Source: a virus
Taxonomy: Duplodnaviria > Heunggongvirae > Uroviricota > Caudoviricetes
Length of the DNA: 38,548 nucleotides
Direction: 5' to 3' (one strand)
Virus record (IMG/VR): IMGVR_UViG_2563366976_000006
Shown here: positions 1 to 38,548 of the stretch, one piece after another
How the letters are laid out: each line of letters opens with the position of its first letter
How positions within the stretch are numbered: the first letter of the stretch is position 1
Notes under the pieces: generated by a model
Seen by the model: the letters and a program-made list of their open reading frames with translations, nothing else
Told to the model about the DNA's origin: nothing
Database searches by the model: none
Made by a program: the position numbers and the translations under genes

Positions 1-1053
1 TTACGGGGTAATGCCAACCGCTGCCGCCACTTTGTCGCCACTTGGCAGCGTTGCCAGAGGATTGAAACGGAGCGCCGTTTCTAGATGATCCGGTGCCAGA
101 TGTGCGTAACGCATAGTCATTTTTATATCGTGGTGTCCGAGAATTTTTTGTAAGGCCAGAATGTTTCCACCCGACATCATGAAGTGCGCCGCAAACGTAT
201 GGCGCAGAACGTGTGTGAGTTGACCGCGAGGGAGCACGATAGACGTTTTTTCCATCACGGATAAAAATTGAAAATAGCAGTCTGTGAAGAAATTGAACCC
301 ATCAAGCGCCATGATCTCTTCGTAAAGCTCTTTACTGATAGGGATGCTTCTGTTTTTCTTCCCCTTCGTTCTGACAAAGGTAATTCGGTATTTGGTCACC
401 TGTGAGCGGGTAAGATTTACGGCTTCACGCCAGCGTGCGCCTGTGCTTAAGCATATCTTAACTACCGGTGCCAGAATTGGGTCCTGACGTTTGCAATCAG
501 CCAGCAATTCAACAATCTGCTCATGGGTAAGCCATGCCATCTCTTTTTCTGCGATGGTGAATTTTCGCATGTTCTCCAGTGGGTTCGGATACGACCATTC
601 GCCCAGACGGGATAGTTCGCTAAAAACACTACTTAGATAGCTTTGCTCCAGGTTAATGGTGACCGGGCTTGCTCCTTTCTTCCATTTCTCGCTGAAGTAG
701 ATCTCGCCTGTCAGGCGTTTATCTCGATAGTGGGCAAACATTTTAGAGGTGAGATCGGTTGCAAGAGGATTGCCCAGAGCGTCAACCATCAACAGCAATT
801 TGTCATAGACATGCTGCCCAGCTGTCAGAGATTTACCATGTAGTTTGAACCATAGCTCAACCACGTCTTTCAGTGTTCGACGATCCACTGATTCACCCAG
901 CCAGGGCTTTGCTTCGGTTTCTTCCATCGTGTGGCGCTCAAAAGCCAGTGCTTCGCCTTTGGTGGCGAATTGTTTACGCACACGACGCCCACTTCGTCCG
1001 GCGGGGTAACATTCGCAAAGCCATTTCCCTGTGGTTAGTTTTCGTACTGCCAT
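1..1053 (-). CDS. int: phage tyrosine integrase (P2/186 Int family)
   Basis: 350-aa ORF; C-terminal catalytic region with HxxR and a tyrosine (MTMRYAHL); stop codon at 1-3; position next to cI. Confidence 0.9.
   Translation of the reverse strand: MAVRKLTTGKWLCECYPAGRSGRRVRKQFATKGEALAFERHTMEETEAKPWLGESVDRRTLKDVVELWFKLHGKSLTAGQHVYDKLLLMVDALGNPLATDLTSKMFAHYRDKRLTGEIYFSEKWKKGASPVTINLEQSYLSSVFSELSRLGEWSYPNPLENMRKFTIAEKEMAWLTHEQIVELLADCKRQDPILAPVVKICLSTGARWREAVNLTRSQVTKYRITFVRTKGKKNRSIPISKELYEEIMALDGFNFFTDCYFQFLSVMEKTSIVLPRGQLTHVLRHTFAAHFMMSGGNILALQKILGHHDIKMTMRYAHLAPDHLETALRFNPLATLPSGDKVAAAVGITP
19..41. repeat. candidate attL core (cgctgccgccaCtttgtcgccaC)
   Basis: 21/23 identical to 35694-35716 in direct orientation; lies inside the 3' end of int. 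Confidence 0.5.
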
Positions 1054-1057
1054 AAAA

Positions 1058-1077
1058 AGCCCTCATATCAGAGGGCT
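1058..1077 (-). terminator. hairpin (agccctc/gagggct) followed by T-run on minus strand, overlapping the int Shine-Dalgarno
   Basis: 7-bp stem, 6-nt loop, then TTTTT immediately before the int ATG; GAGGG of the stem is the likely int SD. Confidence 0.4.
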
Positions 1078-1135
1078 AAATTTAACTGTATATGTAACCA
1101 GTAATCAATGTGTGATTACTATGAAACATACATTG

Positions 1136-2812
1136 CTAAGCAACATGTAGTTCATCGTTGGCGGAAGTGGCTGCTTTGCGCTCCTGCTCAATAGCTAGAG
1201 ACTCTCTATATTCTTTCGCCTCTGCAAACATTGTCCAGTGGGCGTTGATGTTCATGTCTTCAATAACTGATTTGATTTCTTTTAAATTTACGTTAAAAAA
1301 CTCTTTTCGTGAGTTAATTTTATTGACCTGCTTTTCGTTGAAAACTTTATGCAGATGGTTTTCTAATGATGGTGCATCATCACTATAAATCATCGCATGA
1401 ACATCGAACGAAAAAGGAACACTAGCATCTCCGAGTTCACGAACACGATCAAGTGGTTCAAGGCGGCGTGTCATTCCAATTTTATATACATCTTCGCCAA
1501 ATGAACCAATATTACTAATGATATAGACGTGGCCTGATCTGGTTTGTTGAGCCATAGAAATAGCTCGTTGATTTTTAGCTTCTGCTTCTTCATATTTTAA
1601 CTGTAGTTCAGCTATTTTTTGCTCTAAAGCTAAGCGTTGTTCTTCATTTGCAAGCATAAGTTCTTTCGTTGCTTTATTTATAGCTTGCTGAATAGCTTTT
1701 TCTTCTTTTTCAGCTTCTTTTATCGCTTTTTCATATTCTCTACGAGCTCTTTCCTCTTCACGAAGCTGTTCTTTAATCCTTCTTTGCTCTTCTTTTTCTT
1801 CGAGCATAATTTCATTAACTGCTACACCCCATTTTAGCTCGTTGAGTCTTGCCTGAAGATAGATGTCACTTATTTTTGCGGACCTAAAGGCAGAGCCATT
1901 GTAATTTACTAGTTGAAATGCATCTTTTATTTCTTGGGAAAGTTTTCCAAAATTGTTGTGTTTGACTTTTGATAAAATACTGTCAACTCTTCCATTGAAG
2001 GCATCCAAAACAAAGTTTATGGAAGTATTACGCCTGTTTTGCTCAACATAATCACACGAAGCAGCTTTATTAGTTTTTATTAATGATTTGGTTAACTCTC
2101 TGGCTTTTTGTAATTCCTTGCCTGCATCTGTAAATTCATAATTTTCTGCCAGCTCATCAAGTACACTACGGTTAGGGATGATCCATTCATCACCATAACC
2201 TTCAATTTTATTTTTCATTGATTTTGCAACTGCTTCATATTTTTCTGCAAACTCTTTAGCTTCATATGCTGAACCAGCAATCTCCTTTGCTCTTTCTTCT
2301 GCATCAGAAATAATTTTTACTGCATTGTCATTAGCATTTGAGATTAGCTCATTTGCTTTATTATTAGCATTATCAAGACGTTCTTTGGCTTTCAGGCGTG
2401 CATCGCGAGCGTCTTTGGTGATTGCTATAGCTTCGCTATTAGCGTTGCTTATTGTCATCTGAGCTTGATAATTTGCTTCGTTTACTGTTTTAGCCGCCTT
2501 AATTTGGGCATCATCTATTTTTTGCTTGGCTATTGAGTCCGCATTTTTTATCTTATTCTCTGCATCCATTACTGCGCTGTGCAATTCTTCGTATTGCCAC
2601 AATGGTGCTGCTCGCCCTTCAAGCTCTGATAATTCTCGTACGGTCTGTGCTAGTTTTTCTTGATTTTCAATCAGTTGGTTAGAAAGGGCTATGTTGTTAG
2701 CTGTCAGGTTATCTATAGCCGCTTTGTGTTTTTTACTTTGTTTAAATAATATTACAGCTAGAACAGGGGCGAGAAATGCTAATAAGAGTATAACGATGGC
2801 AAATGAATTCAT
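1136..2812 (-). CDS. membrane-anchored coiled-coil protein with DUF4041-like middle and T5orf172/GIY-YIG-like C-terminal domain (moron)
   Basis: 558-aa ORF; N-terminal hydrophobic helix, long E/K/A-rich coiled coil, C-terminal segment VYIISNIGSFGEDVYKIGMT typical of T5orf172-type domains; AT-rich relative to neighbours; AAGGA SD upstream. Confidence 0.6.
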   Translation of the reverse strand: MNSFAIVILLLAFLAPVLAVILFKQSKKHKAAIDNLTANNIALSNQLIENQEKLAQTVRELSELEGRAAPLWQYEELHSAVMDAENKIKNADSIAKQKIDDAQIKAAKTVNEANYQAQMTISNANSEAIAITKDARDARLKAKERLDNANNKANELISNANDNAVKIISDAEERAKEIAGSAYEAKEFAEKYEAVAKSMKNKIEGYGDEWIIPNRSVLDELAENYEFTDAGKELQKARELTKSLIKTNKAASCDYVEQNRRNTSINFVLDAFNGRVDSILSKVKHNNFGKLSQEIKDAFQLVNYNGSAFRSAKISDIYLQARLNELKWGVAVNEIMLEEKEEQRRIKEQLREEERARREYEKAIKEAEKEEKAIQQAINKATKELMLANEEQRLALEQKIAELQLKYEEAEAKNQRAISMAQQTRSGHVYIISNIGSFGEDVYKIGMTRRLEPLDRVRELGDASVPFSFDVHAMIYSDDAPSLENHLHKVFNEKQVNKINSRKEFFNVNLKEIKSVIEDMNINAHWTMFAEAKEYRESLAIEQERKAATSANDELHVA

Positions 2813-2832
2813 TTTAAAATCCTTTTACTATA

Positions 2833-3429
2833 TTAATTCGAGACTATTGTACTTCTTATACAAGCAACCACTTCAATATCAGAAAATGCACATTCAAAGC
2901 TATTCTCTGCTGTTGTAATTTTAATCATTCCTTTAGGAAGCCTTGTGATTTTTCGAATGGAATAGGTTCCGTCGATATTGATTAACCAGTTTCCATCAAG
3001 TACTTCAGAAAATTTTTGATCACAAATGTATGTGACGAGTCCATCCTGAACAACAATTGGTGATGAAAGGTTTGCAGGAAGAAATGATGAATCGAAGACA
3101 TATGAACCGTCTTCAATCATTTTGCCTGCGGCAAGGCGAAACTTAACAAGCTCTTCTGTAGCTGCTGTCAGCGAGCTTTGCTTAAGGCCTTGTCCGGTAG
3201 TTAACCATTTGAGGGAGGTTCCTGTTTCAAGAGCACATTGGATTATCCAGTCAGCAGGAAATGTATCCCGCAAATACCTGTTCGCTAGTGTGCTTTTTGA
3301 TACTTCCAAGTGATCAGCTAAAGCCTGTCGTGTCGTAAAGCCATAGGCTTCGACTAATCGCTCAATCGCAGCCTTACCACCTTTATTGGGATTTATTTTG
3401 ATCTCACTTGGGTACTTTGATGTTGACAT
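2833..3429 (-). CDS. cI: CI-type immunity repressor (phage 186 CI-like)
   Basis: 198-aa ORF divergent from apl/cII; N-terminal HTH-like region; position between int side and the pR/pL switch. Confidence 0.8.
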   Translation of the reverse strand: MSTSKYPSEIKINPNKGGKAAIERLVEAYGFTTRQALADHLEVSKSTLANRYLRDTFPADWIIQCALETGTSLKWLTTGQGLKQSSLTAATEELVKFRLAAGKMIEDGSYVFDSSFLPANLSSPIVVQDGLVTYICDQKFSEVLDGNWLINIDGTYSIRKITRLPKGMIKITTAENSFECAFSDIEVVACIRSTIVSN

Positions 3430-3451
3430 ATCTCTTTTGCGATCCTAGTAT
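3423..3451 (+). promoter_or_regulatory. candidate lytic promoter pR (TTGACA, 17-nt spacer, TAGTAT)
   Basis: Consensus -35 TTGACA at 3423-3428 and -10 TAGTAT at 3446-3451 reading into apl. Confidence 0.5.
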
Positions 3452-3458
3452 CAGTTTT

Positions 3459-3474
3459 GTACCCAATTGGGTAC
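3459..3474. promoter_or_regulatory. perfect 16-bp palindrome GTACCCAATTGGGTAC, candidate operator
   Basis: Perfect palindrome just downstream of the pR -10, between cI and apl. Confidence 0.4.
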
Positions 3475-3524
3475 TTGTCACGATTACTACAGGCTCACCA
3501 CAAGCCAATAGGAGATGTTGCATC

Positions 3525-3746
3525 ATGACCCCTAACATTTCAATAACTCTGAATACGCCACACGTCACAATCGAGCGTTATAGCGAACTTACTGGTCTTT
3601 CAATCGACACAATCAACGATATGTTGGCGGATGGTCGCATTCCTCGGCATCGTCTTCGTAAAGACAAGAAAAGAGAAAAGGTAATGATCAACCTTGCTGC
3701 TCTTACCGTTGATGCACTTACTGATTGCAATGTTGTATTCAACTAG
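3525..3746 (+). CDS. apl: Apl-like excisionase/transcriptional regulator
   Basis: 73-aa ORF starting [10 protein letters not shown] with GGAG SD; first gene of the rightward early operon, 186 order apl-cII. Confidence 0.7.
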
Positions 3747-3778
3747 TTCCATTTTGGGATACATCAGAGGTGTCGACC

Positions 3779-4288
3779 ATGTTTGATTACCAAGTTTCCA
3801 AACATCCACATTTTGATGAAGCCTGTCGTGCATTCGCACTGCGCCACAATCTGGTGCAACTGGCAGAACGTGCGGGCATGAATGTGCAGATTCTGCGGAA
3901 CAAGCTGAACCCAGCTCAACCTCATTTATTAACCGCACCAGAAATCTGGCTGCTTACCGATCTGACTGAAGATTCAACGTTGGTAGATGGTTTTCTGGCA
4001 CAGATTCATTGTCTGCCATGTGTACCGATTAATGAGGTAGCAAAAGAGAAACTGCCGCATTACGTCATGAGCGCAACTGCAGAGATCGGGCGTGTTGCAG
4101 CAGGTGCGGTATCTGGTGATGTAAAAACTAGTGCCGGTCGTCGTGATGCTATCAGCAGCATTAACTCTGTAACACGACTGATGGCTCTGGCTGCTGTTTC
4201 ATTGCAAGCCCGTTTACAGGCTAATCCTGCGATGGCGAGTGCAGTTGATACCATGACTGGCCTTGGTGCTTCATTCGGTTTGCTGTGA
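3779..4288 (+). CDS. cII: CII-like lysogeny establishment activator
   Basis: 169-aa ORF starting [10 protein letters not shown], same length as 186 CII; follows apl. Confidence 0.75.
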
Positions 4289-4295
4289 GGTGTTT

Positions 4296-4592
4296 ATGCT
4301 GACGAAAGAACCATCATTTGCATCGCTGCTGGTAAAACAAAGCCCGGCAATGCACTACGGTCACGGCTGGATCACGGGTGAGGATGGAAAACGCTGGCAT
4401 CCATGTCATTCACAAGATGAATTGCTGTCTGAATTGACCACGAGGAAACGGAGAAAGTCCAAATGTATGCGGCAGAAAGTGAAGTGGTTTATCAATTTCG
4501 TTACAGAGGGGAGAGTTATTCAGTACCTGAAGATGATTTGCTCTGTTGCTATCCGTCATTGTCGGGCGATGGCAGTTACTTTTTCACGTTAA
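4296..4592 (+). CDS. small early protein, Fil-like (start uncertain)
   Basis: ATG at 4296 with GAGG SD; occupies the fil position of 186; overlaps next ORF in another frame. Confidence 0.4.
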   Translation: MLTKEPSFASLLVKQSPAMHYGHGWITGEDGKRWHPCHSQDELLSELTTRKRRKSKCMRQKVKWFINFVTEGRVIQYLKMICSVAIRHCRAMAVTFSR

Positions 4593-4687
4593 AGGATGGG
4601 ACGTTTTTACGGGGAGAGCAGGTTAAAGAGACGATACGAAAAAATGTATCTCCTCTTGAGCGTTACCGTAAGAACAAAGAACGATAG
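4463..4687 (+). CDS. small early hypothetical protein (dhr position)
   Basis: 74-aa ORF with GGAG SD 9 nt upstream of ATG; overlaps 3' part of previous ORF. Confidence 0.35.
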   Translation: MYAAESEVVYQFRYRGESYSVPEDDLLCCYPSLSGDGSYFFTLKDGTFLRGEQVKETIRKNVSPLERYRKNKER

Positions 4688-4709
4688 CTGCGTTTGGGGG
4701 ATATGAAGT

Positions 4710-5051
4710 ATGGCAATTAATGGCGCTGCAGCAACTGTTCCATTAAGCCCCGGTGAACGCCTGAATGGACTTAATCACATTGCGGAGTTAAGGGCGAAAG
4801 TTTTTGGCCTGAATATTGAGTCAGAGCTTGAGCGGTTTATTAAAGATATGCGTGATCCACGGGATATCAATAATGAACAAAATAAACGGGCACTGGCTGC
4901 CATATTCTTTATGGCAAAAATTCCAGCTGAACGTCATAGCATCAGCATTAATGAGCTGACCACTGACGAAAAGCGGGAGCTGATTAAAGCAATGAATCAT
5001 TTTCGTGCAGTGGTGAGCTTATTTCCCAGACGGCTAACCATGCCGAATTAA
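4710..5051 (+). CDS. hypothetical early phage protein
   Basis: 113-aa ORF in the early operon, same strand. Confidence 0.5.
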   Translation: MAINGAAATVPLSPGERLNGLNHIAELRAKVFGLNIESELERFIKDMRDPRDINNEQNKRALAAIFFMAKIPAERHSISINELTTDEKRELIKAMNHFRAVVSLFPRRLTMPN

Positions 5052-5112
5052 CCAACTAATGAAATTAATGGCGTAAACCCGCCGGGCATCCCTTTATCTA
5101 AATTCAGGAGAA

Positions 5113-5352
5113 TTGATTATGCGTAATATTGAAACCCTCACGACTAAAACCGGACCGGATGACGCAGGGCTTAATATTTTACTGACAGAGGCTCGTCTGG
5201 AAGAACGCCGGGCAAGGGCTGAAGCAATGGCTGCTCGCCTTGATAGCCTGGCGTGTCATATCTCATCCCGCCAGCTAAACCACGTGGAAGCGGCAGAACT
5301 GCTGCGCGTGACTGCTGAAGCAATCCAGAACGAAGCGCAGGAGATCCACTAA
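5113..5352 (+). CDS. hypothetical early phage protein
   Basis: 79-aa ORF, AGGAG SD upstream, tightly packed with next gene. Confidence 0.5.
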   Translation: MIMRNIETLTTKTGPDDAGLNILLTEARLEERRARAEAMAARLDSLACHISSRQLNHVEAAELLRVTAEAIQNEAQEIH

Positions 5353-5579
5353 TGGCTGATGCAATGGATCTCGTACAGCAGCGCGTTGAAGAAGAACGCC
5401 AGCGCCATATCCGTGCAGCCCGTGCCAAATCACCGGGCGTGTCACGCGTACTTTGCATTGAATGTGAAGCGCCAATTCCGCCAGCACGACGCCGCGCCAT
5501 TCCGGGAGTGCAGCTTTGCATTACCTGTCAGGAAATCGCAGAACTGAAAGGCAAACATTACAACGGAGGTGCTGTATGA
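5352..5579 (+). CDS. TraR/DksA-family zinc-finger protein
   Basis: 75-aa ORF with CxxC...CxxC spacing (CIECEAP...CITCQ). Confidence 0.6.
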   Translation: MADAMDLVQQRVEEERQRHIRAARAKSPGVSRVLCIECEAPIPPARRRAIPGVQLCITCQEIAELKGKHYNGGAV

Positions 5580-6433
5580 GCACCATCCTGAAATGGGCGG
5601 GAAATAAAACCGCCATTATGCCAGAACTGAAAAAATACCTTCCTGCTGGCCCGCGACTGGTTGAACCTTTCGCGGGTTCCTGTGCTGTGATGATGGAAAC
5701 GGATTATCCCAGCTATCTGGTTGCGGATATTAATCCTGATTTAATCAACCTCTATAAAAAGGTTGCCGCTGATTGTGAATCGTTTATATCTCGCGCCAGA
5801 GTTTTATTTGAGATCGCAAACAGGGAGGTGGCTTATTACAACATAAGGCAGGAGTTTAACTGCTCAACTGAAATTACTGATTTCATGAAAGCGGTATATT
5901 TCCTGTATCTCAATCGTCACGGTTACCGTGGTTTATGTCGCTATAACAAGAGCGGGCATTTCAACATTCCCTACGGTAATTATAAAAATCCGTATTTCCC
6001 TGAAAAAGAACTTCGCACATTTGCAGAAAAAGCCCAGCGAGCAACGTTTATCTGCGCCAGCTTTGATGAAACGCTGGCGATGTTGAAGGCGGGAGATGTG
6101 GTGTATTGCGATCCGCCATATGACGGTACGTTTTCCGGCTATCACACTGATGGTTTCACTGAAGATGACCAGTATCACCTGGCATCCGTTCTTGAACATC
6201 GGTCATCAGAAGGACATCCGGTCATTGTTTCTAACAGTGACACATCCCTGATCCGTTCGCTGTATCGCAATTTTACTCACCACTATATCAAGGTAAAACG
6301 CAGCATCGGTGTGGCAGCTGGCGAGGGTAAATCAGCAACAGAAATCATTGCTGTTTCCGGGCCGCGCTGCTGGATGGGATTTGATTATTCGCGTGGCGTG
6401 GATAGTTCTGCCGTGTACGGAGTACGTGCATGA
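5576..6433 (+). CDS. dam: DNA adenine methyltransferase (Dam-like, N6-adenine)
   Basis: Starts [11 protein letters not shown]; FAGS motif and DPPY catalytic motif ([10 protein letters not shown]). Confidence 0.85.
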
Positions 6434-8844
6434 GTCATGCCGATATGAACAACTGCTGCGGCTTTAACGAGGCTGCCGCAGCATTCTCATGGAACAGCCC
6501 GAAAAAGGCCATTAACCCTTATCTGGACCCGGCGGAAGTTGCGCCGGTTTCTACGCTTTCAAACCTGATCACTCTGTACGCTGCCGATAACGAGCAGGAA
6601 CAGTTGCGCCGCGAGGCACTGAGTGATCAGGTCTGGGAGCGTTATTTCTTTAATGAATCACATGATCCTGTCCAGCGCGAAATGGAGCAGGATAAGCTCA
6701 TTAGCCGGGCAAAGCTGGCGCATGAGCAGCAGCGTTTTAATTCAGACATGGTCATTCTGGCGGACGTCAACGCCCAGCCTTCCCATATCAGCAAGCCGCT
6801 GATGCAACGTATTGAATACTTCAGCAGCCTGGGCAGGCCAAAGGCTTATTCCCGCTATTTACGTGAGACGATTAAGCCATGTCTGGAACGACTGGAGCAT
6901 GTACGCGACAGTCAGCTATCTGCATCTTTTCGCTTTATGGCAAGCCATGAAGGGCTGGACGGCCTGCTGATCCTGCCTGAAATGAGTCAGGATCAGGTGA
7001 AACGCCTGTCCACCCTGGTAGCTGCGCATATGAGTATGTGCCTTGATGCAGCTTGTGGTGATTTGTATGCCACCGATGACGTTAAGCCAGAAGAAATCCG
7101 CAAGACATGGGAAAAGGTGGCAGCGGAAACCCTGCGTCTGGATGTCATCCCACCTGCGTTTGAGCAACTCCGTCGGAAAAGAAACCGCCGTAAACCCGTG
7201 CCGTATGAACTCATTCCGGGTTCGCTGGCGCGTATGTTGTGCGCCGACTGGTGGTATCGGAAATTATGGAAGATGCGTTGCGAATGGCGGGAAGAGCAGT
7301 TGCGCGCTGTTTGCCTGGTCAGCAAAAAAGCATCTCCTTATGTCAGCTATGAAGCCGTGATGCATAAACGTGAGCAGCGCCGTAAGTCGCTGGAGTTTTT
7401 CCGTTCTCATGAACTGGTGAACGAAGACGGTGACACGCTGGACATGGAGGATGTGGTAAACGCCAGCAGCAGCAACCCTGCGCATCGCCGCAATGAGATG
7501 ATGGCCTGTGTTAAAGGTCTGGAGCTTATCGCGGAAATGCGCGGTGACTGCGCCGTTTTCTACACTATCACCTGTCCGTCGCGTTTCCATTCCACGCTAA
7601 ATAACGGCAGACCAAACCCGACCTGGACAAACGCGACGGTAAGACAAAGCAGCGATTATCTGGTCGGCATGTTTGCTGCATTTCGTAAGGCGATGCACAA
7701 AGCCGGGTTGCGCTGGTATGGCGTGCGGGTGGCTGAGCCGCATCATGATGGCACAGTTCACTGGCACCTGTTGTGTTTCATGCGCAAAAAAGACCGCCGT
7801 GCCATCACTGCATTACTGCGTAAGTTTGCCATCCGTGAAGACCGCGAGGAGCTGGGCAATAACACTGGGCCGCGCTTTAAGTCTGAGTTGATTAACCCGC
7901 GCAAAGGAACGCCGACAAGCTACATCGCGAAATATATCAGTAAGAACATTGACGGTCGTGGTCTGGCTGGCGAGATCAGCAAGGAAACGGGTAAATCTCT
8001 GCGTGATAACGCTGAATACGTGAATGCCTGGGCGTCTCTGCATCGTGTTCAGCAATTCCGCTTCTTTGGTATTCCGGGGCGTCAGGCTTACCGTGAACTT
8101 CGCTTGCTGGCTGGTCAGGCGGCAAGGCAACAGGGTGACAAAAAAGCAGGTGCGCCGGTACTGGATAACCCGCGTCTTGATGCCATTCTGGCTGCTGCTG
8201 ATGCTGGTTGTTTTGCCACCTACATCATGAAGCAGGGCGGCGTACTGGTTCCCCGTAAATATCACCTCATCAGAACCGCTTATGAAATCAACGAAGAGCC
8301 GACCGCCTATGGCGATCACGGCATTCGTATTTATGGCATCTGGTCACCCATTGCAGAGGGCAAGATCTGCACTCATGCAGTGAAGTGGAAAATGGTTCGT
8401 AAAGCCGTTGACGTTCAGGAGGCGGCAGCCGACCAGGGCGCTTGCGCCCCTTGGACTCGTGGCAATAACTGTCCCCTTGCTGAAAATTTGAACCAACAGG
8501 AGAAAGATAAATCAGCTGATGGGGACACCAGAACGGACATTACCCGCATGGATGACAAGGAGTTGCACGATTACCTGCACAGTATGAGCAAAAAAGATCG
8601 CCGGGAGCTGGCAGTAAGGTTGCGCCTGGTTAAACCGAAAAGGTGTAAAGACTACAAACAGCGAATTACAGATCATCAGCATCAGCAGCTCGTCTATGAA
8701 CTGAAGTCCAGAGGATTTGATGGCAGCGAGAAAGAAGTCGATTTGCTCCTTCGCGGTGGCAGTATTCCATCAGGAGCAGGCCTGCGTATCTTCTATCGGA
8801 ACCAGCGTCTGAAGGAAGATGATAAATGGCGGAACCTGTATTAA
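6430..8844 (+). CDS. A: replication initiation endonuclease (P2 gpA family)
   Basis: 804-aa ORF; HxH-type motif region (HWHLL) typical of rolling-circle initiators; position after the early genes. Confidence 0.85.
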
Positions 8845-8936
8845 TTACGCGGGTTAACAATTCGTGCTCTTAATAATACCAGGCATATCAGGCTGATGAA
8901 CGTAAAAAAACGTTTTACATCAGTAAGATTATTATA

Positions 8937-8956
8937 TACTGTAAATATAAACAGTG
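8937..8956. promoter_or_regulatory. LexA (SOS) box TACTGTAAATATAAACAGTG
   Basis: CTGT-N8-ACAG consensus just upstream of the tum-like ORFs. Confidence 0.6.
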
Positions 8957-8997
8957 GTTATACGTACAGTATTTCTTGTGGTGTCATAGGAGGAAAG

Positions 8998-9186
8998 ATG
9001 CAGGACTATTTTTTGGAGTCTTTGAAGCTCCAGCGCATTGATTTTTTTCTTAAGCTTGTAGCGGCTAGTGAGTGTAGTGATGAAGAGAAGGGGCTGGCCC
9101 TGCAGTGGGTTTCTGAACTGACAGATGAACTCATGGCAAAAATCAGAACCCACGAATACAACCGCTCAATGGATGTCATCAATTGA
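8998..9186 (+). CDS. Tum-like (antirepressor operon) small protein, N-terminal part
   Basis: 62-aa ORF with GGAGGA SD, downstream of the LexA box; different frame from the next ORF. Confidence 0.4.
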   Translation: MQDYFLESLKLQRIDFFLKLVAASECSDEEKGLALQWVSELTDELMAKIRTHEYNRSMDVIN

Positions 9187-9196
9187 GGTGACTTTT

Positions 9197-9430
9197 ATGC
9201 GCATTGAAATAATGATCGATAAAGAGCAGAAGATTAGCCAGTCTACCCTGGACGCCCTTGAATCCGAGCTTTACCGCAATCTGCGCCCCCTGTATCCCAA
9301 AACGGTAATTCGTATCCGCAAAGGTAGCTCTAACGGTGTGGAACTGACCGGACTGCAACTGGACGAAGAAAGAAAACGAGTGATGAAAATTATGCAGAAG
9401 GTGTGGGAAGACGACAGCTGGCTGCATTAA
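9197..9430 (+). CDS. DinI-family protein (Tum C-terminal-like)
   Basis: 77-aa ORF starting MRIEIMIDKE, DinI-like pattern; SOS-regulated position. Confidence 0.65.
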   Translation: MRIEIMIDKEQKISQSTLDALESELYRNLRPLYPKTVIRIRKGSSNGVELTGLQLDEERKRVMKIMQKVWEDDSWLH

Positions 9431-9565
9431 GAAACGTTGCTGGCGTCTGAACTTGTTTCTGGCGTCAGCAAGGTTGAACAACGAGCCCTTGCGAGGCGTT
9501 AGCTCTGTAGTGCATGTCTATGCCGCATGAGATCGCATGATCGTTTGAGGATCGTTTTTGCTAAG

Positions 9566-9590
9566 GCCCGCCAGAACTGGCGGGCTTTTG
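9566..9590 (+). terminator. rho-independent terminator (GCCCGCCAG..CTGGCGGGC TTTT)
   Basis: 9-bp GC-rich perfect stem followed by TTTT after the tum/dinI operon. Confidence 0.6.
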
Positions 9591-9640
9591 CGTAGATCAT
9601 GCAGGTGCATGAAAACCACTACATAAAGCGGGCAGGCGTG

Positions 9641-9659
9641 GCGGGGATACGAGCGCGCG
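9641..9659 (+). other. cos-like cohesive-end sequence (GGCGTGGCGGGGA...)
   Basis: First 13 nt match the 186 cohesive end as I recall it, 14/19 to P2; correct position (after early region, before Q) and orientation. Confidence 0.45.
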
Positions 9660-9675
9660 CTTGCCATCGAACTCT

Positions 9676-9858
9676 TTCTTTATTAGACTCAAAATGCTCT
9701 TTAGTGTAGGAACAATGGTTCCAGCCGGGTGATTAGCCAGGCTCTAATTTATTGTCCATAACAGGGTTGCGAAAGACACACACTCCTCCTTCGCATATCC
9801 TGCTTGGGCAGTCTATGCGAAGGAGGAGTGCATGTCTTTCGCTGTCTTTAGTAAAGGG
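9676..9858 (+). ncRNA. candidate retron msr-msd non-coding RNA (boundaries approximate)
   Basis: Immediately upstream of the retron RT; contains a 72-nt near-perfect hairpin and small msr-like hairpin (GGAAC AATG GTTCC); tentative a1/a2 pairing 9676-9687 with 9847-9858 needs G-U wobbles. Confidence 0.4.
9770..9841 (+). repeat. long inverted repeat / hairpin, candidate msd stem-loop
   Basis: 28-nt arms complementary at 26/28 positions, 16-nt loop containing an additional 4-bp stem. Confidence 0.6.
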
Positions 9859-9860
9859 CA

Positions 9861-10844
9861 ATGCTCGCTGCAATTGTTGCAGCGAGCATATCTGAGATGG
9901 ATATTATGCAGCTTGAAAAAAAATTATGTGAAAAATTCAACCTTACCCCTTTGAAGCTTTCTATCCTCTCATCCAAAGCTCCAAAAAAATATCGCGTATA
10001 TTATATACCCAAGAGAACTTCTGGTCTTAGGGCGATTGCTCAGCCGACTAAAGAGTTGAAGCAAATTCAACGTTTTTTGGTTTCGGAGTTGAAGCCTCTT
10101 TTGCCAATTCATTCATCAGCAATGGCTTACAGATGTGGCATAAGCATTAAGGATAATGCTGAACGTCACAAGAACAATCCATTTATATTAAAAATGGATT
10201 TTCAGAATTTTTTTAATAAAATTAAACCGGAAATTTTTTTTGATAAGTTCAAAAAAATGGATGTTCAACACAACGCCAGAGATGAAATACTTCTGCACAA
10301 TTTTTTGTTTTGGAAGCCAGGGCAAAAAAGAAGTATTACACATATATTGAGCGTAGGAGCACCGAGTTCTCCATTCATTAGTAATTTTGTCATGTTTGAT
10401 TTTGATTCAGCTATCAGTGAGTGGTGTGCTGATTTTGGTATTGTTTATACTCGTTATGCGGATGATATAACATTTTCAACCGCTAGAAAAAATATTTTAT
10501 TCAGTGTTCCTAAAATAGTTAAAAACATGCTTGCTGAGCACGCATCAGGTATTACCATTAATGAAGCCAAGACCATTTTTACATCTAAGGCTCACAATAG
10601 GCATGTTACAGGTGTAACTATTACTACTGATGGTGAATTATCTATAGGGCGAAAGAGAAAAAAATATCTTTTCTCTCTTGTTTTTAAATATAGCAATGGG
10701 AACTTGACAAGTGAAGAAATTTTATATGCTAAAGGACTGATGTCTTATTGCATGCATATTGAAAGAAATATAATAATAAGAATGAAAAATAAGTATGGTG
10801 CGGAAGTTATCAATAAATTTCTTAAGGAAGGTTGTGATGAATGA
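9861..10844 (+). CDS. retron-type reverse transcriptase
   Basis: 327-aa ORF; RVYYIPKRTSGLRAIAQPTKELK motif and YADD catalytic box; start may be 9861, 9897 or 9906. Confidence 0.85.
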   Translation: MLAAIVAASISEMDIMQLEKKLCEKFNLTPLKLSILSSKAPKKYRVYYIPKRTSGLRAIAQPTKELKQIQRFLVSELKPLLPIHSSAMAYRCGISIKDNAERHKNNPFILKMDFQNFFNKIKPEIFFDKFKKMDVQHNARDEILLHNFLFWKPGQKRSITHILSVGAPSSPFISNFVMFDFDSAISEWCADFGIVYTRYADDITFSTARKNILFSVPKIVKNMLAEHASGITINEAKTIFTSKAHNRHVTGVTITTDGELSIGRKRKKYLFSLVFKYSNGNLTSEEILYAKGLMSYCMHIERNIIIRMKNKYGAEVINKFLKEGCDE

Positions 10845-12450
10845 TTCTAAAAAAAGAGTGGATAATGTTTTTTCGGAGTTTATTGGTCTGATTAATGATG
10901 GCGTGCCTGAGGATAAATTAAAATATTCACCTGTATTGAATTTGCTAAATGAATCTTTAAATAAAGACAACTTATACCTTAAGAAAATATCAATTGTAGA
11001 CTTCAAAAGATTAAGGGATGTTATTGTAAATCTTGAAGATGATCTCACAGTTTTTGTTGCTGACAACGGCTATGGTAAAACAACTTTGCTTGATGCGATC
11101 GCAATTTCTTTAAGTTGGCTTCGTTCTAATATACAGAAAAAAGATAAACCTGGGTCGTATATAAGGGAAGTGGATATAAATAACTCAAAAGATGCCTTGT
11201 ATGCATCTATTGCTGCAACATTTAAAGTACAAGAGCTGAATACTAATGTTTTAATCACAAATGCAAAAGATGGTGTGTCTTTTAAACGCAGTAACGATTT
11301 ACAAGAAATTAAGCTGCTAGCAACAATGTACCGCTATGTTAATACGTTCTTAGATAATTCAAGTCTACCTGTGATGGCTTATTATTCAATTGTTAGGTCT
11401 GTCGTTGGTGGTGGTATTGATAATAGAAGAAGAAGCGGTAAGAATAAAGTTTCTTGGTCCAAATTTGATGTGTATGACGATTTCATGTTTGATAGAAATG
11501 ATTTTGGCGAATTTTTAAATTGGCTCATGTTTTTATCGAATAAATCCGCTCATGAGAATCCAGTGGTCACTGATAACCCAGAGTTACTCAGAAAGGAAAT
11601 AGAAAGTATCAATAACACAATTGAACAACTAAGTATTGTTTCTAACATCGATTTTAGTATTATTAATCAGCTAAAGAGTAGTCTTGAAGAGAAAAAAAAC
11701 CAATTAAATAAGTTTAGTAGTGAAGGGTTTTTAAGTTCATCTGTCTTATATAGGAATGTAATAAATGCTATATTGAGATTTTTGCCTGAATTCGAAAGCA
11801 TTAATCTGGTTTATAGTGAGACTGATGTTAAGCTTGTTCTTATCAAGAATGGTATTCAATTAGATGCGCAACAACTCTCACAAGGTGAGAAAACCATACT
11901 TACTCTGGTAGGTGATTTAGCTCGCCGACTTTCCCTTTTGAATCCAGAGCTACAAAATCCATTTGAAGGTCAAGGCATAGTATTAATTGATGAGGTTGAT
12001 TTGCACCTTCATCCAACTTGGCAGCAGAAAATTATAGAGCGGCTATTAACAACCTTTCCTAATGTTCAGTTTGTTCTTTCTACACACAGCCCTCAAGTCA
12101 TATCTACTGTTCCTGCCAGGAGCATAAGGATTTTAGAGGAGGTGGAAGATGAATTTGGTGATATTTCGATAAAAGCTGTTAGGCCCCGCTTTCAAACTAA
12201 AGGGGTGATGAATAGTGATGCATTACTTTATGGAATGGGAGCAGACCCTGCGCCTCCTGTAGAAGAAGTAAAATGGTTGGAAGAGTACAAAAAATTTATT
12301 GAATTGGATCAGTTTGATAGCGATTCAGCGCTTAAACTACGCCAGAATATAATAAGTCACTTTGGGGAAGATCATCCTTTAGTTGTAGAACTCGATCAGA
12401 TGACTTCACTCATGGAGTTTAAAAGAAAAATTAGAAATAAAAAACAATGA
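10837..12450 (+). CDS. retron effector ATPase (PtuA-like, ABC/AAA-type)
   Basis: Walker A DNGYGKTT, Walker B LIDEVDLHLH; start overlaps RT stop by 8 nt. Confidence 0.8.
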   Translation: MNDSKKRVDNVFSEFIGLINDGVPEDKLKYSPVLNLLNESLNKDNLYLKKISIVDFKRLRDVIVNLEDDLTVFVADNGYGKTTLLDAIAISLSWLRSNIQKKDKPGSYIREVDINNSKDALYASIAATFKVQELNTNVLITNAKDGVSFKRSNDLQEIKLLATMYRYVNTFLDNSSLPVMAYYSIVRSVVGGGIDNRRRSGKNKVSWSKFDVYDDFMFDRNDFGEFLNWLMFLSNKSAHENPVVTDNPELLRKEIESINNTIEQLSIVSNIDFSIINQLKSSLEEKKNQLNKFSSEGFLSSSVLYRNVINAILRFLPEFESINLVYSETDVKLVLIKNGIQLDAQQLSQGEKTILTLVGDLARRLSLLNPELQNPFEGQGIVLIDEVDLHLHPTWQQKIIERLLTTFPNVQFVLSTHSPQVISTVPARSIRILEEVEDEFGDISIKAVRPRFQTKGVMNSDALLYGMGADPAPPVEEVKWLEEYKKFIELDQFDSDSALKLRQNIISHFGEDHPLVVELDQMTSLMEFKRKIRNKKQ

Positions 12451-12462
12451 GGAGACTTGAGG

Positions 12463-13131
12463 ATGAAATTTCTTCGAAGGATATATCCTGGCCCTAACGT
12501 GCTAAGTAGTTATGATTTTAATACTCAAACTTGGGATGATGTATCATCATCTGACAAAAAAGATATTTGGGTAGATTTAGTTAAAATGCAAGGCAAAGTA
12601 TGCGCTTATTGTGAAAGGAAAATAAACCTAACAAAAGAGGGGGATAAGCATATTGAGCATTTCAAGCGAAAAGGTATTCATCGCGAATTAACGTTTAACT
12701 GGGAGAATCTGTTTGGTTCGTGTGGGGAAAAACAAAGATGCGGATTCTACAAAGACAAACAAGAATATAATGAGGGTGACCTGTTAAAAGCTGATGAAAT
12801 GGATCCTGAAGATTTTTTTGTTTTTATCTATAGTGGTGATGTTATTGTAAAACCTGAGATAAATGAACGAAATAAAGTAATAGCTGAGGTTACCCTGAGG
12901 GTATTCAATCTTAATCCCGAGAACGGTGGTGTTAAAGCCGAGAGAAGAAATGTCCTCGAGAAAGGCTTAGGCACTATAAAGGGGTATGTTAAGATTGCTC
13001 AAGACTTAATTGATAGTGGTGAGGATGCAGAAGAAGTTCGGCAATATGTTCGGGATGAGTATTATGAAAAAATTTCACAAATGGATTTTAAAACTGCAAG
13101 GAAACATGTTTTTGAAGCATTTCTACCTTGA
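12463..13131 (+). CDS. retron effector HNH endonuclease (PtuB-like)
   Basis: CAYCERK...HIEHF...C-x-x-C pattern; GGAG SD; 12 nt after ATPase stop. Confidence 0.75.
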   Translation: MKFLRRIYPGPNVLSSYDFNTQTWDDVSSSDKKDIWVDLVKMQGKVCAYCERKINLTKEGDKHIEHFKRKGIHRELTFNWENLFGSCGEKQRCGFYKDKQEYNEGDLLKADEMDPEDFFVFIYSGDVIVKPEINERNKVIAEVTLRVFNLNPENGGVKAERRNVLEKGLGTIKGYVKIAQDLIDSGEDAEEVRQYVRDEYYEKISQMDFKTARKHVFEAFLP

Positions 13132-13133
13132 AT

Positions 13134-13155
13134 AAAGGAGGGGAGACCCTCCTTT
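13134..13155. terminator. bidirectional hairpin terminator (AAAGGAGGG gaga CCCTCCTTT)
   Basis: Perfect 9-bp stem between convergent HNH and Q genes, T-run after it. Confidence 0.6.
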
Positions 13156-13158
13156 TGT

Positions 13159-14187
13159 TTAGATTATGTACTCATCAAAATTAATTATGTCTGATCCAAG
13201 CCAATCATTGAGATCGAGTATTTTCCTTTGCAATGGTTTTAATTCATTAGTGACGAAAACCTTACTAGCCTTCTCCACATCCCCAAACCCCCCGACATTA
13301 TTAGGCATTATCCCCATCATTTGTGGCGGCACACGATGCGCCGCCATCATGTCGTCCCGGCTCACGTTCTTGATATTCAGGAACTCATCCTTCGCCGCCA
13401 CTTCTGACAACGGGATAATCTGAAGCCCGTCCTTTTTACCGTTAGGCGAGTACATAAACAGGTTACGGAAGTTACCAGGACCTTTGGCGCTTTTCATCGC
13501 ATTGCGGAGGTTGTTCACATCCTCCTGGTTCTGCGCAGCATCGGTCATGTACATGATGAAGCCTGCATGACTGCCGTTAATGTAATACTTGCGGCGGAAC
13601 AGCGTGGCGGACTCGTTGAGCAGAGCTGACGGAATGGCAGAAAGATAACCGGGCAGGCCGTAGATCTCCTGGTTGATGTCCGGTTCTATCAGATGAAAAA
13701 TGCTGCCTTTCGTGAACTGATACGGCTGGGTTGTCATACCGTATTGCACAAACCAGTAGGTATCCAGGTCTAACCCGCGTCGGGTGTATTTTGCCAGAGC
13801 AGGCTCAAGGGCTATAACTTCACCGAAGCGGTTCGTGCGTTTCTCCAGGTAGGCGTTACCAAATACCAGATAGTCCTGCACAAAACGTGAAAAAGCCTGC
13901 TGGCTGAGCAGCGGGTGAGGGATGTAGGTACTGGTCAGAATGTTGCATTTCACCGCAATTGGTGAGCTGTGATGCACGGCGGCGCGGAAGGTTCGTGCCA
14001 GTCCGTCAAAGCTGACGGGCGGCTCATACCAGCGATCCATCTGTACGCATTCCACATAGTCCAGCAGTTCACGGCGGTCCAGAACAGGAACGGGATCGCC
14101 AAAGCTGAATGCTTCGGCTGAAGTCTGGCTTTTATGCTTGAGCTGATTCGTCGCCGCAGCGCGGTTTTTCTTACTCTTTCCCATCAA
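13159..14187 (-). CDS. Q: portal protein (P2 gpQ family)
   Basis: 342-aa ORF, first of the leftward Q-P operon; size and position match P2 Q. Confidence 0.85.
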   Translation of the reverse strand: MMGKSKKNRAAATNQLKHKSQTSAEAFSFGDPVPVLDRRELLDYVECVQMDRWYEPPVSFDGLARTFRAAVHHSSPIAVKCNILTSTYIPHPLLSQQAFSRFVQDYLVFGNAYLEKRTNRFGEVIALEPALAKYTRRGLDLDTYWFVQYGMTTQPYQFTKGSIFHLIEPDINQEIYGLPGYLSAIPSALLNESATLFRRKYYINGSHAGFIMYMTDAAQNQEDVNNLRNAMKSAKGPGNFRNLFMYSPNGKKDGLQIIPLSEVAAKDEFLNIKNVSRDDMMAAHRVPPQMMGIMPNNVGGFGDVEKASKVFVTNELKPLQRKILDLNDWLGSDIINFDEYII

Positions 14188-15950
14188 AAAATCTCCACAA
14201 TATTGCTGGTATTGGCGGATTCGCCCTGCAGCGGTTCGTTAAACAGTGCGTGCATCGTTGCCCAGGCCAGATCGGCGTGGCTGGCTTCTTCGCTGCGGCT
14301 GGCTTCATAGGTCGGGCGGTTGCCGCTGGCGGTGGTGGCGCGACGGATTGCCATGAATGACTGCGCAATGTCGGTGTGCCCGGCGTCAAACTCCAGACGG
14401 CGGTGGCTGATAATGTCGTAGGCCTTGAGTACCAGGGCGTTTTTAACATTGGGGTTATAGACAAACTCCCGGACAGCAGGAAAGAACGCTTTCACGTTCT
14501 CGTAAACCCCGTGACCAACGCCGGTTGAGTCGATACCGATATAAGTCACGTTGTACTGTTCGGTAAGTTTTTTGATGGCGTCAGCCTGGGCGCGGAAATC
14601 CATCCCGCGCCACTGGTGACGCTCAAGAATGCGGAACTTACCACCCGGCACGGCTGGCGGTGCCACCACCACGCATCCGGCGCTGTCGCCGTTTTGCGTA
14701 CCTTTTGCCGGGTCATAACCGATCCACACTTCGCGCCAGCCAAACGGGCGCAGCGCCAGTGCATGAAAGTCGGTCCAGACTTCCCAACTGTCCACCATGC
14801 ACGCCTGCAGCTCGCTGAGCGGAAACACGGACGCGAGATCGTCCACAAACTCGCACATCAGCAGGTTCTGGTATTCGTCCGGGCTGTACTCCATGCGCAA
14901 CTGGTCAAGGTCGAACAGGTTACAGCCGCCGCGCACCGCATCTTCCACGGTGACTATCTGGCGGTACTGCCCGTCTGCGCACAGCAGGCCGGGGGCCAGA
15001 TTGCTGTGGGACAGGTCGATGTCCACCTTATCGGCTTTGTTGCGCCCACGGTTGAACAGCGCACCGGACCAGAACGGATAAGCACTGTGTGTCAGACTGG
15101 ATGGCGTGGAAAAATAGGTTTGTCGCCATTTTTTGTGAATAGCCATACCGGAAGCCACTTTGCGCAGCTCCTGGAATTTTGGTATCCAGAAATATTCATC
15201 CAGATACAGGTTGCCGTGATAACTCTGGGCCGTGCGGGCATTGGTGCCGAGGAAATACAGTGTGGCCCCGTTGGGAAGCACCATCGGATCGCCTTTCAGC
15301 TCCACCTCTACTTCTTTGGCGAAGTCGATGATGTACTGTTTAAAGACGTGGGCCTGTGCCTTACTGGCGGAAAGGAAAATCTGGTTACGTCCGGTAAGCA
15401 GGGCGTCAATCAGGGCTTCACGGGCAAAGTAAAAGGTCGCGCCGATCTGGCGTGACTTCAGCAGGTTGCGGATGCGGTTGGTTTTTCCGGCTTCCCACCA
15501 GTGGCGCTGGTAGTTGAACATGGAGGAATGGAAAATTTCTTCCAGCTTCTCAATCTGTTCATCGGTGAAAACGTTCTTTTCCGGCTGACGGCGTGGGCCT
15601 TTGTTGCGGTTGGCGACGTTAGGGTTTAAGTCGGCTTCGTTGCCGCCATTGTTAAACTTGCCGATCCGCGCGTGGCGTTCCGACTGGCGCGCCAGCAGGT
15701 CAATTTCTTTGAAATCTTTCCCTTCTTTGTGCTCCTTCATAATGAGCTGGCAGTAGCGTGCGGCGGTGGTGAGCTGCATCTGATCCAGCGGCCCATAGTC
15801 ACCCCACTTGTCGCGTTTTTTCCAGCTGTGAACGGTTGCAACTTTCTCGCCCAGCATTTCAGCAATGCGGGCGACGCGGTATCCCTGAAAGTACAGCAGC
15901 ATGGCCTGCCGACGGGGATCGAGATCTGCGGGTGTCAGTGTGGTGTTCAT
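14184..15950 (-). CDS. P: terminase large (ATPase) subunit (P2 gpP family)
   Basis: 588-aa ORF, overlaps Q by 4 nt, divergent from O. Confidence 0.9.
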   Translation of the reverse strand: MNTTLTPADLDPRRQAMLLYFQGYRVARIAEMLGEKVATVHSWKKRDKWGDYGPLDQMQLTTAARYCQLIMKEHKEGKDFKEIDLLARQSERHARIGKFNNGGNEADLNPNVANRNKGPRRQPEKNVFTDEQIEKLEEIFHSSMFNYQRHWWEAGKTNRIRNLLKSRQIGATFYFAREALIDALLTGRNQIFLSASKAQAHVFKQYIIDFAKEVEVELKGDPMVLPNGATLYFLGTNARTAQSYHGNLYLDEYFWIPKFQELRKVASGMAIHKKWRQTYFSTPSSLTHSAYPFWSGALFNRGRNKADKVDIDLSHSNLAPGLLCADGQYRQIVTVEDAVRGGCNLFDLDQLRMEYSPDEYQNLLMCEFVDDLASVFPLSELQACMVDSWEVWTDFHALALRPFGWREVWIGYDPAKGTQNGDSAGCVVVAPPAVPGGKFRILERHQWRGMDFRAQADAIKKLTEQYNVTYIGIDSTGVGHGVYENVKAFFPAVREFVYNPNVKNALVLKAYDIISHRRLEFDAGHTDIAQSFMAIRRATTASGNRPTYEASRSEEASHADLAWATMHALFNEPLQGESANTSNIVEIF

Positions 15951-15996
15951 GGCACAAACCTACAGCCTTGAATGAAGGCTTTCCCCGCCTGCGGTT

Positions 15997-16014
15997 TGTG
16001 TGGTTGTCGGTACA
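15997..16014. promoter_or_regulatory. late-promoter activator site TGT-N12-ACA (Ogr-type) upstream of O
   Basis: tgtgtggttgtcggtaca about 80 bp upstream of the O start in the P/O divergent region. Confidence 0.5.
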
Positions 16015-16092
16015 AATACCGCGCATTGTTTCACTGCCCCCATCACCGCAACCATAAGGCTCCAGTAAGTTTTTTCTAACGGAGCACGGCTC

Positions 16093-16926
16093 ATGACAGT
16101 GAAAGCAAAGCGTTTTCGCATCGGGGTGGAAGGTGCCACCACCGACGGACGCGAAATCCAGCGTGAATGGCTGGAACAGATGGCAGCCAGCTACAACCCG
16201 GCGGTGTATACCGCGCTGATTAACCTTGAGCACATCAAGTCTTATCTGCCGGACAGCACCTTTAACCGCTACGGCAAGGTGACGGCGCTGTTTGCTGAAG
16301 AAATCACGGAAGGTCCGCTGGCAGGCAGGATGGCGCTGTATGCCGACGTTGAGCCAACGGAGTCCCTGGTGGAGCTGGTGAAAAAAGGCCAGAAATTATT
16401 CACCTCTATGGAAGTCAGTCCAAAGTTCGCTGATACGGGCAAAGCCTACCTGGTTGGCCTGGCTGCCACTGATGACCCTGCCAGTCTGGGTACGGAAATG
16501 CTGACATTCAGTGCCAGTGCAGCCCATAACCCGCTGGCAAACCGCAAGCAGAATCCTGCCAATCTCTTTACCGCTGCAGAGGAAACGGTGATTGAACTGG
16601 AAGAAATCCAGGATGACAAACCGTCCCTGTTTGCCCGTGTCACAGCGCTGTTCACCAAAAAAGAGCAGTCCGATGACGCCCGGTTCTCTGATGTGCATAA
16701 GGCCGTGGAACTGGTCGCCACTGAGCAGCAGAGCCTGAGCGCACGCACCGAAAAATCCCTGTCTGAGCAGGAAGAACGCCTGTCTGAACTGGAGACTGCT
16801 CTGCAGGAGCAGCAAACCGCCTTTAACGAACTGGTGAATAAGCTGAGTCATGAAGACAGCCGCCAGGACTACCGCCAGCGTGCAACAGGCGGTAACGCCC
16901 CCGCTGACACTCTGACCAATTGCTGA
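16093..16926 (+). CDS. O: capsid scaffolding protein (P2 gpO family)
   Basis: 277-aa ORF preceding major capsid gene. Confidence 0.85.
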   Translation: MTVKAKRFRIGVEGATTDGREIQREWLEQMAASYNPAVYTALINLEHIKSYLPDSTFNRYGKVTALFAEEITEGPLAGRMALYADVEPTESLVELVKKGQKLFTSMEVSPKFADTGKAYLVGLAATDDPASLGTEMLTFSASAAHNPLANRKQNPANLFTAAEETVIELEEIQDDKPSLFARVTALFTKKEQSDDARFSDVHKAVELVATEQQSLSARTEKSLSEQEERLSELETALQEQQTAFNELVNKLSHEDSRQDYRQRATGGNAPADTLTNC

Positions 16927-16942
16927 TGGAGCACAAAACCTG

Positions 16943-18001
16943 ATGAAGAAGAATACCCGCTTTGCTTTTAACGCTTACCTGCAGCAGCTGGCGCGTCTGA
17001 ACGGTGTGGCAGTTGAAGAACTGTCCAGCAAGTTCACCGTGGAGCCGTCTGTACAGCAGACGCTGGAAGACCAGATCCAGCAGTCCGCCGCTTTCCTGAC
17101 GCTGATTAACGTCACGCCAGTGACTGAGCAGTCCGGTCAGCTGCTGGGGTTGGGTGTTGGTAGCACCATTGCCGGAACCACTGACACCACCGCGAAAGAG
17201 CGTGAACCTGTCGATCCTACGCTGATGGTCGATGTGGAATACAAATGCGAGCAGACCAACTTTGACACGGTACTGACCTACGCGAAGCTGGACCTGTGGG
17301 CGAAGTTTCAGGATTTCCAGGTGCGTATCCGTGACGCCATCGTGAAACGTCAGGCACTGGACCGCATCATGATCGGCTTTAACGGCGTGAAGCGTGCGAA
17401 AACCTCCAACCGTAGCGAAAACCCGCTGCTGCAGGATGTGAACAAAGGCTGGTTGCAGAAAATCCGTGAGGATGCACCGGATCACGTCATGGGCAGCACC
17501 ACCACGGGCGGTGAAACCACACCGGGTGCGGTGAAAGTCGGGAAAGGGGGCGAATATGCCAACCTGGACGCCGTGGTGATGGATGCCGTCAATGAGCTTA
17601 TCGACGTGGTCTACCAGGACGATGACGATCTGGTGGTGATTTGCGGTCGTGAACTGTTATCTGACAAGTATTTCCCGCTGGTCAACAAAGAGCAGGAAAA
17701 CAGTGAAAAACTGGCTGCCGATATGATCATCAGTCAGAAACGCATGGGTGGCCTGCAGGCCGTGCGTGCGCCGTTCTTCCCGCCGAATGCATTGCTGATC
17801 ACCCGTCTGGATAACCTGTCCATCTACTGGCAGGAGGACACCCGCCGCCGTTCAGTTATCGACAACCCGAAACGTGACCGGATTGAAAACTTTGAATCCG
17901 TTAACGAAGCCTATGTGGTTGAGGACTACCGCTGCGCCGCACTGGTGGAAAACATCCAGATTGGCGACTTTAGCGCCGCTGCAGCAGAAGCCGGAGCGTA
18001 A
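16943..18001 (+). CDS. N: major capsid protein (P2 gpN family)
   Basis: 352-aa ORF in conserved O-N-M-L order. Confidence 0.9.
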   Translation: MKKNTRFAFNAYLQQLARLNGVAVEELSSKFTVEPSVQQTLEDQIQQSAAFLTLINVTPVTEQSGQLLGLGVGSTIAGTTDTTAKEREPVDPTLMVDVEYKCEQTNFDTVLTYAKLDLWAKFQDFQVRIRDAIVKRQALDRIMIGFNGVKRAKTSNRSENPLLQDVNKGWLQKIREDAPDHVMGSTTTGGETTPGAVKVGKGGEYANLDAVVMDAVNELIDVVYQDDDDLVVICGRELLSDKYFPLVNKEQENSEKLAADMIISQKRMGGLQAVRAPFFPPNALLITRLDNLSIYWQEDTRRRSVIDNPKRDRIENFESVNEAYVVEDYRCAALVENIQIGDFSAAAAEAGA

Positions 18002-18004
18002 CCC

Positions 18005-18655
18005 ATGAGCCTGAGTCCCGCACGGCAGCATCGCCTGCGCGTTCAGGCTGAACAGGCCGCCCGCGAAGGCGGCAGCGTTCGCCACGCGTCGGGCTATGAC
18101 CTGATGCTGCTGCAACTGGCGGAAGACCGCCGCCGTCTCAAGGGCGTTCAGTCCACGGTGAAAAAAGCGGAAATCAAGGTGGAGCTGCTGCCGAAGTACG
18201 CCGCCTGGGCGGAGGGGGTCCTGGCTGCCGGAGGCGCTCAACAGGATGACGTGCTGATGTACGTGATGCTGTGGCGCATTGATGCCGGAGATTATGCCGG
18301 GGCGCTGGAGATCGGGCGTCACGCCCTGCGTCATGGCTGGGTGATGCCGCTGGGTAACCGCAACGTGCAGACCGTGCTGGCAGAGGAAATGGCAGACGCA
18401 GCCCAGAGCGCAATGCTTGCCGCCACCGGCTTTGATGCCGATCTGTTGCTGCAGACGCTGGAGCTGACAGACGGTCTGGATATGCCGGACCAGTCACGGG
18501 CACGTCTGCATAAAGCGGTTGGCGCTGTCCTGAGTGAAAGCAATCCGGCGTCTGCCCTTAATCATCTCAACCATGCGTTACAGCTCGATCCCCGCTGTGG
18601 CGTGAAAAAAGACAAACAGCAGCTGGAGCGCAGACTGCGCAATGACAGCCGCTGA
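18005..18655 (+). CDS. M: terminase small/endonuclease subunit (P2 gpM family)
   Basis: 216-aa ORF after N. Confidence 0.8.
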   Translation: MSLSPARQHRLRVQAEQAAREGGSVRHASGYDLMLLQLAEDRRRLKGVQSTVKKAEIKVELLPKYAAWAEGVLAAGGAQQDDVLMYVMLWRIDAGDYAGALEIGRHALRHGWVMPLGNRNVQTVLAEEMADAAQSAMLAATGFDADLLLQTLELTDGLDMPDQSRARLHKAVGAVLSESNPASALNHLNHALQLDPRCGVKKDKQQLERRLRNDSR

Positions 18656-18750
18656 CAGAACGTGCCCCCGCGCACGGGCGGCACGGGGTGGCGAAAGGCA
18701 CTGCCACATCAAAACCCCGTCCACCGCCCTTTATTTCAGGAGAAAGCAGC

Positions 18751-19215
18751 ATGAAGTTTGTTGCGCCAGAACAGGCACCGGAACAGGCGGAAATCATCAG
18801 AAATACGCCGTTCTGGCCTGATGTGGACCTGTCGGAGTTTCGCAGCGTGATGCGCACTGACGGCACGGTGACGCAGCCGCGTTTAAAGCAGGTTGCGCTG
18901 TCGGCAATTTCGGAGGTCAACGCAGAGCTGTATGAGTTTCGCAGACGCCAGCAGATGCTGGGGTATGCCTCGCTGGCAGAGGTTCCGGCGGAACAGCTGG
19001 ACGGCAAAAGTGAGCGCATTCAGCACTATTTCAACGCGGTTTACTGCTGGGCACGCGCCATGCTCAACGAACGTTACCAGGACTATGACGCCACGGCGTC
19101 CGGTGTGAAGCGGGGCGAGGAACTGGCGGAAGCAAGCGGTGATTTGTGGCGTGACGCCCGCTGGGCCATCAGCCGGGTGCAGGATGCGCCGCACTGCACA
19201 GTGGAGCTTATCTGA
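18751..19215 (+). CDS. L: head completion/stabilisation protein (P2 gpL family)
   Basis: ATG at 18751 with SD; conserved position. Confidence 0.8.
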   Translation: MKFVAPEQAPEQAEIIRNTPFWPDVDLSEFRSVMRTDGTVTQPRLKQVALSAISEVNAELYEFRRRQQMLGYASLAEVPAEQLDGKSERIQHYFNAVYCWARAMLNERYQDYDATASGVKRGEELAEASGDLWRDARWAISRVQDAPHCTVELI

Positions 19216-19418
19216 TGAAAGTGCGTGCGCATCAGTATGACACGGTGGACGCGCTTTGCTGGCGTCATTACGGGCGCACGCAGGGTGTCACGGAGCAGGT
19301 ACTGAAGGCAAATCCGGGGCTTGCCGAATACGGCCCCTTTTTACCTCACGGGCTGCAGGTGGAGCTGCCGGACATTCCGACCACCACCACCGTGCAGACC
19401 GTCCAGCTATGGGACTGA
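19215..19418 (+). CDS. X: tail protein X (P2 gpX family)
   Basis: 67-aa ORF between L and lysis genes. Confidence 0.7.
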   Translation: MKVRAHQYDTVDALCWRHYGRTQGVTEQVLKANPGLAEYGPFLPHGLQVELPDIPTTTTVQTVQLWD

Positions 19419-19421
19419 ATT

Positions 19422-19637
19422 ATGACGCTTGAGCGAATCAGCGCCTTTATCACGTATTGCATCGCCGTCGTGCTGGCCTGGCTGGGCGATTTGTCCATCA
19501 AGGATGCCTCAACGCTGGGCGGCCTGATGATTGGTGTGCTGATGCTGGCTATCAACTGGTACTACAAACACAAAGCCTACCAGCTTCTGCGCGACGGGCA
19601 GATCTCGCGGGAGGACTATGAATCCATCAATCGTTAA
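19422..19637 (+). CDS. holin (two predicted TM helices; possible pinholin)
   Basis: 71-aa protein with two hydrophobic segments immediately upstream of a SAR-type lysozyme. Confidence 0.6.
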   Translation: MTLERISAFITYCIAVVLAWLGDLSIKDASTLGGLMIGVLMLAINWYYKHKAYQLLRDGQISREDYESINR

Positions 19638-20133
19638 ACGCTGCCTTGTCGGGGGCGTGCTGGCTATTGCTGCCACGCTGCCGGGTTTTCAGCAGCTTCA
19701 CACCTCCGTGGAGGGACTGAAACTGATTGCCGATTACGAAGGCTGTCGTCTGCAGCCGTATCAGTGCAGCGCGGGTGTCTGGACCGACGGCATTGGTAAT
19801 ACATCGGGCGTCATTCCCGGCAAAACAATCACGGAACGACAGGCAGCAGAAGGGCTGATCTCCAACGTGCTGCGTGTGGAGCGGGCACTGGAAAGGTGTG
19901 TGAAGCAACAGCCACCACAGAAGGTGTATGACGCTGCGGTGTCGTTTGCCTTCAACGTGGGAACGGGAAATGCCTGCAGTTCCACACTGGTGAAATTACT
20001 CAATCAGCGGCGCTGGGCGGATGCGTGCCGACAGTTGCCGCGCTGGGTTTATGTAAAAGGTGTTTTTAATCAGGGGCTGGATAACCGCCGTGCGCGGGAG
20101 ATGGCCTGGTGCCTTAAAGGAGCTGGACTATGA
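19618..20133 (+). CDS. endolysin, lysozyme family with N-terminal signal-anchor-release-like segment
   Basis: 171-aa ORF; N-terminal Gly/Ala-rich hydrophobic stretch; lysozyme-like core. Confidence 0.8.
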   Translation: MNPSIVKRCLVGGVLAIAATLPGFQQLHTSVEGLKLIADYEGCRLQPYQCSAGVWTDGIGNTSGVIPGKTITERQAAEGLISNVLRVERALERCVKQQPPQKVYDAAVSFAFNVGTGNACSSTLVKLLNQRRWADACRQLPRWVYVKGVFNQGLDNRRAREMAWCLKGAGL

Positions 20134-20558
20134 CACGTGCTCTGGCAGTAGTGGTGGCGCTGGCACTCGTTGCGCTGGGCTGGCAGTCGTGGCGGCTTAA
20201 CAGCGCCAGCCACATAATCGAAACGCAGCGCGCGGCGCTGAAAAGTAAAGCGCAGGAACTAACGAAGAAAAATAGCCAGCTGATCGGTCTGTCCATTCTG
20301 GCTGAAACCAACAACCGGGAGCAGGCGCGGCTCTATGCCGACGCAGAACAGACCAGCGCACTGCTGAGACAACGACAACACCGGATTGAGGAACTGAAAC
20401 GTGAGAACGAGGATTTACGCCGCTGGGCTGATACTCCTTTGCCTGCTGACATTATCCGGCTGCGGGAACGCCCCACGCTCACCGGAGGTGCAGCTTACCG
20501 TCAGTGGTTGTCCGCAAGTGACGCCGTGTCGGCTGGAGCAGGCAGCGCCGCGCACTAA
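20130..20558 (+). CDS. i-spanin (Rz/LysB-like)
   Basis: N-terminal TM, coiled-coil periplasmic domain. Confidence 0.7.
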   Translation: MTRALAVVVALALVALGWQSWRLNSASHIIETQRAALKSKAQELTKKNSQLIGLSILAETNNREQARLYADAEQTSALLRQRQHRIEELKRENEDLRRWADTPLPADIIRLRERPTLTGGAAYRQWLSASDAVSAGAGSAAH

Positions 20559-20691
20559 TGGTGATCTGAACGCGTTGCTGGATGAAACGGAGGCTGCCTG
20601 GGCGGTCTGTGCAGACAAAGTGGACATGATTATTGCGTGTCAGGAGCGAAACAGTGAACAAACCACAATCCCTGCGCCACGCCCTCAATAA
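20401..20691 (+). CDS. o-spanin lipoprotein (Rz1/LysC-like), overlapping Rz in +1 frame
   Basis: Signal peptide with lipobox LSGC, proline-rich; classic overlapped spanin arrangement. Confidence 0.6.
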   Translation: MRTRIYAAGLILLCLLTLSGCGNAPRSPEVQLTVSGCPQVTPCRLEQAAPRTNGDLNALLDETEAAWAVCADKVDMIIACQERNSEQTTIPAPRPQ

Positions 20692-21085
20692 AGCGGTGCC
20701 TTATGTCCGCAATAACCCGGACAAACTGCATCTGTTTGTGGATAACGGTTCGCTGGTTGCCACGGGGGCCAGCTCCATGTCGTGGGAGTACCGTTACACC
20801 CTGAACGCGGTGATTGAGGATTTCAGCGGCGACCAGAATCTGCTGATGGCCCCGGTTTTGCTGTGGCTGAGGGATAACCAGCCCGATGCCATCAATAACC
20901 CGGCGTTACGGGAAAAACTATTCACCTTTGAGGTGGATATTCTGCGCAACGATGTCTGTGATATCAGCCTGAACCTGCAACTGACGGAGCGTGTGCTGGT
21001 CAGCACTGACGGCAGTGTGTCGAGCGTTGAAGCTGTAGCAGAACCCGATGAACCTGAAGAAATGTGGACGGTGAAACGTGGCTGA
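20654..21085 (+). CDS. R: tail completion protein (P2 gpR family)
   Basis: GTG start with AGGAG SD; conserved position. Confidence 0.75.
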   Translation: MNKPQSLRHALNKAVPYVRNNPDKLHLFVDNGSLVATGASSMSWEYRYTLNAVIEDFSGDQNLLMAPVLLWLRDNQPDAINNPALREKLFTFEVDILRNDVCDISLNLQLTERVLVSTDGSVSSVEAVAEPDEPEEMWTVKRG

Positions 21086-21527
21086 ACTGCAGAAGGTGGA
21101 CGACTGGTTGAGTGCCTTGCTGGCGAATCTGGAACCAGCCACGAGAAGTCGCATGATGCGCCAGCTGGCGCAGGAACTGCGCCGGACACAACAGAAGAAC
21201 ATCAAGATGCAGCGCAATCCAGATGGCAGTAGTTATGAACCGCGACGGGTAACAGCACGCAGTAAAAAGGGGCGTATCAAACGTCAGATGTTTGCAAAGC
21301 TGCGCACCACAAAATATCTGAAAACTGCCGCCAGCGCCGATTCTGCCAGCGTGCAGTTTGAAGGTAAGGTGCAGCGCATTGCCCGCGTTCATCACTACGG
21401 CCTGCGCGATCGTGTCAGTCGTAAGGGACCGGAGGTCCGTTACGCAGAGCGTCGCCTGCTGGGTGTAAATGATGATGTTGAAGCAAATATTCGTGATATT
21501 TTGCTACGTTGGCTAAGCCAATATTAA
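21078..21527 (+). CDS. S: tail completion/virion morphogenesis protein (P2 gpS family)
   Basis: 149-aa ORF overlapping R end. Confidence 0.8.
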   Translation: MAELQKVDDWLSALLANLEPATRSRMMRQLAQELRRTQQKNIKMQRNPDGSSYEPRRVTARSKKGRIKRQMFAKLRTTKYLKTAASADSASVQFEGKVQRIARVHHYGLRDRVSRKGPEVRYAERRLLGVNDDVEANIRDILLRWLSQY

Positions 21528-21528
21528 T

Positions 21529-22224
21529 TCATGTCAAATATTGATAACTTTTATCAATTTCAAGTTTGTGAAATTTGGTTATCTTTGAATCAATGTATAA
21601 ATCTATGAACATTGCTATCCCTATCATAAATATAAATAGAATGCTTAAATAAATAATGGGGGTGGCAATCATAATTGTAAATTTGTTCTTGTCTGTCGTT
21701 TTTGCTAACTCTTCTTTCTTTTCAGGAATTAGCAAGTAGCTACAAATGAAATCTTTTGTGGCTTGTTGGATTGAAGTGATCTTATCAAGCTGTGACTTGT
21801 CAACACATACATCTGGTGTGATATTCCATTCAGGTGTGTATGGTATGTTTTGTGCGTGTTCTGGTTTCATCCAAAAGGAATCTTTTGTTTCTCTATGTGT
21901 GATTTCAACCCAATTTACGGGTTCTTTGGCGATGAAATAGGTAAATTTATAAAAACAAAGTGCTGAGGTCATAATGACTGCAATTCCAAATGAGACGATA
22001 AATATTTTATGTTTTTTAATATGGGGTTTTGTGCTTAACTTATATTTGCAAAGACTAAGTCTAATAATTGGCTTTGATATTCCAATCTTTGATATCAAAA
22101 AGTCTTCTTCTGGATAGGATGTGTTTAACCATGACCAAAAAGCCGAGATGCCACCTATAAGCCATTTAAATATAAGACCACCAATGGCCGTAGCTAAAAA
22201 TGTATTTATTTTATCGATTTCCAT
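21529..22224 (-). CDS. AT-rich moron: predicted 3-TM membrane protein of unknown function, antisense to late operon
   Basis: 231-aa ORF on opposite strand between S and V; strongly AT-rich DNA; hydrophobic helices at N-terminus, middle and C-terminus. Confidence 0.6.
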   Translation of the reverse strand: MEIDKINTFLATAIGGLIFKWLIGGISAFWSWLNTSYPEEDFLISKIGISKPIIRLSLCKYKLSTKPHIKKHKIFIVSFGIAVIMTSALCFYKFTYFIAKEPVNWVEITHRETKDSFWMKPEHAQNIPYTPEWNITPDVCVDKSQLDKITSIQQATKDFICSYLLIPEKKEELAKTTDKNKFTIMIATPIIYLSILFIFMIGIAMFIDLYIDSKITKFHKLEIDKSYQYLT

Positions 22225-22260
22225 ATAGATCCCCTTTTGGTTGAGCTATCTGGGATTATA

Positions 22261-22278
22261 TGTATGAGAGACAGAACA
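22261..22278. promoter_or_regulatory. late-promoter activator site TGT-N12-ACA upstream of V
   Basis: tgtatgagagacagaaca about 50 bp upstream of V start. Confidence 0.5.
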
Positions 22279-22324
22279 ATGAAGCGAGGTTCGTTAAAAT
22301 AGGAATCACGGGCATTCTTTCTTC

Positions 22325-22902
22325 ATGAACGCACAATTAACCGAAATCATGCGCCTTATCACCAACCTGATCCGCACTGGTGTAGTCACCGAAGTGGACC
22401 GGGAAAACTGGCTTTGCCGGGTGAAAACGGGCGACCTTGAAACCAACTGGATTAACTGGCTGACGCTGCGCGCGGGTAATGCCGCACATGGTGGAAACCA
22501 TCGGAAGGTGAGCAGGTGGTGCTGCTGAGTCTGGGAGGCAATCTGGAAACCGCCTTTGCGTTGCCCGCTGTCTATTCGAATCAGTTCGCGCCACCTTCGA
22601 CGTCGGCGGACGCCTGCGTGACAGAACATCCTGACGGTGGCTGGTTTGAATACGAACCCGCCACCGGGCGCTGGTATGTCAGGGGCATCAAATCCATGGT
22701 CATTGAGGCTGCCGACAACATCACCCTGAAAACCAGTGAGTTTGTGCTGGAGGCTGACCGCACGCGTATTAACAGCGAAGTAGTGATCAATGGTGGTGTT
22801 ACCCAGGGCGGCGGTGCAATGAGTTCTAACGGAATTGTGGTTGATGCACATCAGCATACTGGCGTCCTGAAAGGCGGCGACACAACCGGAGGCCCGGTAT
22901 GA
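22325..22902 (+). pseudogene. V: baseplate spike gene (P2 gpV family) interrupted by a frameshift near 22480-22490
   Basis: N-terminal 52 codons in one frame (22325 onward) and the rest in another (ending 22902); the two ORFs together cover a normal-length V. Confidence 0.65.
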
Positions 22903-23258
22903 CGCTTTATAGCGGGATGAACAATACCAGCGGCAAAGTCATTACTGATATTGACCATCTGCGCCAGTCGGTGCGGGACATTCTGCTGACGCCGCAGGGT
23001 AGCCGCATTGCCCGTCGGGAATATGGTTCCCTACTGTCGGCACTGATAGATCAGCCACAAAATCCGGCATTACGCCTGCAGGTCATGTCGGCAGTGTATG
23101 TGGCGCTGAGTCGCTGGGAGCCACGGCTGACGCTGGATTCCATCACCATCAACAGCAACTTTGACGGTTCTATGGTGGTGGAGCTGACCGGGCGGCGGAA
23201 TAACGGTGTGCCTGTGTCCCTTTCCGTATCAACAGGAGCAGAGAATGGCAGTGATTGA
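22899..23258 (+). CDS. W: baseplate protein (P2 gpW family)
   Basis: 119-aa ORF in conserved V-W-J-I order. Confidence 0.85.
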   Translation: MTLYSGMNNTSGKVITDIDHLRQSVRDILLTPQGSRIARREYGSLLSALIDQPQNPALRLQVMSAVYVALSRWEPRLTLDSITINSNFDGSMVVELTGRRNNGVPVSLSVSTGAENGSD

Positions 23259-24153
23259 CCTTTCGCAGTTGCCTGCACCGCAGATTGTGGATGTGCCGGA
23301 CTTTGAGACGCTGCTTGCCGAACGCAAGGCAGAATTTGTGGCGCTTCATCCGAAAGATGAGCAGGAAGCCGTGATCCGCACGCTGGAACTGGAATCTGAA
23401 CCCGTCACTAAATTGTTGCAGGAGAACGCTTACCGTGAGTTGCTTCTGCGCCAGCGCATTAACGAAGCCGCGCAGGCGGTGATGGTGGCTTACGCGATGG
23501 GCGGCGATCTTGACCAGCTCGCTGCCAACTACAACGTGACACGCCTGACGGTGACGCCTGCTGATAATGATGCTGTGCCGCCCGTTGCAGCTGTGATGGA
23601 AAGCGATGAAGCGTTACGCCTGCGTGTGCCTGCAGCCTTTGAAGGGCTTTCTGTTGCGGGGCCAACTGCAGCTTATGAATTTCATGCCCGAAGCGCCGAC
23701 GGTCGGGTGGCGGATGCCAGTGCAACCAGCCCGGCACCTGCAGAGGTGGTGCTGACTGTCCTTAGCCGCGAAGGCGATGGAACTGCAGAAAAAGACCTGC
23801 TGGACGTGGTGGAAAAAGCTCTGAACAGTGAGAACGTCCGCCCGGTGGCTGACCGTCTGACGGTTCGCAGCGCAGAAATCATCCCGTATCGCGTGGAAGC
23901 CACCATTTTTCTCTATCCGGGACCGGAAGCAGAGCCGGTAATGGCAGCGGCAAAAGCCAGCCTGCAGAAGTACATCGCCAGTCAGACGCGTCTTGGTCGG
24001 GATATTCGCCGTAGCGCCATCTTTGCCGCCCTGCATGTTGAGGGTGTGCAGCGTGTGGAGCTGGCTTCTCCTCTGGCGGATGTGGTCCTGAACAAAACAC
24101 AGGCGGCATCATGTACGCAGTGGAGCGTAACCAACGGAGGAACGGATGAATAG
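23245..24153 (+). CDS. J: baseplate protein (P2 gpJ family)
   Basis: ATG 23245 with AGGAG SD; ~302 aa. Confidence 0.85.
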   Translation: MAVIDLSQLPAPQIVDVPDFETLLAERKAEFVALHPKDEQEAVIRTLELESEPVTKLLQENAYRELLLRQRINEAAQAVMVAYAMGGDLDQLAANYNVTRLTVTPADNDAVPPVAAVMESDEALRLRVPAAFEGLSVAGPTAAYEFHARSADGRVADASATSPAPAEVVLTVLSREGDGTAEKDLLDVVEKALNSENVRPVADRLTVRSAEIIPYRVEATIFLYPGPEAEPVMAAAKASLQKYIASQTRLGRDIRRSAIFAALHVEGVQRVELASPLADVVLNKTQAASCTQWSVTNGGTDE

Positions 24154-24751
24154 TCTGCTGCCACCGGGTTCAACTTCACTGGAGCGCCGACTGGCGCAAA
24201 CCTGTAGCGGGATTTCTGATCTGCAGGTGCCGCTGCGTGACTTGTGGAGTCCGGCTACCTGTCCGGTCAGCTTCCTGCCTTATCTCGCCTGGGCGTTCTC
24301 TGTGGATCGCTGGGACGAGGGCTGGACAGAAAGCGTCAAACGCCAGGTAGTGAAGGATGCTTTTTATATTCATCAGCATAAAGGAACCACCAGTGCCGTG
24401 CGGCGGGTGGTGGAACCGTTCGGATTCCTGATCCGCATTATTGAGTGGTGGCAGACCGGAGAAACACCGGGCACGTTTCGCCTGGATATCGGCGTGCAGG
24501 ACCAGGGCATCACTGAAGATACCTATCTGGAACTTGAGCGGCTGATAAGCGATGCCAAACCATGTAGCCGTCACATGATCGGCATGTCCATCAATCTGCA
24601 GACCAGCGGTCCGCATTGGGTGGGGGCCGCCAGCTATCTTGGCGAAGAAATCACGATCTATCCGTATATCAACGAAACAATTATTTCTGGCGGCACCGCG
24701 CATGAAGGCGGGGCGGTCCATGTTATTGACACAATGAGAGTGAATCCATGA
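24146..24751 (+). CDS. I: baseplate/tail protein (P2 gpI family)
   Basis: 201-aa ORF overlapping J end and H start. Confidence 0.85.
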   Translation: MNSLLPPGSTSLERRLAQTCSGISDLQVPLRDLWSPATCPVSFLPYLAWAFSVDRWDEGWTESVKRQVVKDAFYIHQHKGTTSAVRRVVEPFGFLIRIIEWWQTGETPGTFRLDIGVQDQGITEDTYLELERLISDAKPCSRHMIGMSINLQTSGPHWVGAASYLGEEITIYPYINETIISGGTAHEGGAVHVIDTMRVNP

Positions 24752-26295
24752 GCACAAAATTTTATACCCTGCTGACGGATATTGGCGCGGCGAAACTTGC
24801 CAGCGCCGCCGCGCTCGGTGTGCCGCTAAAAATTACCCATATGGCGGTCGGCGATGGCGGCGGAGTATTGCCAACGCCAGACTCAAAGCAGACTGCACTG
24901 GTAAATGAGAAACGCCGGGCTGCGCTGAATATGCTCTATATCGACCCGCAGAACAGCAGCCAGATTATTGCCGAACAGGTGATCCCTGAAAACGAGGGCG
25001 GTTGGTGGATACGTGAAGTGGGCTTGTTTGATGAGTCCGGGGCATTGATTGCCGTGGGCAACTGCCCGGAAAGCTATAAGCCGCAACTGGCTGAAGGTAG
25101 CGGGCGCACTCAGACCGTGCGCATGGTGCTGATTACCAGCAGCACGGACAATATCACCCTGAAAATCGACCCTGCCGTAGTGCTGGCAACCCGCAAGTAT
25201 GTGGATGACAAGGCACTGGAGCTGAAGGTGTACGCGGATGATCAGATGGCAAAACATCTTGCCGCACCGGACCCGCATTCACAGTATGCACCCAAAGAAA
25301 GTCCGACGTTTACCGGGACACCCAAAGCGCCAACGCCAGCCGCAGGGAATAACACCACGCAGGTTGCGACCACTGCGTTTGTACAGGCGGCACTGACGGC
25401 CCTTATTAATGGTGCGCCAGCCACGCTGGACACGCTGAAAGAAATAGCCGCAGCCATTAACAATGATCCGAATTTCAGTACCACCATTAACAATGCGCTG
25501 GCACTAAAAGCACCGTTGTCGAGTCCGGCACTCACCGGAACGCCAACAGCCCCCACGGCGGCGCAGTCGGTCAACAATACACAGATTGCCACTACGGCTT
25601 TTGTGAAATCGGCGATTGCGGCAATGGTGGGTTCTGCACCTGCGGCACTGGATACACTGAACGAACTGGCGGCGGCGCTGGGGAATGATCCGAACTTTGC
25701 CACGACAATGCTTAATGCGCTGGCAGGTAAACAACCGCTGGACAATACGCTGACTAATTTGAGTGGAAAGGATGTAGCTGGTCTTCTCGCATACCTTGGT
25801 TTGGGAGAAGGCTCAGCGTTACCCGTTGGTGTGCCTGTTCCGTGGCCTTCAGCCACACCACCAACAGGCTGGCTGAAATGCAACGGTGCACCTTTTTCTG
25901 CCGAAGAGTACCCAAAACTGGCAAAGGCTTACCCAAAGTTAAAATTACCGGATTTGCGCGGTGAGTTTATTCGCGGGTGGGATGATGGGCGAGGTGTTGA
26001 TTCCGCGAGACTGCTGCTTTCAAGTCAGGCAGCATCTATCCTTGAACATAACCATGAAATGCATGGATGGACAGGGAACCCACTCATGGCTAGAGATGTT
26101 GGTGAATTAGGTACATCATACGTATTTGCGGTGCAGTTGAGCATTGGCGATGGCGGGTTATTGTATTCGTGGAAGGATGGGAGTGGAACAACAAATGACA
26201 GTAAACGAATGGATAGAACAAATCATGTCAGTTCCGGCGCCGGTGATGGTAGCCCGCGAAACATTGCATTTAACTACATTGTGAGGGCTGCATAA
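24748..26295 (+). CDS. H: tail fibre protein (P2 gpH family) with switchable C-terminal domain
   Basis: 515-aa ORF; internal ~72-aa tandem repeats; C-terminal region lies inside the invertible segment. Confidence 0.85.
   Translation: MSTKFYTLLTDIGAAKLASAAALGVPLKITHMAVGDGGGVLPTPDSKQTALVNEKRRAALNMLYIDPQNSSQIIAEQVIPENEGGWWIREVGLFDESGALIAVGNCPESYKPQLAEGSGRTQTVRMVLITSSTDNITLKIDPAVVLATRKYVDDKALELKVYADDQMAKHLAAPDPHSQYAPKESPTFTGTPKAPTPAAGNNTTQVATTAFVQAALTALINGAPATLDTLKEIAAAINNDPNFSTTINNALALKAPLSSPALTGTPTAPTAAQSVNNTQIATTAFVKSAIAAMVGSAPAALDTLNELAAALGNDPNFATTMLNALAGKQPLDNTLTNLSGKDVAGLLAYLGLGEGSALPVGVPVPWPSATPPTGWLKCNGAPFSAEEYPKLAKAYPKLKLPDLRGEFIRGWDDGRGVDSARLLLSSQAASILEHNHEMHGWTGNPLMARDVGELGTSYVFAVQLSIGDGGLLYSWKDGSGTTNDSKRMDRTNHVSSGAGDGSPRNIAFNYIVRAA
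25784..25809. repeat. inversion crossover site (left), 26-bp Gin/Hin-type imperfect palindrome
   Basis: ttctcgcatacc tt ggtttgggagaa; inverted copy at 27757-27782; shared 15-mer TTGGTTTGGGAGAAG. Confidence 0.55.
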
Positions 26296-26898
26296 ATGGA
26301 ACAGGCTATTTTGGGAAAAGACGGTTACGCTTTAAATGATGGGGAAATCATCGTACATAACTATGATGGCGAAACGCGGGAATATATTTCTACATCAACT
26401 GAATATCTCGCTGTCGGCGTCGGTATCCCGGCATGTTCCTGTCTGGATGCGCCAGGTGCACATAAGGCTGGTTATGCAATTTGCCGTTCTGTAGAATTAA
26501 ATTCATGGGAATATGTGCCAGATCATCGCGGCGAAACTGTTTATAGCACGGAAAATGGCCGGAAAGTAACCATTTCAGATATTGGCGAATATCCCGAAAA
26601 TACAACCACTATCGCCCCATTAACGCCATATGATAAATGGGATGGTGAGAAATGGGTGACCGATACTGAGGCACAGCATAGCGCCGCAGTAGACGCGGCA
26701 GAAGCACAGCGTCAGTCACTGATTGATGCTGCAATGGCTTCCATCAGTCTGATTCAGCTGAAATTACAGGCCGGACGGAAGTTGATGCAGGCAGAAACAA
26801 CCCGGCTTAACGCTGTGCTGGATTACATTGACGCGGTGACGGCAACAAATACCAGCACAGCGCCGGATGTCATCTGGCCTGAACTGCCGGAGGCGTAG
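26296..26898 (+). CDS. G: tail fibre assembly protein (P2 gpG family), active orientation
   Basis: 200-aa ORF directly after H. Confidence 0.8.
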   Translation: MEQAILGKDGYALNDGEIIVHNYDGETREYISTSTEYLAVGVGIPACSCLDAPGAHKAGYAICRSVELNSWEYVPDHRGETVYSTENGRKVTISDIGEYPENTTTIAPLTPYDKWDGEKWVTDTEAQHSAAVDAAEAQRQSLIDAAMASISLIQLKLQAGRKLMQAETTRLNAVLDYIDAVTATNTSTAPDVIWPELPEA

Positions 26899-27313
26899 GC
26901 CATTCAATATCTGGCGCACCGGAAATATCGACCAGTTCCAGTGCGTCCAGATAATCCAGCCACGAATTATATTGCGCCAGTTCCTCGCCTTTCAGACGAC
27001 CAATAGCAGCTTTGCCAGGCCACTGATGGGTATTGATGTAGGTATTGACTTCTGAAACCAAAGATATTTTTTTCATTTCAGCCGTCAACACCTCATCCTC
27101 TTTTGAAGGGGGGGGGGAATTAATCCATACTGGCCGTCCTGAACTATCAGCGCCAATTTCTTTCCCTTCTGGATGCAGACCAAGAAATTGCTCATATGTT
27201 TCTCTGGTAATTTCAATAACATCATCAGGAAGCGTTCCCGCATCCTCATATTCTGGAAACAATTCTTGCAGATAAAAACTTTTACTTCCGGGTGAAAAGA
27301 ATACTGAGTTCAT
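26870..27313 (-). CDS. alternative tail fibre assembly protein (silent orientation)
   Basis: 147-aa ORF convergent with G, C-terminus similar to G C-terminus (DYLDA...WPE/WPTPP). Confidence 0.7.
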   Translation of the reverse strand: MNSVFFSPGSKSFYLQELFPEYEDAGTLPDDVIEITRETYEQFLGLHPEGKEIGADSSGRPVWINSPPPSKEDEVLTAEMKKISLVSEVNTYINTHQWPGKAAIGRLKGEELAQYNSWLDYLDALELVDISGAPDIEWPTPPAVQAR

Positions 27314-27315
27314 TA

Positions 27316-27810
27316 TTACCGTCCAATGATTAACGCTGAGACGCTGGTATCTGAAGGAAAGGCTGCATTCAGTGGTTTGTCGACTTTGAACACAATCGTA
27401 TTATTCCCCCTGACAGCGGCAAAAGAACAAACCGCAGTCGCGTATGAACCTGTAATATTACTGGATACACCACCATAAGCTGTTGTTGATACCAGAGGGA
27501 TAACGCCCAGTACCTTATTAGGAAATACAAAGGGCAATGTGGCTGTGGCAATATAAGACTTATTAGAACCTGTGATGGCATAAGCATTATCAGTCATTCC
27601 ATTCATCGCCACTGGGCCGCTTATACTTACAGTAACCATCTGTATGATTAGCCCGTCAGGTTGACGAATCACAAAATTTCCATTGCCACCAGTAACCGTC
27701 CAGAAAGACATATCAGGGATTTGGTTTTCCCCGTTGCCCACATTCCGTTTTGCCGCTTCTCCCAAACCAACGTTTAAGAAAATGCAGCGATTACGGCTAA
27801 CTGGCATCAT
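27316..27810 (-). CDS. alternative tail fibre C-terminal cassette (silent orientation; fused to H after inversion)
   Basis: Shares the GLGE junction codons with H at the crossover site; no independent promoter or SD expected. Confidence 0.6.
   Translation of the reverse strand: MMPVSRNRCIFLNVGLGEAAKRNVGNGENQIPDMSFWTVTGGNGNFVIRQPDGLIIQMVTVSISGPVAMNGMTDNAYAITGSNKSYIATATLPFVFPNKVLGVIPLVSTTAYGGVSSNITGSYATAVCSFAAVRGNNTIVFKVDKPLNAAFPSDTSVSALIIGR
27757..27782. repeat. inversion crossover site (right)
   Basis: ttctcccaaacc aa cgtttaagaaaa, inverted relative to 25784-25809. Confidence 0.5.
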
Positions 27811-27831
27811 CCCCTATTTTTATTCAGGGAG

Positions 27832-28404
27832 ATGATCATGCTTATTGGCTATGTACGCGTGTCAACAAATGACCAGAACACCGATTTGCAACGTAATGCG
27901 CTGAACTGCGCGGGATGTGAGCGGATTTTTGAGGACAAAATCAGTGGCACTAAGTCCGACAGACCGGGGCTTAAAAAACTGCTCAGGACACTATTGGCAG
28001 GAGACACGCTGGTTGTCTGGAAGCTGGACAGGTTGGGGCGCAGTATGCGGCATCTTGTTACGCTGATAGAAGAGTTGCGCCAGCGTGGTGTGAATTTCCG
28101 AAGCCTGACTGACAGTATTGATACCAGTACCCCAATGGGCCGTTTCTTTTTTCATGTCATGGGTGCCCTGGCTGAAATGGAACGCGAACTGATAGTTGAA
28201 CGTACCCGGGCAGGGCTGGCTGCAGCTCGTGCTAAAGGCAGAGTAGGTGGACGCCGTCCTAAGTTGACCACTGAACAGTGGGCACAGATTGGACGTTTAC
28301 TCGAGGCCGGAGAATCAAGACAGCGTATTGCACTGATTTTTGATGTAGGCGTTTCTACCATTTATAGAAAATTTCCGGCAAATAAGAGCAATGAATCCCC
28401 CTGA
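27832..28404 (+). CDS. serine DNA invertase (Gin/Pin/Hin/Cin family)
   Basis: MLIGYVRVSTNDQNTDLQ N-terminus with catalytic serine; C-terminal HTH; adjacent to inverted repeats. Confidence 0.9.
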   Translation: MIMLIGYVRVSTNDQNTDLQRNALNCAGCERIFEDKISGTKSDRPGLKKLLRTLLAGDTLVVWKLDRLGRSMRHLVTLIEELRQRGVNFRSLTDSIDTSTPMGRFFFHVMGALAEMERELIVERTRAGLAAARAKGRVGGRRPKLTTEQWAQIGRLLEAGESRQRIALIFDVGVSTIYRKFPANKSNESP

Positions 28405-28452
28405 ATCAGCATAATTTTGATTATCCCTGCAAGCAGACAAATACCGTCATTT

Positions 28453-28470
28453 TGTGTGAATAACGGTACA
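28453..28470. promoter_or_regulatory. late-promoter activator site TGT-N12-ACA upstream of FI
   Basis: tgtgtgaataacggtaca about 80 bp upstream of FI; resembles the site upstream of O. Confidence 0.5.
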
Positions 28471-28546
28471 ACTGCGCTTAGCTGTTTGTCAGGCACAATC
28501 ACTTCAACATAGGGCGAAGCCTAATCCAATCAGGAGGTTCGCCACT

Positions 28547-29719
28547 ATGGCTCAGGATTACCACCACGGGGTGCGCGTTGTTGAAGTCAACGAAGGCACC
28601 CGATCCATTACCACGGTGAGCACCGCCATCGTGGGTATGGTCTGCACGGGCGATGATGCCGATGCAAAAATGTTTCCTCTTAATAAACCCGTGCTGATCA
28701 CTGATGTGCTGACTGCCAGCGGTAAAGCGGGTGAGTCCGGCACGCTGGCCCGTTCGCTGGATGCCATCGCTGACCAGGCAAAACCCGTGACCGTTGTTGT
28801 GCGTGTGCCGCAGGGTGAAACGGAAGAAGAAACCACGACCAATATCATCGGCGCAGTGACTGCTGAAGGTAAAAAAACAGGCATGAAAGCTCTGTTATCT
28901 GCTCAGTCACAGCTCGGCGTTAAACCGCGCATTCTGGGTGTACCAGGTCACGACACCAAGGCGGTAGCTACTGAGTTGCTGAGTGTGGCGCAAAGCCTGC
29001 GTGGGTTTGCTTACCTGTCAGCGTATGGCTGCAAGACTGTGCAGGAGGCAATCACTTACCGTGAAAACTTCAGCCAGCGCGAAGGGATGCTGATCTGGCC
29101 CGACTTTACTGGCTGGGACACGGTGCTGAATGCCGAAGCAACGGCATATGCCACCGCCCGTGCGCTTGGTCTGCGTGCCAAAATTGATGAGCAGACCGGG
29201 TGGCACAAAAGCCTGTCCAACGTGGGCGTGAACGGTGTCACCGGAATTTCTGCTGATGTGTTCTGGGATCTGCAGGACCCGGCAACCGATGCGGGACTGC
29301 TTAACCAGAACGACGTCACCACGCTTGTGCGCAAGGATGGTTTCCGCTTCTGGGGTTCCCGCTGTCTGAGCGATGATCCGCTTTTTGCCTTCGAAAACTA
29401 CACCCGCACAGCGCAGGTACTGATGGACACAATGGCAGAAGCACATATGTGGGCGGTGGACAAACCGCTGAACCCGTCGCTGGCCCGCGACATTATCGAA
29501 GGTATCCGCGCCAAAATGCGCAACCTGGTCAGTCAGGGCTATCTCATTGGTGGTGATTGCTGGCTGGATGAGTCGGTGAACGACAAAGACACGCTTAAAG
29601 CCGGAAAACTCACCATCGACTACGACTACACGCCAGTGCCGCCACTTGAAAATCTGATGCTGCGCCAGCGCATCACCGATCAGTACCTGGTGAATTTCGC
29701 CAGCCAGGTCAGCGCGTAA
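28547..29719 (+). CDS. FI: tail sheath protein (P2 gpFI family)
   Basis: 390-aa ORF, AGGAGG SD. Confidence 0.9.
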
Positions 29720-29728
29720 GGGGACAAC

Positions 29729-30244
29729 ATGGCTTTACCACGCAAATTAAAACATCTGAACCTGTTTAACGACGGGAACAACTGGCAGGGAATCGTTGAG
29801 TCGCTGACGCTGCCGAAATTCACTCGCAAATATGAGAAGTATCGCGGCGGCGGTATGCCGGGGGCGGTGGATGTGGATCTGGGACTGGATGACAGTGCAC
29901 TGGATACAGAATTTTCCATTGGTGGTACTGAACTGCTGCTGTTTAAGCAGATGGGCAAAGCCACGGTGGATGGCATCCAGCTGCGCTTTACCGGCTCTAT
30001 CCAGCGTGACGATACCGGGGAAGTGCAGCCCGTGGAGCTTGTGGTGCGTGGACGTCACAAAGAAGTGGATTCCGGTGAGTGGAAGACGGGCGAAAGCAAC
30101 ACCACCAAAGTGACCAGTACCAACAGCTACGCGAAGCTGACCATCAATGGTGAGGTGCTCTATGAAGTGGACCTTATCAACATGGTGGAAATTGTGGACG
30201 GTGTGGACCTGATGGAGGCGCACCGCAACGCCCTCGGCCTCTGA
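29729..30244 (+). CDS. FII: tail tube protein (P2 gpFII family)
   Basis: 171-aa ORF after sheath. Confidence 0.9.
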   Translation: MALPRKLKHLNLFNDGNNWQGIVESLTLPKFTRKYEKYRGGGMPGAVDVDLGLDDSALDTEFSIGGTELLLFKQMGKATVDGIQLRFTGSIQRDDTGEVQPVELVVRGRHKEVDSGEWKTGESNTTKVTSTNSYAKLTINGEVLYEVDLINMVEIVDGVDLMEAHRNALGL

Positions 30245-30298
30245 TGTATCTGAACGGCGCGGGATTCCGCGCCAGAACCCAATTCACAGGACAACAAA

Positions 30299-30601
30299 AT
30301 GAGCGATAAGCAGACTGAAAAGACCATTCAACTGGATACCCCTATCAAGCGCGGTAAAACAGAAATTACCGAAATTGTGCTGCGTAAACCGCAGTCCGGT
30401 GCGCTGCGCGGTACACGCCTGCAGGCCATTATGGATATGGATGTGAACGCGATGATGACCGTGATCCCCCGCATCTCCAGCCCGGCACTGACCGCACAGG
30501 AAATTGCAGAGATGGACCCGGCAGATCTCACCGCCATGTCGGTTGAGGTTGTCACTTTTTTGTTGAAGAAGTCGGTGCTTGCCGGTTTACCGACAGCCTG
30601 A
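30299..30601 (+). CDS. E: tail assembly chaperone E
   Basis: 100-aa ORF upstream of tape measure; slippery site near its 3' end. Confidence 0.8.
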   Translation: MSDKQTEKTIQLDTPIKRGKTEITEIVLRKPQSGALRGTRLQAIMDMDVNAMMTVIPRISSPALTAQEIAEMDPADLTAMSVEVVTFLLKKSVLAGLPTA

Positions 30602-30735
30602 CGGTTGACGATCTGGTGGCAGATATCGCCACCATTTTTCACTGGCCGCCATCCGTTACTGACGTTATGCCGCTGACCGAAGTGCTGGAATGGCGGTATA
30701 AAGCGATTCAGAGAAGCGGGGCCAATGATGAGTGA
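30299..30735 (+). CDS. E+E' -1 programmed-frameshift product of tail chaperone
   Basis: Slippery heptamer T TTT TTG at 30556-30562; -1 frame stays open to a TGA at 30733-30735. Confidence 0.6.
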
Positions 30736-33700
30736 TAACAACCTGCGGCTGCAGGTCATTCTTAATGCGGTTGACAAACTCACCCGCCCATTCCGTGCTG
30801 CACAGGCCAGTTCGAAAGAGCTGGCTGGCGCAATCAGAAACTCCCGTGACGCATTAAAGCAACTCAATCAGGCGGGTAACAGCCTGGAAAAATTTCGCAA
30901 GCTGCAGGCCGATAACAAGAAGTTAGGCGACAGGCTGAACTATGCCAGACAGAAGGCTAATTTGCTTAGCTCTGAGCTGGAGTCGATGGAACAACCATCA
31001 CAACGGCACCTTGTGGCTTTAGGTCGGCAAACGCTGGCAGTCCAACGCCTGGAAGAACAACAAAAATATTTGCAGAAGCAAACGGCGCTTGTGCGTGCAG
31101 AACTGTACCGGGCGGGAATTTCTGCGAAAGATGATGCGGGAGCAACTGCCCGTTTAGCCCGTGAAACATCACGTTATAACCAGGAATTGTCGAAACAGGA
31201 GGCGCGGCTGAAGCGACTGGGTGAAGCTCAGCGCAGGATGAATGCGGCGCGTGCCAGTTATGCCCGTTCGCTGGAGGTGCGCGATCGTATTGCAGGAGCC
31301 GGAGCCACTACCACGGCTGCAGGGCTGGCAATGGGGACGCCAGTGATGGCGGCAGTAAAAAGCTATACCAGCATGGAAGATGCCATGAAAGGTGTGGCAA
31401 AGCAGGTCAATGGTCTGCGTGACGATAATGGAAACCGTACTGCACGTTTTTATGAAATGCAGGATGCCATCAAGGCTGCCAGCGAACAGTTGCCGATGGA
31501 AAACGGTGCGGTGGACTTCGCTGCACTGGTTGAAGGTGGTGCGCGCATGAACGTCGCAGACCCTGACGACAGCTGGGAAGACCAGAAACGTGACCTGCTG
31601 GCCTTCGCCAGTACGGCAGCAAAGGCGGCAACAGCCTTTGAGCTGCCAGCGGATGAACTGTCAGAAAGTCTGGGGAAAATCGCCCAGCTCTACAAAATAC
31701 CTACCCGCAATATTGAACAGCTCGGCGATGCGCTGAACTATCTGGATGATAACGCCATGTCGAAAGGGGCGGACATCATTGATGTGATGCAACGTCTGGG
31801 CGGTGTGGCTGACCGTCTGGATTATCGTAAAGCGGCGGCACTGGGTTCCACCTTTCTGACACTGGGCGCTGCGCCGGAGGTTGCAGCCAGTGCAGCAAAC
31901 GCGATGGTGCGTGAATTGTCCATTGCCACCATGCAAAGCAAGAGTTTCTTTGAAGGGATGAATCTGCTGAAACTCAATCCTGAAGTGATTGAAAAGCAGA
32001 TGACGAAGGATGCGATGGGAACTATCCAGCGTGTGCTGGAGAAGGTGAACGCACTGCCGCAGGACAAGCGTCTGTCTGCCATGACCATGTTGTTTGGTAA
32101 AGAGTTTGGCGATGACGCGGCGAAACTGGCAAACAACCTGCCGGAACTACAGCGCCAGCTAAAACTGACAGCGGGCAATGATGCGCTCGGTTCCATGCAG
32201 AAAGAATCCGACATCAACAAGGACTCACTTTCTGCTCAGTGGTTGCTGGTTAAAACCGGAGCGCAGAATACCTTCAGCAGCCTGGGCGAAACGCTGCGCC
32301 AGCCGCTGATGGATATTCTGTACACGGTGAAAAGCGTTACGGGAGCGTTGCGTCGCTGGGTGGAAGCTAACCCGGAACTGACGGGCACACTGATGAAAGT
32401 AGCCGCTATTGTGGCTGCGGTTACCTTAGGCCTCGGCACCCTGGCTGTGGCGCTGGCTGCAGTGCTGGGGCCGCTGGCAGTCATCCGTCTGGGATTCTCT
32501 GTGCTGGGCATCAAAACGTTACCTTCCGTTATGGCAGCAGTAACACGAACTAGCAGCGCGTTGTCCTGGCTGGCTGGCGCTCCACTGGCAGTGCTGCGAC
32601 GCGGGCTTGCTTCATCGGGTAACGCAGCGGGTTTACTTACTGCGCCGTTGTCGTCTTTGCGCCGTACGGCATCACTGACGGGAAATGTCCTGAAAACTGT
32701 AGCAGGTGCGCCGGTTGCACTATTGCGGTCTGGATTATCCGCTTTACGTGCTGTTGCTGTGATGTTTATGAATCCTCTGGCGGTACTGCGCGGTGGACTG
32801 GCAGCCGCAGGCGCGGTGCTGCGAGTGCTTGCATCCGGCCCGCTGGCGATGCTGCGCGTTGCCCTGTATGCCATATCTGGTCTGTTAGGTGCTCTGCTCA
32901 GTCCGATAGGTCTTGTGGTTACTGCACTGGCGGGCGTGGCGCTGGTTGTCTGGAAATACTGGCAACCCATCACCGCATTTCTCGGTGGCGTGGTGGAAGG
33001 ATTCAAAGCGGCGGCAGGTCCCATCAGTGCTGCATTCGAACCACTTAAGCCTGTGTTTCAGTGGATTGGCGACAAAGTACAGGCGCTGTGGGGCTGGTTT
33101 ACTGATCTGCTGACGCCCGTTAAGTCGACCTCTGCCGAACTGCAGAGTGCAGCGGCAATGGGGCGGCGATTCGGGGAGGCACTGGCGGAAGGGCTGAATA
33201 TGGTCATGCATCCGCTGGACTCCCTGAAATCCGGCGTTTCCTGGTTGCTGGAGAAGCTCGGCATTGTCAGTAAAGAGGCCGCAAAGGCAAAACTGCCGGA
33301 AAGCGTGACGCGTCAGCAACCTGCGACGGTGAATGCAGACGGTAAAGTGATGATGCCATCGGGTGGTTTTCCATCATGGGGATATGGCTTTGCGGGGATG
33401 TATGACAGCGGCGGGTATATCCCGCGCGGGCAGTTTGGCATCGTCGGTGAAAACGGGCCGGAAATTGTTAACGGCCCGGCAAATGTGACCAGCCGGAGAA
33501 ATACAGCTGCACTGGCTGCCGTTGTTGCCGGAATGATGGGCGTTGCTGCCGCGCCAGCAGAGCTTCCACCGTTGCACCCTTTGGCACTTCCCGCGAAAGG
33601 TGGAGAAGCAATTGTGAGTCGCGCAGCCACTGTGCCGCTCGTTCAACGGATTGAGGCACCGACGCAGATCATCATTCAGACGCAGCCAGGACAAAGTGCG

Positions 33701-33805
33701 CAGGATATTGCGCGGGAGGTGGCACACCAGCTTGATGAACGTGAACGCAGGCTGAAGGCAAAAGCCAGGAGTAACTACAGCGATCAGGGGGGATACGACG
33801 CATGA
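30725..33805 (+). CDS. T: tail tape measure protein (P2 gpT family)
   Basis: 1026-aa ORF, coiled-coil and Gly/Ala-rich hydrophobic repeats. Confidence 0.9.
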   Translation: MMSDNNLRLQVILNAVDKLTRPFRAAQASSKELAGAIRNSRDALKQLNQAGNSLEKFRKLQADNKKLGDRLNYARQKANLLSSELESMEQPSQRHLVALGRQTLAVQRLEEQQKYLQKQTALVRAELYRAGISAKDDAGATARLARETSRYNQELSKQEARLKRLGEAQRRMNAARASYARSLEVRDRIAGAGATTTAAGLAMGTPVMAAVKSYTSMEDAMKGVAKQVNGLRDDNGNRTARFYEMQDAIKAASEQLPMENGAVDFAALVEGGARMNVADPDDSWEDQKRDLLAFASTAAKAATAFELPADELSESLGKIAQLYKIPTRNIEQLGDALNYLDDNAMSKGADIIDVMQRLGGVADRLDYRKAAALGSTFLTLGAAPEVAASAANAMVRELSIATMQSKSFFEGMNLLKLNPEVIEKQMTKDAMGTIQRVLEKVNALPQDKRLSAMTMLFGKEFGDDAAKLANNLPELQRQLKLTAGNDALGSMQKESDINKDSLSAQWLLVKTGAQNTFSSLGETLRQPLMDILYTVKSVTGALRRWVEANPELTGTLMKVAAIVAAVTLGLGTLAVALAAVLGPLAVIRLGFSVLGIKTLPSVMAAVTRTSSALSWLAGAPLAVLRRGLASSGNAAGLLTAPLSSLRRTASLTGNVLKTVAGAPVALLRSGLSALRAVAVMFMNPLAVLRGGLAAAGAVLRVLASGPLAMLRVALYAISGLLGALLSPIGLVVTALAGVALVVWKYWQPITAFLGGVVEGFKAAAGPISAAFEPLKPVFQWIGDKVQALWGWFTDLLTPVKSTSAELQSAAAMGRRFGEALAEGLNMVMHPLDSLKSGVSWLLEKLGIVSKEAAKAKLPESVTRQQPATVNADGKVMMPSGGFPSWGYGFAGMYDSGGYIPRGQFGIVGENGPEIVNGPANVTSRRNTAALAAVVAGMMGVAAAPAELPPLHPLALPAKGGEAIVSRAATVPLVQRIEAPTQIIIQTQPGQSAQDIAREVAHQLDERERRLKAKARSNYSDQGGYDA

Positions 33806-34287
33806 TGATGGTGCTGGGATTGTACGTGTTTATGCTGCGCACCGTTCCGTATCAGGAACTGCAGTATCAACGCAGCTGGCGACATGCGGCAAACAGTCGG
33901 GTAAACCGACGTCCGTCCACGCAGTTTCTGGGACCGGAAAACGACATGCTGACGCTTTCCGGTGTTCTTATGCCGGAGATAACAGGCGGCAGGCTGTCGT
34001 TGCTGGCACTGGAGCAGATGGCAGAACAGGGGAAAGCATGGCCCCTGATTGAAGGCAGCGGCACGATTTACGGCATGTATGTGATTGAGGGACTGAATCA
34101 GACTAAAACGGAGTTTTTCCGCGACGGTATGCCGCGCCGGATTGAGTTCACCCTGTCGCTCAAACGAGTGGATGAATCCCTGTCCGATATGTTCGGTGAT
34201 CTCAGTGCGCAACTGAATAATCTGCAGGACACGGCAACGTCTGCCTTAAGCGATATCAGTAAAACGGTGGGAGGGCTGCTGTCGTGA
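33802..34287 (+). CDS. U: tail protein U (P2 gpU family)
   Basis: 161-aa ORF overlapping T stop. Confidence 0.85.
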   Translation: MMMVLGLYVFMLRTVPYQELQYQRSWRHAANSRVNRRPSTQFLGPENDMLTLSGVLMPEITGGRLSLLALEQMAEQGKAWPLIEGSGTIYGMYVIEGLNQTKTEFFRDGMPRRIEFTLSLKRVDESLSDMFGDLSAQLNNLQDTATSALSDISKTVGGLLS

Positions 34288-35384
34288 ATTTCAGCTCTGA
34301 ACTGCTTAACAAAGGCAACAAAACTCCCGCATTCAGCATCAGTATTGAGGGCAGGGATATCACCACTGTGCTGGATAACCGCCTGATGAGTTTGACGCTG
34401 ACGGATAACCGGGGCTTTGAAGCGGACCAGCTTGATCTGGAGCTGGATGACGCTGACGGAAAAATCGTGCTGCCGCGCCGTGGTGCGGTTATTACGCTGG
34501 CGCTGGGCTGGAAGGGGCAGCCGCTTTTCCCGAAAGGGGCATTCACGGTGGACGAGATTGAACACACTGGCGCACCGGACCGCCTGACTATCCGGGCGCG
34601 AAGTGCTGATTTTCGTGAAACACTGAATACCCGCCGCGAAAAATCGTGGCACAAGACCACTGTCGGGGAAGTGGTGAAGGAAATAGCCGTACGTCACAAG
34701 CTGAAGATGGCACTGGGTAAAGACCTGTCGGATAAGCCCGTGGAGCATATAGACCAGACTAATGAGAGTGACGGTAGTTTTTTGATGCGGTTGGCGCGCC
34801 AGTACGGTGCTATTGCGTCGGTGAAAAATGGCAATCTGTTATTCATCCGGCAGGGACAGGGCAAAAGCGCCAGCGGTAAACCACTGCCGGTGATCACTAT
34901 CACGCGTAAGGACGGCGACAGTCACCGCTTTACCTTGGCAGATCGCGGAGCCTATACGGGCGTAATTGCCAGCTGGTTGCATACCCGCGAACCCGCGAAG
35001 AAAGAAAGCACCACGGTGAAGCGTAAGCGCAGAACTAAGAAGCAGAAGAAAGAGCCGGAAGCGAAGCAGGGCGATTACCTGGTGGGGACGGATGAAAACG
35101 TGCTGGTACTTAATCGCACTTATGCCAACCGGAGCAACGCCGAACGAGCGGCGAAAATGCAGTGGGAACGCCTGCAACGCGGTGTTGCGTCACTCTCGCT
35201 ACAACTGGCGGAAGGGCGGGCAGATCTCTACACGGAAATGCCAGTGAAAGTCAGTGGCTTTAAACAGCCGATAGATGATGCGGAATGGACCATTACGACT
35301 CTGACGCATACCGTCAGCCCGGATAACGGTTTTACGACCAGTCTGGAGCTTGAAGTGAGGATTGATGATTTCGAAATGGAATGA
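34284..35384 (+). CDS. D: late control/tail protein D (P2 gpD family)
   Basis: 366-aa ORF overlapping U stop. Confidence 0.85.
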   Translation: MNFSSELLNKGNKTPAFSISIEGRDITTVLDNRLMSLTLTDNRGFEADQLDLELDDADGKIVLPRRGAVITLALGWKGQPLFPKGAFTVDEIEHTGAPDRLTIRARSADFRETLNTRREKSWHKTTVGEVVKEIAVRHKLKMALGKDLSDKPVEHIDQTNESDGSFLMRLARQYGAIASVKNGNLLFIRQGQGKSASGKPLPVITITRKDGDSHRFTLADRGAYTGVIASWLHTREPAKKESTTVKRKRRTKKQKKEPEAKQGDYLVGTDENVLVLNRTYANRSNAERAAKMQWERLQRGVASLSLQLAEGRADLYTEMPVKVSGFKQPIDDAEWTITTLTHTVSPDNGFTTSLELEVRIDDFEME

Positions 35385-35474
35385 TTCTTCGCAATGGAGA
35401 ACTTTTAAGTTTGCAAAATGGAATAATGCGGTATCATTATTGTGAATTTAGCAAAAATGGGGAGAACTCGAAAA

Positions 35475-35693
35475 ATGATGATTTGCCCACTGTGTGGAAG
35501 TGCCGCCCATACTCGCAGCAGTTTTCAGGTATCTTCATTGACCAAAGAGCGTTACAACCAGTGCCAGAACATTAACTGCAGCCATACTTTTGTTACCCAT
35601 GAAACTTTTGTTCGTTCGATTGCAACGCCCAAAGAGTCAAATCCGGTTCAGCCGCATCCAATGAAATCAGGACAGGTGGCGCTCTCTCTTTGA
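35475..35693 (+). CDS. ogr: late gene transcriptional activator, Ogr/Delta zinc-finger family
   Basis: CPLC...C-x-x-x-x-C zinc finger; last phage gene before the right att repeat. Confidence 0.8.
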   Translation: MMICPLCGSAAHTRSSFQVSSLTKERYNQCQNINCSHTFVTHETFVRSIATPKESNPVQPHPMKSGQVALSL

Positions 35694-35716
35694 CGCTGCC
35701 GCCATTTTGTCGCCAT
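35694..35716. repeat. candidate attR core (cgctgccgccaTtttgtcgccaT)
   Basis: Direct repeat of 19-41 immediately after ogr stop. Confidence 0.5.
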
Positions 35717-35773
35717 CGTTAAAAAACAGTGCTTCTAACATCATGATTTTAAATAGCATAAATTTCAGGCAAC

Positions 35774-35816
35774 AAAAAACCCATCAACCTTGAACCGAAA
35801 TGGCGGGGTTGATGGG
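35774..35816 (-). terminator. candidate rho-independent terminator downstream of ybjL (minus strand)
   Basis: 10-bp stem cccatcaacc/ggttgatggg followed by TTTTTT on minus strand; loop is long (17 nt). Confidence 0.45.
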
Positions 35817-35928
35817 CTCCACAAAATGGGGACATCAAAGAAAAGCAGTGGCACTAATTAAGACTGATGCCCTGCGGAAAAGTTCTGCGGTTGTGCAAAA
35901 AAATTTCATTTTCAGGGCAACTTCAGTT

Positions 35929-37614
35929 TTATCCTAATCCTGGCCATACCATGACGATGATTGTCCCTGCCAGCGTCAGCAGGACGTTGGCGATTGCATA
36001 GGTGCCCGCATAGCCCAGCGCCGGGATGTTACTGCGAGCTGTATCACTGATGATCTCCATTGCCGGCGCGCAGGTACGTGCGCCCATCATTGCGCCGAAC
36101 AACAGCGCGCGGTTCATTCGCAATACATAAGCACCGAACAAGAAACAGATAACCACGGGCACCAGACTGACAATCAATCCGGCAATCAACATCTGACCGC
36201 CAATCGCGCCCAGGCCGTTATTAATACCGCTACCGGCGCTCAGACCAACGCCTGCCATAAACACCATCAAGCCGAACTCTTTCACCATGCTTAATGCACC
36301 CTGCGGAATGTAACCGAAGGTCGGGTGGTTAGCACGCATAAAGCCCAGCATAATTCCGGCGAATAACAACCCGGCAGCGTTCCCCATGCCGAAACTGAAT
36401 GTGCTGAACTGGAAGGTGATCATCCCGATCATCAGCCCAATAACAAAGAAGGCGCAGAATGCCAGCAGGTCAGTGACCTGGCTGTGAATCGAGATAAAGC
36501 CGATGCGATCGGCGATGGTTTTTACGCGGCGGGCATCGCCGCTGACTTGTAAAACGTCACCTTTGTTAAGCACGACGTTGTCATCTATCGGCATCTCAAT
36601 CTGGCTACGAATGACGCGGTTAAGGAAGCAACCGTGATCGGTCAACTTCAGTTGTGCGAGACGTTTACCTACAGCGTTATGGTTTTTAACGACCACTTCT
36701 TCAGTGACGATACGCATGTCGAGAAGGTCACGATCGAAAACTTCTTTACCGTTACGGAAGCTGGGATCGAGTCGGGCATGGGCGTCGGGATAGCCTACCA
36801 ACGCTATTTCATCGCCCATTTGTAGCACGGCATCACCGTCTGGATTTGCCAGAATCCCGTTACGTCGAATACGTTCAATGTAGCAGCCGGTTTGTCGATA
36901 AATACCCAGTTCACGCAGATTTTTGCCGTCGGTCCAGGCCACCAGTTCCGGGCCGACGCGATAGGCGCGGATCACCGGTAAATAAACCTTACGGTTGGCA
37001 TCAGTGTCCAGGCCACGTTCGCGGGCGATTTGCTGGGCGCTGGTCTGTAAGTCCTGATGCTGCAATTTCGGCAAGTAACGCGCACCAACAATCAAACTCA
37101 CCAGACCGATTAAATAGGTTAAGGCATACCCGAGGCTCAGATTATCCAGTGCCAGTGAGAGCTGCCTGCTTTCCATGCCGGAATGACGCAGTGTATCGCC
37201 AGCACCGACCAGAACCGGTGTCGACGTCATAGAGCCTGCTAACATACCGGCCGTCAGGCCAATATCCCAGCCAAACAGCTTACCTAACCCTAAGGCGATC
37301 ACCAGCGCACTGCCAACCATCACCAGTGCTAACATTAGGTAATTTTTCCCATCGCGAAAAAAAATGGAAAAAAAGTTCGGTCCGGCTTCGACCCCGACGC
37401 AGAAAATAAACAGCATAAAGCCAAGATTAAGCGCATCGGTGTTAATGCTGAAATGTTGTTGGCCTAATAACAGCGATACGACTAAAACGCCAATGGAATT
37501 ACCCAGTTGGATCGAACCAAGTCGTAACTTTCCGAGACATAGCCCAAGCGCGAGGACCACAAATAATAACAGAATGTAATTCCCATTTAACAATTCGGCG
37601 ACGTTTATATTCAC
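35929..37614 (-). CDS. ybjL: putative transport protein YbjL (AspT/YidE/YbjL family)
   Basis: 561-aa polytopic membrane protein with central soluble domains; recognised as E. coli YbjL from the translation. Confidence 0.8.
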
Positions 37615-37883
37615 GGAGGCTAACTTCTTGTTTACTAGTAAGCTGTTGAAAGAAATGGTAATTTACGATAATGTTTTTTACCAGAATTCAGGGCGCAGAT
37701 TCATTCAGCGCACCTAAACGATAGTAAAGTAACAATATATTTTACTAGTGTAATCACATTAGGTATCAACGGCTATATGAATTGCGTTGGCCTATATTAG
37801 CATGGAATGCGAAGCGGCTTTATCTTACTGAACGCCACACTGGCGAAAAATGTGTTCGATAGACGCAGTGTCAGGAGGAACGA

Positions 37884-38261
37884 GTGAAACATAAACAACG
37901 TTGGGCGGGGGCAATCTGCTGTTTTGTCCTCTTCATTGTGGTGTGCCTTTTTCTGGCGACGCACATGAAAGGCGCTTTTCGGGCTGCCGGGCATCCTGAA
38001 ATCGGCTTGCTATTTTTCATTCTTCCTGGAGCAGTCGCCAGCTTCTTTTCACAGCGTAGAGAAGTCCTGAAACCTCTGTTTGGCGCAATGCTGGCGGCAC
38101 CCTGTTCGATGCTCATTATGCGGCTGTTTTTTTCACCGACGCGCTCATTCTGGCAAGAGCTGGCATGGTTACTAAGCGCGGTGTTCTGGTGTGCGCTGGG
38201 AGCACTGTGTTTCTTATTTATCAGTAGTTTGTTTAAACCACAGCACAGAAAAAATCAGTAA
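37884..38261 (+). CDS. ybjM: inner membrane protein YbjM
   Basis: 125-aa hydrophobic protein between ybjL and grxA. Confidence 0.75.
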   Translation: MKHKQRWAGAICCFVLFIVVCLFLATHMKGAFRAAGHPEIGLLFFILPGAVASFFSQRREVLKPLFGAMLAAPCSMLIMRLFFSPTRSFWQELAWLLSAVFWCALGALCFLFISSLFKPQHRKNQ

Positions 38262-38290
38262 AGCCCTCAACGCGAGGGCTTGTCAGACGA

Positions 38291-38548
38291 TCAGGCGTCC
38301 AGATTTTCTTTCACCCATGCAGCAAAATCGGTATAGCCGCCGATATGTTGCTGATCGACAAAAATCTGCGGCACGGTTTCTACGGGTTTACCTGCCTTTT
38401 GTTGTAGATCTTCTTTAGTGATCCCTTCCGCACGAATATCTACATACTGATACTGAAAATCATCGCGTTCATTGCTCAATTTCTCAGCCAGATCTTTTGC
38501 ACGCACACAGTAAGGGCAACCCGAACGACCAAAAATAACGGTTTGCAT
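38291..38548 (-). CDS. grxA: glutaredoxin 1
   Basis: 85-aa ORF with CPYC active site; start codon at the window edge. Confidence 0.9.
   Translation of the reverse strand: MQTVIFGRSGCPYCVRAKDLAEKLSNERDDFQYQYVDIRAEGITKEDLQQKAGKPVETVPQIFVDQQHIGGYTDFAAWVKENLDA

Follow-up and report, generated by a model that had tools for sequence, protein, structure and literature searches.

A SNIPE-family gene between cI and int of a P2/186-like prophage

In the stretch of DNA analyzed here (the window, 38,548 nt), one gene lies between the cI repressor gene and the integrase gene (int) of a P2/186-like prophage. It very likely codes for a defense protein of the SNIPE family that would act as a membrane-tethered nuclease and cut superinfecting DNA at injection; it is carried as accessory cargo of the cI-int interval and is probably co-transcribed with cI. 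The observation holds but is not novel, since the family has already been described in the literature, architecture and mechanism included. For the window protein itself, we infer from homology its activity and mechanism, the phages it targets and its expression in lysogens.

The window gene and its family

The gene and its immediate neighbors are as follows.

1136..2812, minus strand: window gene, SNIPE / PD-lambda-1 family, putative single-gene defense cargo (ORF, PADLOC, PHROG, BLASTP, dN/dS)
2820..2824, minus strand: AAGGA, Shine-Dalgarno-like, 8 nt 5' of the window gene ATG (direct sequence reading)
2833..3429, minus strand: 186-type cI repressor, directly upstream of the window gene (Pfam Phage_CI_repr 8e-32, Phage_CI_C 3.5e-27)
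1054..1135, minus strand: conserved int leader with inverted repeats, the right-hand fixed boundary of the slot (homology end at 1135)
1..1053, minus strand: P2/186-type tyrosine integrase, downstream (Pfam Int_N and Phage_integrase)

The ORF list gives the window gene a product of 558 aa and an ATG start. Its GC content is 36.9% (0.369), against 49.9% (0.499) for the full 38,548-nt window. The first-pass annotation had described an AT-rich gene that lies between cI and int and shares their strand, and that description stands, with 37% versus 50% GC and exact coordinates. Comparison with a 94.9%-identical copy in OM835953 gave a dN/dS of 0.059 which, taken together with the size of the family (1,408 clusters at 50% identity, E ≤ 1e-30), argues for a genuine gene and against a chance ORF. 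Segment by segment, dN/dS in the same comparison was 0.02–0.09 wherever substitutions suffice; the value for the 30-codon transmembrane (TM) segment rests on five differences only. Judged from this pair of sequences, the gene is under strong purifying selection over its whole length outside the short TM segment.

Two PADLOC models matched the window protein over most of its length or with comparable strength: the PD-Lambda-1 model PDLC03976 (E = 2.3e-120, aa 107–550 on model positions 37–481 of 491) and PDLC03977 (E = 1.3e-116). PHROG 1847, whose function is unknown, was matched with E = 6e-133, and a 100%-identical gene appears in newer RefSeq records under the name 'SNIPE associated domain-containing protein'. 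By this homology, the window gene belongs to the already characterized SNIPE / PD-lambda-1 family. The first-pass annotation had not recognized the architecture as a named system, which was mistaken: the PADLOC matches, the RefSeq name and the published mechanism (PMC13190303) identify it as PD-lambda-1, or SNIPE. Its guess at a defense or exclusion function was probably right, as indicated by the strong homology to SNIPE. The window gene can be detected by standard defense finders, and its RefSeq name is already in place.

PD-lambda-1 came to light in E. coli ECOR26 through a functional selection (Vassallo et al. 2022, PMC9519451) and was renamed SNIPE and characterized by Saxton et al. (Nature 2026, PMC13190303), the tested protein being RCP76574.1 of E. 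coli ECOR26. In that study, SNIPE was anchored in the inner membrane via a single-pass TM helix, with DUF4041 and the GIY-YIG nuclease in the cytoplasm. Defense was lost with the E414A substitution or without DUF4041, and a version lacking the TM helix (delta-TM) was toxic, with host DNA being cut. SNIPE cleaves phage DNA during injection only and thereby provides direct defense, with cells surviving at high MOI. It associates with ManYZ and with the tape measure proteins of siphoviruses; its DUF4041 is the domain that contacts the tape measure protein, and it also binds DNA. BASEL myoviruses and podoviruses were not restrained by SNIPE (all PMC13190303).

The signals around the window gene bear on how it is expressed. 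The gap between the cI stop codon and the window gene ATG is 20 nt, and no terminator-like site was found between the two genes. A promoter scan detected no sigma-70-like promoter 5' of the window gene, sigma-70-like sites being fewer than in shuffled sequence (3 versus 7.1), and hence gave no sign that the gene has a promoter of its own. In phage 186, cI and int are annotated as a single lysogenic operon from pL (NC_001317). The short gap, the absence of a terminator-like site and the 186 annotation make co-transcription plausible, and the lysogenic promoter probably serves the window gene as well as cI. On its other side, a terminator-like hairpin with a T-run (1058–1077) lies in the int leader, which ends at the int ATG. 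A search of Rfam detected no RNA families in or near the window gene.

A variable cargo slot between cI and int

The P2/186-like (Peduoviridae) prophage extends from base 1 of the window, in the int stop codon, to ~35.7 kb, and is followed by the host RybB gene (35771–35849) and a YbjL-like permease gene (35929–37614). In phage 186 itself (NC_001317), cI (22433–23011) abuts int (21423–22433), as the first-pass annotation had stated, and the slot is empty. It is likewise empty in ESSI2_ev040, where the gap between cI and int is 78 nt. Relatives with 94–96%-identical int carry other cargo in the slot; in the examples inspected, this was a hypothetical protein of 329 or 349 aa or a small gene of the YdcA family. 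E. coli prophages with other cargo occupy the same attachment region, adjoining rcdA.

The limits of the exchanged segment are sharp on one side. Homology to relatives with other cargo ends at base 1135, directly next to the window gene's stop codon, and the ~80-nt int leader is kept regardless of cargo. On the other side, homology resumes only inside cI, at 3199–3247 (~3200–3250), from which it follows that the C-terminal part of cI has been swapped along with the cargo.

Among 5,426 complete E. coli genomes, 1,136 have a match to int and 164 (~3%) have the window gene. The full int-gene-cI arrangement gives the same count, and the window gene is apparently always in the cI-int slot among these 164 genomes. 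Its only neighbors are cI and int, in the window as in the 164 genomes, which fits a stand-alone, single-gene system. The window gene is accessory cargo, as the first-pass annotation had proposed, and its slot is variable: phage 186 and ESSI2_ev040 have nothing there, and relatives have other genes. The alternative that P2/186 relatives share it as a conserved core gene was considered and rejected, given the empty slots and the ratio of 164 to 1,136 int-bearing genomes.

Its place in the lysogenic operon, between cI and int, together with the linkage between acquisition of the gene and a swapped C-terminal part of cI, could also suggest a role in the prophage's own life cycle (integration or excision, or the maintenance of lysogeny) with no defense against other phages. 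The gene is dispensable for such a cycle, being absent from 186, from ESSI2_ev040 and from most prophages with this int (it is present in 164 of 1,136), and the family also occurs in lambdoid prophages at another position and in many non-P2 contexts. We therefore give this reading very little credence.

We also considered whether the gene is a selfish mobile element, resembling a GIY-YIG homing endonuclease gene, that has settled between cI and int and benefits neither host nor prophage. Homing endonucleases include proteins with T5orf172/GIY-YIG domains. The AT-richness of the gene relative to the prophage, the boundary with the int leader that is exact to the base, and the scatter of close relatives over distant taxa and phages would all agree with such an origin. 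However, homing endonucleases are not known to carry a TM anchor, a 200-residue stalk or DUF4041, and purifying selection acts on the non-nuclease parts as well (dN/dS 0.02–0.09 outside the short TM segment). Moreover, unrelated cargo has been exchanged together with part of cI, which fits turnover at a recombinational hotspot better than site-specific homing, and defense activity has been demonstrated for the homologue SNIPE. A homing element is accordingly highly improbable, and cargo with a defense function remains the preferred reading.

A cI-integrase defense hotspot is known in Vibrio K139-like, P2-related phages, as described by Rousset et al. 2022 (PMC9122126). That hotspot was described for phages of Vibrionaceae, whereas the slot in enterobacterial 186-like prophages holds a SNIPE homologue, the 329/349-aa protein, a YdcA-family gene, or nothing. 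The enterobacterial slot behaves as a cargo hotspot, as in Vibrio, and is a further example of the kind.

Protein architecture and predicted structure

The window protein can be divided into the following segments, given with the coordinates of their codons.

2744..2803, minus strand: predicted single-pass TM anchor, aa 4–23, with a Lys-rich stretch next to it (hydropathy scan, AlphaFold2 helix)
2024..2743, minus strand: helical stalk, aa 24–263, rich in Ala, Glu, Lys and Asn, the divergent N-terminal 'adapter' region (alignments, AlphaFold2)
1847..2014, minus strand: DUF4041 core, aa 267–322 (Pfam PF13250, AlphaFold2)
1538..1837, minus strand: charged helix linking DUF4041 to the nuclease, aa 326–425 (AlphaFold2 helices 316–387 and 390–422)
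1253..1534, minus strand: predicted T5orf172/MUG113 (GIY-YIG-type) nuclease domain, aa 427–520 (Pfam, identity to SNIPE, AlphaFold2)
1361..1363, minus strand: codon of E484, which corresponds to catalytic E414 of SNIPE (BLASTP alignment, APSLE/APSLE)

The first-pass annotation had proposed an N-terminal TM helix, a very long coiled coil, and DUF4041 with a C-terminal T5orf172/GIY-YIG-like domain, and these elements were recovered by hydropathy scan, domain scan and structure prediction, the coiled coil as a long helical region. Residues 4–23 have a Kyte-Doolittle 19-residue mean of 3.16 and are followed by KQSKKHK; the same scan found no other hydrophobic segment (none >1.6) in the protein, so that this is the sole candidate anchor. 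By the positive-inside rule, the sequence implies an N-out, C-in topology. An N-terminal membrane anchor is typical of SNIPE homologues but not universal, being present in ~66% of them (PMC13190303).

Pfam detected DUF4041 at aa 267–322 (PF13250, E = 3.1e-12, 46.6 bits versus a cut-off of 27), and both T5orf172 (PF10544, aa 427–520, E = 9e-18) and MUG113 (PF13455, aa 443–520, E = 4e-20) scored above the gathering score. E484 is conserved in at least 90% of sequences in one homologue alignment and is invariant in a diverse alignment of the domain.

A first AlphaFold2 run drew on 25 close homologues, and its model was of low quality (pLDDT 52). A second run, using an alignment of 98 more diverse sequences, reached a mean pLDDT of 75 and predicted an elongated layout: helices at 4–204 forming the TM segment and stalk, a helical domain at 216–309 that includes DUF4041 (pLDDT 82–92), linker helices spanning 316–422, and a C-terminal beta-beta-alpha-beta-alpha unit at 427–490, the last with moderate confidence. 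The two long helical stretches, at 4–204 and 316–422, correspond to the coiled coil anticipated from the sequence.

Remote matches of the helical parts were weak throughout. The full-length query and profile, searched against PDB sequences, gave only weak matches to ATP synthase b and coiled coils, and a nuclease-only profile gave no credible match to PDB sequences. Pfam matches of the stalk to DivIVA and ATP-synt_B were under the cut-off, and the NCBIfam matches were to coiled coils only and likewise sub-threshold. The profile of the subclade to which the protein belongs (see below) has weak matches to ATP synthase subunit b, PDB 6N2Y_b2 among them. An N-terminal class named 'ATP synthase subunit b (6N2Y_b2)' comprises 66 TM-bearing SNIPE homologues and is the second commonest N-terminal match among them (PMC13190303, Supplementary Table 3). 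Given this listing in the SNIPE paper, the N-terminal type of the window protein is already cataloged.

Two GenBank records, ON470620 and OM835953, carry the product name 'chromosome segregation ATPase', and the coiled-coil parts of the protein do show weak, sub-threshold profile matches to SMC and DivIVA, as might be expected of a structural or SMC-like segregation ATPase. However, the SMC match (E = 0.0026, 15.5 bits versus a cut-off of 729) covers the charged linker helix only, the specific domains are DUF4041 and T5orf172, and neither Walker A nor Walker B was found when the whole protein was searched for [GA]xxxxGK[ST] and hhhhD[DE]. The absence of NTPase motifs from the window protein refutes the ATPase label, and we put the chance of such a role at close to nil. 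The label is a misnomer for homologues of the window gene in GenBank phage records.

Comparison with SNIPE and other exclusion systems

To represent the tested SNIPE, a 74-nt native stretch was rebuilt from the published primers (PMC13190303) and searched for in complete E. coli genomes, of which 131 contained it. The 500-aa protein of E. coli 118UI (WP_109866709.1), an identical-type copy of the ECOR26 protein, served as the reference. Its ends match the cloning primers, and N250, L253, W257, E264 and E414 are at their published positions. BLASTP aligned the window protein with this reference at 51% identity over 279 aa (E = 5e-77; window protein 264–541, SNIPE 195–472) and returned no match to SNIPE in the first ~260 residues of the window protein. 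Segment by segment, identity to the tested SNIPE was 70% in the nuclease, 47% in the linker helix, 30% in the TM segment, 28% in the DUF4041 core and 18% in the N-terminal stalk.

Both proteins have APSLE around the catalytic residue, which places E484 of the window protein at the position of SNIPE E414. The likeness extends to the order of domains (TM, helical region, DUF4041, long linker helix, T5orf172/GIY-YIG nuclease), to a lone TM helix that has the same N-terminal position in both proteins, with basic residues after it, and to the elongated layout described for SNIPE, which the AlphaFold2 model shares. Both genes are AT-rich (35% GC for SNIPE versus 37% for the window gene), prophage-borne and single-gene. 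The proteins differ in length, the window protein having 558 aa versus 500, with ~60–70 extra residues in the N-terminal stalk, and in positions at which mutations enhance SNIPE: W257 corresponds to K327 and E223 to S292. The slots differ as well. The tested SNIPE gene is between ren and the nin region of a lambdoid prophage, whereas the window gene is between cI and int of a P2/186-like myovirus prophage, from which we conclude that the family moves between prophage types and slots.

By homology to SNIPE, the window protein, whose gene probably shares the lysogenic transcript of cI, would be held in the inner membrane by its N-terminal helix with the remainder in the cytoplasm, and this tethering would keep the nuclease off the chromosome. 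When a superinfecting phage injects (in the tested case, siphoviruses), DUF4041 would engage both the DNA and the tape measure protein complex where the genome enters. The incoming DNA would be cut by the C-terminal GIY-YIG-type nuclease, with Glu484 as its predicted catalytic residue. The cell would survive, making this direct defense without abortive infection. The divergent, ATP-synthase-b-like stalk is expected to set the entry route or the phage recognized. Carriage of the gene by a myovirus prophage fits the observation that SNIPE spares myoviruses (PMC13190303).

An abortive-infection toxin would use the same parts differently: infection would free or activate the tethered nuclease, which would destroy host DNA and kill the cell. 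The toxicity of delta-TM SNIPE and its cutting of host DNA show that the enzyme is able to attack the chromosome, and the divergent N-terminus and DUF4041 of this subclade could in principle be wired differently. However, the tested homologue provides direct defense with survival at high MOI and acts during injection only, and the sequence gives no hint of how the nuclease might be released, for example through a protease site or a partner gene, the flanking genes being cI and int. We consider this very unlikely. All four alternatives examined here are weaker than SNIPE-like direct defense.

With the stalk at 18% and DUF4041 at 28% identity, the ManYZ dependence and lambda specificity of SNIPE are not transferable to the window protein. 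The protein belongs to a distinct full-length subclade of 558-aa proteins, 82–85% identical, found in Citrobacter, Salmonella, Klebsiella and Enterobacter. These are annotated as 'DUF4041 domain-containing proteins', and their alignment with the window protein includes the stalk. Relatives of ~50% identity, nearly full-length, occur in Halomonas, Aeromonas, Shewanella and Pseudoalteromonas. Copies are also present in a few phage records, including one named Synechococcus phage Ssp-JY37, whose protein has 35% identity to the window protein in the stalk, 68% in DUF4041 and 70% in the nuclease.

It is possible, though we hold the idea only tentatively and think it rather unlikely, that the 558-aa subclade recognizes an injection apparatus or entry factor other than ManYZ and the lambda-type tape measure, perhaps even that of competing myoviruses. 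If this is true, the subclade would be a natural specificity variant, useful for understanding how SNIPE proteins find injection sites. As a natural and widespread variant of SNIPE with another N-terminal adapter and another DUF4041 surface, it could in any case be used to test the published idea of specificity regions.

Other prophages exclude superinfecting phages at the same step by different means. HK97 gp15, T4 Imm and P22 SieA are inner-membrane exclusion proteins that block DNA entry. The window protein resembles such superinfection-exclusion proteins in being prophage-encoded, in its predicted location in the inner membrane and in its presumed action at genome injection. The difference lies in how the incoming genome is dealt with: HK97 gp15, T4 Imm and P22 SieA block entry without a nuclease domain, whereas the SNIPE family degrades the DNA as it enters.

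The int leader and cargo near int

Window 1054-1135, minus strand: int leader, with inverted repeats and a hairpin/T-run
NZ_CP173442, 2640-4578: alternative cargo of the cI-int slot
Klebsiella phage 4LV2017, 1851-3844: alternative cargo of the cI-int slot
NZ_CM142781, 3541-4769: Panacea-domain protein and hypothetical protein, between int and host rcdA

The int leader is kept in all relatives, irrespective of the cargo they carry. Its inverted repeats are ATGTATG...CATACAT and ACTGG...ACAGT; it also has a GC-rich hairpin, whose trailing T-run finishes at the int ATG. A possible role of the leader is attenuation of read-through that enters int from cI and the cargo; another is control of int translation.

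In NZ_CP173442 and 4LV2017, the slot cargo is a protein of 329 or 349 aa for which PADLOC gave no match and Pfam no significant one, just a sub-threshold coiled-coil match. The protein is accompanied by a CI of unusual length (312 aa in NZ_CP173442, about 313 aa in 4LV2017), which is longer than normal, and a scan of the NZ_CP173442 CI alone found two Phage_CI_repr HTH stretches. Together, the 329/349-aa protein and the long CI may represent an uncharacterised defence or immunity module. In one relative, NZ_CM142781, the genes for the Panacea-domain protein and the hypothetical protein lie past int, before rcdA, suggesting that the prophage end is an additional cargo position.

Host flank and proposed attachment site

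Window 35771-35849, minus strand: RybB sRNA (Rfam, 105 bits)
Window 35929-37614, minus strand: YbjL-like permease gene (Asp-Al_Ex/TrkA_C)

These two genes mark the host flank, and rcdA/ybjJ adjoin the int end of the prophage in relatives; the prophage is thus located between rcdA and rybB. The 3' end of rybB points toward the prophage, which suggests that attB overlaps the 3' end of the sRNA.

Database records carrying SNIPE-family genes

ON470620, 6001-7677: copy of the window's SNIPE-family gene, labelled 'chromosome segregation ATPase' in GenBank
OM835953, 2501-4177: copy of the window's SNIPE-family gene, with the same label
PP438427 ('Synechococcus phage Ssp-JY37'), 3881-5548: full-length homologue of the window protein

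The SNIPE-family protein given the ATPase label in ON470620 and OM835953 lacks an NTPase motif. OM835953, named 'Klebsiella phage KP12 clone KP12_3', is placed under Vequintavirinae and carries a P2/186-like int-SNIPE-cI-cII segment with about 96% identity to the window's E. coli prophage; its taxonomy or assembly therefore looks doubtful. The Ssp-JY37 homologue is 87-91% identical to proteins from Halomonas/Vreelandella genomes and metagenomes. Such likeness is unexpected in a Synechococcus phage and suggests either a different true host or contamination.

Cargo and possible cargo at other P2 positions

Window 6430-8844: gpA-like replication gene
Window 9861-13131, plus strand: three-gene type I-A retron
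Window 13159-14187, minus strand: portal gene
Window 21529-22224, minus strand: 231-aa ORF (DUF6216, E=2e-11)
Window 22306-22857, minus strand: 183-aa ORF

The retron encodes a reverse transcriptase (PADLOC RT_I-A, 1.5e-131), a PtuA-like ATPase (3.6e-189, and 9.5e-161 for ATPase_I-A) and a PtuB-like HNH protein (8e-116, and 1.4e-58 for HNH_I-A). Its msr/msd RNA, expected in 8844-9860, had no Rfam match at the gathering threshold. The retron's position, flanked by the gpA-like replication gene and the portal gene, is a classic P2 hotspot.

The 231-aa and 183-aa ORFs lie within the tail-gene block, on the strand opposite to it; Pfam and PADLOC searches with the 183-aa ORF returned no match. The pair may constitute a second cargo locus, one resembling the Z/fun hotspot of P2.

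Follow-up and report, generated by a model that had tools for sequence, protein, structure and literature searches.

A candidate SOS-controlled tumA-tumB module behind the replicase gene of a Fels-2-like prophage

Gene content and control region of the module

The DNA analyzed here (38.5 kb in its full length, hereafter the window) is a Fels-2-like prophage (Felsduovirus, P2/186 family). It is inserted at the rcdA-ybjL/rybB locus, as is DuoHS in E. coli HS. Its early region encodes an integrase, a CI immunity repressor of the 186 type (32% identical to 186 CI), a CP76-type CII, a Dam methylase, and the gpA replicase. Directly 3' of the gpA gene, i.e., at the right end of the early region, where the original prediction had placed it, lies a module of two small genes, tumA (ORF1) and tumB (ORF2), preceded by a promoter and LexA (SOS) boxes. 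The features of the early region, the module, and the insertion site are as follows.

1-1053, minus strand: integrase, early region
2833-3429, minus strand: 186-type CI immunity repressor, 198 aa (Pfam Phage_CI_repr, 8e-32; Phage_CI_C, 3.5e-27)
6430-8844: gpA replicase, replication gene A (Pfam Phage_GPA, 1e-127)
8904-8910, plus strand: A-tract, read from the sequence
8914-8919, plus strand: -35 hexamer TTTACA of the SOS promoter (the equivalent of 186 p95), read from the sequence
8935-8940, plus strand: alternative candidate -10 hexamer TATACT, 15-nt spacer
8937-8942, plus strand: candidate -10 hexamer TACTGT, 17-nt spacer; the same hexamer is annotated as the -10 of 186 p95
8937-8956, plus strand: SOS (LexA) box 1, TACTGTAAATATAAACAGTG, matching 17 of 20 consensus positions and overlapping the -10
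8952-8971, plus strand: predicted SOS box 2, CAGTGGTTATACGTACAGTA, overlapping box 1 at a 15-nt offset, with a perfect right arm
8988-8993, plus strand: tumA ribosome-binding site AGGAGG, read from the sequence
8998-9186, plus strand: tumA-type antirepressor gene (ORF1), 62 aa, start codon ATG at 8998, stop codon at 9184-9186
9185-9191, plus strand: tumB ribosome-binding site GAGGTGA, overlapping the tumA stop codon
9197-9430, plus strand: tumB, DinI-like gene (ORF2), 77 aa, stop codon at 9428-9430 (Pfam DinI, 4.7e-23)
9563-9592, plus strand: intrinsic terminator, a GC-rich, 11-pair hairpin (GGCCCGCCA/TGGCGGGCC) followed by TTTT
35771-35849, minus strand: RybB small RNA (Rfam, 105 bits)

The early region also holds, between the integrase gene and cI, a 558-aa gene (1136-2812, minus strand) that matches PADLOC PD-Lambda-1 (2.3e-120) and carries DUF4041 and T5orf172/MUG113 domains. 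Besides the retron described below, it is probably a second anti-phage gene borne by this prophage.

Either candidate -10 hexamer is a poor match to TATAAT. Since neither reaches the thresholds of a generic promoter scan of the window, the SOS promoter was absent from the scan output with both of them. Comparison with 186 places these elements: the annotated -35 of p95 (TTCACA) occupies the position equivalent to TTTACA in the window, and box 1 takes the position of the annotated 186 LexA site. Box 1 is also the sole CTGT-N8-ACAG in the 38.5-kb window. This bare pattern is common by chance, with at least one match in 49 of 100 shuffles of the window; the full 20-mer LexA consensus with up to three mismatches occurs exactly once in the window and in none of the 100 shuffles. 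Box 1 thus exceeds chance expectation, and the claim of a LexA box overlapping the promoter of two small ORFs holds, with the box lying over the -10.

We then turned to 37 loci with an ORF1 homologue from different enterobacterial species, collected by means of an alignment of closer relatives. An SOS box was found just 5' of the ORF1 homologue in 36 of these 37 Enterobacterales loci. For footprinting, 24 distinct upstream regions, exclusively of the two-box type, were aligned. The columns with at least 90% conservation comprise the A-tract (AAAAA), TTTAC-A, TATACTGT, CAGTG, TAT, TACAGT, AGGAGG, and ATG. The promoter spacer is constant in length and variable in sequence across the 24 relatives, and the 5'UTR varies in both respects. 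Conserved columns amid a varying spacer and 5'UTR mark, as a footprint, a promoter together with its operator and ribosome-binding site. At the sequence level, the window thus has what a LexA-repressed promoter calls for, namely an SOS box over the -10/start region.

The tumA start deserves comment. A mechanically called 96-aa ORF from the ATG at 8896 was rejected as the gene because its start would precede the promoter; the true start is the ATG at 8998. Many of the ORF1 homologues in the protein collection are called at 87-106 aa, and the 96-aa form corresponds to a start at the ATG equivalent to 8896. A 96-aa call of this type includes the -35 and -10 hexamers as well as both SOS boxes, whereas the gene predicted by PGAP has the 62-aa length; the longer calls probably have a mis-annotated start.

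At the other end, RNA folding of 9425-9600 (z-score of -3.3) gave the 11-pair terminator hairpin, and Fels-2 has the same terminator sequence 3' of its orf97-like gene. The terminator was established by folding and comparison, as a generic terminator scan of the window had missed it. A further hairpin, lacking a U-tract, lies 3' of ORF2 (9433-9475). It belongs to a stretch (9433-9505, plus strand) in which the hairpin and a segment, GGTTGAACAACGAGCC..GCGAGGCGTTAGC, are common to 186 and PSP3; this element is located 5' of t95b near the right genome end in 186 and directly after tumB in PSP3. The stretch is thus non-coding and conserved at the right end of genomes of the P2/186 family. A search for an orf97 homologue in the window found none, and the Rfam search returned nothing within the tumA-tumB module itself.

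Beyond the terminator, the place that orf97 and other accessory genes take in Fels-2 and 186 is occupied by a type I-A retron defense system (Ec78/Septu-like; 9661-13131, plus strand), with the following parts.

9661-9689, plus strand: retron promoter-like site, from the generic promoter scan
9696-9760, plus strand: msr (Rfam, 47 bits, slightly below the gathering score, 52)
9769-9842, plus strand: msd stem-loop, 35-nt arms, 89% complementary
9861-10844, plus strand: retron reverse transcriptase (PADLOC RT_I-A, 1.5e-131)
10795-12450, plus strand: PtuA ATPase, part of the retron
12457-13131, plus strand: PtuB HNH protein, part of the retron

Because it has a promoter-like site and an msr/msd region of its own, the retron is probably a separate transcription unit outside the SOS operon.

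Relationship of the two genes to 186 Tum

The second ORF had been described as DinI-like, and our data agree with this description. ORF2 scores 81.7 bits against Pfam DinI (PF06183; cut-off, 24.2), aligns end to end with E. coli DinI (PDB 1GHH; residues 1-75 to 1-77, E = 7e-7), and has the acidic C-terminal W-E-D-x-x-W segment of the DinI family. Against the NCBIfam equivalog for chromosomal DinI, it reaches 44 bits (cut-off, 111), and it is therefore a member of the family and not an orthologue of the host DinI. ORF2 is 99% identical to Fels-2 STM2726.1 and 79% identical to PSP3 TumB. It also aligns to residues 71-145 of 186 Tum, i.e., to the C-terminal half, with 41-42% identity. Its start coincides exactly in position with the internal GTG from which 186 makes a 77-aa product, which ORF2 matches end to end and which is annotated in 186 as a protein that "modulates SOS induction." By analogy, ORF2 may bind RecA filaments and modulate co-protease activity. 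About 15 of the 37 related loci have the SOS box and the tumA homologue yet no DinI-like gene, so this gene is an optional accessory in the ORF1 family; the core mechanism accordingly does without tumB, and the role assigned to this gene is tentative.

ORF1 is 100% identical to Fels-2 STM2728, and its relation to 186 Tum is far more distant. BLASTP gave no alignment between the two proteins, and the identity between ORF1 and the N-terminal half of 186 Tum is ~21%. A shallow profile, built from relatives that are more than 80% identical, matched 186 Tum in register at a marginal level (HMMER, 14.6 bits; hhalign probability of 23%, P = 9e-4), so diverse representatives from an exhaustive search were needed. 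An HMMER search of 1.8 billion representatives yielded 86 ORF1-family clusters, most of them of about 50-100 aa. The HMM of 39 diverse members of this family matched 186 Tum with 34.3 bits (E = 1e-12 in a single comparison), compared with 6.0 bits for the best of 2000 shuffled controls. The match joins residues 5-43 of 186 Tum to model positions 5-43, i.e., in register from the N-terminus. Indeed, hhalign comparison of the ORF1 family with the family of the 186 Tum N-terminal half gave a probability of 97% (E = 8e-11). In PHROGs, 186 Tum matches the ORF1 family, phrog_698 (2.4e-5, residues 7-44), and ORF1 matches the PSP3 TumA family, phrog_1993 (0.0022). Collectively, these profile comparisons identify ORF1 as a remote homologue of the N-terminal (antirepressor) half of 186 Tum.

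The original prediction had proposed an alignment to 186 Tum as a check and had named, as an outcome that would speak against it, a Tum that aligns to only one of the two ORFs. Such an outcome is seen at BLASTP sensitivity and vanishes with profiles, so the BLASTP result by itself would have led to a wrong rejection; both ORFs align, ORF2 closely and ORF1 remotely. We attribute this unequal divergence to the antirepressor tracking its own CI, which itself shares 32% identity with that of 186, and to the DinI part facing a conserved host target.

Other searches with ORF1 were less informative. It has no family in Pfam, NCBIfam, or PADLOC, and a sequence search of the PDB with the ORF1-family profile found nothing. 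AlphaFold2 predicts a two-helix hairpin (helices 2-23 and 28-61; pLDDT, 89), for which Foldseek returned only generic helical hairpins from the PDB, all with E > 1. In PGAP, Pfam, NCBIfam, and PHROGs, the protein is labeled "hypothetical" or of "unknown function."

ORF1 and ORF2 lie in different frames, and the original prediction had left open whether the split is native or a frameshift. In 186, a single protein of 146 aa, Tum, covers both, with one half corresponding to each ORF. The two ORFs could then be a frameshifted and possibly inactive copy of a single 186-type tum of ~146 codons, an explanation to which we assign almost no likelihood. In the window, the ORF1 stop codon is followed by the tumB ATG 10 nt further on, which has its own ribosome-binding site. 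The same two-gene layout is found in Fels-2, in PSP3 (where the genes are annotated tumA and tumB), and in DuoHS of E. coli HS, and the 756-bp module region matches 1144 of 5426 complete E. coli genomes, i.e., about a fifth. In the set of 37 loci from different species, the DinI-like gene is either missing or located 8-13 nt 3' of the ORF1 stop in a relative frame of 0, 1, or 2, and in every case a stop codon and a ribosome-binding site of its own come before its ATG. Among the 86 representative clusters of the ORF1 family, there is none in which length or match position would fit a DinI part fused at the C-terminus, and the relatives listed for the N-terminal half of 186 Tum are for the most part stand-alone proteins (63-91 aa), some of them named "Tum protein." The 77-aa product that 186 makes from its internal GTG likewise matches ORF2 as a complete protein. 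It has been reported for both Fels-2 and PSP3 that tum is split by a stop codon, with the antirepressor activity of PSP3 residing in the upstream gene (Lemire 2011, PMC3121763). On this comparative evidence, the two-gene layout is native, and the frameshift is for practical purposes refuted.

At the junction of the two genes, the tumA stop codon and a portion of the tumB ribosome-binding site fall within a possible stem-loop (GTCATC/GGTGAC, 9175-9192). A further, outer pairing between CAATG at the end of tumA and CATTG at the start of tumB (within 9162-9204) recurs in many relatives (17 loci examined). The pairing in 9162-9204 could couple tumB translation to that of tumA; we do not conclude that it does because the paired bases lie in conserved codons.

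A second SOS box and its likeness to colicin operators

The predicted box 2 differs from the 20-mer consensus at six positions, and its left arm (GTGG) is degenerate. By contrast, conservation of its right arm (TACAGT) reaches at least 90% in the 24 two-box relatives, with the 15-nt offset exactly kept, and the 5'UTR 3' of it diverges in sequence and length. The two-box form accounts for about two-thirds of the related loci, whereas 186, PSP3, and the relatives from Pantoea and Erwinia have a single box near the ribosome-binding site.

Searching plasmids with a 60-nt operator query returned matches in 861 records. The two matches that we inspected lie just 5' of the genes for colicin N (cna) and pesticin (pst); apart from these, there are a few full-length plasmid matches that come without an annotated feature. 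Over the 46 nt at 8932-8977, the window shares 87% identity with the operators of colicin N and pesticin, and the stretch common to the window and both operators reads TATACTGTA-ATA-AA-CAGTGGTTATA-GTACAGTATTT. For Fels-2, whose operator differs from that of the window by one base in the box 2 spacer, the match to the colicin N operator covers ~19 nt, GGTTATATGTACAGTATTT. Like the window, cna and Yersinia pestis pPCP1 pst have two overlapping boxes with a 15-nt offset. The colicin-type layout, in which two boxes at this offset sit at or just 3' of the -10, is thus present in the window at the sequence level. The cna and pst operators, however, control toxins instead of a phage antirepressor, and their -35 region and downstream sequence are unrelated to those of the window. 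The ~19-nt likeness could have come from an exchange in which an operator cassette passed between P2-like phages and Col plasmids, or else from convergence.

Colicin operators of this form have been reported to bind two LexA dimers, resulting in very tight repression (PMC2994835). By analogy, two LexA dimers may occupy 8937-8971, and, compared with 186, such a double operator would repress more tightly and set a later threshold for induction. We therefore put forward, tentatively and with confidence that falls just short of even, that the tum promoter of the Fels-2 type has a double SOS operator of the colicin kind, as opposed to the single box of 186, PSP3, and the Pantoea and Erwinia relatives.

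An alternative, which we judge unlikely although it merits serious consideration, is that box 2 is non-functional, that box 1 alone controls the promoter as in 186, and that the likeness to colicin operators is coincidental or reflects another constraint (start region, 5'UTR). Its six mismatches and GTGG left arm fit such an account, as do 186, PSP3, and some relatives, in which a single box suffices, and our search of the accessible literature found no report of LexA binding to this operator. Less easily reconciled with it are the conservation of TACAGT at the exact offset while the UTR beyond it diverges, the 87% identity of a 46-nt stretch to two colicin-type operators, and the reported two-dimer binding in that operator class. 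The degeneracy of the left arm is, moreover, common to the colicin operators and is forced by the overlap with box 1. We found no description of a Fels-2-type double operator in the searchable literature, a scope that leaves out the primary Fels-2 paper (Bunny 2002). The colicin-type double operator is the only detail of the module that is possibly new.

Related systems and a model of prophage induction

The module itself is already known: it belongs to the textbook biology of Fels-2 and 186, is identical to that of Fels-2 at the protein level, and has been addressed by genetics in DuoHS. In Fels-2, the module likewise follows gene A, the promoter/operator is near-identical, and the locus STM2728/STM2727 (STM2726.1) encodes proteins 100% (ORF1) and 99% (ORF2) identical to those of the window. 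Fels-2 differs in that an orf97-like gene (STM2726, 732 bp) separates its DinI-like gene from the terminator. Its operon STM2726-2727-2728 is induced by the mutagen MX, with STM2727 increased 5.5- to 14.8-fold and listed with the LexA regulon (PMC2225428). It is also because of Fels-2 that lexA null mutations kill S. Typhimurium LT2, according to the account of Bunny 2002 given in PMC3121763.

DuoHS shares with the window prophage its chromosomal site (between rcdA and ybjL), the two-gene layout, and a near-identical operator, and differs from it in the downstream accessory genes. Its ECHS_RS04495 encodes a 62-aa protein identical to ORF1 at 60 of 62 positions. This is exactly the gene that was deleted as tum in the Phollow paper, in which either this deletion or lexA(Ind-) abolished mitomycin C-induced lysis and virion formation (PMC12055606). 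The SOS inducibility that the original prediction had implied is thus published for two near-identical modules, those of Fels-2 and DuoHS, and by analogy would extend to the window.

PSP3 has two separate genes behind a LexA box, likewise after gene A, and its annotation gives tumA as "UV induction of prophage" and tumB as DinI-like. PSP3 TumA shares ~22% identity with ORF1 and is placed in another PHROG family (phrog_1993 instead of phrog_698); in addition, its single SOS box lies near the ribosome-binding site, and 3 nt separate tumA from tumB.

The likeness to the LexA-controlled antirepressor operon of 186, on which the original prediction was modeled, is well supported: the promoter and operator match p95, and both halves of Tum are represented. 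More specifically, the p95-tum-orf97 operon of 186 has its LexA box over the -10 TACTGT and a CI of the same type as its target. It differs in that the antirepressor and DinI parts are fused in one 146-aa protein, in its single SOS box, and in the presence of orf97. The 186 Tum protein is an anti-CI factor expressed from the LexA-regulated promoter p95 (PMC7708051). Direct Tum-CI binding has been demonstrated for 186 Tum only, as Shearwin 1998 is cited in PMC3121763. A more distant parallel is offered by the Gifsy-type operons (GfoA/GftA), in which LexA represses a DinI homologue and a small antirepressor that inactivates a non-cleavable repressor (PMC3121763); there, dinI comes first, the antirepressors and repressors are of unrelated families, and the phage backbone is lambdoid.

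Given these parallels, the module is very probably an SOS operon of a Fels-2-type (P2/186 family) prophage that triggers induction after DNA damage. In the lysogen, LexA bound to the two overlapping SOS boxes (8937-8971) would cover the -10 and the start region and keep the operon silent. Upon DNA damage, RecA-stimulated self-cleavage of LexA would free the promoter, and a short two-gene transcript ending at the terminator (9563-9592) would be made. TumA, a 62-aa predicted helical hairpin, would then bind the 186-type CI (2833-3429, minus strand) and block its binding to operators, and the loss of CI from its operators would release the early lytic promoter. That the CI of the window is the target of TumA, and that the two proteins bind each other directly, we infer from 186. 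The 77-aa, DinI-like TumB may act on RecA filaments and thereby modulate the SOS signal, again by analogy.

One might instead suppose that the DinI-like gene alone matters, i.e., that the module tunes the host SOS response, that ORF1 is an unrelated small protein or a leader, and that induction proceeds in another way, e.g., by CI cleavage. The database record of ORF1, with its hypothetical label, its lack of a Pfam, NCBIfam, or PADLOC family or a solved relative, and its lack of BLASTP similarity to 186 Tum, could be read in this way. We nevertheless consider such an arrangement highly improbable given the in-register profile homology of ORF1 to the Tum N-terminal half, the abolition of DuoHS induction by deletion of the ORF1 homologue alone (PMC12055606), the ~15 of 37 relatives that retain the LexA box and ORF1 without the DinI-like gene, and the mapping of PSP3 antirepressor activity to the upstream gene (PMC3121763).

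With tumA as the antirepressor gene, a 62-aa protein that carries a hypothetical label decides whether the prophage is inducible by DNA damage. Since tumA is unnamed in the databases and the module occurs in about one-fifth of complete E. coli genomes, adopting tumA as a family name would improve the prediction of SOS inducibility for P2-like prophages. In addition, if both boxes bind LexA, these very common prophages would be under tighter silencing than 186, and they would be induced only late, once LexA is deeply depleted. The double colicin-like operator thus suggests a higher induction threshold than that of 186, which would be relevant to prophage induction triggered by antibiotics.

What the first reader, a model, noticed from the sequence alone, without database searches (positions are those of the whole stretch)
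9641..13155. Type I-A retron (RT + PtuA-like ATPase + PtuB-like HNH) inserted between the cos-like site and portal gene Q
Three co-directional, tightly coupled, AT-rich genes sit where P2 has only about 130 bp between cos and Q. The RT (YADD box, retron-style IPK..G.R.I..P motif), the Walker A/B ATPase and the HNH nuclease match the architecture of retrons with Septu-like effectors, an anti-phage system. The RT stop overlaps the ATPase start by 8 nt and a perfect bidirectional hairpin closes the cassette. Its position next to the packaging site means it travels with the phage as cargo.
Basis: partly seen in the sequence, partly recalled or inferred. Interest (0 to 1): 0.8.

Follow-up and report, generated by a model that had tools for sequence, protein, structure and literature searches.

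The report
Type I-A retron in prophage hotspot
This is an intact anti-phage retron (reverse transcriptase, its small RNA, a PtuA ATPase and a PtuB nuclease) carried as cargo next to the packaging site of a 186/P2-type E. coli prophage; it is an uncharacterised relative of systems that are already well studied, so it is ordinary.

Summary
Window 9635-13158 holds a cos site, a promoter-like site, a retron msr-msd RNA gene (about 9697-9859), a retron RT (9906-10844), a PtuA-type ATPase (10837-12450, with an 8-nt overlap) and a PtuB-type HNH nuclease (12463-13131). A hairpin (13134-13155) is shared with the convergent portal gene.

PADLOC gives RT_I-A 1.5e-131, PtuA 2.7e-188 and PtuB 8e-116. The RNA structure is backed by covariation: 25 pairs change on both sides across 11 variants.

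The closest studied system is the E. coli FORC82 type I-A retron (PDB 9N69). Identity is RT 61%, ATPase 55% and HNH 53%. It sits in the same cos-portal slot. So do a third E. coli variant and all 12 related viral contigs.

This slot is the published P2-family defence hotspot (Rousset 2022; Dodd and Egan 1996 for Ec67/Ec86). The exact proteins occur on about 130 public contigs and are already annotated as retron RT and PtuB.

Corrections:
- The RT starts at 9906, not 9861.
- PtuB starts at 12463.
- The prophage is 186-like.
- The P2 cos-Q gap is 167 bp.

Likely mechanism, by homology: the msDNA holds PtuAB inactive. A phage nuclease degrades the msDNA. The freed HNH then cuts a tRNA. The tRNA target is unknown. 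This is a new member of a known kind, and interest is low.

The parts
9635..9653 (+). cos cohesive-end sequence of the 186-like prophage. It marks the left boundary of the cargo slot and is not part of the retron.
   Evidence: GGCGTGGCGGGGATACGAG matches the phage 186 cos at 15 of 19 positions. The identical 19-mer sits at the same place in E. coli FORC82. A cos-like motif lies upstream of the RT in 11 of 12 related viral contigs.
9661..9689 (+). Sigma-70-like promoter (TTGCCA, 17 nt spacer, TAGACT) placed to start the ncRNA at about 9696-9697.
   Evidence: Consensus scan, 9 of 12 matches. On its own this is no better than chance, since shuffles give as many sites. The position is conserved in FORC82 (TTGCCT ... 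TAAAAT, read). Assignment as the promoter is an inference.
9697..9859 (+). Retron ncRNA (msr-msd). It comprises the 5' arm of the terminal stem (9697-9703), the predicted priming G (9704), msr hairpins (9709-9722 and 9723-9743), the long msd stem-loop (9769-9842) and the 3' arm of the terminal stem (9852-9858). The predicted msDNA is a hairpin of roughly 90 nt.
   Evidence: Rfam msr RF00170 scores 47.0 bits (E 2.3e-6) at 9696-9760. STnc400 RF02058, which is the St85 msd region, scores 54.6 bits (E 7.9e-9) at 9762-9898. Both are below their gathering scores. The region is 85% identical to the FORC82 ncRNA region. The MFE is -78 kcal/mol with z = -8.4. Covariation on 11 variants: 91.6% of cells paired against about 40% in slid controls, and 25 pairs changed on both sides. 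The msd strand folded as DNA gives -37.8 kcal/mol with z = -12.3. G9704 is assigned by homology to G8 of the FORC82 ncRNA.
9861..9889 (+). 13-bp hairpin between the ncRNA and the RT start. It may be an attenuator or a processing or stability element. In this variant it lacks the U-run seen in most relatives.
   Evidence: Folding gives -22.6 kcal/mol, z = -3.7. A hairpin of different sequence occupies the same position in FORC82, AREA_497, the Ec78-family locus and the viral-contig variants, and also in the Rfam STnc400 model. Its function is inferred.
9906..10844 (+). Retron reverse transcriptase, 312 aa (MQLEKK...). The RefSeq model that starts at 9861 (327 aa) probably over-extends into the hairpin.
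   Evidence: PADLOC RT_I-A 1.5e-131. Pfam RVT_1 4e-30. NCBIfam retron_St85_RT 316 bits against a cut-off of 235. 61% identical to the FORC82 RT (9N69 chain E), aligned from residue 1. The 312-aa form is found on 72 public contigs and the 327-aa form on 21.
10837..12450 (+). PtuA-type SMC/ABC-family ATPase, 537 aa. Its start overlaps the RT stop by 8 nt.
   Evidence: PADLOC PtuA 2.7e-188 and ATPase_I-A 5.8e-160. Pfam AAA_21, AAA_15 and SMC_N. NCBIfam PtuA 477 bits, just below the equivalog cut-off of 500. 55% identical to the FORC82 ATPase. Walker B D385 aligns with FORC82 D387.
12463..13131 (+). PtuB-type HNH nuclease, 222 aa, preceded by a GAGGAG Shine-Dalgarno sequence.
   Evidence: PADLOC PtuB 8.2e-116 and HNH_I-A 1.4e-58. 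NCBIfam PtuB 155 bits against a cut-off of 150, and TIGR02646. 53% identical to the FORC82 HNH. H66 aligns with the catalytic H71 of FORC82.
13134..13155 (.). Perfect 9-bp hairpin shared by the retron operon (+) and the convergent portal operon (-). It is a likely bidirectional terminator.
   Evidence: The terminator scan finds it on the + strand. Sequence was read. It occupies the position of tW in 186 and tQ in P2 but has a different sequence.

Best explanation
This is an intact type I-A retron, an abortive-infection anti-phage system carried as cargo in the cos-proximal hotspot of a 186-like (P2-family) E. coli prophage.

Shown here: the locus holds a promoter-like site, a structured msr-msd RNA gene, a retron RT, a PtuA ATPase and a PtuB HNH nuclease in one tightly coupled operon, with all catalytic motifs intact.

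Inferred by homology to the FORC82 retron (53-61% identity) and to Retron-Eco7/Ec78:
1. The RT primes from the 2'-OH of G9704.
2. It copies the msd region into a hairpin msDNA of about 90 nt.
3. This msDNA 'harpoon', together with the RT and the remaining RNA, scaffolds four PtuA subunits. These hold PtuB in an inactive complex.
4. An infecting phage's flap or 5'-3' exonuclease (T3/T7 gp6-type, T5 D15-type) degrades the msDNA.
5. PtuA-PtuB is released, and the HNH cleaves a specific host tRNA. The target is tRNA-Ser for FORC82 and tRNA-Tyr for Ec78. It is unknown for this variant.
6. Translation stops, and the infected lysogen is sacrificed before phage progeny form.
For: Family assignment comes from PADLOC, Pfam and NCBIfam. 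The closest solved structures are type I-A retron complexes: 9N69 (FORC82), several Ec78 entries and Ec83. Identity to FORC82 is 61%, 55% and 53% over the full lengths. Catalytic residues are conserved. ncRNA evidence: Rfam msr and STnc400 hits, 85% DNA identity to the FORC82 ncRNA, and covariation with 25 pairs changed on both sides and 91.6% of cells paired against about 40% in slid controls. The same cos-ncRNA-RT-PtuA-PtuB-portal layout is seen in FORC82, 98208 and AREA_497 and in 12 of 12 related IMG/VR viral contigs. The mechanism of the relatives is taken from PMC12475279, PMC12673091 and the abstracts listed. The hotspot is described in PMC9122126. Dodd and Egan 1996 is cited in PMC6868368. 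The exact proteins are present, unbroken, on about 130 public contigs.
Against: No experiment exists on this variant; a literature search by accession found nothing. Both Rfam RNA hits fall below their gathering scores. The ATPase scores just under the NCBIfam PtuA equivalog cut-off, 477 against 500. At 53% HNH identity, the tRNA target and the trigger range cannot be transferred. FORC82 and Ec78 already differ in target and in sensitivity to T5 counter-defences. The promoter call is no better than chance on its own.
Confidence: 0.9

Rival explanations
1. It is a type II-A1 (St85/Sen2-like) retron, because RefSeq names the RT 'retron St85 family' and the msd region matches the Salmonella STnc400 model.
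For: NCBIfam retron_St85_RT scores 316 bits. PADLOC RT_II-A gives 3.9e-110 as the second-best model. Rfam STnc400 scores 54.6 bits.
Against: RT_I-A scores higher (436 bits against 366). Only 46 nt and no ORF lie between the msd and the RT, whereas II-A1 retrons place their effector gene there. The downstream genes are PtuA and PtuB. Mestre et al. state that types I-A and II-A1 share one RT clade and one ncRNA family and differ only in the effector module. That explains the St85 labels.
Confidence: 0.03
2. It is a stand-alone Septu (PtuAB) system that merely sits beside an unrelated or decayed reverse transcriptase, with no functional coupling through msDNA.
For: PtuA and PtuB models of stand-alone Septu also match, at weaker scores. 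PDB 8EE4 and 8EE7 Septu match at 4.8e-42 and 1.7e-9.
Against: The RT stop and the ATPase start overlap by 8 nt. The ncRNA is intact and covaries. The RT motifs are intact. The best matches for all three proteins are the chains of a single solved retron complex. The three genes and the RNA travel together in every related locus examined.
Confidence: 0.03
3. The cassette is a silent passenger in a decaying prophage and is no longer expressed or functional.
For: The prophage baseplate V gene is split into 22325-22528 and 22516-22902 and is flagged as frameshifted in RefSeq. The FORC82 and AREA_497 copies sit in truncated prophage remnants.
Against: All three ORFs and all catalytic motifs are intact. 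The FORC82 copy, which lies in a more degraded prophage, is experimentally active. Identical proteins are kept on about 130 contigs. Loss of the RT or msDNA alone should be toxic, which selects for keeping the whole system.
Confidence: 0.04

Closest known systems
E. coli FORC82 type I-A retron (George et al. 2025, Nat Commun; PDB 9N69/9N6B/9N6C)
   Same: It has the same gene order and the same ncRNA family (85% DNA identity over msr and the msd flanks). It sits in the same cos-to-portal slot of a 186-like prophage. The catalytic residues correspond: RT YADD, ATPase D387 = D385 here, HNH H71 = H66 here.
   Different: Protein identity is only 61% (RT), 55% (ATPase) and 53% (HNH). The middle of the msd stem differs by compensatory changes. 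The hairpin after the ncRNA lacks a U-run here. Here a hairpin closes the operon, whereas none is evident by eye in FORC82. The tRNA target and trigger range have not been tested for this variant.
Retron-Eco7 (Ec78) and Retron-Eco4 (Ec83), the classical type I-A retrons
   Same: They share the RT-PtuA-PtuB architecture, the RT clade and the conserved msr. Activation of Ec78 by the T5 D15 nuclease and its cleavage of tRNA-Tyr are published.
   Different: Identity to an Ec78-family locus (ECONIH5) is 45% (RT), 34% (PtuA) and 35% (PtuB). That locus has a shorter msd stem and lies near fimA and IS3, not in a P2-family prophage.
Retrons Ec67 and Ec86 in 186-related prophages (Dodd and Egan 1996)
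   Same: Going by the title of that paper, the retron replaces the DNA between cos and the terminator that follows the portal operon of a 186-related prophage.
   Different: They are other retron types with other effectors. RT similarity is only 69-89 bits.
P2-family cos-proximal defence hotspot (Rousset et al. 2022)
   Same: The cargo lies between replication gene A and the portal gene, next to cos. Retrons are listed among the systems found there.
   Different: P2's own cargo genes, old and tin, are placed by Rousset et al. in this same gpA-to-gpQ locus. From memory of the P2 map, and not checked here, they lie on the A side of cos, whereas this retron lies on the portal side.
Retron-Sen2 (St85), type II-A1
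   Same: It shares the RT clade and the ncRNA family.
   Different: Its effector is a different protein, encoded between the msd and the RT. Here the effectors are PtuA and PtuB, downstream of the RT.

Membership tests
Type I-A retron (Mestre 2020) | Retron-clade reverse transcriptase with YADD, NAxxH and VTG motifs | tested here: met
   PADLOC RT_I-A 1.5e-131 is the best model. NCBIfam retron_St85_RT scores 316 bits against a cut-off of 235. The motifs are present. The top PDB hits are type I-A retron RTs.
Type I-A retron (Mestre 2020) | msr-msd ncRNA gene directly upstream of the RT, with a terminal inverted repeat, a priming G and an msd stem-loop (RNA family IA1/IIA1) | tested here: met
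   Rfam msr scores 47 bits and STnc400 54.6 bits, both significant but below gathering. 85% identity to the experimentally delimited FORC82 ncRNA region. Covariation on 11 variants gives 25 pairs changed on both sides and 91.6% of cells paired against about 40% in slid controls. Folding z-score is -8.4.
Type I-A retron (Mestre 2020) | PtuA-type ABC/SMC ATPase encoded downstream of the RT | tested here: met
   PADLOC PtuA 2.7e-188 and ATPase_I-A 5.8e-160. 55% identical to the FORC82 ATPase. Walker A and B, the signature motif and the H-loop are present. Caveat: the NCBIfam PtuA equivalog scores 477, below its cut-off of 500.
Type I-A retron (Mestre 2020) | PtuB-type HNH nuclease encoded after the ATPase | tested here: met
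   PADLOC PtuB 8.2e-116 and HNH_I-A 1.4e-58. NCBIfam PtuB scores 155 bits against a cut-off of 150. The catalytic His is conserved.
Type I-A retron (Mestre 2020) | Production of msDNA | not testable with these tools
   There is only a prediction: a DNA hairpin of about 89 nt, -37.8 kcal/mol. FORC82 makes an msDNA of about 90 nt.
Type I-A retron (Mestre 2020) | Anti-phage activity that depends on the RT, ATPase and HNH | not testable with these tools
   This has been shown for FORC82 and Ec78 only.
Type II-A1 retron (St85/Sen2) | A non-PtuAB effector gene placed between the msd and the RT | tested here: not met
   Only 46 nt, holding a hairpin, lie between the msd end (9859) and the RT start (9906). 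The effectors are PtuA and PtuB.
Group II intron or DGR reverse transcriptase | RT that matches the group II intron maturase or DGR models | tested here: not met
   NCBIfam group_II_RT_mat scores 56.8 bits against a cut-off of 300. The PDB group II RT matches only at 5.7e-7, against 4e-122 for a retron RT. DGR RT models were not searched explicitly.
P2-family cos-proximal defence hotspot cargo (Rousset 2022) | Variable, compositionally foreign genes between replication gene A and the portal gene, adjacent to cos | tested here: met
   Gene A is 6430-8844, cos 9635-9653 and the portal gene 13159-14187. GC is 0.30-0.39 against 0.53-0.61 in the flanks. Different type I-A variants occupy the same slot in other prophages and viral contigs.

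The most novel reading that the evidence does not exclude
The cos-portal slot of 186/P2-type phages may carry an allelic series of type I-A retrons. At least 7 variants were seen here. They share a near-invariant msr and msd base but have hypervariable msd stems and effectors (34-66% identity). This variant, whose HNH is only 53% identical to the nearest studied one, may therefore cleave a tRNA other than Ser or Tyr, or respond to a different set of phage nucleases. A related point is that the conserved hairpin between the ncRNA and the RT could be an attenuator that sets the RNA:protein ratio. In this variant it has lost its U-run.
Probability: 0.3. Interest if true: 0.35.

Novelty: new member of a known kind. 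Interest (0 to 1): 0.15.

Why it matters
It adds one more natural variant to a system whose structure and mechanism were solved in 2025. Its practical value is as a comparison point. Three or more diverged type I-A retrons occupy the same prophage slot. They share an almost identical msr but differ in msd stems and effectors. Swapping these parts could map which residues set tRNA target choice (Ser or Tyr) and trigger range. It also shows that this prophage carries at least two defence genes, the retron and a PD-Lambda-1/SNIPE-type gene. Nothing here opens a new question.

Tried and rejected
- A megablast of the cassette against 50,697 GenBank phage records found nothing. tblastn found only distant RTs, at most 46% identical. 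Isolated phages in that collection therefore do not carry this variant; related IMG/VR viral contigs do.
- A literature search by protein accession found no paper on this variant.
- The small predicted helix 9755-9757/9764-9766 is not supported by covariation, with 63.6% of cells paired, and was dropped.
- In the first 5-sequence alignment, the post-ncRNA hairpin scored only 44% paired because the copies are not alignable. Folding each copy on its own showed that all of them form a hairpin.
[quoted passage not shown] The result was ambiguous, because type I-A msDNAs are processed. The length is therefore given only as about 90 nt, by analogy with FORC82.
- The promoter scan is not enriched over shuffles. 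The promoter is called only because its position is conserved.
- A regular-expression search for the msr 5' end in the viral contigs returned nothing, for a reason I did not work out. The MAFFT alignment then showed the motif in every sequence.
- I did not run structure prediction or the large protein searches, because sequence matches to solved complexes were already decisive.
Full report
**What is there**

The window is an E. coli prophage of the 186/P2 family, integrated between rcdA and ybjL. It is 100% identical to two complete E. coli genomes, strains N10 and 23CRST038.

The gene order is: integrase, CI, CII, Fil, Dam methylase, replication gene A (6430-8844), a small ORF, DinI (9185-9430), then cos. 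After cos comes the region in question, then the portal gene (13159-14187, minus strand) and the terminase gene.

The cos sequence GGCGTGGCGGGGATACGAG lies at 9635-9653. It matches the phage 186 cos at 15 of 19 positions and is identical to the sequence at the same place in E. coli FORC82. In 186 and P2 the distance from the end of cos to the portal stop codon is 176 and 167 bp, with a terminator in between. Here it is 3,505 bp. The inserted DNA has 30-39% GC, against 53-61% in the flanks.

**The observation**

- The three ORFs are co-directional.
- The RT stop and the ATPase start overlap by 8 nt, ATGAATGA.
- The ATPase stop is followed by GAGGAG and then the PtuB ATG at 12463.
- A perfect 9-bp hairpin at 13134-13155 lies 2 nt after the PtuB stop and 3 nt before the portal stop on the other strand.
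- The sequence motifs are intact: YADD, NAERH and VTG in the RT; ADNGYGKT, LIDE, LSQGE and THSP in the ATPase; CAYC, HIEH and NWEN in the HNH.

**Identity of the proteins**

PADLOC gives RT_I-A at 1.5e-131 as the best RT model. The ATPase matches PtuA at 2.7e-188 and ATPase_I-A at 5.8e-160. The HNH matches PtuB at 8.2e-116 and HNH_I-A at 1.4e-58.

NCBIfam places the RT in retron_St85_RT, at 316 bits against a cut-off of 235. The HNH just clears the PtuB cut-off (155 against 150). The ATPase falls just short of the PtuA equivalog cut-off (477 against 500), which is why RefSeq calls it only 'AAA family ATPase'. The group II intron RT model scores 57 bits against a cut-off of 300. DGR RT models were not searched explicitly.

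All three proteins find their best solved relatives in a single complex, PDB 9N69. This is the E. coli FORC82 type I-A retron of George et al. 2025. Identity to it is 61% for the RT, 55% for the ATPase and 53% for the HNH, over the full lengths. Identity to an Ec78-family locus is 45%, 34% and 35%.

The alignment to FORC82 starts at MQLEKK (9906). The 312-aa form of the RT is also the commoner one in public data. I therefore place the RT start at 9906. The 9861 start used by RefSeq runs through an RNA hairpin.

**The RNA gene**

Rfam finds the retron msr family at 9696-9760 (47 bits, E 2.3e-6). It finds STnc400, the msd region of the Salmonella St85 retron, at 9762-9898 (54.6 bits, E 7.9e-9). 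Both hits are below their gathering scores.

The region 9697-9859 folds into the canonical retron shape (-78 kcal/mol, z = -8.4):
- a 7-bp terminal stem (9697-9703 with 9852-9858);
- an unpaired G at 9704, which aligns with the priming G8 of the FORC82 ncRNA;
- two msr hairpins;
- a long msd stem (9769-9842).

The DNA copy of the msd would be a hairpin with about 33 base pairs. That matches the msDNA 'harpoon' seen in the FORC82 structure.

I aligned this region with ten other type I-A variants: FORC82, AREA_497, an Ec78-family locus and seven viral-contig loci. On that alignment, 91.6% of cells form standard pairs, against 37-46% when the partners are slid. 25 of 55 pairs show changes on both sides, and no shuffle out of 500 reaches the observed covariation score. 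An earlier alignment of 5 sequences gave the same picture.

The msr and the base of the msd stem are almost invariant. The middle of the msd stem is hypervariable in both sequence and length.

A promoter-like site, TTGCCA-17-TAGACT, at 9661-9689 is positioned to start transcription at about 9696. Its position is conserved in FORC82. The scan itself is not better than chance.

**Context and how common it is**

The FORC82 retron sits in exactly the same slot, between cos and the portal gene of a 186-like prophage remnant. So does a third variant in strains AREA_497 and M37H. All 12 IMG/VR viral contigs that encode a relative of this RT also encode PtuA, PtuB and a portal relative in that order downstream. 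A cos-like motif lies upstream in 11 of the 12. PtuA identity to the window ranges from 41 to 66%. An Ec78-family locus, by contrast, is not in a P2-type prophage.

Rousset et al. 2022 described the region between gpA and gpQ, next to cos, as a hotspot of defence systems in P2-like phages, with retrons among them. Dodd and Egan 1996 reported, per their title, that retrons Ec67 and Ec86 replace the DNA between cos and a terminator of a 186-related prophage (cited). Mestre et al. 2020 defined type I-A and noted that it shares its RT clade and ncRNA family with type II-A1 (St85). That explains the St85 labels seen here.

This exact cassette is rare. It occurs in 2 of 5,426 complete E. coli genomes. 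The proteins are nevertheless on about 130 public contigs and are already annotated as retron RT and PtuB. No paper mentions them by accession.

**How it most likely works**

Shown here: an intact operon with a structured ncRNA, a retron RT and PtuAB, with the catalytic residues conserved.

Inferred from FORC82 and Ec78:
1. The RT makes an msDNA of about 90 nt.
2. This msDNA, together with the RT and the remaining RNA, scaffolds four PtuA subunits that hold PtuB inactive.
3. A phage flap or exonuclease (T3/T7 type, or T5 D15) degrades the msDNA.
4. PtuAB is released, and the HNH cuts a specific tRNA.
5. Translation stops and the infection aborts.

The target is tRNA-Ser in FORC82 and tRNA-Tyr in Ec78. 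The two systems also differ in sensitivity to T5 counter-measures. Target and trigger range therefore cannot be assigned to this variant from sequence.

**Rivals**

- A type II-A1 retron is excluded by gene content.
- A stand-alone Septu system next to an unrelated RT is excluded by the gene overlap, the intact ncRNA and the co-inheritance of all parts.
- A silent passenger in a decaying prophage is possible for the prophage itself, since its V gene is split. It is unlikely for the retron, which is intact. Its FORC82 relative is active despite lying in a more degraded prophage.

**Verdict**

It is, however, an ordinary member of a well-characterised family in a well-known location. Interest is low. 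The only open points are the tRNA target and trigger of this diverged variant, and the role of the hairpin between the ncRNA and the RT.

Noticed in passing
window 1136-2812 (-): A 558-aa AT-rich gene (GC about 0.35) lies between the integrase and the CI repressor. It matches PADLOC PD-Lambda-1 (2.3e-120) and Pfam T5orf172/MUG113 plus DUF4041. RefSeq names it 'SNIPE associated domain-containing protein'. This is a second defence gene in a second cargo slot of the same prophage.
   Followed up: partly
window 21529-22224 (-): A 231-aa gene with GC 0.33 matches DUF6216 (Pfam 2e-11) and has no PADLOC hit. It lies antisense between the virion-morphogenesis gene and baseplate gene V. In the FORC82 prophage remnant a TIR-domain gene sits beside V (L001 11301-12101). 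This junction may be another cargo slot.
   Followed up: partly
window 22325-22902 (+): Baseplate assembly gene V is split into two overlapping ORFs, 22325-22528 and 22516-22902. RefSeq flags it as frameshifted. The prophage may be defective, or this may be a sequencing error.
   Followed up: no
window 26296-28404: A serine invertase (27832-28404; Resolvase plus HTH_7, 1e-52) sits next to opposed tail-fibre assembly genes, 26296-26898 (+) and 26870-27313 (-), and a tail-fibre C-terminal fragment, 27316-27810 (-). This looks like an invertible host-range segment.
   Followed up: no
window 9861-9889; L001 6219-6252; L006 5175-5192; L007 5152-5173: A hairpin between the end of the ncRNA and the RT start is conserved in position but not in sequence across type I-A variants. 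It is also part of the Rfam STnc400 model. In most variants it is followed by a U-run, like a terminator. In this window it is followed by AUAUCUGAG. It could be an attenuator that sets the ncRNA:RT ratio.
   Followed up: partly
window 9861-9905: The RefSeq RT model WP_235835336.1 (327 aa) starts at 9861, inside the RNA hairpin. The 312-aa form that starts at 9906 aligns from residue 1 with the FORC82 RT and is the commoner form in public data. The RefSeq start is probably over-extended.
   Followed up: yes
window 9690-9860 versus 9906-13131: Between this variant and FORC82, the ncRNA with its promoter is 85% identical in DNA, while the three genes are only about 73-76% identical in DNA (53-61% in protein). 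The 3' end of the portal gene also diverges between this window, FORC82 and 186. The exchange boundary of the cargo therefore seems to reach into the portal gene.
   Followed up: partly

Follow-up and report, generated by a model that had tools for sequence, protein, structure and literature searches.

A probable P2-family cos site and the retron cassette beside it in an Escherichia coli prophage

Within the P2 family of phages the packaging site, cos, has been defined experimentally for 186 and PSP3 and for P2 and P4. In P2 and P4 it comprises a 19-nt 5' overhang and a 55-bp core (PMC3931495, PMC5694545, PMC9594776), the core being the stretch common to these two elements, as later papers report of the work of Ziermann & Calendar 1990 (cited in PMC5694545, PMC9594776 and PMC3931495). 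The cos sites of SEN8, SEN5 and Smp131 have been assigned by annotation or analogy (PMC5427200, PMC5261728, PMC3931495). The published sites of Salmonella phage SEN8 (Felsduovirus; NC_047753), which is printed as ggcgtggcggggatacgag in the genome announcement (PMC5427200), and of Escherichia phage Cartapus (Elveevirus; OV696611), which is annotated in its sequence record, are both labelled putative.

The neighbourhood of cos varies in its gene content. In P2-like phages the gpA-cos-gpQ region is a hotspot for which 1,650 arrangements of genes, retrons among them, have been described (Rousset et al. 2022, PMC9122126), a description that has been extended by a 2026 preprint (10.64898/2026.02.27.708500). 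According to papers that cite Dodd & Egan 1996, Virology 219:115 (PMC5694545, PMC6868368, PMC7826664), retrons Ec67 and Ec86 stand in place of the DNA from cos to a terminator of a 186-related prophage. The retron-Ec67 element is described in PMC7826664 as a 34-kb insert that has 26-bp repeats on either side and includes a Dam methylase.

The DNA analysed here, referred to throughout as the window, is a stretch of 38,548 nt from the IMG/VR virus record IMGVR_UViG_2563366976_000006. It holds sequence of a prophage of ~35.9 kb that is inserted in E. coli between rcdA and ybjL and belongs to the P2 family, in the Fels-2/SEN8/Cartapus lineage. Comparison with the sites mentioned above indicates that positions 9510-9660 are very probably the cos packaging site of this prophage, and that a slot for cargo extends from +27, counted from the top-strand cut, to the stop codon of the portal gene. 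The cos site and the retron arrangement found here are both already described in kind. Set against the P2-like cos-proximal defence hotspot, the locus does not differ in kind and represents one more allele. As a discovery its value is therefore small, consisting in the confirmation of a textbook feature and the fixing of the prophage map, and the exact boundaries should be useful for cataloguing the cargo of P2-like hotspots or for designing cos-based packaging plasmids for this terminase lineage.

The 19-nt element, the 55-bp core and the predicted nicks

The sequence GGCGTGGCGGGGA occurs as a single exact copy in the window, on the + strand at 9635-9647, when both strands are searched, and an exact 13-mer would be expected by chance only ~0.001 times in 38.5 kb of double-stranded sequence. 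It opens a 19-nt element, GGCGTGGCGGGGATACGAG, at 9635-9653 (+ strand), which is the predicted 5'-protruding end. The annotated cos of 186 (NC_001317, 1-19) reads GGCGTGGCGGGGAAAGCAT and the cosL of P2 (NC_001895, 1-19) reads GGCGAGGCGGGGAAAGCAC. A first-pass annotation, made from the letters of the sequence, had claimed a match to the first 13 nt of the 186 cohesive end and to 14 of 19 positions in P2. Comparison with the records bears out both figures, as window 9635-9647 agrees with the first 13 nt of 186 cos at 13/13 and the whole 19-mer agrees with P2 at 14/19; the 19-mer agrees with 186 at 15/19 and with SEN8 at 19/19, being the very sequence annotated there as 'putative cos site' (NC_047753, 1-19). 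The coordinates of that annotation, 9641-9659, were placed 6 nt too far to the right. The 19-mer shares the family pattern (Peduoviridae) of a G+C-rich element 19 nt long that begins with GGCG(A/T)GGCGGGG.

When the window was searched with the full 186 19-mer at up to 3 mismatches no match was returned, because the site differs from that of 186 at 4 positions. With the 13-mer at 2 mismatches, 3 occurrences were found against ~1 expected from shuffling, a statistic that does not discriminate. Neither the 186 19-mer nor the 13-mer revealed a second cos-like site in the window.

For a comparison that extends beyond the overhang, the circular junctions (right end joined to left end) of 186, PSP3, P2, P4 and SEN8 were rebuilt and aligned without gaps to the window. 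The 55-bp cos core, the stretch common to P2 and P4 as defined by aligning their termini, corresponds to 9606-9660 (+ strand), from -29 to +26. Its identity to the window is 54/55 in SEN8 and Cartapus, 45/55 in PSP3, 44/55 in 186, 43/55 in P4 and 42/55 in P2, and 32 columns are invariant across the seven elements. The first-pass annotation had named alignment with the P2 and 186 genome termini as the check on its proposal; this alignment is gapless over the core, places the cut at 9634|9635 and points to no other site. The interpretation of the site as a cos of the P2 family is thus supported.

The position predicted for the top-strand cut, 9634|9635, is given by the record termini of P2, P4, 186, PSP3 and SEN8 when the record ends are aligned. 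Moreover, in a BLAST comparison of 9590-9665 with phage records, those of SEN8 and PSP3 end exactly at window position 9634 and those of Smp131 and SEN5 start at 9635. The bottom-strand cut would lie at 9653|9654. This is an extrapolation from the conserved spacing, because positions 14-19 of the overhang differ from those of P2 and 186. A search of the literature for experimental end mapping in phages with the ATACGAG variant found none, the papers on SEN8, SEN4/5 and Smp131 each deriving cos from annotation or analogy. Cleavage by terminase at these two places would be predicted to produce 19-nt 5' overhangs at 9635-9653.

Each of the two predicted cuts is preceded by a related heptamer. Directly 5' of the top-strand cut stands GCGGGCA (9628-9634, + strand), and the form GCG(G/C)GC(A/G) is kept in 12/13 of the cos regions compared, the exception being 186 with GTGGGCA. 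A mirror heptamer, GCGCGCG on the bottom strand (9654-9660, - strand), lies directly 5' of the predicted bottom-strand cut, and with it the conserved part of cos ends; every P2-like cos examined has (T/C)GCGCGC at +20..+26. The cut contexts in the window are hence GCGGGCA^GGCG on the top strand and GCGCGCG^CTCG on the bottom, and P2 has GCGGGCG^ and GCGCGCA^ at the same two places. As the mirror arrangement spans 19 + 7 nt, conservation reaches +26 and no further. The inverted repeat across the top-strand cut of P2 (CCGCCC...GGGCGG) was given no role, since neither the window nor 186 has kept it.

The experimentally defined sites of 186/PSP3 and P2/P4 thus share with the window the heptamers at both cuts, a TGCAT at -29 and three upstream repeats with equal spacing, and in all of them cos adjoins Q, which is on the opposite strand. 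The window differs from these sites at overhang positions 14, 16, 17 and 19 and in the core from -17 to -12. The distance from cos to the stop codon of Q is also different, at ~170 bp in P2 and 186 compared with 3.5 kb in the window. The 19-mer and the bases at +20..+26 are identical to the window in SEN8 and Cartapus, where the upstream module is near-identical and the gene order the same.

The upstream module and the limits of conservation

The whole cos module extends from -125 to +26 (9510-9660, + strand) and is the sole conserved non-coding island between the genes of the right arm and the cargo. Its left part contains three (T/C)GCAT repeats at -124, -111 and -101 (9511-9515, 9524-9528 and 9534-9538, + strand), recognised by sequence comparison. 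Repeats stand at identical positions in the window, SEN8, 186, P2, P4, ENT90, YenM201.16 (Yersinia) and ST147phi7.1 (Klebsiella), with a partial match in PSP3 and pro483. The spacer from -94 to -37 is only 17% identical between P2 and P4. It is followed by ATGCA (-36) and TGCAT (-29), found in the same comparison at the left edge of the 55-bp core (9599-9610, + strand). TGCAT is present at -29 in 12/13 of the cos regions compared, and Kp4871-3 has GCGCAC there. Both the mirror heptamers and the spacing within the array recur throughout the 13 cos regions, which come from distinct genera.

This pattern, in which the positions of the repeats are conserved and the motif appears to be specific to the lineage, is what would be expected of a terminase specificity element. 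The (T/C)GCAT array is hence the probable part of cos that is recognised by the small subunit of terminase. A wider and rather speculative reading is that the packaging signal is a unit of ~151 bp reaching beyond the 55-bp core, in which the repeats at -124, -111, -101 and -29 would have fixed positions and a motif that varies with the lineage (TGCAT, CGCAT, TGCAC or GGATC). They would act as a cosB-like specificity determinant on the right-end side of the cut, and the mirror heptamers would set both nicks and fix the boundary of the cargo at +26. At the three repeat positions, in the region -130 to -95, the Klebsiella phage Kp4871-3 has TGCAC and the Aeromonas phage LPM4 has three GGATC repeats.

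Direct reading of the sequence between the repeats and the core also reveals a GC-rich hairpin, GCCCGCCAG-AA-CTGGCGGGC, followed by TTTT (9566-9589, + strand). It is likely to be the terminator of the rightward tum/DinI transcript, and an equivalent CGCCAGAGCTGGCG dyad is found at the same place in 186, PSP3, SEN8 and ST147phi7.1. The terminator scan of the window did not flag the hairpin at 9566-9589.

The limits of the module were drawn from a larger set of genomes. When viral contigs were searched with the 26-mer GGCGTGGCGGGGATACGAGCGCGCGC, at least 120 loci were returned. In 114-115 IMG/VR loci with this 26-mer, comparison with the window without gaps gives an identity of 0.84-0.95 between -120 and -1, ~0.3 upstream of -140 and 0.22-0.28, equivalent to random, from +27 onwards. 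The onset of conservation is sharp, at -125 with the first repeat, in 115 unique upstream sequences. Immediately after +26 the sequences part company, with 93 different 25-mers among 122 sequences, and the distance from +26 to the start of portal-gene homology lies between 210 and 3586 bp (median 1709, n = 87). In other loci, homology to the window begins again at 13165 at the earliest, within the 3' end of Q. These limits of conservation, with the point at which homology resumes, define 9510-9660 as the cos module and 9661-13158 as the variable defence slot, which is thereby delimited to the base. The retron had been proposed to occupy the interval from cos to the portal gene, and this holds, as the cassette fills the space from +26 of cos to the stop codon of Q at 13159.

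Conservation of the junction itself is wide. Species-representative genomes from about ten or more Enterobacterales genera contain the exact 33-mer from -7 to +26, Klebsiella, Enterobacter, Citrobacter, Serratia, Pantoea and Raoultella being among these genera. Unrelated cassettes are found between the conserved cos and the conserved Q, as is characteristic of a cos-proximal hotspot. Beyond +26, SEN8, Cartapus and the window carry unrelated cargo, namely a gene for a hypothetical protein plus an HNH gene, a DUF4145 protein and the retron, respectively. The idea that exchange of cargo is tied mechanistically to the cutting of cos was rejected as a default explanation, the junctions being at +26/+27 and at neither of the nicks. 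They are more simply explained by selection on the last essential base together with recombination between conserved flanks.

Several of the IMG/VR loci with a short distance between cos and Q carry related sequence after +26 (AACGGGGTGAAATGG...), which resembles TGACGGTGGTGCTG of P2 and CAGAGGTGGCGCG of 186. The sequence shared by these short-interval loci from +27 to +51 may represent the 'empty-site' sequence that has been replaced by cargo such as the retron.

The retron cargo and the packaging genes

The cargo of the window, judged by its predicted RNA and proteins, is a type I-A (Ec78-like) retron, consisting of an msr-msd ncRNA, a reverse transcriptase, a PtuA-type ATPase and a PtuB HNH nuclease. 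It begins with its own promoter-like sequence, TTGCCA-17-TAGACT, which was found in a promoter scan; this forms the first bases of the cargo (9661-9689, + strand) and is situated just upstream of msr. The ncRNA was located with Rfam at 9696-9898 (+ strand), with msr at 9696-9760 and msd and the 3' hairpins at 9762-9898. The match of msr to RF00170 scores 47 bits, just under the gathering threshold of 52 (E = 4.5e-7), and that of 9762-9898 to STnc400 (RF02058) scores 54.6 bits, under the gathering threshold of 80 (E = 1.5e-9). The STnc400 family is labelled a 'Gammaproteobacterial sRNA' and matches the msd region of the retron end to end, and for this reason it appears to describe a retron ncRNA and not an independent sRNA.

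The reverse transcriptase is encoded by the longest open reading frame at 9861-10844 (+ strand; Pfam RVT_1, 4e-30; PADLOC RT_I-A, 1.5e-131) and is named 'retron St85 family RNA-directed DNA polymerase' by PGAP. Its true start is probably the ATG at 9906 rather than 9861, because the PADLOC HMM match begins at residue 16 and the reverse transcriptase of E. coli FORC_082 aligns from there. Next come a PtuA-type SMC/AAA ATPase (10837-12450, + strand; PADLOC PtuA, 3.6e-189, and ATPase_I-A, 9.5e-161; Pfam AAA_21/AAA_15/SMC_N) and the PtuB HNH nuclease effector (12463-13131, + strand; PADLOC PtuB, 8.2e-116, and HNH_I-A, 1.4e-58), which PGAP calls 'retron Ec78 anti-phage system effector HNH endonuclease PtuB'. 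A hairpin terminator detected by the terminator scan (13134-13155) lies between ptuB and the converging portal gene and marks the right edge of the cargo. In the model put forward for relatives of this retron, the msDNA keeps an ATPase-HNH complex inactive until it is degraded by a phage nuclease, after which the HNH protein depletes specific tRNAs (PMC12475279).

The RefSeq annotation is wrong in this region, as it lacks both cos and the retron ncRNA and runs a pseudo-CDS across the site. This PGAP pseudogene ('hypothetical protein, internal stop') covers 9527-9709, spanning cos and the start of msr, and it looks like an annotation artefact.

A related retron that has already been described is that of E. 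coli FORC_082, a type I-A system of known structure (PMC12475279) with the same three-gene architecture, which occupies the same slot after an identical 55-bp core. In its locus (L138, 6507-10059) the retron starts with TTGCCT at +28, placing the -35 element one base further to the right than in the window. The proteins have diverged from those of the window, with identities of 57% for the reverse transcriptase, 54% for PtuA and 53% for PtuB, and the msd stem is different. The FORC_082 prophage is a decayed relative of the window prophage, with a truncated terminase gene. Retron Ec78 is likened to the window retron by its three-gene type I-A architecture and not by sequence. In the Ec67 and Ec86 prophages, likened here from the descriptions in citing papers, a retron likewise replaces the DNA from cos to the end of the packaging operon in the P2/186 family; the type of retron differs, that of the window being type I-A with PtuA/PtuB, as does the phage lineage.

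From 9100 to 13400 the window and the chromosomes of E. coli N10 and 23CRST038 show 100% identity, and these two are the only 2 of 5,426 complete E. coli genomes with this retron allele. The conserved flanks are found with other cargo in ~1,280 genomes, where they enclose genes for HIRAN, DUF262, AAA ATPase and hypothetical proteins. Among the 120 viral loci listed, a reverse transcriptase lies in the cos-Q slot in 9 and the retron allele of the window in none.

The packaging genes lie to the right of the site. The portal gene, a homologue of P2 Q, is at 13159-14187 (- strand; Pfam Phage_portal) and its product is 93% identical to that of Cartapus, 82% to that of SEN8 and 60% to the portals of P2 and 186. 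The large terminase, the homologue of P2 P and the enzyme expected to cut cos, is encoded at 14184-15950 (- strand; Pfam Terminase_6N, Terminase_6C and Terminase_5), with identities of 99.8% to Cartapus, 99.7% to SEN8, 63.6% to P2 and 62.8% to 186. The small terminase, the M homologue that is expected to recognise cos, is at 18005-18655 (+ strand; 'phage terminase small subunit' in PGAP) and is 98.1% identical to that of Cartapus, 94.9% to that of SEN8 and 42.5% to P2 gpM. At the DNA level the packaging module shares 96-97% identity with Cartapus and with many P2-like phages of Klebsiella. In the isolated phages SEN8 and Cartapus a near-identical terminase adjoins the same cos core, and the divergent parts of cos (overhang positions 14-19 and core -17 to -12) thus travel with the divergent terminase.

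To the left of cos are the replication gene A (6430-8844) and the tum/DinI gene (9197-9430), as in 186. The order A, tum/DinI, cos, cargo, Q(-), P(-) is the layout of P2 and 186. The position and orientation relative to Q were as the first-pass annotation had expected, with cos read on the + top strand and Q and P on the - strand to its right. The site therefore combines a 55-bp core in register, a position opposite the strand of Q and P, and cognate homologues of gpP and gpM, as is found for cos in the P2 family.

From this arrangement a course of events can be proposed. After excision and replication, the small and large terminase subunits would bind the cos module, probably through the (T/C)GCAT repeats at -124, -111, -101 and -29. 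Two nicks 19 nt apart would then be introduced, each just 3' of a GCG(G/C)GC(A/G) heptamer, at 9634|9635 on the top strand and 9653|9654 on the bottom, leaving 5'-protruding ends of GGCGTGGCGGGGATACGAG. In the linear DNA of the virion, whose left end would fall at 9635, the retron would come first among the cassettes and A-tum/DinI would be the last genes, at the right end. The DNA from 9661 to the portal stop codon would be dispensable cargo, with the promoter of the retron abutting the cos core. Cargo differs from phage to phage, and the conserved sequences on either side of it are the 151-bp module and the Q/P genes.

Competing readings and the state of the prophage

A resemblance that arose by chance in G+C-rich non-coding DNA, with the true packaging site elsewhere or with no cos here at all, would fit the agreement with 186 at only 15/19 positions and the empty search with its 19-mer at up to 3 mismatches. 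This reading is effectively refuted by sequence comparison and its likelihood is put close to nil, given that the 13-mer is expected only ~0.001 times, that 36 further flanking positions are in register with seven cos junctions, that SEN8 has the identical sequence annotated as cos and the window offers no other candidate, and that its position and orientation are canonical. It is also highly improbable, if slightly less so, that the island has been kept mainly as a transcription terminator or as a regulatory region serving the tum/DinI operon and the promoter of the retron, and not for packaging. The terminator-like hairpin at 9566-9589 and the promoter-like site that starts at 9661 could be taken in this sense, but invariance within the island is highest in the 19-mer, the two heptamers and the TGCAT repeats rather than in the hairpin, P4 has the same core amid unrelated neighbouring genes, and conservation stops before the promoter is reached.

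Of more weight, though still unlikely, is the possibility that cos is intact and idle, in which case the prophage would be defective and the site would go uncut in present hosts unless a related helper phage supplied the missing functions. The baseplate gene V (22325-22902) contains a 1-nt deletion that shifts its frame, giving a length of 578 nt compared with 579 nt in all close relatives. The deletion is probably real, since it is common to two independent assemblies, those of N10 and 23CRST038. The prophage is hence probably tail-defective and may be unable to make infectious particles. Such elements decay while keeping cos, as is evident from the FORC_082 relative, in which the same cos is retained despite the truncated terminase gene. 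Against an idle site, the annotation treats the remaining genes for morphogenesis, lysis and regulation as intact, isolated phages have terminase, portal, scaffold and capsid genes with 96-97% DNA identity to those of the window, and the cleavage of cos and the filling of heads are independent of the baseplate and of V. An idle cos would in any case be a matter of use and not of identity, and is compatible with 9510-9660 being the packaging site.

The prophage is bounded by its attachment site, an imperfect direct repeat of ~27 bp (14 nt exact, AACAAAAAACCCAT), with attR at 35758-35784 and its partner at 10801-10827 of L005. Like the retron-Ec67 element, this prophage has a Dam methylase gene, located at 5516-6433. 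Between the integrase and repressor genes, 1136-2812 (- strand) encodes a protein of 558 aa with DUF4041 and T5orf172/MUG113 nuclease-like domains, which PGAP names 'SNIPE associated domain-containing protein'; it is likely to be a second defence cargo, in the int-cI slot. A DUF6216 gene (21529-22224, - strand) lies on the opposite strand between the virion-morphogenesis gene and gene V, as another moron-type insertion, at the position of orf30 in P2. Finally, a serine recombinase gene (27832-28404; Resolvase + HTH_7) adjoins oppositely oriented genes for a tail fibre and its assembly protein (26296-28404), an arrangement which suggests that 26296-28404 is an invertible host-range segment of the Gin/Cin type.

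What the first reader, a model, noticed from the sequence alone, without database searches (positions are those of the whole stretch)
9676..9889. Candidate msr-msd: 72-nt near-perfect hairpin plus a perfect 13-bp palindrome over the first RT codons
9770-9841 forms a 28-bp stem (26/28 paired) with a structured loop, the size and shape expected for an msd. A separate perfect palindrome (atgctcgctgcaa ttg ttgcagcgagcat, 9861-9889) begins exactly at the first in-frame ATG of the RT and could be part of the ncRNA or a translational control element. An 8-bp direct repeat tctttagt (9698-9705 and 9844-9851) flanks the region. I could not find a clean DNA-level a1/a2 inverted repeat; the best candidate (9676-9687 with 9847-9858) needs four G-U wobbles.
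Basis: seen in the sequence. Interest (0 to 1): 0.6.

Follow-up and report, generated by a model that had tools for sequence, protein, structure and literature searches.

The report
Retron msr-msd RNA gene in prophage

Summary
The sequence features are real. Window 9696-9859 is the msr-msd ncRNA gene of a type I-A retron (RT, PtuA ATPase, PtuB HNH nuclease) sitting in the known cargo hotspot of a P2-like prophage. The 9769-9842 hairpin is the msd stem-loop. The true inverted repeat is 9696-9703 (GCUCUUUA) with 9852-9859 (UAAAGGGC). It pairs 8/8 in 13 related loci and shows compensatory changes. The branching G is 9704 and the opposing G is 9851. The "direct repeat" TCTTTAGT is simply these two G contexts. 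A mapping rule that reproduces Ec78 (144-nt ncRNA, 77-nt msDNA) and Vc95 (95 nt) predicts a 97-nt msDNA here (reverse complement of 9754-9850), about 93 nt after the Ec78/Ec83-type 4-nt trimming. The perfect palindrome 9861-9889 lies outside the ncRNA, and the homologous RT start is ATG 9906, so it most likely sits upstream of the RT coding sequence. A hairpin of unrelated sequence occupies the same place in 12 of 13 relatives, so it is a conserved RNA structure whose role (attenuator or stabiliser) is unproven. The RT is 45% identical to Ec78 RT. Verdict: new member of a known kind, low to moderate interest.

The parts
9661..9689 (+). Predicted sigma-70 promoter of the ncRNA/retron operon: -35 TTGCCA (9661-9666), 17-nt spacer, -10 TAGACT (9684-9689). 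The predicted start is at about 9696.
   Evidence: Consensus scan. The same TTGnnn-17-TAnnnT-6 nt-a1 register is present in 10 of 13 related loci and shifted by 1-2 nt in the other 3. Prediction only; no transcript data.
9696..9703 (+). 5' inverted repeat (a1 in the Eco7 papers): GCUCUUUA.
   Evidence: Pairs with 9852-9859 in the MFE folds. 8/8 paired in 13 loci, with GC/AU/UA/GU at the outer pair and UA/CG/UG at the third pair.
9704..9704 (+). Predicted branching (priming) G, in the conserved UUUAG motif.
   Evidence: Invariant in 13 loci. [quoted passage not shown] Unpaired at the end of the a1/a2 stem in the MFE. The 2'-5' priming itself is inferred.
9709..9722 (+). msr stem-loop I (GGAAC/GUUCC).
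   Evidence: MFE fold. Variable in length among relatives.
9723..9743 (+). msr stem-loop II (AGCCGGGUGAUUAGCCAGGCU), the RT-bound stem-loop in Ec78.
   Evidence: Rfam msr alignment. 100% paired in 12 loci with one covarying pair. Equals rU27-rU48 of Ec78, seen bound to RT by cryo-EM (PMC12819146).
9754..9850 (+). msd: the RNA template for msDNA. The predicted msDNA is the reverse complement, 97 nt: 5'-TAAAGACAGCGAAAG...GTTATGGAC-3'. By analogy, the first 4 nt (TAAA) are removed.
   Evidence: The mapping rule runs from the G of UUAUUG to the base 5' of the opposing G. It gives 77 nt and a 144-nt ncRNA for Ec78 (published values) and 95 nt for Vc95. The DNA fold is -37.8 kcal/mol, z -12.7.
   Evidence: 22 of 28 helix pairs show compensatory changes across 12 loci. 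The two C.A mismatches in RNA become G.T wobbles in the msDNA.
9851..9851 (+). Opposing G, facing the branching G. The base 5' of it (A9850) is the first templated position.
   Evidence: A G in all 13 loci. [quoted passage not shown]
9852..9859 (+). 3' inverted repeat (a2): UAAAGGGC.
9861..9889 (+). Trailing stem-loop (perfect 13-bp palindrome, UUG loop) between a2 and the RT start. It is outside the a1-a2 ncRNA.
   Evidence: -22.6 kcal/mol, z -6.5. A hairpin of unrelated sequence is in the same position in 12 of 13 loci and in the Rfam STnc400 consensus. Function is inferred.
9906..10844 (+). Retron reverse transcriptase, 312 aa from the homologous start. In-frame alternatives are ATG 9897 and ATG 9861. 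Carries NAERH, VTG and YADD motifs.
   Evidence: PADLOC RT_I-A 1.5e-131, with the profile starting at ORF residue 16. NCBIfam retron_St85_RT 316 bits, above the cutoff of 235. N-termini of relatives align to M at 9906. Motifs are visible in the translation.
10837..12450 (+). PtuA-type ATPase effector (the start may be 10795).
   Evidence: PADLOC PtuA 3.6e-189 and ATPase_I-A 9.5e-161. NCBIfam PtuA 477 bits, below the cutoff of 500. RefSeq annotation of the identical locus.
12463..13131 (+). PtuB HNH nuclease effector.
   Evidence: PADLOC PtuB 8.2e-116. NCBIfam PtuB 155 bits, above the cutoff of 150.

Best explanation
Window 9696-9859 is the msr-msd non-coding RNA gene of a type I-A retron of the Ec78/Ec83/Vc95 family. 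It is the first element of an ncRNA-RT-ptuA-ptuB cassette carried as cargo in the variable hotspot of a P2-like prophage, between the replication gene region and the portal gene. Proposed working, with shown and inferred steps marked. A sigma-70 promoter (9661-9689) starts transcription at about 9696 (predicted). The 8-nt ends (9696-9703 and 9852-9859) pair and place G9704 opposite G9851 (structure shown by folding and covariation). The RT binds the msr stem-loops and primes cDNA from the 2'-OH of G9704. It copies 9850 back to about 9754 and makes a 97-nt msDNA whose core is the 9769-9842 hairpin (inferred by homology; the rule reproduces the Ec78 and Vc95 lengths). RNase H removes the template. 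As in Ec78/Ec83, the first four nucleotides (TAAA) are probably removed at the published ExoVII cleavage site, which debranches the DNA (inferred). The msDNA hairpin then serves as the spine on which PtuA/PtuB are held inactive. Phage nucleases that destroy the msDNA release them, leading to tRNA cleavage and abortive infection (literature on Ec78, not tested here). The palindrome 9861-9889 is a separate, structurally conserved trailing stem-loop in the leader of the RT mRNA. It most likely marks or stabilises the ncRNA/mRNA boundary, as a leaky attenuator or as an end-protecting hairpin once RNase H severs the transcript. It is unlikely to be coding sequence.
For: The three proteins downstream are retron RT_I-A (1.5e-131), PtuA (3.6e-189) and PtuB (8.2e-116); NCBIfam agrees. 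Rfam msr matches 9696-9760 (47 bits, E 4.5e-7). STnc400, the Salmonella St85 retron RNA region, matches 9762-9898 (E 1.5e-9). The ncRNA aligns base by base with Ec78 from strain ECONIH5. The landmarks published for Ec78 are reproduced exactly by the same rule: 144-nt ncRNA, 8-nt repeats, SL II U27-U48, template end G59, msDNA dT1-dA4 trimmed, opposing G. The rule also gives 95 nt for Vc95. Covariation on 12 loci: 97.2% of cells paired against 43-49% when partners are slid, 25 of 43 pairs with compensatory changes, 0/500 shuffles as high, and a1/a2 100% paired. The promoter is in a fixed register in 13 loci. The RNA and DNA folds are strongly non-random. A trailing hairpin is present in 12 of 13 loci with unrelated sequences, z -2.2 to -7.2. 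Retrons in this P2 hotspot are documented (PMC9122126), and the same position holds two other type I-A retrons in other E. coli.
Against: No expression, msDNA or transcript data exist for this locus; every biochemical step is by analogy. The Rfam msr score (47) is below the gathering score (52) and STnc400 (54.6) is below 80. The RT is only 45% identical to Ec78 RT, so termination point, trimming and trigger could differ. The 3' end of the msDNA (9754) is an extrapolation of +/- a few nt. The trailing hairpin has no T-run in this window, so it is not a canonical terminator, and its function is open. One relative (L006) lacks it.
Confidence: 0.92

Rival explanations
1. The ncRNA has the boundaries the first reader proposed: a1/a2 = 9676-9687 with 9847-9858, and a branching G near 9686.
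For: The 12 positions do pair in this window (8 Watson-Crick + 4 G-U) and 11/12 in the closest relative L001. A TTAG motif is present at 9683-9686.
Against: The 5' arm lies between the -35 and -10 boxes of the conserved promoter and includes part of the -10. Pairing falls to 3-9 of 12 in the other 11 loci, while the alternative stem is 8/8 in all. The Rfam msr model and the Ec78 homology both place the branching G at 9704. The 3' arm would cover the opposing G and the first templated bases.
Confidence: 0.02
2. The palindrome 9861-9889 is translated: the RT starts at ATG 9861 (327 aa, as RefSeq annotates WP_235835336.1), and the hairpin regulates initiation at that codon.
For: ATG 9861 is the first in-frame ATG of the ORF. 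PGAP annotates this start in strain N10. The 327-aa form exists in databases.
Against: The PADLOC RT_I-A profile starts at ORF residue 16. RTs of L001 and L002 align from M at 9906 with no extension. Relatives have the hairpin in non-coding leader, with a stop codon in frame in L001. ATG 9861 is buried in a -22 kcal/mol stem, sits 1 nt after a2, and has no properly spaced Shine-Dalgarno. The 312-aa call is the commonest in public data, 72 contigs against 21. A ribosome at 9861 would occlude a2.
Confidence: 0.08
3. The trailing hairpin is a leaky transcription attenuator or 3'-end former. It makes ncRNA more abundant than the RT-ptuAB mRNA.
For: The hairpin follows a2 directly in 12 of 13 loci. 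A T-run follows it in about half of them (L017, L013, L004, L014, L009; partly L015 and L001). There is no room for a separate RT promoter downstream. Salmonella STnc400 is detected as a discrete RNA of about 190 nt (PMC2515195), and its Rfam model ends with this hairpin.
Against: In this window, and in L002, L007, L010 and L012, no T-run follows the stem. The terminator scan finds nothing here.
Confidence: 0.3
4. The trailing hairpin is an insulator or stabiliser for the downstream mRNA. After RNase H destroys the msd template, the RT-ptuAB mRNA begins just before this stem, which protects its new 5' end. It may also keep ribosomes and a2 from interfering with each other.
For: In the five E. 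coli loci the 3' edge of the hairpin is a constant 16-17 nt before the RT ATG, despite unrelated sequences and stem lengths of 7-14 bp. Its 5' edge is 0-8 nt after a2.
Against: Purely inferential. The spacing is looser (20-31 nt) in distant loci, and L006 lacks the hairpin.
Confidence: 0.3
5. The long hairpin is an independent element unrelated to reverse transcription: a trans-acting sRNA (STnc400-like), a terminator, or a repeat palindrome.
For: The best Rfam hit by E-value is the sRNA family STnc400.
Against: STnc400 lies between STM3844 and STM3845. From my own knowledge this is the Salmonella St85 retron locus, so the family would itself be a retron ncRNA. No T-run follows the hairpin. 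It is flanked by a1/a2 and the G contexts in 13 loci. The Ec78 equivalent was seen as msDNA by cryo-EM.
Confidence: 0.02

Closest known systems
Retron-Eco7 (Ec78), type I-A, E. coli ECONIH5
   Same: Same operon (ncRNA, RT, PtuA, PtuB). Same ncRNA plan: 8-nt a1/a2, UUUAG branching G facing an opposing G, SL I, a near-identical SL II, the UUAUUG termination context, and the conserved stem base GCGAAAG/CUUUCGC.
   Different: RT 45% and PtuA 34% identical. The msd is 97 nt against 77 nt, with about 33 stem pairs against 22. The first four msDNA nucleotides are TAAA against TTGA. The genomic site is the P2 prophage hotspot against an IS-flanked island. The trailing hairpin has a different sequence and no T-run.
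Retron-Vch1 (Vc95), Vibrio cholerae
   Same: Same family. The msd length class is similar (95 against 97 nt). msr passes the Rfam threshold at 78.6 bits, and the same STnc400-type msd plus trailing hairpin is present.
   Different: RT 46% identical. Different host. Longer spacer between hairpin and RT start.
Uncharacterised type I-A retrons in the same P2 hotspot (E. coli FORC_082 = L001; AREA_497 = L002)
   Same: Identical insertion site. ncRNA about 85% (L001) and 75-77% (L002) identical to the window. msd 96 and 99 nt.
   Different: RT only 61% and 55% identical. Nucleotide similarity stops at 9856, within a2. The trailing hairpins are unrelated in sequence.
Retron-Eco4 (Ec83)
   Same: Same RT subgroup and operon type. 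Its msDNA is cleaved between nucleotides 4 and 5 (PMC6868368).
   Different: 83-nt msDNA. Its sequence was not retrieved here, so no direct comparison was made.
Retron-Sen2 (St85) ncRNA / Rfam STnc400 (RF02058)
   Same: The long msd hairpin, the UAGUAAAG(A/G)G a2 context and the trailing hairpin all align to the model. NCBIfam places the RT in the 'retron St85 family'.
   Different: The score of 54.6 is below the gathering score of 80. From my own knowledge, St85 is type II-A with a different effector.
Intrinsic (Rho-independent) terminators
   Same: The trailing element is a GC-rich perfect stem. In several relatives a T-run follows it.
   Different: No T-run in this window, and it is not called by the terminator scan.

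Membership tests
Retron (type I-A) msr-msd ncRNA | Adjacent retron-clade reverse transcriptase with NAXXH, VTG and YADD motifs, on the same strand | tested here: met
   PADLOC RT_I-A 1.5e-131. NCBIfam retron_St85_RT 316 bits against a cutoff of 235. NAERH, VTG and YADD are visible in the translation. The motif definition is from PMC11974896.
Retron (type I-A) msr-msd ncRNA | Inverted repeats (a1/a2) closing the ncRNA | tested here: met
   9696-9703 with 9852-9859: 7 Watson-Crick + 1 G-U. 8/8 paired in 13 loci with compensatory changes.
Retron (type I-A) msr-msd ncRNA | Conserved priming guanosine after UUA at the inner end of the a1/a2 stem, facing an opposing G (Eco7-type) | tested here: met
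   G9704 in UUUAG and G9851 are both invariant in 13 loci. This is positional evidence only.
Retron (type I-A) msr-msd ncRNA | msr stem-loops matching the curated family model (Rfam RF00170) | tested here: inconclusive
   47.0 bits, E 4.5e-7, full-length match, but below the gathering score of 52. Relatives score 45.9-78.6. SL II is 100% paired.
Retron (type I-A) msr-msd ncRNA | Long msd stem-loop between msr and a2, conserved as structure | tested here: met
   The helix is 95.7% paired, and 22 of 28 pairs have compensatory changes.
Retron (type I-A) msr-msd ncRNA | Type I-A effectors: PtuA ATPase and PtuB HNH nuclease downstream of the RT | tested here: met
   PADLOC PtuA 3.6e-189 and ATPase_I-A 9.5e-161; PtuB 8.2e-116 and HNH_I-A 1.4e-58. 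NCBIfam PtuB is above its cutoff. PtuA at 477 bits is just below 500.
Retron (type I-A) msr-msd ncRNA | Production of 2'-5' branched (then debranched) multicopy ssDNA | not testable with these tools
   Needs msDNA extraction and sequencing.
Retron-Eco7 (Ec78) itself | Same RT and msd (77-78-nt msDNA, 144-nt ncRNA) | tested here: not met
   RT 45% identical. Predicted ncRNA 164 nt and msDNA 97 nt. This is a different retron of the same type.
Rfam STnc400 (RF02058) | Score at or above the gathering threshold | tested here: not met
   54.6 bits against 80. The match is full-length and structural (msd hairpin plus trailing hairpin).
Intrinsic terminator (for 9861-9889) | GC-rich stem followed directly by a T-run | tested here: not met
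   The stem is present. The tail ATATCTGAGA has no T-run, and the scan makes no + strand call.
P2-like prophage hotspot cargo | Located in the variable locus of a P2-like prophage, with the conserved backbone ending at the junction | tested here: met
   The locus lies between the replication endonuclease/DinI-like genes and the portal gene. 1,274 other E. coli records match only 9600 to about 9675. Phages such as Fels-2 match only to 9660. The hotspot is described in PMC9122126.

The most novel reading that the evidence does not exclude
The trailing stem-loop right after a2 (here the perfect palindrome 9861-9889) may be a conserved, so far undescribed module of the Ec78/Vc95/St85 retron clade. 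[quoted passage not shown] One version: a leaky attenuator sets a high ratio of ncRNA to RT mRNA. The other version: a 5'-end-protecting hairpin stabilises the RT-ptuAB mRNA that remains once RNase H has severed a transcript used as template. The constant 16-17 nt between its 3' edge and the RT start in five E. coli loci with unrelated hairpin sequences would then be functional. I found no description of such an element in the retron papers I searched.
Probability: 0.35. Interest if true: 0.4.

Novelty: new member of a known kind. Interest (0 to 1): 0.25.

Why it matters
It corrects and completes the annotation of a defence cassette that public records leave half-annotated. The ncRNA is not annotated, a spurious pseudogene overlaps its promoter, and the RT start is called three different ways. 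[quoted passage not shown] Its 97-nt msDNA stem is about 10 bp longer than that of Ec78, whose msDNA length sets how PtuA/PtuB are scaffolded. The conserved trailing hairpin and the fixed promoter register are small, testable additions to the anatomy of type I-A retrons. None of this would surprise a retron specialist.

Tried and rejected
2. Identity with a named retron: not Ec78 (45% RT identity, different msd), and the predicted length fits neither Ec83 nor Vc95. Ec83 itself was not recovered by blastn of the ncRNA.
3. Literature search by protein accessions of this locus: no paper found.
4. Search for a published description of a terminator or hairpin between msd and RT: nothing relevant found.
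5. Terminator reading of the palindrome in this window: rejected for lack of a T-run.
6. DNA operator reading of the palindrome: considered and rejected, because relatives have palindromes of unrelated sequence at the same place. That fits an RNA structure, not a shared protein site.
7. miRNA-family Rfam hits on the hairpin (mir-2778 and others): generic long-hairpin matches far below threshold, ignored.
8. PtuA start: the 551-aa ORF (10795) against the PGAP start (10837) is not resolved.
9. The genome-contig scan with the RT returned only 11 distant loci at about 50% identity. No building of a dedicated covariance model was attempted, because the RNAalifold and pair counts were already decisive.
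Full report
OBSERVATION. All the sequence features exist.
- Hairpin: the arms 9770-9797 and 9814-9841 pair at 26 of 28 positions. The repeat finder extends the inverted repeat to 9769-9803/9808-9842 (35 nt, 89%).
- Palindrome: 9861-9873/9877-9889 is perfect, with a 3-nt loop. It is the only perfect short-loop inverted repeat of 13 bp or more in the whole 38.5-kb window.
- Folding: RNA 9660-9900 gives -110 kcal/mol, z -9.3. The ncRNA proper, 9696-9859, gives -81 kcal/mol, z -8.6.

CONTEXT. The ORFs immediately downstream score as follows.
- Retron RT: PADLOC RT_I-A 1.5e-131; NCBIfam retron_St85_RT 316 bits against a cutoff of 235.
- PtuA-type ATPase: PADLOC 3.6e-189.
- PtuB HNH nuclease: PADLOC 8.2e-116; NCBIfam above its cutoff.

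This is the type I-A retron architecture. The cassette sits in a P2-like prophage, between the replication endonuclease/DinI-like genes and the portal and terminase genes on the opposite strand. The 301 bases around the finding are 100% identical in only 2 of 5,426 complete E. coli genomes. Another 1,274 records match only 9600 to about 9675, which is the conserved phage backbone. Phages such as Fels-2 match only to 9660. This is the P2 hotspot of variable cargo, which is already known to carry retrons (PMC9122126). Two other, different type I-A retrons occupy exactly the same site in E. coli FORC_082 (L001) and AREA_497 (L002).

WHAT THE ELEMENT IS. Rfam's retron msr model matches 9696-9760 end to end (47 bits, E 4.5e-7, just under the gathering score of 52). 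The STnc400 model matches 9762-9898 (E 1.5e-9). STnc400 was defined between STM3844 and STM3845 of Salmonella (PMC2515195). From my own knowledge that is the St85 retron locus, so the family would itself be a retron RNA.

A distant blastn of the ncRNA recovered strain ECONIH5, the source of the structurally solved Ec78 retron (PMC12819146). I anchored every locus on three landmarks:
- the first UUUAG;
- the G of UUAUUG;
- the G before U(A/G)AAG(A/G)G.

For Ec78 this rule reproduces the published landmarks exactly: a 144-nt ncRNA, 8-nt repeats, SL II at U27-U48, the template end at G59, a 77-nt msDNA whose first four nucleotides T..A are trimmed, and a branching G opposed by a G. For Vibrio cholerae ATCC 14035 it gives 95 nt, the size in the name Vc95.

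Applied to the window, the rule gives:
- a1 = 9696-9703 (GCUCUUUA)
- branching G = 9704
- SL I = 9709-9722
- SL II = 9723-9743
- template = 9754-9850
- opposing G = 9851
- a2 = 9852-9859 (UAAAGGGC)
- ncRNA = 164 nt
- msDNA = 97 nt beginning TAAA

The MFE fold finds the same a1/a2 stem without any prior, and leaves G9704 unpaired at its inner end.

COVARIATION. An alignment of 12 ncRNAs (window, L001, L002, Ec78, L017, Vc95 and six MAGs or genomes with about 50% identical RTs) gives a consensus of three helices. 97.2% of cells are paired, against 43-49% when partners are slid by 1-3 columns. 25 of 43 pairs have compensatory changes. No shuffle in 500 reaches the observed pairing or covariation score. 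The a1/a2 helix is 100% paired, with GC, AU, UA and GU at its outer pair and UA, CG and UG at its third pair. In the msd helix, 22 of 28 pairs covary.

As DNA, the predicted msDNA folds at -37.8 kcal/mol (z -12.7). The two C.A mismatches of the RNA hairpin become G.T wobbles in the DNA, so the DNA form is fully paired.

(i) The proposed a1/a2 is not the functional one. A sigma-70-like promoter lies at 9661-9689: TTGCCA, 17 nt, TAGACT. The same TTGnnn-17-TAnnnT-6 nt-a1 register is present in 10 of 13 loci and shifted by 1-2 nt in the other three. The transcript therefore most likely starts at the first base of a1. Its pairing decays to 3-9 of 12 in all but the closest relative, while the true stem is 8/8 everywhere.
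(ii) The direct repeat TCTTTAGT does not flank the element. Its copies are the contexts of the branching G (CUCUUUAG) and of the opposing G (GUCUUUAG). The second copy also encodes the first msDNA bases.
(iii) The palindrome probably does not cover RT codons. The PADLOC profile begins at ORF residue 16. The RTs of L001 and L002 align from the methionine at 9906. L001 has an in-frame stop just upstream of its start. ATG 9861 sits one base after a2, buried in a -22 kcal/mol stem, without a spaced Shine-Dalgarno. Public annotations disagree on the length (312, 315 and 327 aa), and 312 aa is the commonest.

THE PALINDROME. In 12 of 13 loci the short spacer between a2 and the RT start holds a strong hairpin (z -2.2 to -7.2) that starts 0-8 nt after a2. 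The sequences are unrelated: window AUGCUCGCUGCAA, L001 AAAGCGCUAUG, L002 GGCCCGC, Ec78 GCCCGGCGC, Vc95 AACAACCCAAGU. The STnc400 consensus contains the same second hairpin. Conservation of structure without sequence argues for an RNA-level role and against a shared protein operator.

About half of the loci have a T-run after the stem, which looks like a terminator. This window does not. In the five E. coli loci the 3' edge of the hairpin is a constant 16-17 nt from the RT ATG. I consider two readings about equally likely:
- a leaky attenuator or 3'-end former that makes ncRNA outnumber RT mRNA;
- an insulating, end-protecting stem for the RT-ptuAB mRNA that remains after RNase H severs a used template.

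I found no description of this element in the papers searched. It is a modest, testable addition.

MECHANISM. The structure and homology are shown here. The biochemistry is inferred from Ec78/Eco7.
- The RT primes on the 2'-OH of G9704 and copies 9850 to about 9754.
- RNase H removes the template.
- The first four nucleotides are removed at the ExoVII site, which debranches the DNA.
- The msDNA hairpin is the spine that holds four PtuA and two PtuB inactive.
- Phage nucleases (T5 D15, T3 exonuclease) degrade the msDNA and release PtuAB.
- tRNA-Tyr is cleaved and infection aborts (PMC12819146, PMC12673091, PMC11974896).

COMPARISON AND NOVELTY. The RT is 45% identical to Ec78 RT, 61% to L001 and 55% to L002. 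PtuA is 34% identical to Ec78 PtuA. The msd is 20 nt longer than in Ec78. No paper mentions this locus's protein accessions. It is therefore an uncharacterised member of a known kind, not a new kind. Interest is low to moderate: the finding is correct and now precisely delimited, but unsurprising.

Noticed in passing
window 9600-9860 vs L001 4501-4757: Between this retron and the FORC_082 one, the ncRNA is about 85% identical at the DNA level, but the RT is only 61% and PtuA 55% identical at the protein level. Nucleotide similarity stops abruptly at 9856, within a2. This suggests either much stronger constraint on the ncRNA or a recombination joint at the ncRNA/RT boundary.
   Followed up: partly
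L016 4003-4142 (E. coli O127:H6 E2348/69): An Ec78-like retron remnant. The msr and the trailing hairpin are intact, but the whole msd stem-loop is cleanly deleted (GCGAAAG joined directly to UAAAGAGU), and the RT is truncated to a 133-aa ORF followed by pseudogenes.
   Followed up: partly
L014 2803-2925 (Cellvibrionaceae MAG): A relative whose msd is only 37 nt with an 8-bp hairpin, while its a1/a2, branching G, promoter and trailing terminator-like hairpin are intact. It is either a minimal msd or a decaying retron.
   Followed up: no
window 9779-9780 / 9831-9832: The two mismatches of the RNA hairpin (C.A, A.C) become G.T wobble pairs in the complementary msDNA, so the DNA product is fully paired while its RNA template is not.
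   Followed up: yes
window 9527-9709 and 9861-10844 (via L003, strain N10): RefSeq annotation of the identical locus has no ncRNA feature. It has a 'hypothetical protein, internal stop' pseudogene lying over the promoter and a1. The RT is annotated from ATG 9861. Other records call the same RT at 312 or 315 aa.
   Followed up: yes
window 10795-10844: The PtuA start is ambiguous. The ORF from ATG 10795 overlaps the RT by 50 nt (551 aa), while PGAP uses ATG 10837 (537 aa). The PADLOC profile aligns from ORF residue 10. The 537-aa form scores 477 bits, just under the NCBIfam PtuA cutoff of 500. The L001 homologue aligns from about residue 16.
   Followed up: partly
window 9560-9591 and 9660-9675: A GC-rich hairpin followed by TTTT (GCTAAGGCCCGCCAG/CTGGCGGGCTTTTGC) closes the upstream phage genes. 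The conserved P2-type backbone ends at 9660-9675, so the -35 box of the retron promoter (9661-9666) sits right at the backbone/cargo junction.
   Followed up: partly
window 9932-9903, minus strand: A promoter-like site (TTCACA, 18 nt, CATAAT; 10/12) lies on the opposite strand inside the 5' end of the RT gene. It points back towards the trailing hairpin and the msd. This is a consensus match only.
   Followed up: no
window 35771-35849, minus strand: A full-length RybB sRNA gene (105 bits) is the only Rfam hit above threshold in the window. RybB is a chromosomal enterobacterial sRNA (my own knowledge), which suggests the window runs past the prophage end into host chromosome. No tRNA gene is present.
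   Followed up: no

Follow-up and report, generated by a model that had tools for sequence, protein, structure and literature searches.

Inner-membrane proteins that exclude superinfecting phages are encoded by several phages and prophages, among them HK97 gp15, T4 Imm, and P22 SieA, which are small, of the moron type, and act singly. In phage P2, the 261-aa Orf30 (NP_046770.1) is annotated as nonessential in the P2 record, is regarded as horizontally acquired, and gives its name to an 'orf30 region' known to be variable (PMC3091744). The structure of the late operons P_O and P_V and the activator motif have been described (PMC3931495), and the P2 record annotates an activator site and places the start of V transcription at the V ATG. 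A preprint lists old/tin, Z/fun, and tail–cI as the defence hotspots of P2-like phages (Rousset et al. 2022 via bioRxiv 10.1101/2024.10.15.618418).

Here, we analysed a stretch of 38,548 nucleotides (IMG/VR record IMGVR_UViG_2563366976_000006), referred to at its full length as the window. It holds a P2-like E. coli prophage integrated beside ybjL; P2-like prophages are present in about one-fifth of complete E. coli genomes. An earlier note on this DNA had placed an antisense gene at the position of P2 orf30, and the P2 record does show Orf30 in the same place and antisense.

A DUF6216 gene under purifying selection

The gene, its neighbours, and the segment that carries it are as follows.

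21078..21527, + strand: gpS (tail completion/virion morphogenesis), Pfam Phage_tail_S, E = 1e-42
21529..22224, - strand: DUF6216-family CDS (the cargo gene), 231 aa, ATG start, TGA stop, from the ORF call and Pfam
22325..22902, + strand: gpV (baseplate spike), first gene of the P_V operon, present as split ORFs
21490..22324, unstranded: exchangeable AT-rich cassette, left boundary approximate

The 231-aa reading frame on the opposite strand was confirmed by the ORF call, and its protein scores 44.0 bits with the Pfam profile for DUF6216 (PF19723), above the gathering cutoff of 27.3 (E = 2e-11); the alignment pairs residues 40–203 with profile positions 94–251 of 270. An identical protein is present in RefSeq as WP_001554842.1, named 'DUF6216 family protein'. 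The window protein is thus no orphan but a member of a family that is already known, though uncharacterised; the earlier note could assign it no function, which agrees with the homology and fold searches reported below.

At least 25 full-length homologs, 45–65% identical and all of ~231 aa, were found across genera, with dN/dS of 0.07–0.13 (~0.1) at dS >1.4, which is saturated. Across the family, no residues other than A124, W133, C140, and C161 are invariant; these are retained in 38 sequences whose identity falls to ~15–16%, and all four lie within the predicted periplasmic domain. Three hydrophobic segments are found in all three branches of the family. The Pfam pass, the full-length homologs, the dN/dS of ~0.1, and the kept Shine–Dalgarno sequence together show that the cargo gene is real and constrained by purifying selection. 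A chance ORF or a decayed fragment is ruled out by selection and length conservation. Among the outcomes that would count against its reading, the earlier note had named homology exposing the ORF as the decayed remains of some known gene; the protein is full-length in all relatives.

The composition differs from that of the surroundings. The GC content of the ORF is 31.9%, compared to 53% for gpS, and a scan along the window gave 0.31–0.36 over ~21450–22350 and 0.54–0.62 on both sides; the proposed AT-richness thus stands, at 32% GC against ~55% in the flanks.

Predicted membrane topology

Kyte–Doolittle hydropathy and charge suggest the following layout of the cargo protein.

Residues ~8–32: predicted TM1
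Residues 33–73: predicted basic cytoplasmic loop, 41 aa, 9 K/R versus 3 D/E
Residues ~74–99: predicted TM2
Residues 100–182: predicted periplasmic domain, 83-aa soluble region
Residues ~183–207: predicted TM3
Following residues: predicted C-tail, ending in the conserved motif KSYQYLT

Loop 1 is assigned to the cytoplasm from its positive-inside charge (9 K/R in the A-type branch defined below, 7 in the B-type), and the protein is predicted to be a three-pass inner-membrane protein in an N-out/C-in orientation. The AF2 model (mean pLDDT 82.8) fits the three-helix reading, with a continuous long helix at residues 167–230 and a helical bundle. Three hydrophobic helices had been proposed before, separated by a soluble region of ~90 aa; the helices are borne out, and the spacing holds between helices 2 and 3 only, helices 1 and 2 being ~40 aa apart. 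The C140/C161 pair fits a periplasmic disulfide, as predicted from the sequence.

In the A-type and B-type clades alike, variation is highest in TM2 and the periplasmic domain, and conservation is highest in the N-terminus with TM1, in loop 1, and in the C-tail. Together, these features would fit a protein acting at the envelope. The conserved cytoplasmic parts could equally mean that the key contact is made inside the cell, as would suit an abortive-infection effector or a role outside defence.

An exchangeable cassette at the boundary of two late operons

Upstream of the cargo gene, gpR (Pfam P2_Phage_GpR) is followed by gpS, the last gene of the P_O operon, which converges on the cargo gene with the two stop codons 1 nt apart. 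The genes for holin, endolysin, LysB, and LysC stand apart at 19422–20691. The cargo gene is located at the boundary of the Ogr-dependent operons P_O (O…S) and P_V (V…G), so the earlier description of one uniform late operon that is interrupted by the gene has to be given up. On the other side, gpV is frameshifted through the loss of 1 bp from a C-run, which is CC at 22482–22483 and CCC in intact copies, as read from the alignment with FORC_081 and CP019275, and V is likewise tagged 'frameshifted' by RefSeq in strains N10 and 23CRST038. In the window lineage, the cargo ORF is intact although gpV is frameshifted.

In the nearest phages, both flanks are matched within 1070 bp and the slot is empty, with an S–V spacer of 68 bp; it is also empty in most sites of a rank-spread E. 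coli sample. Comparison with these empty sites shows that the exchanged segment takes in ~10 codons at the end of S, then the antisense cargo, and then a P_V region of its own that reaches to the start codon of V. The C-terminus of S reads RDILLRWLSQY* in the window and RDMILQWLAGG* in the empty-site phages, and divergence continues until the V ATG. Between L008 and the window, S is 88%, R 97%, and W 100% identical, and the cassette is 63% identical with flanks at 97–100%, whereas for L037 and L038 the cassette is 99% identical with flanks at 95%. These identities indicate that the histories of cassette and backbone are decoupled. Six recent amino-acid changes all fall in residues 89–170.

The feature is a single-gene moron cassette (moron in the sense of Hendrix and colleagues), foreign cargo in the S/V ('orf30') slot: it is extra between genes that are adjacent in relatives, and its GC content deviates (32% compared to 53–62%). 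The earlier note had seen moron characteristics in the gene, a view strengthened by its absence from the closest phages, its foreign composition, its antisense orientation, and its position in the variable orf30 region.

Candidate promoter and the P_V activator site

Three elements lie between the cargo gene and V.

22230..22236, - strand: Shine–Dalgarno sequence AAGGGGA, 5 nt upstream of the ATG
22255..22283, - strand: candidate sigma-70 promoter, by manual reading
22261..22278, + strand: TGT-N12-ACA dyad, TGTATGAGAGACAGAACA, Ogr-type activator site of the P_V late promoter

Equivalents of the Shine–Dalgarno sequence, GAAGGA or GAGGGA, are found at the same spacing in all eight alleles compared. 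The candidate promoter consists of a -35 hexamer TTCATT (22283–22278), matching the consensus at three of six positions, a 17-nt spacer, and a perfect -10 hexamer TATAAT (22260–22255). The sequence TTCATTGT is kept in seven of eight alleles, and the -10 is strong in only three to four and degenerate in several. The hexamers are missing from empty-site phages, which indicates that they travel with the cassette. An automatic consensus scan upstream of the cargo gene did not report the promoter, because the -35 matches at only three of six positions.

The dyad ends 46 nt before the V ATG in the window and is located 45–48 nt upstream of V in 10 of 10 slot variants whose surroundings are otherwise unrelated. 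It was assigned by this positional conservation only, and TGT-N12-ACA is not enriched across the window (11 matches compared to 9.85 expected). The spacer of the candidate promoter coincides with the dyad, so that the -35 and -10 hexamers bracket it. We found no convincing terminator and no significant terminator-like fold at the junction between S and the cargo gene, and no Rfam family within 21000–22900.

Distribution and retention in prophage remnants

Three deep branches of DUF6216 occur antisense between S and V: the A-type, which includes the window protein and extends over E. coli, Enterobacteriaceae, and Tatumella; the B-type, present in E. coli B/BL21(DE3) as a 268-aa form; and a Dickeya branch. 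Among 5426 complete E. coli genomes, the A-type is found in 5 and the B-type in 111, and in Enterobacter cloacae-type genomes the cargo is near fixation (79 index blocks). A profile search with a narrower alignment gave matches in only 4 of 185,579 species genomes, and no relative of the window protein turned up among 50,697 phage records and 72,556 plasmids, searched at the DNA level and by tblastn. One distant member, P0053, occupies an ordinary chromosomal site between a Fic-like gene and mgtC.

The ORF is intact in at least seven decayed P2 remnants (Enterobacter, L015, Kosakonia, Raoultella, Serratia, L043, and Klebsiella huaxiensis), some of which keep it after V and P_V are gone. In four of the seven, recognisable defence-type genes (GmrSD, HEPN, and an RT) have been preserved as well.

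Genomic neighbourhood and search for a relative of known function

In other strains, the S/V slot holds different single-gene cargos, including the PADLOC candidates PDC-S15 (FRG) and PDC-S31 (DUF2971) and a TIR protein; the PDC families are candidates only, and several further slot cargos are unannotated. The other two AT-rich islands of the window carry PD-Lambda-1 and a type I-A retron with PtuA/PtuB-like partners. By guilt by association, the slot and its neighbours point to defence. DUF6216 is named once ('... and DUF6216') in a preprint of 2026 that deals with the silencing of antiviral immunity by H-NS, in which BL21 occurs 29 times, P2-like 4 times, and retron 7 times (bioRxiv 10.64898/2026.09.05.749240); literature searches with the protein accessions and PF19723 gave no match.

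No relative of known function was found for the window protein, by sequence or by fold. It matched no family of PADLOC-DB 2.0 at E <= 1 and nothing in PHROGs or NCBIfam, and the BL21 homolog likewise matched no PADLOC family. A fold search of BFVD with the full-length model gave nothing at E <= 1e-3, and the periplasmic domain shows no recognisable fold. There was no PHROGs or Pfam match to the lysis families (holin, antiholin, and spanin), and the lysis and tail genes run on the opposite strand to it. Sequence or fold kinship with a characterised exclusion family was not found in PHROGs or BFVD.

Possible function of the cargo

Our leading explanation, which we hold as plausible yet short of probable, is that the cargo is an inner-membrane protein expressed in the lysogen that blocks superinfecting phages via its variable periplasmic domain. 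The gene would be driven by its own promoter in a resident or even a defective prophage, and the protein would work alone at the envelope, guarding the lysogen from other phages, most likely by superinfection exclusion. The variable periplasmic domain may meet the genome-delivery machinery of the incoming phage, or the inner-membrane component of the host on which that machinery relies, and this engagement would block entry of the DNA. Expression of the cargo would cease during late development of its own prophage, when its promoter, which overlaps P_V, would be taken up by Ogr and RNA polymerase, and when transcripts from P_O, lacking a terminator, would run antisense through the cargo gene. 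This regulatory coupling is suggested by the arrangement of the candidate elements.

A wider version of this explanation is possible but doubtful. According to it, DUF6216, possibly together with P2 Orf30-like three-TM proteins, would form a new single-gene family of envelope anti-phage proteins with an unseen periplasmic fold; the S/V junction would be an under-recognised defence hotspot; and the cargo would be on in the lysogen and off late, owing to the overlap of its promoter with the Ogr-dependent P_V activator site, with H-NS adding restraint.

The envelope could also be the site of a different action. As a single-gene abortive-infection protein or membrane effector, the cargo would sense envelope perturbation or a phage product and permeabilise or depolarise the inner membrane, and the cell would die or arrest before progeny are made. 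We consider this unlikely. The context would be the same, with a defence-type slot, retention in remnants, and other defence cargo; the conserved TM1, cytoplasmic loop, and C-terminal motif would suit an effector or oligomerisation module joined to a variable sensor, and the long helix at 167–230 and the helical bundle of the AF2 model also speak for it. No consistently adjacent partner or antitoxin is found, yet the gene is stably kept alone in remnants, and such retention would be more difficult for a pore-former that is dangerous constitutively. There is, moreover, no likeness to known membrane defence effectors in PADLOC, and both the recent changes and the variable regions map to the periplasmic side or to TM2, as would suit recognition at the surface where phages enter.

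Retention in remnants, together with the near-fixation in Enterobacter cloacae-type genomes, demonstrates a benefit to the host but not which benefit, and lysogenic conversion outside defence is a further explanation, albeit a rather unlikely one. The protein would then, for example, confer tolerance to a colicin, tailocin, contact-dependent toxin, or envelope stress, or alter transport or colonisation. The ordinary chromosomal neighbourhood of P0053 would agree with such a role, and a periplasmic domain of no recognisable fold gives no specific tie to phages. Against this, the family is strongly tied to a P2-like slot that elsewhere holds defence candidates, GmrSD, HEPN, and an RT are kept in four of the cargo-bearing remnants, and fast allele turnover with patchy spread (5 and 111 of 5426 genomes) is typical of arms-race cargo.

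It is improbable that the gene serves the phage's own life cycle, for example by stopping progeny virions from wasted injection into cells already infected or lysing, tuning lysis timing, or aiding entry or exit of the genome at the inner membrane. P2 Orf30 is annotated as nonessential, and most close relatives are viable phages with an empty slot. The gene does adjoin lysis/tail-completion genes and the baseplate spike gene V, its putative promoter overlaps the activator site of late P_V, and P2 Orf30 in the same slot shares the three-TM architecture; nevertheless, it is antisense with late transcription converging on it, which speaks against late expression, the ORF is kept in remnants unable to make virions, and PHROGs gave no match to holins, antiholins, or spanins.

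Finally, a non-functional or selfish passenger that hitch-hikes with the P_V promoter cassette is strongly disfavoured and very improbable: every cassette does bear a separate copy of P_V, an essential element, so that selection on V expression could drag the cargo along, but dN/dS of ~0.1 at saturated dS, the constant 231-aa length, the Shine–Dalgarno sequence, the four invariant residues, and an ORF that stays intact where V and P_V are gone all argue otherwise.

If DUF6216 excludes phages, as in our leading explanation, it would constitute an envelope-level family of single-gene immunity, quite unlike the nucleic-acid-targeting systems that prevail in present catalogues, and the S/V junction would join old/tin and Z/fun as a P2-like defence hotspot. 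As BL21(DE3)/E. coli B carry a family member, the question is testable directly in a standard strain, and the answer could bear on the interpretation of phage-sensitivity data from B strains. The P_V dyad, fixed inside unrelated cassettes, shows an exchange of cargo that preserves an essential promoter, and suggests that a simple switch for cargo expression is built in. Should the role prove unrelated to phages, the protein would still be a conserved, domesticated prophage membrane protein.

Comparison with known systems

With P2 old, tin, and Z/fun, the window cargo shares the character of AT-rich accessory genes in fixed slots between conserved genes, and the window itself carries PD-Lambda-1 and the type I-A retron at two such P2-like accessory slots. 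The S/V slot is absent from the hotspots listed in the preprint cited above (bioRxiv 10.1101/2024.10.15.618418). It differs from the other P2-like hotspots in that its cargos are single genes only, and DUF6216 is membranous without an enzymatic domain.

P2 Orf30 has the same slot and antisense orientation as the window cargo, a similar size, and the same layout of TM, basic loop, TM, a domain of ~90 aa with two Cys, TM, and basic tail. Comparison of Orf30 with DUF6216 by hhalign gave a probability of 8–21% in three runs; Orf30 has no Pfam match, and BLASTP against the B-type gave E = 0.04. Relative to the window protein, the invariant Trp is unaligned, and the Cys spacing is 17 residues instead of 21.

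The likeness to HK97 gp15, T4 Imm, and P22 SieA is one of functional analogy only, through the proposed block of genome entry. As in superinfection exclusion, the cargo product is, by prediction from its TMs, charge, and AF2 helices, a prophage-encoded envelope protein.

A family member in a laboratory strain is WP_000115390.1, a 268-aa protein that is encoded by the defective P2-like prophage in E. coli B/BL21(DE3) and is 24% identical to the window protein. The window protein is shorter than the B-type (231 compared to 264–268 aa), lacking N- and C-terminal extensions of ~20 aa, and is much rarer. The two share the three-TM architecture and a W…C…C signature, each gene lies antisense within the S/V slot, in a P2-like prophage located at ybjL, and both prophages carry a retron at the tin/old hotspot.

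A constrained DUF6216 gene between tail genes S and V

The earlier note had described an antisense ORF far more AT-rich than its neighbours, and we recovered the same ORF with the same coordinates and strand.

Cargo gene and downstream neighbour
21529..22224, minus strand: DUF6216 cargo ORF, 231 aa, ATG start
22325-22902: gpV, baseplate spike, with a 1-bp deletion in a C-run at 22482-22483 relative to FORC_081 and CP019275

GC content is 0.31-0.36 over about 21450-22350 against 0.54-0.62 on either side, and is 31.9% at all three codon positions of the ORF and 53% in gpS. The upstream neighbours gpR and gpS match Pfam P2_Phage_GpR and Phage_tail_S. The window protein scores 44 bits against Pfam DUF6216 (PF19723; gathering score 27.3), and RefSeq names the identical protein WP_001554842.1 'DUF6216 family protein'. 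A search of 5.8 billion proteins returned 25 relatives, nearly all exactly 231 aa and 45-65% identical, from Enterobacteriaceae (Kosakonia, Raoultella, Enterobacter, Tatumella, Kluyvera, and Dryocola), while HMMER, run exhaustively against 1.84 billion cluster representatives, gave only 31 matches at E <= 1e-3, almost all of 225-243 aa, the distant ones from Pantoea, Dickeya, Serratia, Pectobacterium, Lonsdalea, and Erwinia. Comparison of eight alleles gives saturated dS (> 1.4) and dN/dS of 0.07-0.13 (up to 0.22 in the closest pair), and a correctly spaced GAAGGA/GAGGGA Shine-Dalgarno is present in 8/8. By these sequence measures the ORF is a real, constrained gene. The scenario raised earlier, that the ORF is what remains of a known gene after decay, is excluded by the selection on these alleles, the near-uniform 231-aa length and the conserved Shine-Dalgarno.

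The S/V slot lies at an operon junction

The gene had been thought to interrupt a uniform late operon; its position at P2 orf30 holds, but the single operon does not. Four Ogr-dependent promoters of the TGT-N12-ACA consensus drive the late genes of P2, with P_O serving O...S and P_V serving V...G (PMC3931495). The P2 RefSeq record annotates the O operon terminator after S and a P_V activator site, and places the transcription start of V on its own ATG, implying that V mRNA is leaderless or near-leaderless; Orf30 is recorded there as antisense and nonessential. Given this layout and these annotations, the cargo gene falls where two late operons meet and not within one.

The 'orf30 region' has long been known as one of three loci for horizontally acquired genes in P2-like phages (PMC3091744), R18C being an example (PMC6823313). 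The insert is absent from the 47 closest phage records, in which both flanks match and the S-V spacer is 68 bp. The cassette begins somewhere in the final ~10 codons of S and runs to the V start codon. A TGT-N12-ACA dyad stands 45-48 nt before the V ATG in 10/10 slot variants (nine unrelated cassettes and the empty site), with the rest of the spacer unconserved. Over the whole window the motif by itself shows no enrichment (11 matches versus 9.85 expected), so the evidence for the P_V dyad is its fixed position; as this position is kept in otherwise unrelated spacers, every cassette brings its own copy of the predicted P_V element. Dyads at 15997-16014 (78 nt upstream of O) and 28453-28470 (76 nt upstream of FI) would fit the P_P/P_O and P_F late promoters, their spacing being unlike the 46 nt at V.

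The slot is a single-gene hotspot: elsewhere in E. coli it contains one gene, of 32-37% GC in every case and in most cases antisense. The following cargos were seen in E. coli P2-like prophages (loci L031-L036 and L002); PADLOC is a library of defence families, and its PDC families are candidates.

Other cargo of the S/V slot
FRG-domain protein: PADLOC PDC-S15, E = 8e-32
DUF2971 protein: PADLOC PDC-S31, E = 3e-24
TIR-domain protein: weak PDC-S66/SpbK match
DUF5677 protein
Hypothetical proteins: at least four, unannotated

DUF6216 and P2 Orf30 are the only membrane proteins among the S/V cargos seen. The window has two other AT-rich islands.

Other AT-rich islands of the window
1136-2812, minus strand: PD-Lambda-1 gene (int-cI), 558 aa; PADLOC E = 2e-120; DUF4041 and T5orf172/MUG113 domains
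9861-13131, plus strand: type I-A retron (tin/old hotspot), between a DinI-like gene and portal; RT (E = 1.5e-131), PtuA-like ATPase, PtuB/HNH nuclease

Judged by its matches, the former places a defence gene between int and cI. In the latter, the RT should have the retron's non-coding msr/msd RNA upstream of it. A survey of P2 hotspots names old/tin, Z/fun, and the tail-cI locus, and S/V is not listed (bioRxiv 10.1101/2024.10.15.618418). The sister prophage of E. coli FORC_081 (L001 8240-10890) has the identical DUF6216 cassette and no retron at tin/old, where it carries a DEAD/DEAH helicase and a 209-aa hypothetical protein; the hotspots therefore shuffle independently of each other. This prophage also has IS26 in the tail-fibre/invertase region.

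Distribution and exchange of the cassette

Of 5426 complete E. coli genomes, 5 carry the exact cassette, in every case between S and V, and about 1050 have an S/V flank of the window type. Relatives were found in only 4/185,579 species-representative genomes, and none was encoded by any sequenced phage or plasmid searched. Alleles of ~60% identity lie antisense in the same slot in P2-like prophages of E. coli, two other Enterobacteriaceae, and Tatumella, between structural proteins that are 80-100% identical, and in two E. coli strains the cassette is 99% identical while the flanks are only 95%. These identities indicate that the cassette is exchanged independently of the prophage backbone, which, with the foreign GC and the closest phages lacking the insert, bears out the earlier description of a moron.

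A second deep branch (B-type, 264-268 aa) is 24% identical to the window protein (A-type), keeps the W...C...C signature and exceeds the Pfam threshold. It occupies the S/V slot of a defective P2-like prophage in E. coli B, BL21(DE3), and C43(DE3), is found in 111/5426 complete E. coli genomes, and has relatives in Citrobacter, Salmonella, Klebsiella, and Serratia. A third deep branch uses the same slot in a P2-like prophage of Dickeya oryzae. One distant member, P0053 (25% identity; L024 7199-8705), lies outside any prophage near rpoD/mug, divergent from and adjoining the gene of a 197-aa Fic-like protein; the B-type remnant of Serratia rubidaea lies in this part of the chromosome too, pointing to a possible second region of P2 attachment.

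Retention in decayed prophages

An intact DUF6216 ORF is present in at least seven independently decayed remnants that have lost their structural genes.

Gene order in prophage remnants
Enterobacter: ybjL, GIY-YIG, DUF6216, ars operon
Locus L015: ybjL, ogr, DUF6216, portal fragments, GmrSD
Kosakonia: gpV fragment, DUF6216, IS; HEPN_Apea gene about 5 kb off
Raoultella: gpD fragment, DUF6216, IS, HEPN, GmrSD
Serratia rubidaea: ogr, DUF6216, S
Locus L043 (Enterobacterales): ybjL, GIY-YIG, DUF6216, cI, AAA ATPase
Klebsiella huaxiensis: ybjL, RT, DUF6216, integrase fragment

The ~200-aa GIY_YIG_2 protein between ybjL and DUF6216 (L003 5060-5662; L043 4836-5435) accompanies an A-type gene in Enterobacter (L003) and a B-type gene in L043. 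In the window's own lineage gpV is frameshifted yet the cargo is intact, and RefSeq calls V 'frameshifted' in two independent assemblies, N10 (CSF) and 23CRST038 (Ecuador); owing to this frameshift the prophage is probably defective, with its cargo genes still intact. Retention in remnants and beside a frameshifted gpV argues that the DUF6216 gene is of use to the host and needs no phage partner for its action.

Predicted expression and topology

On the minus strand ahead of the ATG, a perfect TATAAT (22260-22255) and a weak -35, TTCATT (22283-22278), 17 nt apart, form a hypothetical cargo promoter whose hexamers exactly bracket the P_V dyad. The hexamers are missing from empty-site phages and are therefore part of the cassette; several alleles have a degenerate -10, and a consensus promoter scan upstream of the gene called no promoter. 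S and the cargo gene are convergent with stop codons 1 nt apart, and no convincing terminator was found at their junction. The cargo promoter and P_V would be mutually exclusive and late P_O transcripts would run antisense through the gene, which together would confine expression to the lysogenic state. A preprint of 2026 about the silencing of antiviral loci by H-NS names DUF6216 once, alongside BL21, P2-like prophage, and retron.

Hydropathy analysis places hydrophobic segments at about 8-32, 74-99, and 183-207, in line with the three helices proposed earlier; the first two are separated by a 41-aa loop with 9 K/R, and the slightly acidic soluble region, of 83 aa, lies only between the second and third. 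The AlphaFold2 model (22 homologs, mean pLDDT 82.8) agrees: residues 3-33, 70-100, and 167-230 form long helices, and a small domain of three strands and several helices occupies the stretch between 106 and 165. The positive-inside rule puts loop 1 (9 K/R, 7 in B-type) in the cytoplasm and the short N-terminus and 83-90-aa domain in the periplasm. The sole invariant residues in 38 sequences, down to ~15% identity, are A124, W133, C140, and C161, all within the predicted periplasmic domain, and the Cys pair would fit a periplasmic disulfide. In each of the two clades, A and B, conservation is highest in the N-terminus/TM1, loop 1, and C-tail and lowest in TM2 and the periplasmic domain; the recent amino-acid changes that separate near-identical copies, six in all, lie within residues 89-170.

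Possible function and comparison with P2

From context, selection, and predicted topology, the best-supported reading is a single-gene moron whose inner-membrane product would favour the lysogen, most probably through action at the envelope on other phages. On the same basis we tentatively favour superinfection exclusion, in which the protein would block phage genome entry, since it appears to act alone, the gene is stably kept without a partner, and the variable, recently changing domain is predicted to face the compartment of genome entry. The protein may instead be an abortive-infection membrane effector, which we consider unlikely, or have an envelope function unrelated to phage, which is less probable again. 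A role in the phage's own cycle, set against retention in remnants, is improbable, and a passenger without function, set against the constrained coding sequence, is scarcely credible.

That DUF6216 is catalogued, that the S/V slot is variable, and that morons occur in P2-like phages is already known. What is new is that DUF6216 is tied to the P2 S/V slot in three deep branches, that it is kept in prophage remnants, that the slot has a defence-type character, and that BL21(DE3) has a member, which makes the function directly testable. Homology of P2 Orf30 to DUF6216 is at most tentative: hhalign gives a probability of 8-21%, BLASTP against the B-type gives E = 0.04, and Orf30 matches no Pfam family. 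P2 Orf30 and the window protein share the slot, the antisense orientation, and a predicted membrane location, but differ in length (261 versus 231 aa).

Follow-up and report, generated by a model that had tools for sequence, protein, structure and literature searches.

Gene V of the P2/186-like prophage described here, which encodes the baseplate central spike, is broken by the loss of a single base directly after codon 53, and this lesion lies at one defined position, is reproducible in other sequences, and is restricted to one prophage genotype. Very probably, we are dealing with a real and vertically inherited loss-of-function mutation in V, and the prophage should build neither baseplates nor tails and should release no infectious particles. 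The window, i.e., the whole stretch of 38,548 nt that was analyzed, consists almost wholly of this prophage, from the integrase gene (positions 1 to 1053, minus strand) to ogr (about 35475 to 35693). The features around V are compiled in Table 1.

Table 1. Gene V, its lesion, and neighboring features in the window
Feature	Positions	Strand	Source
Gene V (baseplate central spike), frameshifted pseudogene; intact form 192 aa	22325..22902	+	ORFs, alignment, PGAP, Pfam
ORF1, 67 aa, stop TGA at 22526-22528	22325..22528	+	ORF listing
ORF2, 128 aa, GTG start (former codon 65)	22516..22902	+	ORF listing
Lesion: CC where intact relatives show CCC, directly after codon 53 (GCC, Ala)	22482..22483	+	Alignments to intact V
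AGGTGA, Shine-Dalgarno-like hexamer, 4 nt upstream of GTG 22516	22506..22511	+	Sequence inspection
Gene S (tail completion/virion morphogenesis), intact, upstream of V	21078..21527	+	PGAP, Pfam Phage_tail_S
Gene W (GPW/gp25 baseplate wedge), intact	22899..23258	+	ORF listing, PGAP

Closer inspection of the two reading frames revealed that ORF1 retains native V sequence for 53 residues from the N terminus and then runs out of frame for 14 residues (AHGGNHRKVSRWCC). The frame of ORF2, −1 relative to that of ORF1, contains a TAA at 22477 to 22479 and opens at 22480; ORF2 retains the last part of the OB domain together with the beta-helix and the HxH motif of the Apex. Residues 54 to 64 (RTWWKPSEGEQ), 9 of which are identical in P2 gpV, are missing from ORF1 and ORF2 alike. 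To define the lesion, the closest intact orthologue, the 192-aa protein of Escherichia coli FORC_081 (WP_134162526.1), was taken as the reference. Over 611 bases (22300 to 22910), the window differs from FORC_081 by one gap and one substitution, and GGTAATGCCCGCACATGG of FORC_081 corresponds to GGTAATGCCGCACATGG in the window. The ancestral GCCCGC has become GCCGC, and the codons GCC CGC now read GCC GCA. Alignment to intact V, which the initial annotation had suggested for locating the indel, gave one 1-base gap after codon 53 of 192, and this single indel relative to intact close orthologues accounts for the entire disruption of V. The same annotation had placed the frame change near 22480 to 22490, an interval that indeed includes the missing C (ORFs and FORC_081 alignment), and its description of one frame that stops at 22526 to 22528, with the rest of V continuing to 22902 in another, agrees with the ORF listing and the sequence.

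Repair of V by one added base yields a protein of 192 aa. The reconstituted V matched P2 gpV (PDB 3qr8) with an E value of 3.7e-43 over residues 3 to 150 (residues 5 to 151 of P2 gpV) and the R-type pyocin spike (4s37) with an E value of 2.2e-16. Residues 17 to 84 of the reconstituted protein correspond to positions 1 to 75 of the OB domain profile Phage_base_V (PF04717; 64.5 bits, cut-off of 23.8), and residues 106 to 128 of ORF2 (170 to 192 of the reconstituted protein) match Apex (PF18946; 27.3 bits, cut-off of 20.8). The sequence HQHTG of V aligns with HKHPG of P2 gpV, the iron-binding HxH motif. ORF1 alone covers profile positions 1 to 43 of Phage_base_V only, and the OB domain is interrupted at position 43 of 75, that is, inside the barrel and not at a domain boundary. 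Among the features of the P2 gpV/Phage_base_V family, the OB fold, the HxH Apex, and the position in the baseplate cluster are all found here; the single uninterrupted frame is not. V in this prophage is, therefore, a pseudogene member of that family, and the ORF pair is a specific lesion in a recognizable gene rather than a chance pattern of ORFs.

In our model, one C was deleted from the CCC run at codons 53/54, and translation from the start of V would leave the native frame after Ala53 and terminate 14 codons later. A restart at GTG 22516 would, at best, give a separate C-terminal fragment of 128 aa. Such a restart is plausible because AGGTGA lies 4 nt before the GTG and because the stop of ORF1 overlaps the start of ORF2; as a putative Shine-Dalgarno sequence, the hexamer, which sits within the conserved coding sequence for SEGEQV, could permit reinitiation and the formation of a free C-terminal fragment. 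Neither product would have a complete OB-fold domain, which fixes the trimeric spike to the tube and the baseplate hub, and the restart product, devoid of residues 1 to 64, could not dock on the baseplate. Repression, excision, replication, the filling of heads, and lysis of the host should all remain possible; the prophage would lack baseplates and tails and, hence, infectious particles, and would give no support to satellites. Induction would most likely lead to lysis and to heads filled with DNA, but not to baseplates, tails, or infectious particles. We infer this phenotype from the position of the break in the OB fold and from the corresponding mutant of P2, since P2 vir1 Vam1 (Gln9-amber) does not grow on a nonsuppressor host (bioRxiv 10.1101/2023.02.25.529910). 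A leaky phenotype is conceivable, as three spike subunits suffice per virion. A second, complementing copy of V was not seen in E. coli N10 and 23CRST038, two complete genomes that carry the prophage (see below); a search for close matches to V gave one place per record. In prophage inventories, this lineage is to be scored as defective (tail-less), and it is not expected to form plaques, to transduce, or to help P4-like satellites.

The deletion is not peculiar to the window. The 611 bases around V, including the deletion, are 100% identical in the RefSeq complete genomes of E. coli N10, a CSF isolate, and 23CRST038, isolated from feces in Ecuador. In both genomes PGAP labels the locus (ACYX5Y_RS16585 and AC6IZS_RS07725, respectively) "phage baseplate assembly protein V, frameshifted". 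The window differs from 23CRST038 by two single nucleotide polymorphisms (SNPs; 1583 and 18831) and from N10 by four SNPs (three outside and one inside an invertible segment) and by the inversion of 25796 to 27773. Since the three differ by SNPs and, in the case of N10, by the inversion, they are distinct sequences of the same prophage, located at the same chromosomal site. A 61-mer centered on the deletion matched 270 complete E. coli genomes and was identical only in N10 and 23CRST038; the other 28 among the matches listed keep CCC, with 98.4% identity and one extra base. At least 10 contigs encode the exact 67-aa product of ORF1, a product that is possible only with the deletion; these contigs come from one metagenome each of JGI and ENA and from several Logan run assemblies. 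The exact 128-aa product of ORF2 was found on 185 contigs and in 280 index blocks and equals GenBank entry ELE02702.1 of E. coli KTE51. Sequencing runs SRR640107, SRR14076450, and ERR12816091 are among the carriers. Nearly all carriers fetched are 100% identical to the window over 1.2 to 6.2 kb; one contig (L012) has one mismatch, and another (L007) has eight SNPs and a 115-bp deletion in the adjacent DUF6216 gene. Among 47 V-matching records of the phage collection, none had 100% identity over V, and each of the 25 phage records listed spans 587 bases compared to 586 in the query; these 25, thus, do not have the deletion.

The frameshift looks recent. The repaired protein is residue-for-residue identical to a MULTISPECIES allele of V present on at least 1,000 contigs, and all other structural, lysis, replication, and regulatory genes of the prophage are intact according to the PGAP annotation of 23CRST038. 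Because the repaired V is a common allele and the other genes are intact, the loss of V is taken to be young and, judged from the sequences, appears to be a single event carried in one clonal prophage lineage; the three full-length sequences are only two to four SNPs apart across the 38.5-kb window. The presence of the allele in hundreds of assemblies could reflect clonal hitchhiking or a tolerance of, or benefit from, the defect. The sole other defect flagged by PGAP is a small hypothetical ORF of 60 codons (9527 to 9709, plus strand), which is interrupted by an internal stop and is marked as a pseudogene in N10 and 23CRST038 alike.

The initial annotation had offered two readings, a prophage that is defective in tail assembly and an assembly error of the homopolymer type. 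The former reading is the one that we adopt; the latter, in which a short homopolymer was miscalled and the real gene is intact, we consider extremely unlikely. It is true that the lesion falls in a homopolymer and that repair yields a very common allele. However, the run is short (CCC to CC), and a run of three bases is not known to be error prone on any current sequencing platform. Furthermore, the deletion is common to three sequences that differ elsewhere, it recurs in independent JGI, ENA, and Logan assemblies, and it is limited to one prophage genotype, whereas a systematic error that depends on sequence context would turn up here and there among the genomes that match the 61-mer. The assembly error was rejected on these grounds, namely reproducibility and restriction to one genotype. 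More generally, a frameshift in a short homopolymer can be separated from an assembly error without reads by asking whether independent public assemblies encode exactly the same truncated products. A different reading accepts the deletion and lets full-length V be made from the two frames by −1 ribosomal frameshifting, programmed or at least efficient, or by transcriptional slippage. The frame of ORF2 has the right sign, and the frames overlap at 22480 to 22528, such that one −1 slip in this region would fuse them; a weak motif, T GGA AAC, which fits the A site only, is present at 22492. A scan of 22480 to 22528 revealed neither an X XXY YYZ heptamer nor a homopolymer of at least four bases, although the same scan, as a positive control, recovered the canonical in-frame T TTT TTG at 30556 to 30562 (plus strand) near the end of the tail-chaperone gene E, the site at which programmed −1 frameshifting for E+E′ is expected. 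Predicted folding of 22480 to 22600 (minimum free energy of −45.1 kcal/mol; z = −1.35 compared to shuffled sequences) was matched by 22 of 200 shuffles and does not stand out from what base composition alone gives. Relatives encode V in one frame, with the deletion in 2 of 270 genomes and the intact allele on at least 1,000 contigs, and a slip at 22492 would turn residues 54 to 57, RTWW, within RTWW-PS-GEQV, which is identical in P2, into AHGG. The sequence features, therefore, leave programmed recoding of V unsupported and make it highly improbable, and spontaneous −1 slippage may occur at a trace level.

It is likewise very doubtful that V works as a split gene, with the 67-aa piece and the 128-aa restart product assembling into a working spike. 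The hexamer in front of GTG 22516 and the overlap of stop and start, which favors translational coupling, would allow for such an arrangement, the beta-helix and Apex motif are kept in ORF2, and an N-terminally truncated construct of P2 gpV, gpVdL, has been crystallized. On the other hand, the cut is within the OB-fold barrel and not between domains, the eleven residues RTWWKPSEGEQ are in neither piece, ORF1 ends in 14 foreign residues, and no relative is organized in this way. Somewhat less remote, though still unlikely, is that V is not simply dead: rare −1 slippage in the 49-nt overlap might give leaky phage at a very low titer, or the loss of V might be favored in a successful clone by blocking spread to competitors and keeping the defense cargo. 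We found no positive support for either. We attach an equally small probability to selective retention of the defect, i.e., to a "grounded" prophage that no longer spreads and is kept because of what it carries (the SNIPE-associated protein, the DUF6216 protein, and the retron with its PtuA/PtuB). The three low-GC accessory blocks of the prophage and the hundreds of assemblies with the frameshifted allele speak for this scenario. However, the genes for the repressor, lysis, replication, and heads are intact, so induction should still kill the host, a cost that the loss of V does not lift, and the two to four SNPs across the 38.5-kb window fit neutral hitchhiking in a successful clone. A true loss-of-function mutation, inherited with the prophage, thus remains our preferred explanation. 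As such, V is an ordinary pseudogene of a well-characterized gene. RefSeq already gives it a frameshift label, and half of the gene has been in the databases under the name of V since the KTE51 genome was deposited; prophages with single inactivating indels are commonplace, and the frameshift raises no new biological question.

A comparison with known systems shows where V departs from its relatives. The reconstituted protein shares the Pfam domains and the HxH Apex with P2 gpV (PDB 3qr8, 3qr7, and 3aqj), and the gene order S-V-W-J-I-H of P2 is that of the window; gpV of P2 has 211 aa compared to 192 aa here, where the frame is broken after residue 53. In the window, a gene for a DUF6216 protein on the opposite strand lies between S and V, a place that in P2 is occupied by orf30. 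The pseudogenes of N10 and 23CRST038 share with the window the deletion, the prophage, and the site of insertion, which lies between rcdA and ybjL. In the E/E′ tail-chaperone genes of this prophage, as in V, two frames of a tail gene overlap, and the distal part is read at −1. The E/E′ frameshift is known as a conserved feature of the family. It has the canonical T TTT TTG, whereas the site in V, without any slippery heptamer, occurs in one prophage genotype only. The spike PA0616 of R-type pyocin (PDB 4s37) is a homologous OB-fold and beta-helix spike, but of a tailocin and not of a phage. Tailocins of the R-type pyocin kind also carry a spike, and hence, the loss of V does not make the prophage a tailocin.

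Irregular copies of V were also encountered in other records. A contig of an ENA metagenome (ERZ28751023 contig_3121; L014:1008-1226) has another P2-like backbone without the DUF6216 gene and a V with about 98% identity, in which one inserted base turns GCGCG into GCGCGC at a point 9 bp upstream of the CCC site; this frameshift yields the same 128-aa ORF2. The insertion either arose as a mutation in its own right or is an error of the metagenome assembly. A mutational hot spot was considered and not called, as the second lesion rests on this single contig, for which the read technology is not known. In several small "plasmid" records of E. coli 13P477T (NZ_CP019274.1 and NZ_CP019279.1), near-identical copies of the V region are 586 and 590 bases long compared to the expected 587, and these differences may reflect indel noise in the assemblies.

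As annotated by PGAP in the corresponding region of 23CRST038, which is two SNPs away from the window, the genes of the prophage are ordered int, CI, cox-like, CII, Fil, Dam, A, Q P O N M L X, holin, lysozyme, LysB/C, R, S, V, W, J, I, H, G, FI, FII, E, E′, T, U, D, and ogr; the start of W overlaps the stop codon of V (ATGA). With CI, CII, and Fil as well as a DinI-like gene, the prophage is of the 186-like kind. The element is inserted in E. coli at the 3′ end of rybB, between rcdA and ybjL. The RybB small RNA was identified at 35771 to 35849 (minus strand; Rfam RF00110, 105 bits), and a 14-bp direct repeat, AACAAAAAACCCAT, flanks the element at 35771 to 35784 and at 1913 to 1926 of contig L004, 87 bp before the start of the window. 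The repeat is probably the att core that rebuilds the end of rybB.

The prophage also carries accessory genes. A SNIPE-associated-domain protein of 558 aa (1136 to 2812, minus strand; 36 to 37% GC) is encoded between the integrase and the CI repressor and is probably defense cargo at the int/C hot spot; the SNPs at 1583 and 2023 among the three prophage copies fall in this gene. Between the replication genes and the portal gene lies a retron block (9861 to 13131, plus strand; 32 to 38% GC) whose ORFs are annotated by PGAP as an St85-family reverse transcriptase, an AAA ATPase, and the Ec78-type effector HNH nuclease PtuB. It looks like antiphage cargo, although Rfam did not detect its msr/msd RNA at the gathering threshold. 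Directly upstream of V, the AT-rich gene at 21529 to 22224 (minus strand) encodes the DUF6216 protein, a predicted membrane protein of 231 aa (Pfam, 44 bits), and is a moron. Finally, a tail fiber segment, comprising the C terminus of H and alternative fiber assembly genes, is bounded by 27-nt imperfect inverted repeats (25784 to 25810 and 27756 to 27782) and adjoined by a serine recombinase gene (27832 to 28404, plus strand). The segment has the same orientation in the window and 23CRST038 and is flipped in N10, and these opposite orientations indicate that the invertase has been active since the strains of N10, 23CRST038, and the window diverged.

Follow-up and report, generated by a model that had tools for sequence, protein, structure and literature searches.

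The H-G/FI interval of a P2-like (Peduoviridae) Escherichia coli prophage, integrated beside ybjL, very probably carries a functional site-specific inversion switch of the Pin type (Din family: Gin/Cin/Hin/Pin), which exchanges the tips of the tail fibre. The prophage was analysed in a 38,548-nt stretch of DNA (IMG/VR record IMGVR_UViG_2563366976_000006; hereafter, the window). Two matched crossover sites flank the segment, the fibre reading frame continues through both fusions, the invertase gene is intact, and near-identical prophages hold the segment in both orientations. The features of the locus are as follows.

24748–25795, + strand: Hc, constant part of tail-fibre gene H, ~349 codons (PF12571, Phage_tail_fib N-terminal domain, E 9e-65)
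25784–25809, + strand: left crossover site, a pixL/gix-like 26-mer, TTCTCGCATACC-TT-GGTTTGGGAGAA, inside tail-fibre gene H
25796–27770, no strand: invertible segment, 1975 bp from core dinucleotide to core dinucleotide
25798–26295, + strand: Sv, variable H C-terminus of the window orientation, 165 aa (PF07484, Collar, E 2e-14)
26296–26898, + strand: tfa, predicted tail-fibre assembly chaperone for Sv, 200 aa (PF02413, Caudo_TAP, E 3e-29)
26870–27313, − strand: tfa′, alternative assembly chaperone, 147 aa (PF02413, E 2e-27)
27316–27768, − strand: Sv′, alternative variable C-terminus, 150 aa from GLGE (PHROG 12714, E 7e-48)
27757–27782, + strand: right crossover site, a pixR-like 26-mer, TTCTCCCAAACC-AA-CGTTTAAGAAAA, upstream of the invertase
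27838–28404, + strand: Pin/Gin-family serine DNA invertase, 188 aa (PF00239 and PF02796; Gin PDB 3uj3)
27859–27922, no strand: putative Fis-dependent recombinational enhancer in the 5′ end of the invertase gene

Gene organization of the invertible segment

Hc lies outside the invertible segment and has the same sequence in both orientations. It contributes transcription and the translation start, together with the N-terminal domain for baseplate attachment. Because transcription and the initial ~349 H codons come from outside the segment, each orientation places an alternative tip on the same shaft. Sv, which forms the end of H in the window, was also matched to the tip structure of T4 gp37 (2xgf, E 1.9e-15), and consists of a tail collar and a gp37-tip-like predicted receptor-binding region with an HxH motif. 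Sv′ is a 5′-truncated, promoterless cassette, and the ORF called at 27316–27810 simply reads on through the right site. Comparison of Sv′ with PF21882 (Gp53-like_C) gave 24.1 bits, slightly below the family cutoff, and a sequence search against solved structures gave no match at E ≤ 0.1; its homologues in a large protein database were nearly all at least 98% identical. The two tips, collar/gp37-tip-like in Sv and gp53-like in Sv′, are unrelated in sequence. Each is located directly 5′ of its own PF02413 chaperone gene, an arrangement that serves to recognize invertible tail-fibre segments of the Mu G, P1 C, e14 P and p15B Min type. The two chaperone genes are convergent and overlap by 29 nt, and tfa′ is silent in the window orientation.

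Both fibre ends open with GLGE, at the crossover. When the segment was flipped in silico, an in-frame 500-aa H′ was obtained with tfa′ located 2 nt downstream, and the two fusion forms are found in RefSeq annotation as a 515-aa protein in strain 23CRST038 and a 500-aa tail protein in strain N10. The locus therefore has a constant 5′ fibre part outside the segment and two opposed variable 3′ parts inside it, both of which fuse in frame. The original prediction had placed the C-terminus of H and an assembly gene, together with an inverted alternative pair, between the sites, and had held that GLGE is shared by both C-termini at the crossover and that inversion would create an in-frame alternative fibre. 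The gene content and the shared residues were verified, and the alternative fusion was confirmed by the simulated flip and by the same fusion annotated in N10.

Crossover sites

The pair 25784–25810/27756–27782 was the top inverted repeat within 24000–30000 (27 nt, 81% complementary), and it contains two imperfectly palindromic 26-bp sites in inverted orientation. The left site codes for ..LAYLGLGE.. in the H frame. A perfect 15-bp core, TTGGTTTGGGAGAAG, is common to both sites, and the central dinucleotides, TT at the left and AA at the right on the + strand, match when the sites are read as inverted copies, in agreement with the identical 2-bp cores of the Din family. A gix/hix-type pattern allowing up to 3 mismatches had two matches in the 38.5-kb window, which are the two sites, and none in 100 dinucleotide-preserving shuffles of the window. 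The repeat and pattern searches thus recovered the 15-bp perfect inverted repeats and 26-bp sites that had been claimed to lie in H and upstream of the invertase. A multi-inversion system of the Min or shufflon kind was considered and ruled out, because the window has just two sites at ≤3 mismatches.

Invertase and putative enhancer

The invertase contains complete PF00239 (Resolvase, residues 5–137, E 1.2e-52) and PF02796 (HTH_7, residues 140–183, E 1.4e-15) domains, and it matched the Gin structure (PDB 3uj3) at E 1.6e-92 and gamma-delta resolvase at E 2.5e-34. It shared 86.2% identity with PinE over 181 aa and about 75–78% identity with Mu Gin (74.6% over 185 aa by BLASTP); its initial description as Gin/Pin-type was accurate, with Pin the closer of the two. 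The stretches YVRVSTNDQ, DRPGL and LDRLGRS are identical to Gin in the alignment, the catalytic Ser9 and the conserved Arg and Asp residues are present, and the reading frame is uninterrupted by any frameshift or stop. The gene most likely starts at 27838 (MLIGYVRVS) rather than at 27832, because MLIGYVRVS matches the starts of Gin and PinE and the RefSeq annotation. No sigma-70 consensus promoter for the invertase was found in 27600–28600. Known invertase genes are weakly expressed.

The residues aligned with Hin K47/R48/K51 read GL-K-K-LL-R, and those aligned with Q151/R154/L155 read EQWA-Q-IG-R-L-LE. The equivalents of Hin K47, K/R48, K/R51, Q151, R154 and L155 are conserved specifically in Fis/enhancer-dependent invertases (PMC3798978). 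The resolvase and HTH_7 architecture, the catalytic residues, the close relation to characterised members and these Fis/enhancer-contact residues are all those of the Din family. Within the putative enhancer, two G-N13-C cores (27859–27873 and 27908–27922) are spaced 49 bp from centre to centre, with ATTTG and TAATG between them; in the hin enhancer, AT-rich ATTTA/TAATG sequences lie between two Fis sites (PMC3798978). Mu gin and e14 pin have both cores at the corresponding positions, and the region is alignable across all three, a conservation that coding constraint could explain; the putative Fis sites scored weakly against a degenerate consensus. Din-family systems have a recombinational enhancer with two Fis sites in cis, in the 5′ portion of the invertase gene, and rely on host Fis and DNA supercoiling; inversion here would probably depend on Fis and the enhancer.

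Megablast detected a single matching place in 23CRST038 and a single one in N10, indicating that neither genome has a close pin paralogue to act in trans, whereas distant PinQ/PinR-like invertases may act on the segment in trans. We infer that catalysis is carried out by this particular invertase and not by one in trans.

Both orientations in near-identical prophages

The same prophage occupies the same chromosomal site in E. coli N10 and 23CRST038, with the segment in opposite orientations. Over 43,151 bp, the two copies differ by 2 SNPs and in the 1975-bp segment, which is in one the exact reverse complement of the other, and the breakpoints fall inside the 15-bp cores. The sequence flipped in silico matched N10 in one piece, with 100% identity over 3151 nt. 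Across complete E. coli genomes, the segment lies as in the window in 28 and is flipped in 18. Opposite orientations also occur in another two genomes that have identical 15-kb flanks, so that inversion between the sites is seen in two genome pairs; in this second pair, 16 odd mismatches were observed inside the segment. The original prediction would have been abandoned had a single orientation been accompanied by an inactivated invertase; instead, both orientations are found in near-identical prophages and the invertase is intact.

Prophage context and alternative interpretations

Comparison of the RefSeq locus with P2 (NC_001895) showed the P2 gene order: int and CI, then portal, terminase and capsid genes, lysis genes, V-W-J-I-H-G, FI-FII-E-T-U-D and ogr. 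The baseplate spike gene V is a frameshifted pseudogene with a 1-nt deletion at ~22482, which is the same in both RefSeq copies, and the remaining virion module is intact. Another small prophage ORF carries an internal stop. Because of the V frameshift, virions may not be made from this prophage copy, and the switch may be without host-range effect in this lineage. Since the frameshift is common to both orientations, the inversion is most parsimoniously later than the frameshift.

The partial degradation of the prophage (the V frameshift and the ORF with the internal stop) and the failure to find a consensus invertase promoter in 27600–28600 would agree with a fossil locus, in which the remnants of an ancestral invertible segment persist in a lineage that has lost flipping. 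We consider this highly unlikely, because copies that differ by only 2 SNPs over 43 kb hold the segment in opposite orientations, the breakpoints lying in the 15-bp cores, the inversion appears to postdate the frameshift, and the invertase ORF is intact with all its catalytic residues. The same frameshift, in a prophage that still flips, could instead suggest co-option of the switch by the host of a V-defective prophage, in which, by analogy with e14, inversion would select the fibre-derived protein produced in the lysogen, this protein would mask outer-membrane receptors against other phages, and phage host range would no longer be the role of the switch. The sites match those of e14, identity is 52% between Sv and StfE and 84.5% between tfa and TfaE, and there is a precedent in the e14 P segment, inversion of which (StfE2; flipped by PinQ/PinE) is reported to block T2 adsorption (PMC12529663). 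That effect, however, is ascribed to a different chimera, which starts with stfE. Moreover, the fibre gene here belongs to a P2 late operon, and P2 late operons depend on Ogr and are silent in lysogens. As the virion module is otherwise intact and a single recent frameshift is no proof of domestication, such co-option appears very unlikely.

Inverted repeats can also allow homologous inversion, and cultures of mixed orientation can mislead assemblers, so the orientation difference might have arisen by RecA-dependent recombination between the repeats or as an assembly artefact; the 16 odd mismatches in the second genome pair could be read in this sense. Perfect identity, however, extends over just 15 bp, which is far under the length needed for efficient RecA recombination, and the repeats have the canonical form of 26-bp invertase sites, in which the central dinucleotides match. 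In addition, the inversion recurs in many independent assemblies (18 versus 28), and an assembler outputs only orientations that are supported by reads. This origin of the difference is therefore extremely improbable.

Proposed mechanism

For a functional invertase-driven switch, we propose that invertase dimers would bind both 26-bp sites, which would then be synapsed, probably with host Fis bound to the enhancer that the invertase gene itself carries near its 5′ end. Cleavage at the central TT/AA, 180-degree subunit rotation and religation would invert 25796–27770, thereby joining the same fibre shaft, at the site-encoded ..YLGLGE junction, to either of two unrelated receptor-binding tips. 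The window orientation would yield Hc-Sv (515 aa, collar and T4-gp37-tip-like) followed by the TfaE-like chaperone, and the flipped orientation Hc-Sv′ (500 aa, with a gp53-like C-terminus) followed by the TfaP-like chaperone. By analogy with known systems, the two orientations would be expected to differ in host range.

Implications

The switch is of an ordinary, well-known phage type, and invertible tail-fibre loci in P2-like prophages have already been published; the result matters little outside correct annotation. The "hypothetical protein" at 27316–27810 is a silent tail-fibre tip cassette, and "recombinase family protein" stands for a Pin-type invertase. Different assemblies may legitimately show the locus in different orientations, which gives apparent structural variants between isogenic genomes. 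Such switches double the receptor repertoire of P2-like phages and are relevant to host-range prediction. The ..LGLGE junction links the same tip cassette to shafts of the P2, e14 and lambda-stf types, an example of the known modular exchange of fibre tips.

Comparison with known systems

The Mu G segment (S-U/U′-S′/gin) shares the logic of the locus, with a constant N-terminus outside and two tip-chaperone cassettes inside. Mu gin is likewise placed directly downstream of the segment on the + strand, the sites are also 26 bp, and the DNA of the enhancer region is alignable. The G segment is ~3 kb in length, compared with 1975 bp here, and the gix half-sites of Mu are different (TTCCTGTAAACC/TTATCCAAAACC); BLASTP gave no match at E ≤ 1e-3 between the fibre or chaperone proteins of the prophage and Mu S, U, S′ or U′.

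Among P2-like elements, relatives occupying the same G-FI position were the prophages of EPEC E2348/69, the "Z/fun hotspot" invertases, Escherichia phage 500465-1, the P2-like phage of O157:H43 T22 and Klebsiella phage KP12, in which the cassettes and invertase showed 87–93% DNA identity over 63–70% of the query. The type phage P2 (NC_001895) is without an invertase, and fun(Z) occupies its G-FI gap; the Z/fun locus often codes for a DNA invertase plus inverted neighbouring genes (bioRxiv 2024.10.15.618418). Inversion in P2-like prophages has been demonstrated by sequencing and PCR (PMC4272514). The particular pair of tips varies among P2-like elements, and some relatives combine three sites with three alternative tips (PMC4272514), whereas the prophage described here is the simple two-site form.

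The e14 P segment of E. coli K-12 (stfP-tfaP/tfaE-stfE/pinE) has near-identical sites with the core TTGGTTTGGGAGAAG(G), 15–16 bp in length (left, CTCTCGAAAACCTTGGTTTGGGAGAA; right, TTCTCCCAAACCAACGTTTATGAAAA), and the repeat reported for e14, TTGGTTTGGGAGAAGG (PMC12529663), is contained in the sites of the prophage. The layout, Sv-tfa/tfa′-Sv′/invertase, is also alike, including a 29-nt convergent overlap of tfaP and tfaE. Identity to the e14 proteins was 86% for the invertase (PinE), 84.5% for tfa (TfaE), 54% for tfa′ (TfaP) and 52% for Sv (StfE), whereas BLASTP showed no relation between Sv′ and the StfP tip. At 1975 bp, the segment is longer than that of e14 (1797 bp). Unlike the e14 remnant, which has a constant part of ~97 aa, the element analysed here is a prophage of a P2-like myovirus, its Hc shaft is 349 aa long, and, again unlike e14, it holds the StfE-like cassette in the expressed orientation.

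The inverted crossover sites

The longest inverted repeat in the 24000-30000 region paired 25784-25810 with 27756-27782. When a degenerate gix/hix-type pattern was searched with up to 3 mismatches allowed, exactly two matches were obtained in the 38.5-kb window, namely the two crossover sites, and none in 100 dinucleotide-preserving shuffles. The sites share a perfect 15-bp stretch, and their central dinucleotides, TT and AA, are the same dinucleotide in inverted orientation. These inverted sites are real, lie at the coordinates below and are not chance occurrences, and both searches agree with the original prediction of 26-bp imperfect palindromes sharing a perfect 15-bp stretch.

Features of the switch locus
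24748-26295, +, H, 515-aa tail-fibre gene (ORF map, raw sequence)
25784-25809, left crossover site, 26-mer TTCTCGCATACC-TT-GGTTTGGGAGAA, imperfect palindrome with central TT
26296-26898, +, tfa, 200-aa gene directly 3' of H (ORF map; Caudo_TAP, E 3e-29)
26870-27313, -, tfa', 147-aa ORF (ORF map; Caudo_TAP, E 2e-27)
27316-27810, -, 164-aa ORF containing the alternative tip Sv' (ORF map; borderline Gp53-like C-terminal match, Pfam)
27757-27782, right crossover site, 26-mer TTCTCCCAAACC-AA-CGTTTAAGAAAA, imperfect palindrome with central AA
27832-28404, +, invertase, 190-aa ORF as called (Pfam Resolvase, E 1e-52, and HTH_7, E 1e-15)

Fibre and chaperone genes

Pfam searches identified a P2-type tail-fibre domain at the N-terminus of H (PF12571, E 9e-65), a tail-collar domain past the crossover (residues 361-408), and two Caudo_TAP tail-fibre assembly proteins, the products of tfa and tfa', flanking the middle of the segment. 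The suggested comparison of the two tips with known receptor-binding domains was successful for one of them: Sv, the tip that is expressed (25798-26295), has relatives in the T4 gp37 receptor-binding tip (2xgf, E 1.9e-15) and in short tail fibres, but a sequence search of solved structures found no relative of Sv'. Sv' falls into PHROG 12714 (E 7e-48), a family without functional annotation, and tail-fibre PHROGs matched it more weakly.

Inversion was simulated by reverse-complementing 25796-27770. In the flipped H, ..LLAYLGLGE runs into AAKRNVGNGENQIP.., yielding a product of 500 aa; two bases separate its end from the ATG of the 147-aa chaperone gene, an arrangement that parallels the TAA-ATG junction between H and tfa as presently oriented. 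The crossover site itself contains the GLGE codons. The ORF map, Pfam matches and simulated flip thus bear out the claims that an inverted alternative C-terminus and assembly gene lie between the repeats and that inversion yields an in-frame alternative fibre through these codons. Since the extra 5' codons of the ORF at 27316-27810 merely run across the site, Sv' is a cassette with neither promoter nor start.

An 18-nt inverted repeat (26817-26834/26943-26960, 83% complementary) in the convergent chaperone genes was rejected as a recombination site; it reflects the conserved C-terminal LDY(I/L)DA motif of tfa and tfa', which overlap by 29 nt. The silent tfa' also contains a G10 homopolymer (27108-27117), which on the coding strand reads C10 and is translated as PPP. 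This run, where slippage or sequencing errors may be frequent, is in frame in the window and in the 23CRST038 and N10 loci; in the related loci of 1504D004 and 1604D011 no G/C run reaches 8 nt.

Both orientations in E. coli genomes

E. coli 23CRST038 was 100% identical to the window orientation, and N10 was 100% identical, in a single piece, to the 3151-nt sequence flipped in silico. Both carry the same P2-like prophage adjoining ybjL. Over the 43,151 bp retrieved around the locus from each, the 1975-bp stretches between the 15-bp cores were exact reverse complements (0 mismatches), with two single-position differences outside the segment (window 18217 and 18831). A single base (18831, G vs T) distinguishes the window itself from 23CRST038, so the window probably stems from a third genome that is very close to these two. 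In the N10 annotation the 500-aa fibre appears as predicted, and the 147-aa chaperone comes directly after it. Strains 1504D004 and 1604D011, with equal genome lengths and identical 15-kb flanks, also have opposite orientations. Both orientations were thus found, rather than a single one with a dead invertase. Across all 5,426 complete E. coli genomes, the window arrangement occurred in 28 and the flipped one in 18 (at least 80% coverage in a single place). Junction-specific 500-nt queries detected fusions of the constant part of H (Hc) to Sv in 371 genomes and to Sv' in 27, the former being more numerous because other partners, too, occur with this Sv type.

Besides the inversion, 16 substitutions separate 1504D004 and 1604D011 (7460-8345 of their loci), all in the half of the segment holding the end of tfa, tfa' and Sv'. 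Gene conversion could account for these, as could cross-talk during polishing, either with a second prophage copy or with a culture of mixed orientation.

Copies of the identical Sv' cassette are widespread and take three forms: silent (163/164 aa), fused at ..NLGLGE to an e14 StfP-type 97-aa N-terminus (247 aa; hundreds of contigs from Escherichia, Shigella and Salmonella), and fused at ..YLGLGE to a lambda-stf-type shaft (PF03406); in P0027 and P0109, which are homologous to window 27316-27768, the tip is at least 99% identical. Because Sv' is joined to several shaft types at LGLGE, the junction encoded by the site acts as a universal point at which fibre tips are spliced on in different phage types.

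The invertase and its control

The invertase aligned over its full length with Mu Gin (PDB 3uj3, E 1.6e-92) and much more poorly with gamma-delta resolvase (E 2.5e-34). It shared 86% identity with e14 PinE and 75% with Gin (BLASTP), and its catalytic serine motif, YVRVSTNDQ, is identical to that of Gin, confirming a Gin/Pin-type enzyme. Both the Gin alignment and RefSeq place its start at 27838 (MLIGYVRVS).

Hin K47, K/R48 and K/R51 (helix B) and Q151, R154 and L155 (DNA-binding domain) are kept specifically in Fis/enhancer-dependent invertases (PMC3798978); at the aligned positions the window invertase has K-K-x-x-R and Q-x-x-R-L. The initial ~90 bp of its gene could be aligned with Mu gin and e14 pin, and all three keep two G-N13-C cores (27859-27873 and 27908-27922), whose centres are 49 bp apart. 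Between them sit ATTTG and TAATG, resembling the ATTTA/TAATG minor-groove contacts of the hin enhancer (PMC3798978). Given these residues, cores and likeness, Fis/enhancer dependence is expected; as the Fis-consensus scores of the cores were weak and coding constraint could account for their conservation, it is a dependence that we infer. A promoter scan found no sigma-70 consensus promoter upstream of the invertase. Neither 23CRST038 nor N10 has a close pin paralogue, megablast matching one place per genome. PinQ/PinR-type enzymes have been demonstrated to act in trans on e14 (PMC12529663), and by analogy such distant enzymes may act on the window segment.

The gene V defect and prophage cargo

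A 1-nt deletion (~22482, CCC to CC), called against a 95.7%-identical intact homologue, splits gene V, which encodes the baseplate spike (22325-22902), and RefSeq annotates V as a frameshifted pseudogene in 23CRST038 and N10 alike. This lineage is therefore probably unable to build tails, and the switch, though still flipping, may have no phenotype here. Alternatively, switches in cryptic prophages may serve host defence through receptor masking, a role put forward in PMC12529663. Nothing found here supports this role specifically, and the window fibre gene sits in a P2 late operon. P2 late operons are silent in lysogens.

The P2 old/tin hotspot, located between the portal gene and the region of replication gene A, contains a retron anti-phage system (~9861-13131; L001, the 23CRST038 locus, 4562-7832) made up of a reverse transcriptase of the St85 family, an AAA ATPase and a PtuB HNH nuclease (Ec78 type). 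The third P2 cargo hotspot, between the integrase and the CI repressor, encodes a 558-aa 'SNIPE associated domain-containing protein' (~1136-2812, -; L007 3146-4822), the product of what is probably a further defence gene. A gene for a DUF6216-family membrane-like protein (21529-22224, -) is inserted between V and the virion morphogenesis gene; as a related prophage has a TIR-domain protein at the equivalent position (L003 2148-2948), this site looks like another cargo or moron slot.

Comparison with known switches

In the e14 P segment the sites (CTCTCGAAAACCTTGGTTTGGGAGAA and TTCTCCCAAACCAACGTTTATGAAAA) are nearly the same as in the window; the window sites include TTGGTTTGGGAGAAGG, the repeat that PMC12529663 gives for e14. 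BLASTP identities were 84.5% between TfaE and the tfa product, 52% between StfE and Sv, and 54% between TfaP and the tfa' product, and the e14 chaperone genes overlap convergently by 29 nt, as do tfa and tfa'. The layout of the Mu G segment is equal to that of the window segment. Type phage P2, in contrast, lacks a switch and has fun(Z) in its G-FI gap, a hotspot filled in the window prophage by the alternative cassette and invertase. Phage records carrying the same module are annotated 'DNA invertase'. In EPEC P2-like prophages, inversions, including a three-site variant, were detected and confirmed (PMC4272514), and in a survey of P2-like phages the locus often encoded a DNA invertase with inverted adjacent genes (bioRxiv 10.1101/2024.10.15.618418). 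The original prediction was correct and well described: the window carries a textbook example of a Pin/Gin-type invertible tail-fibre segment, and the presence of such a segment in a P2-like prophage has been documented before.
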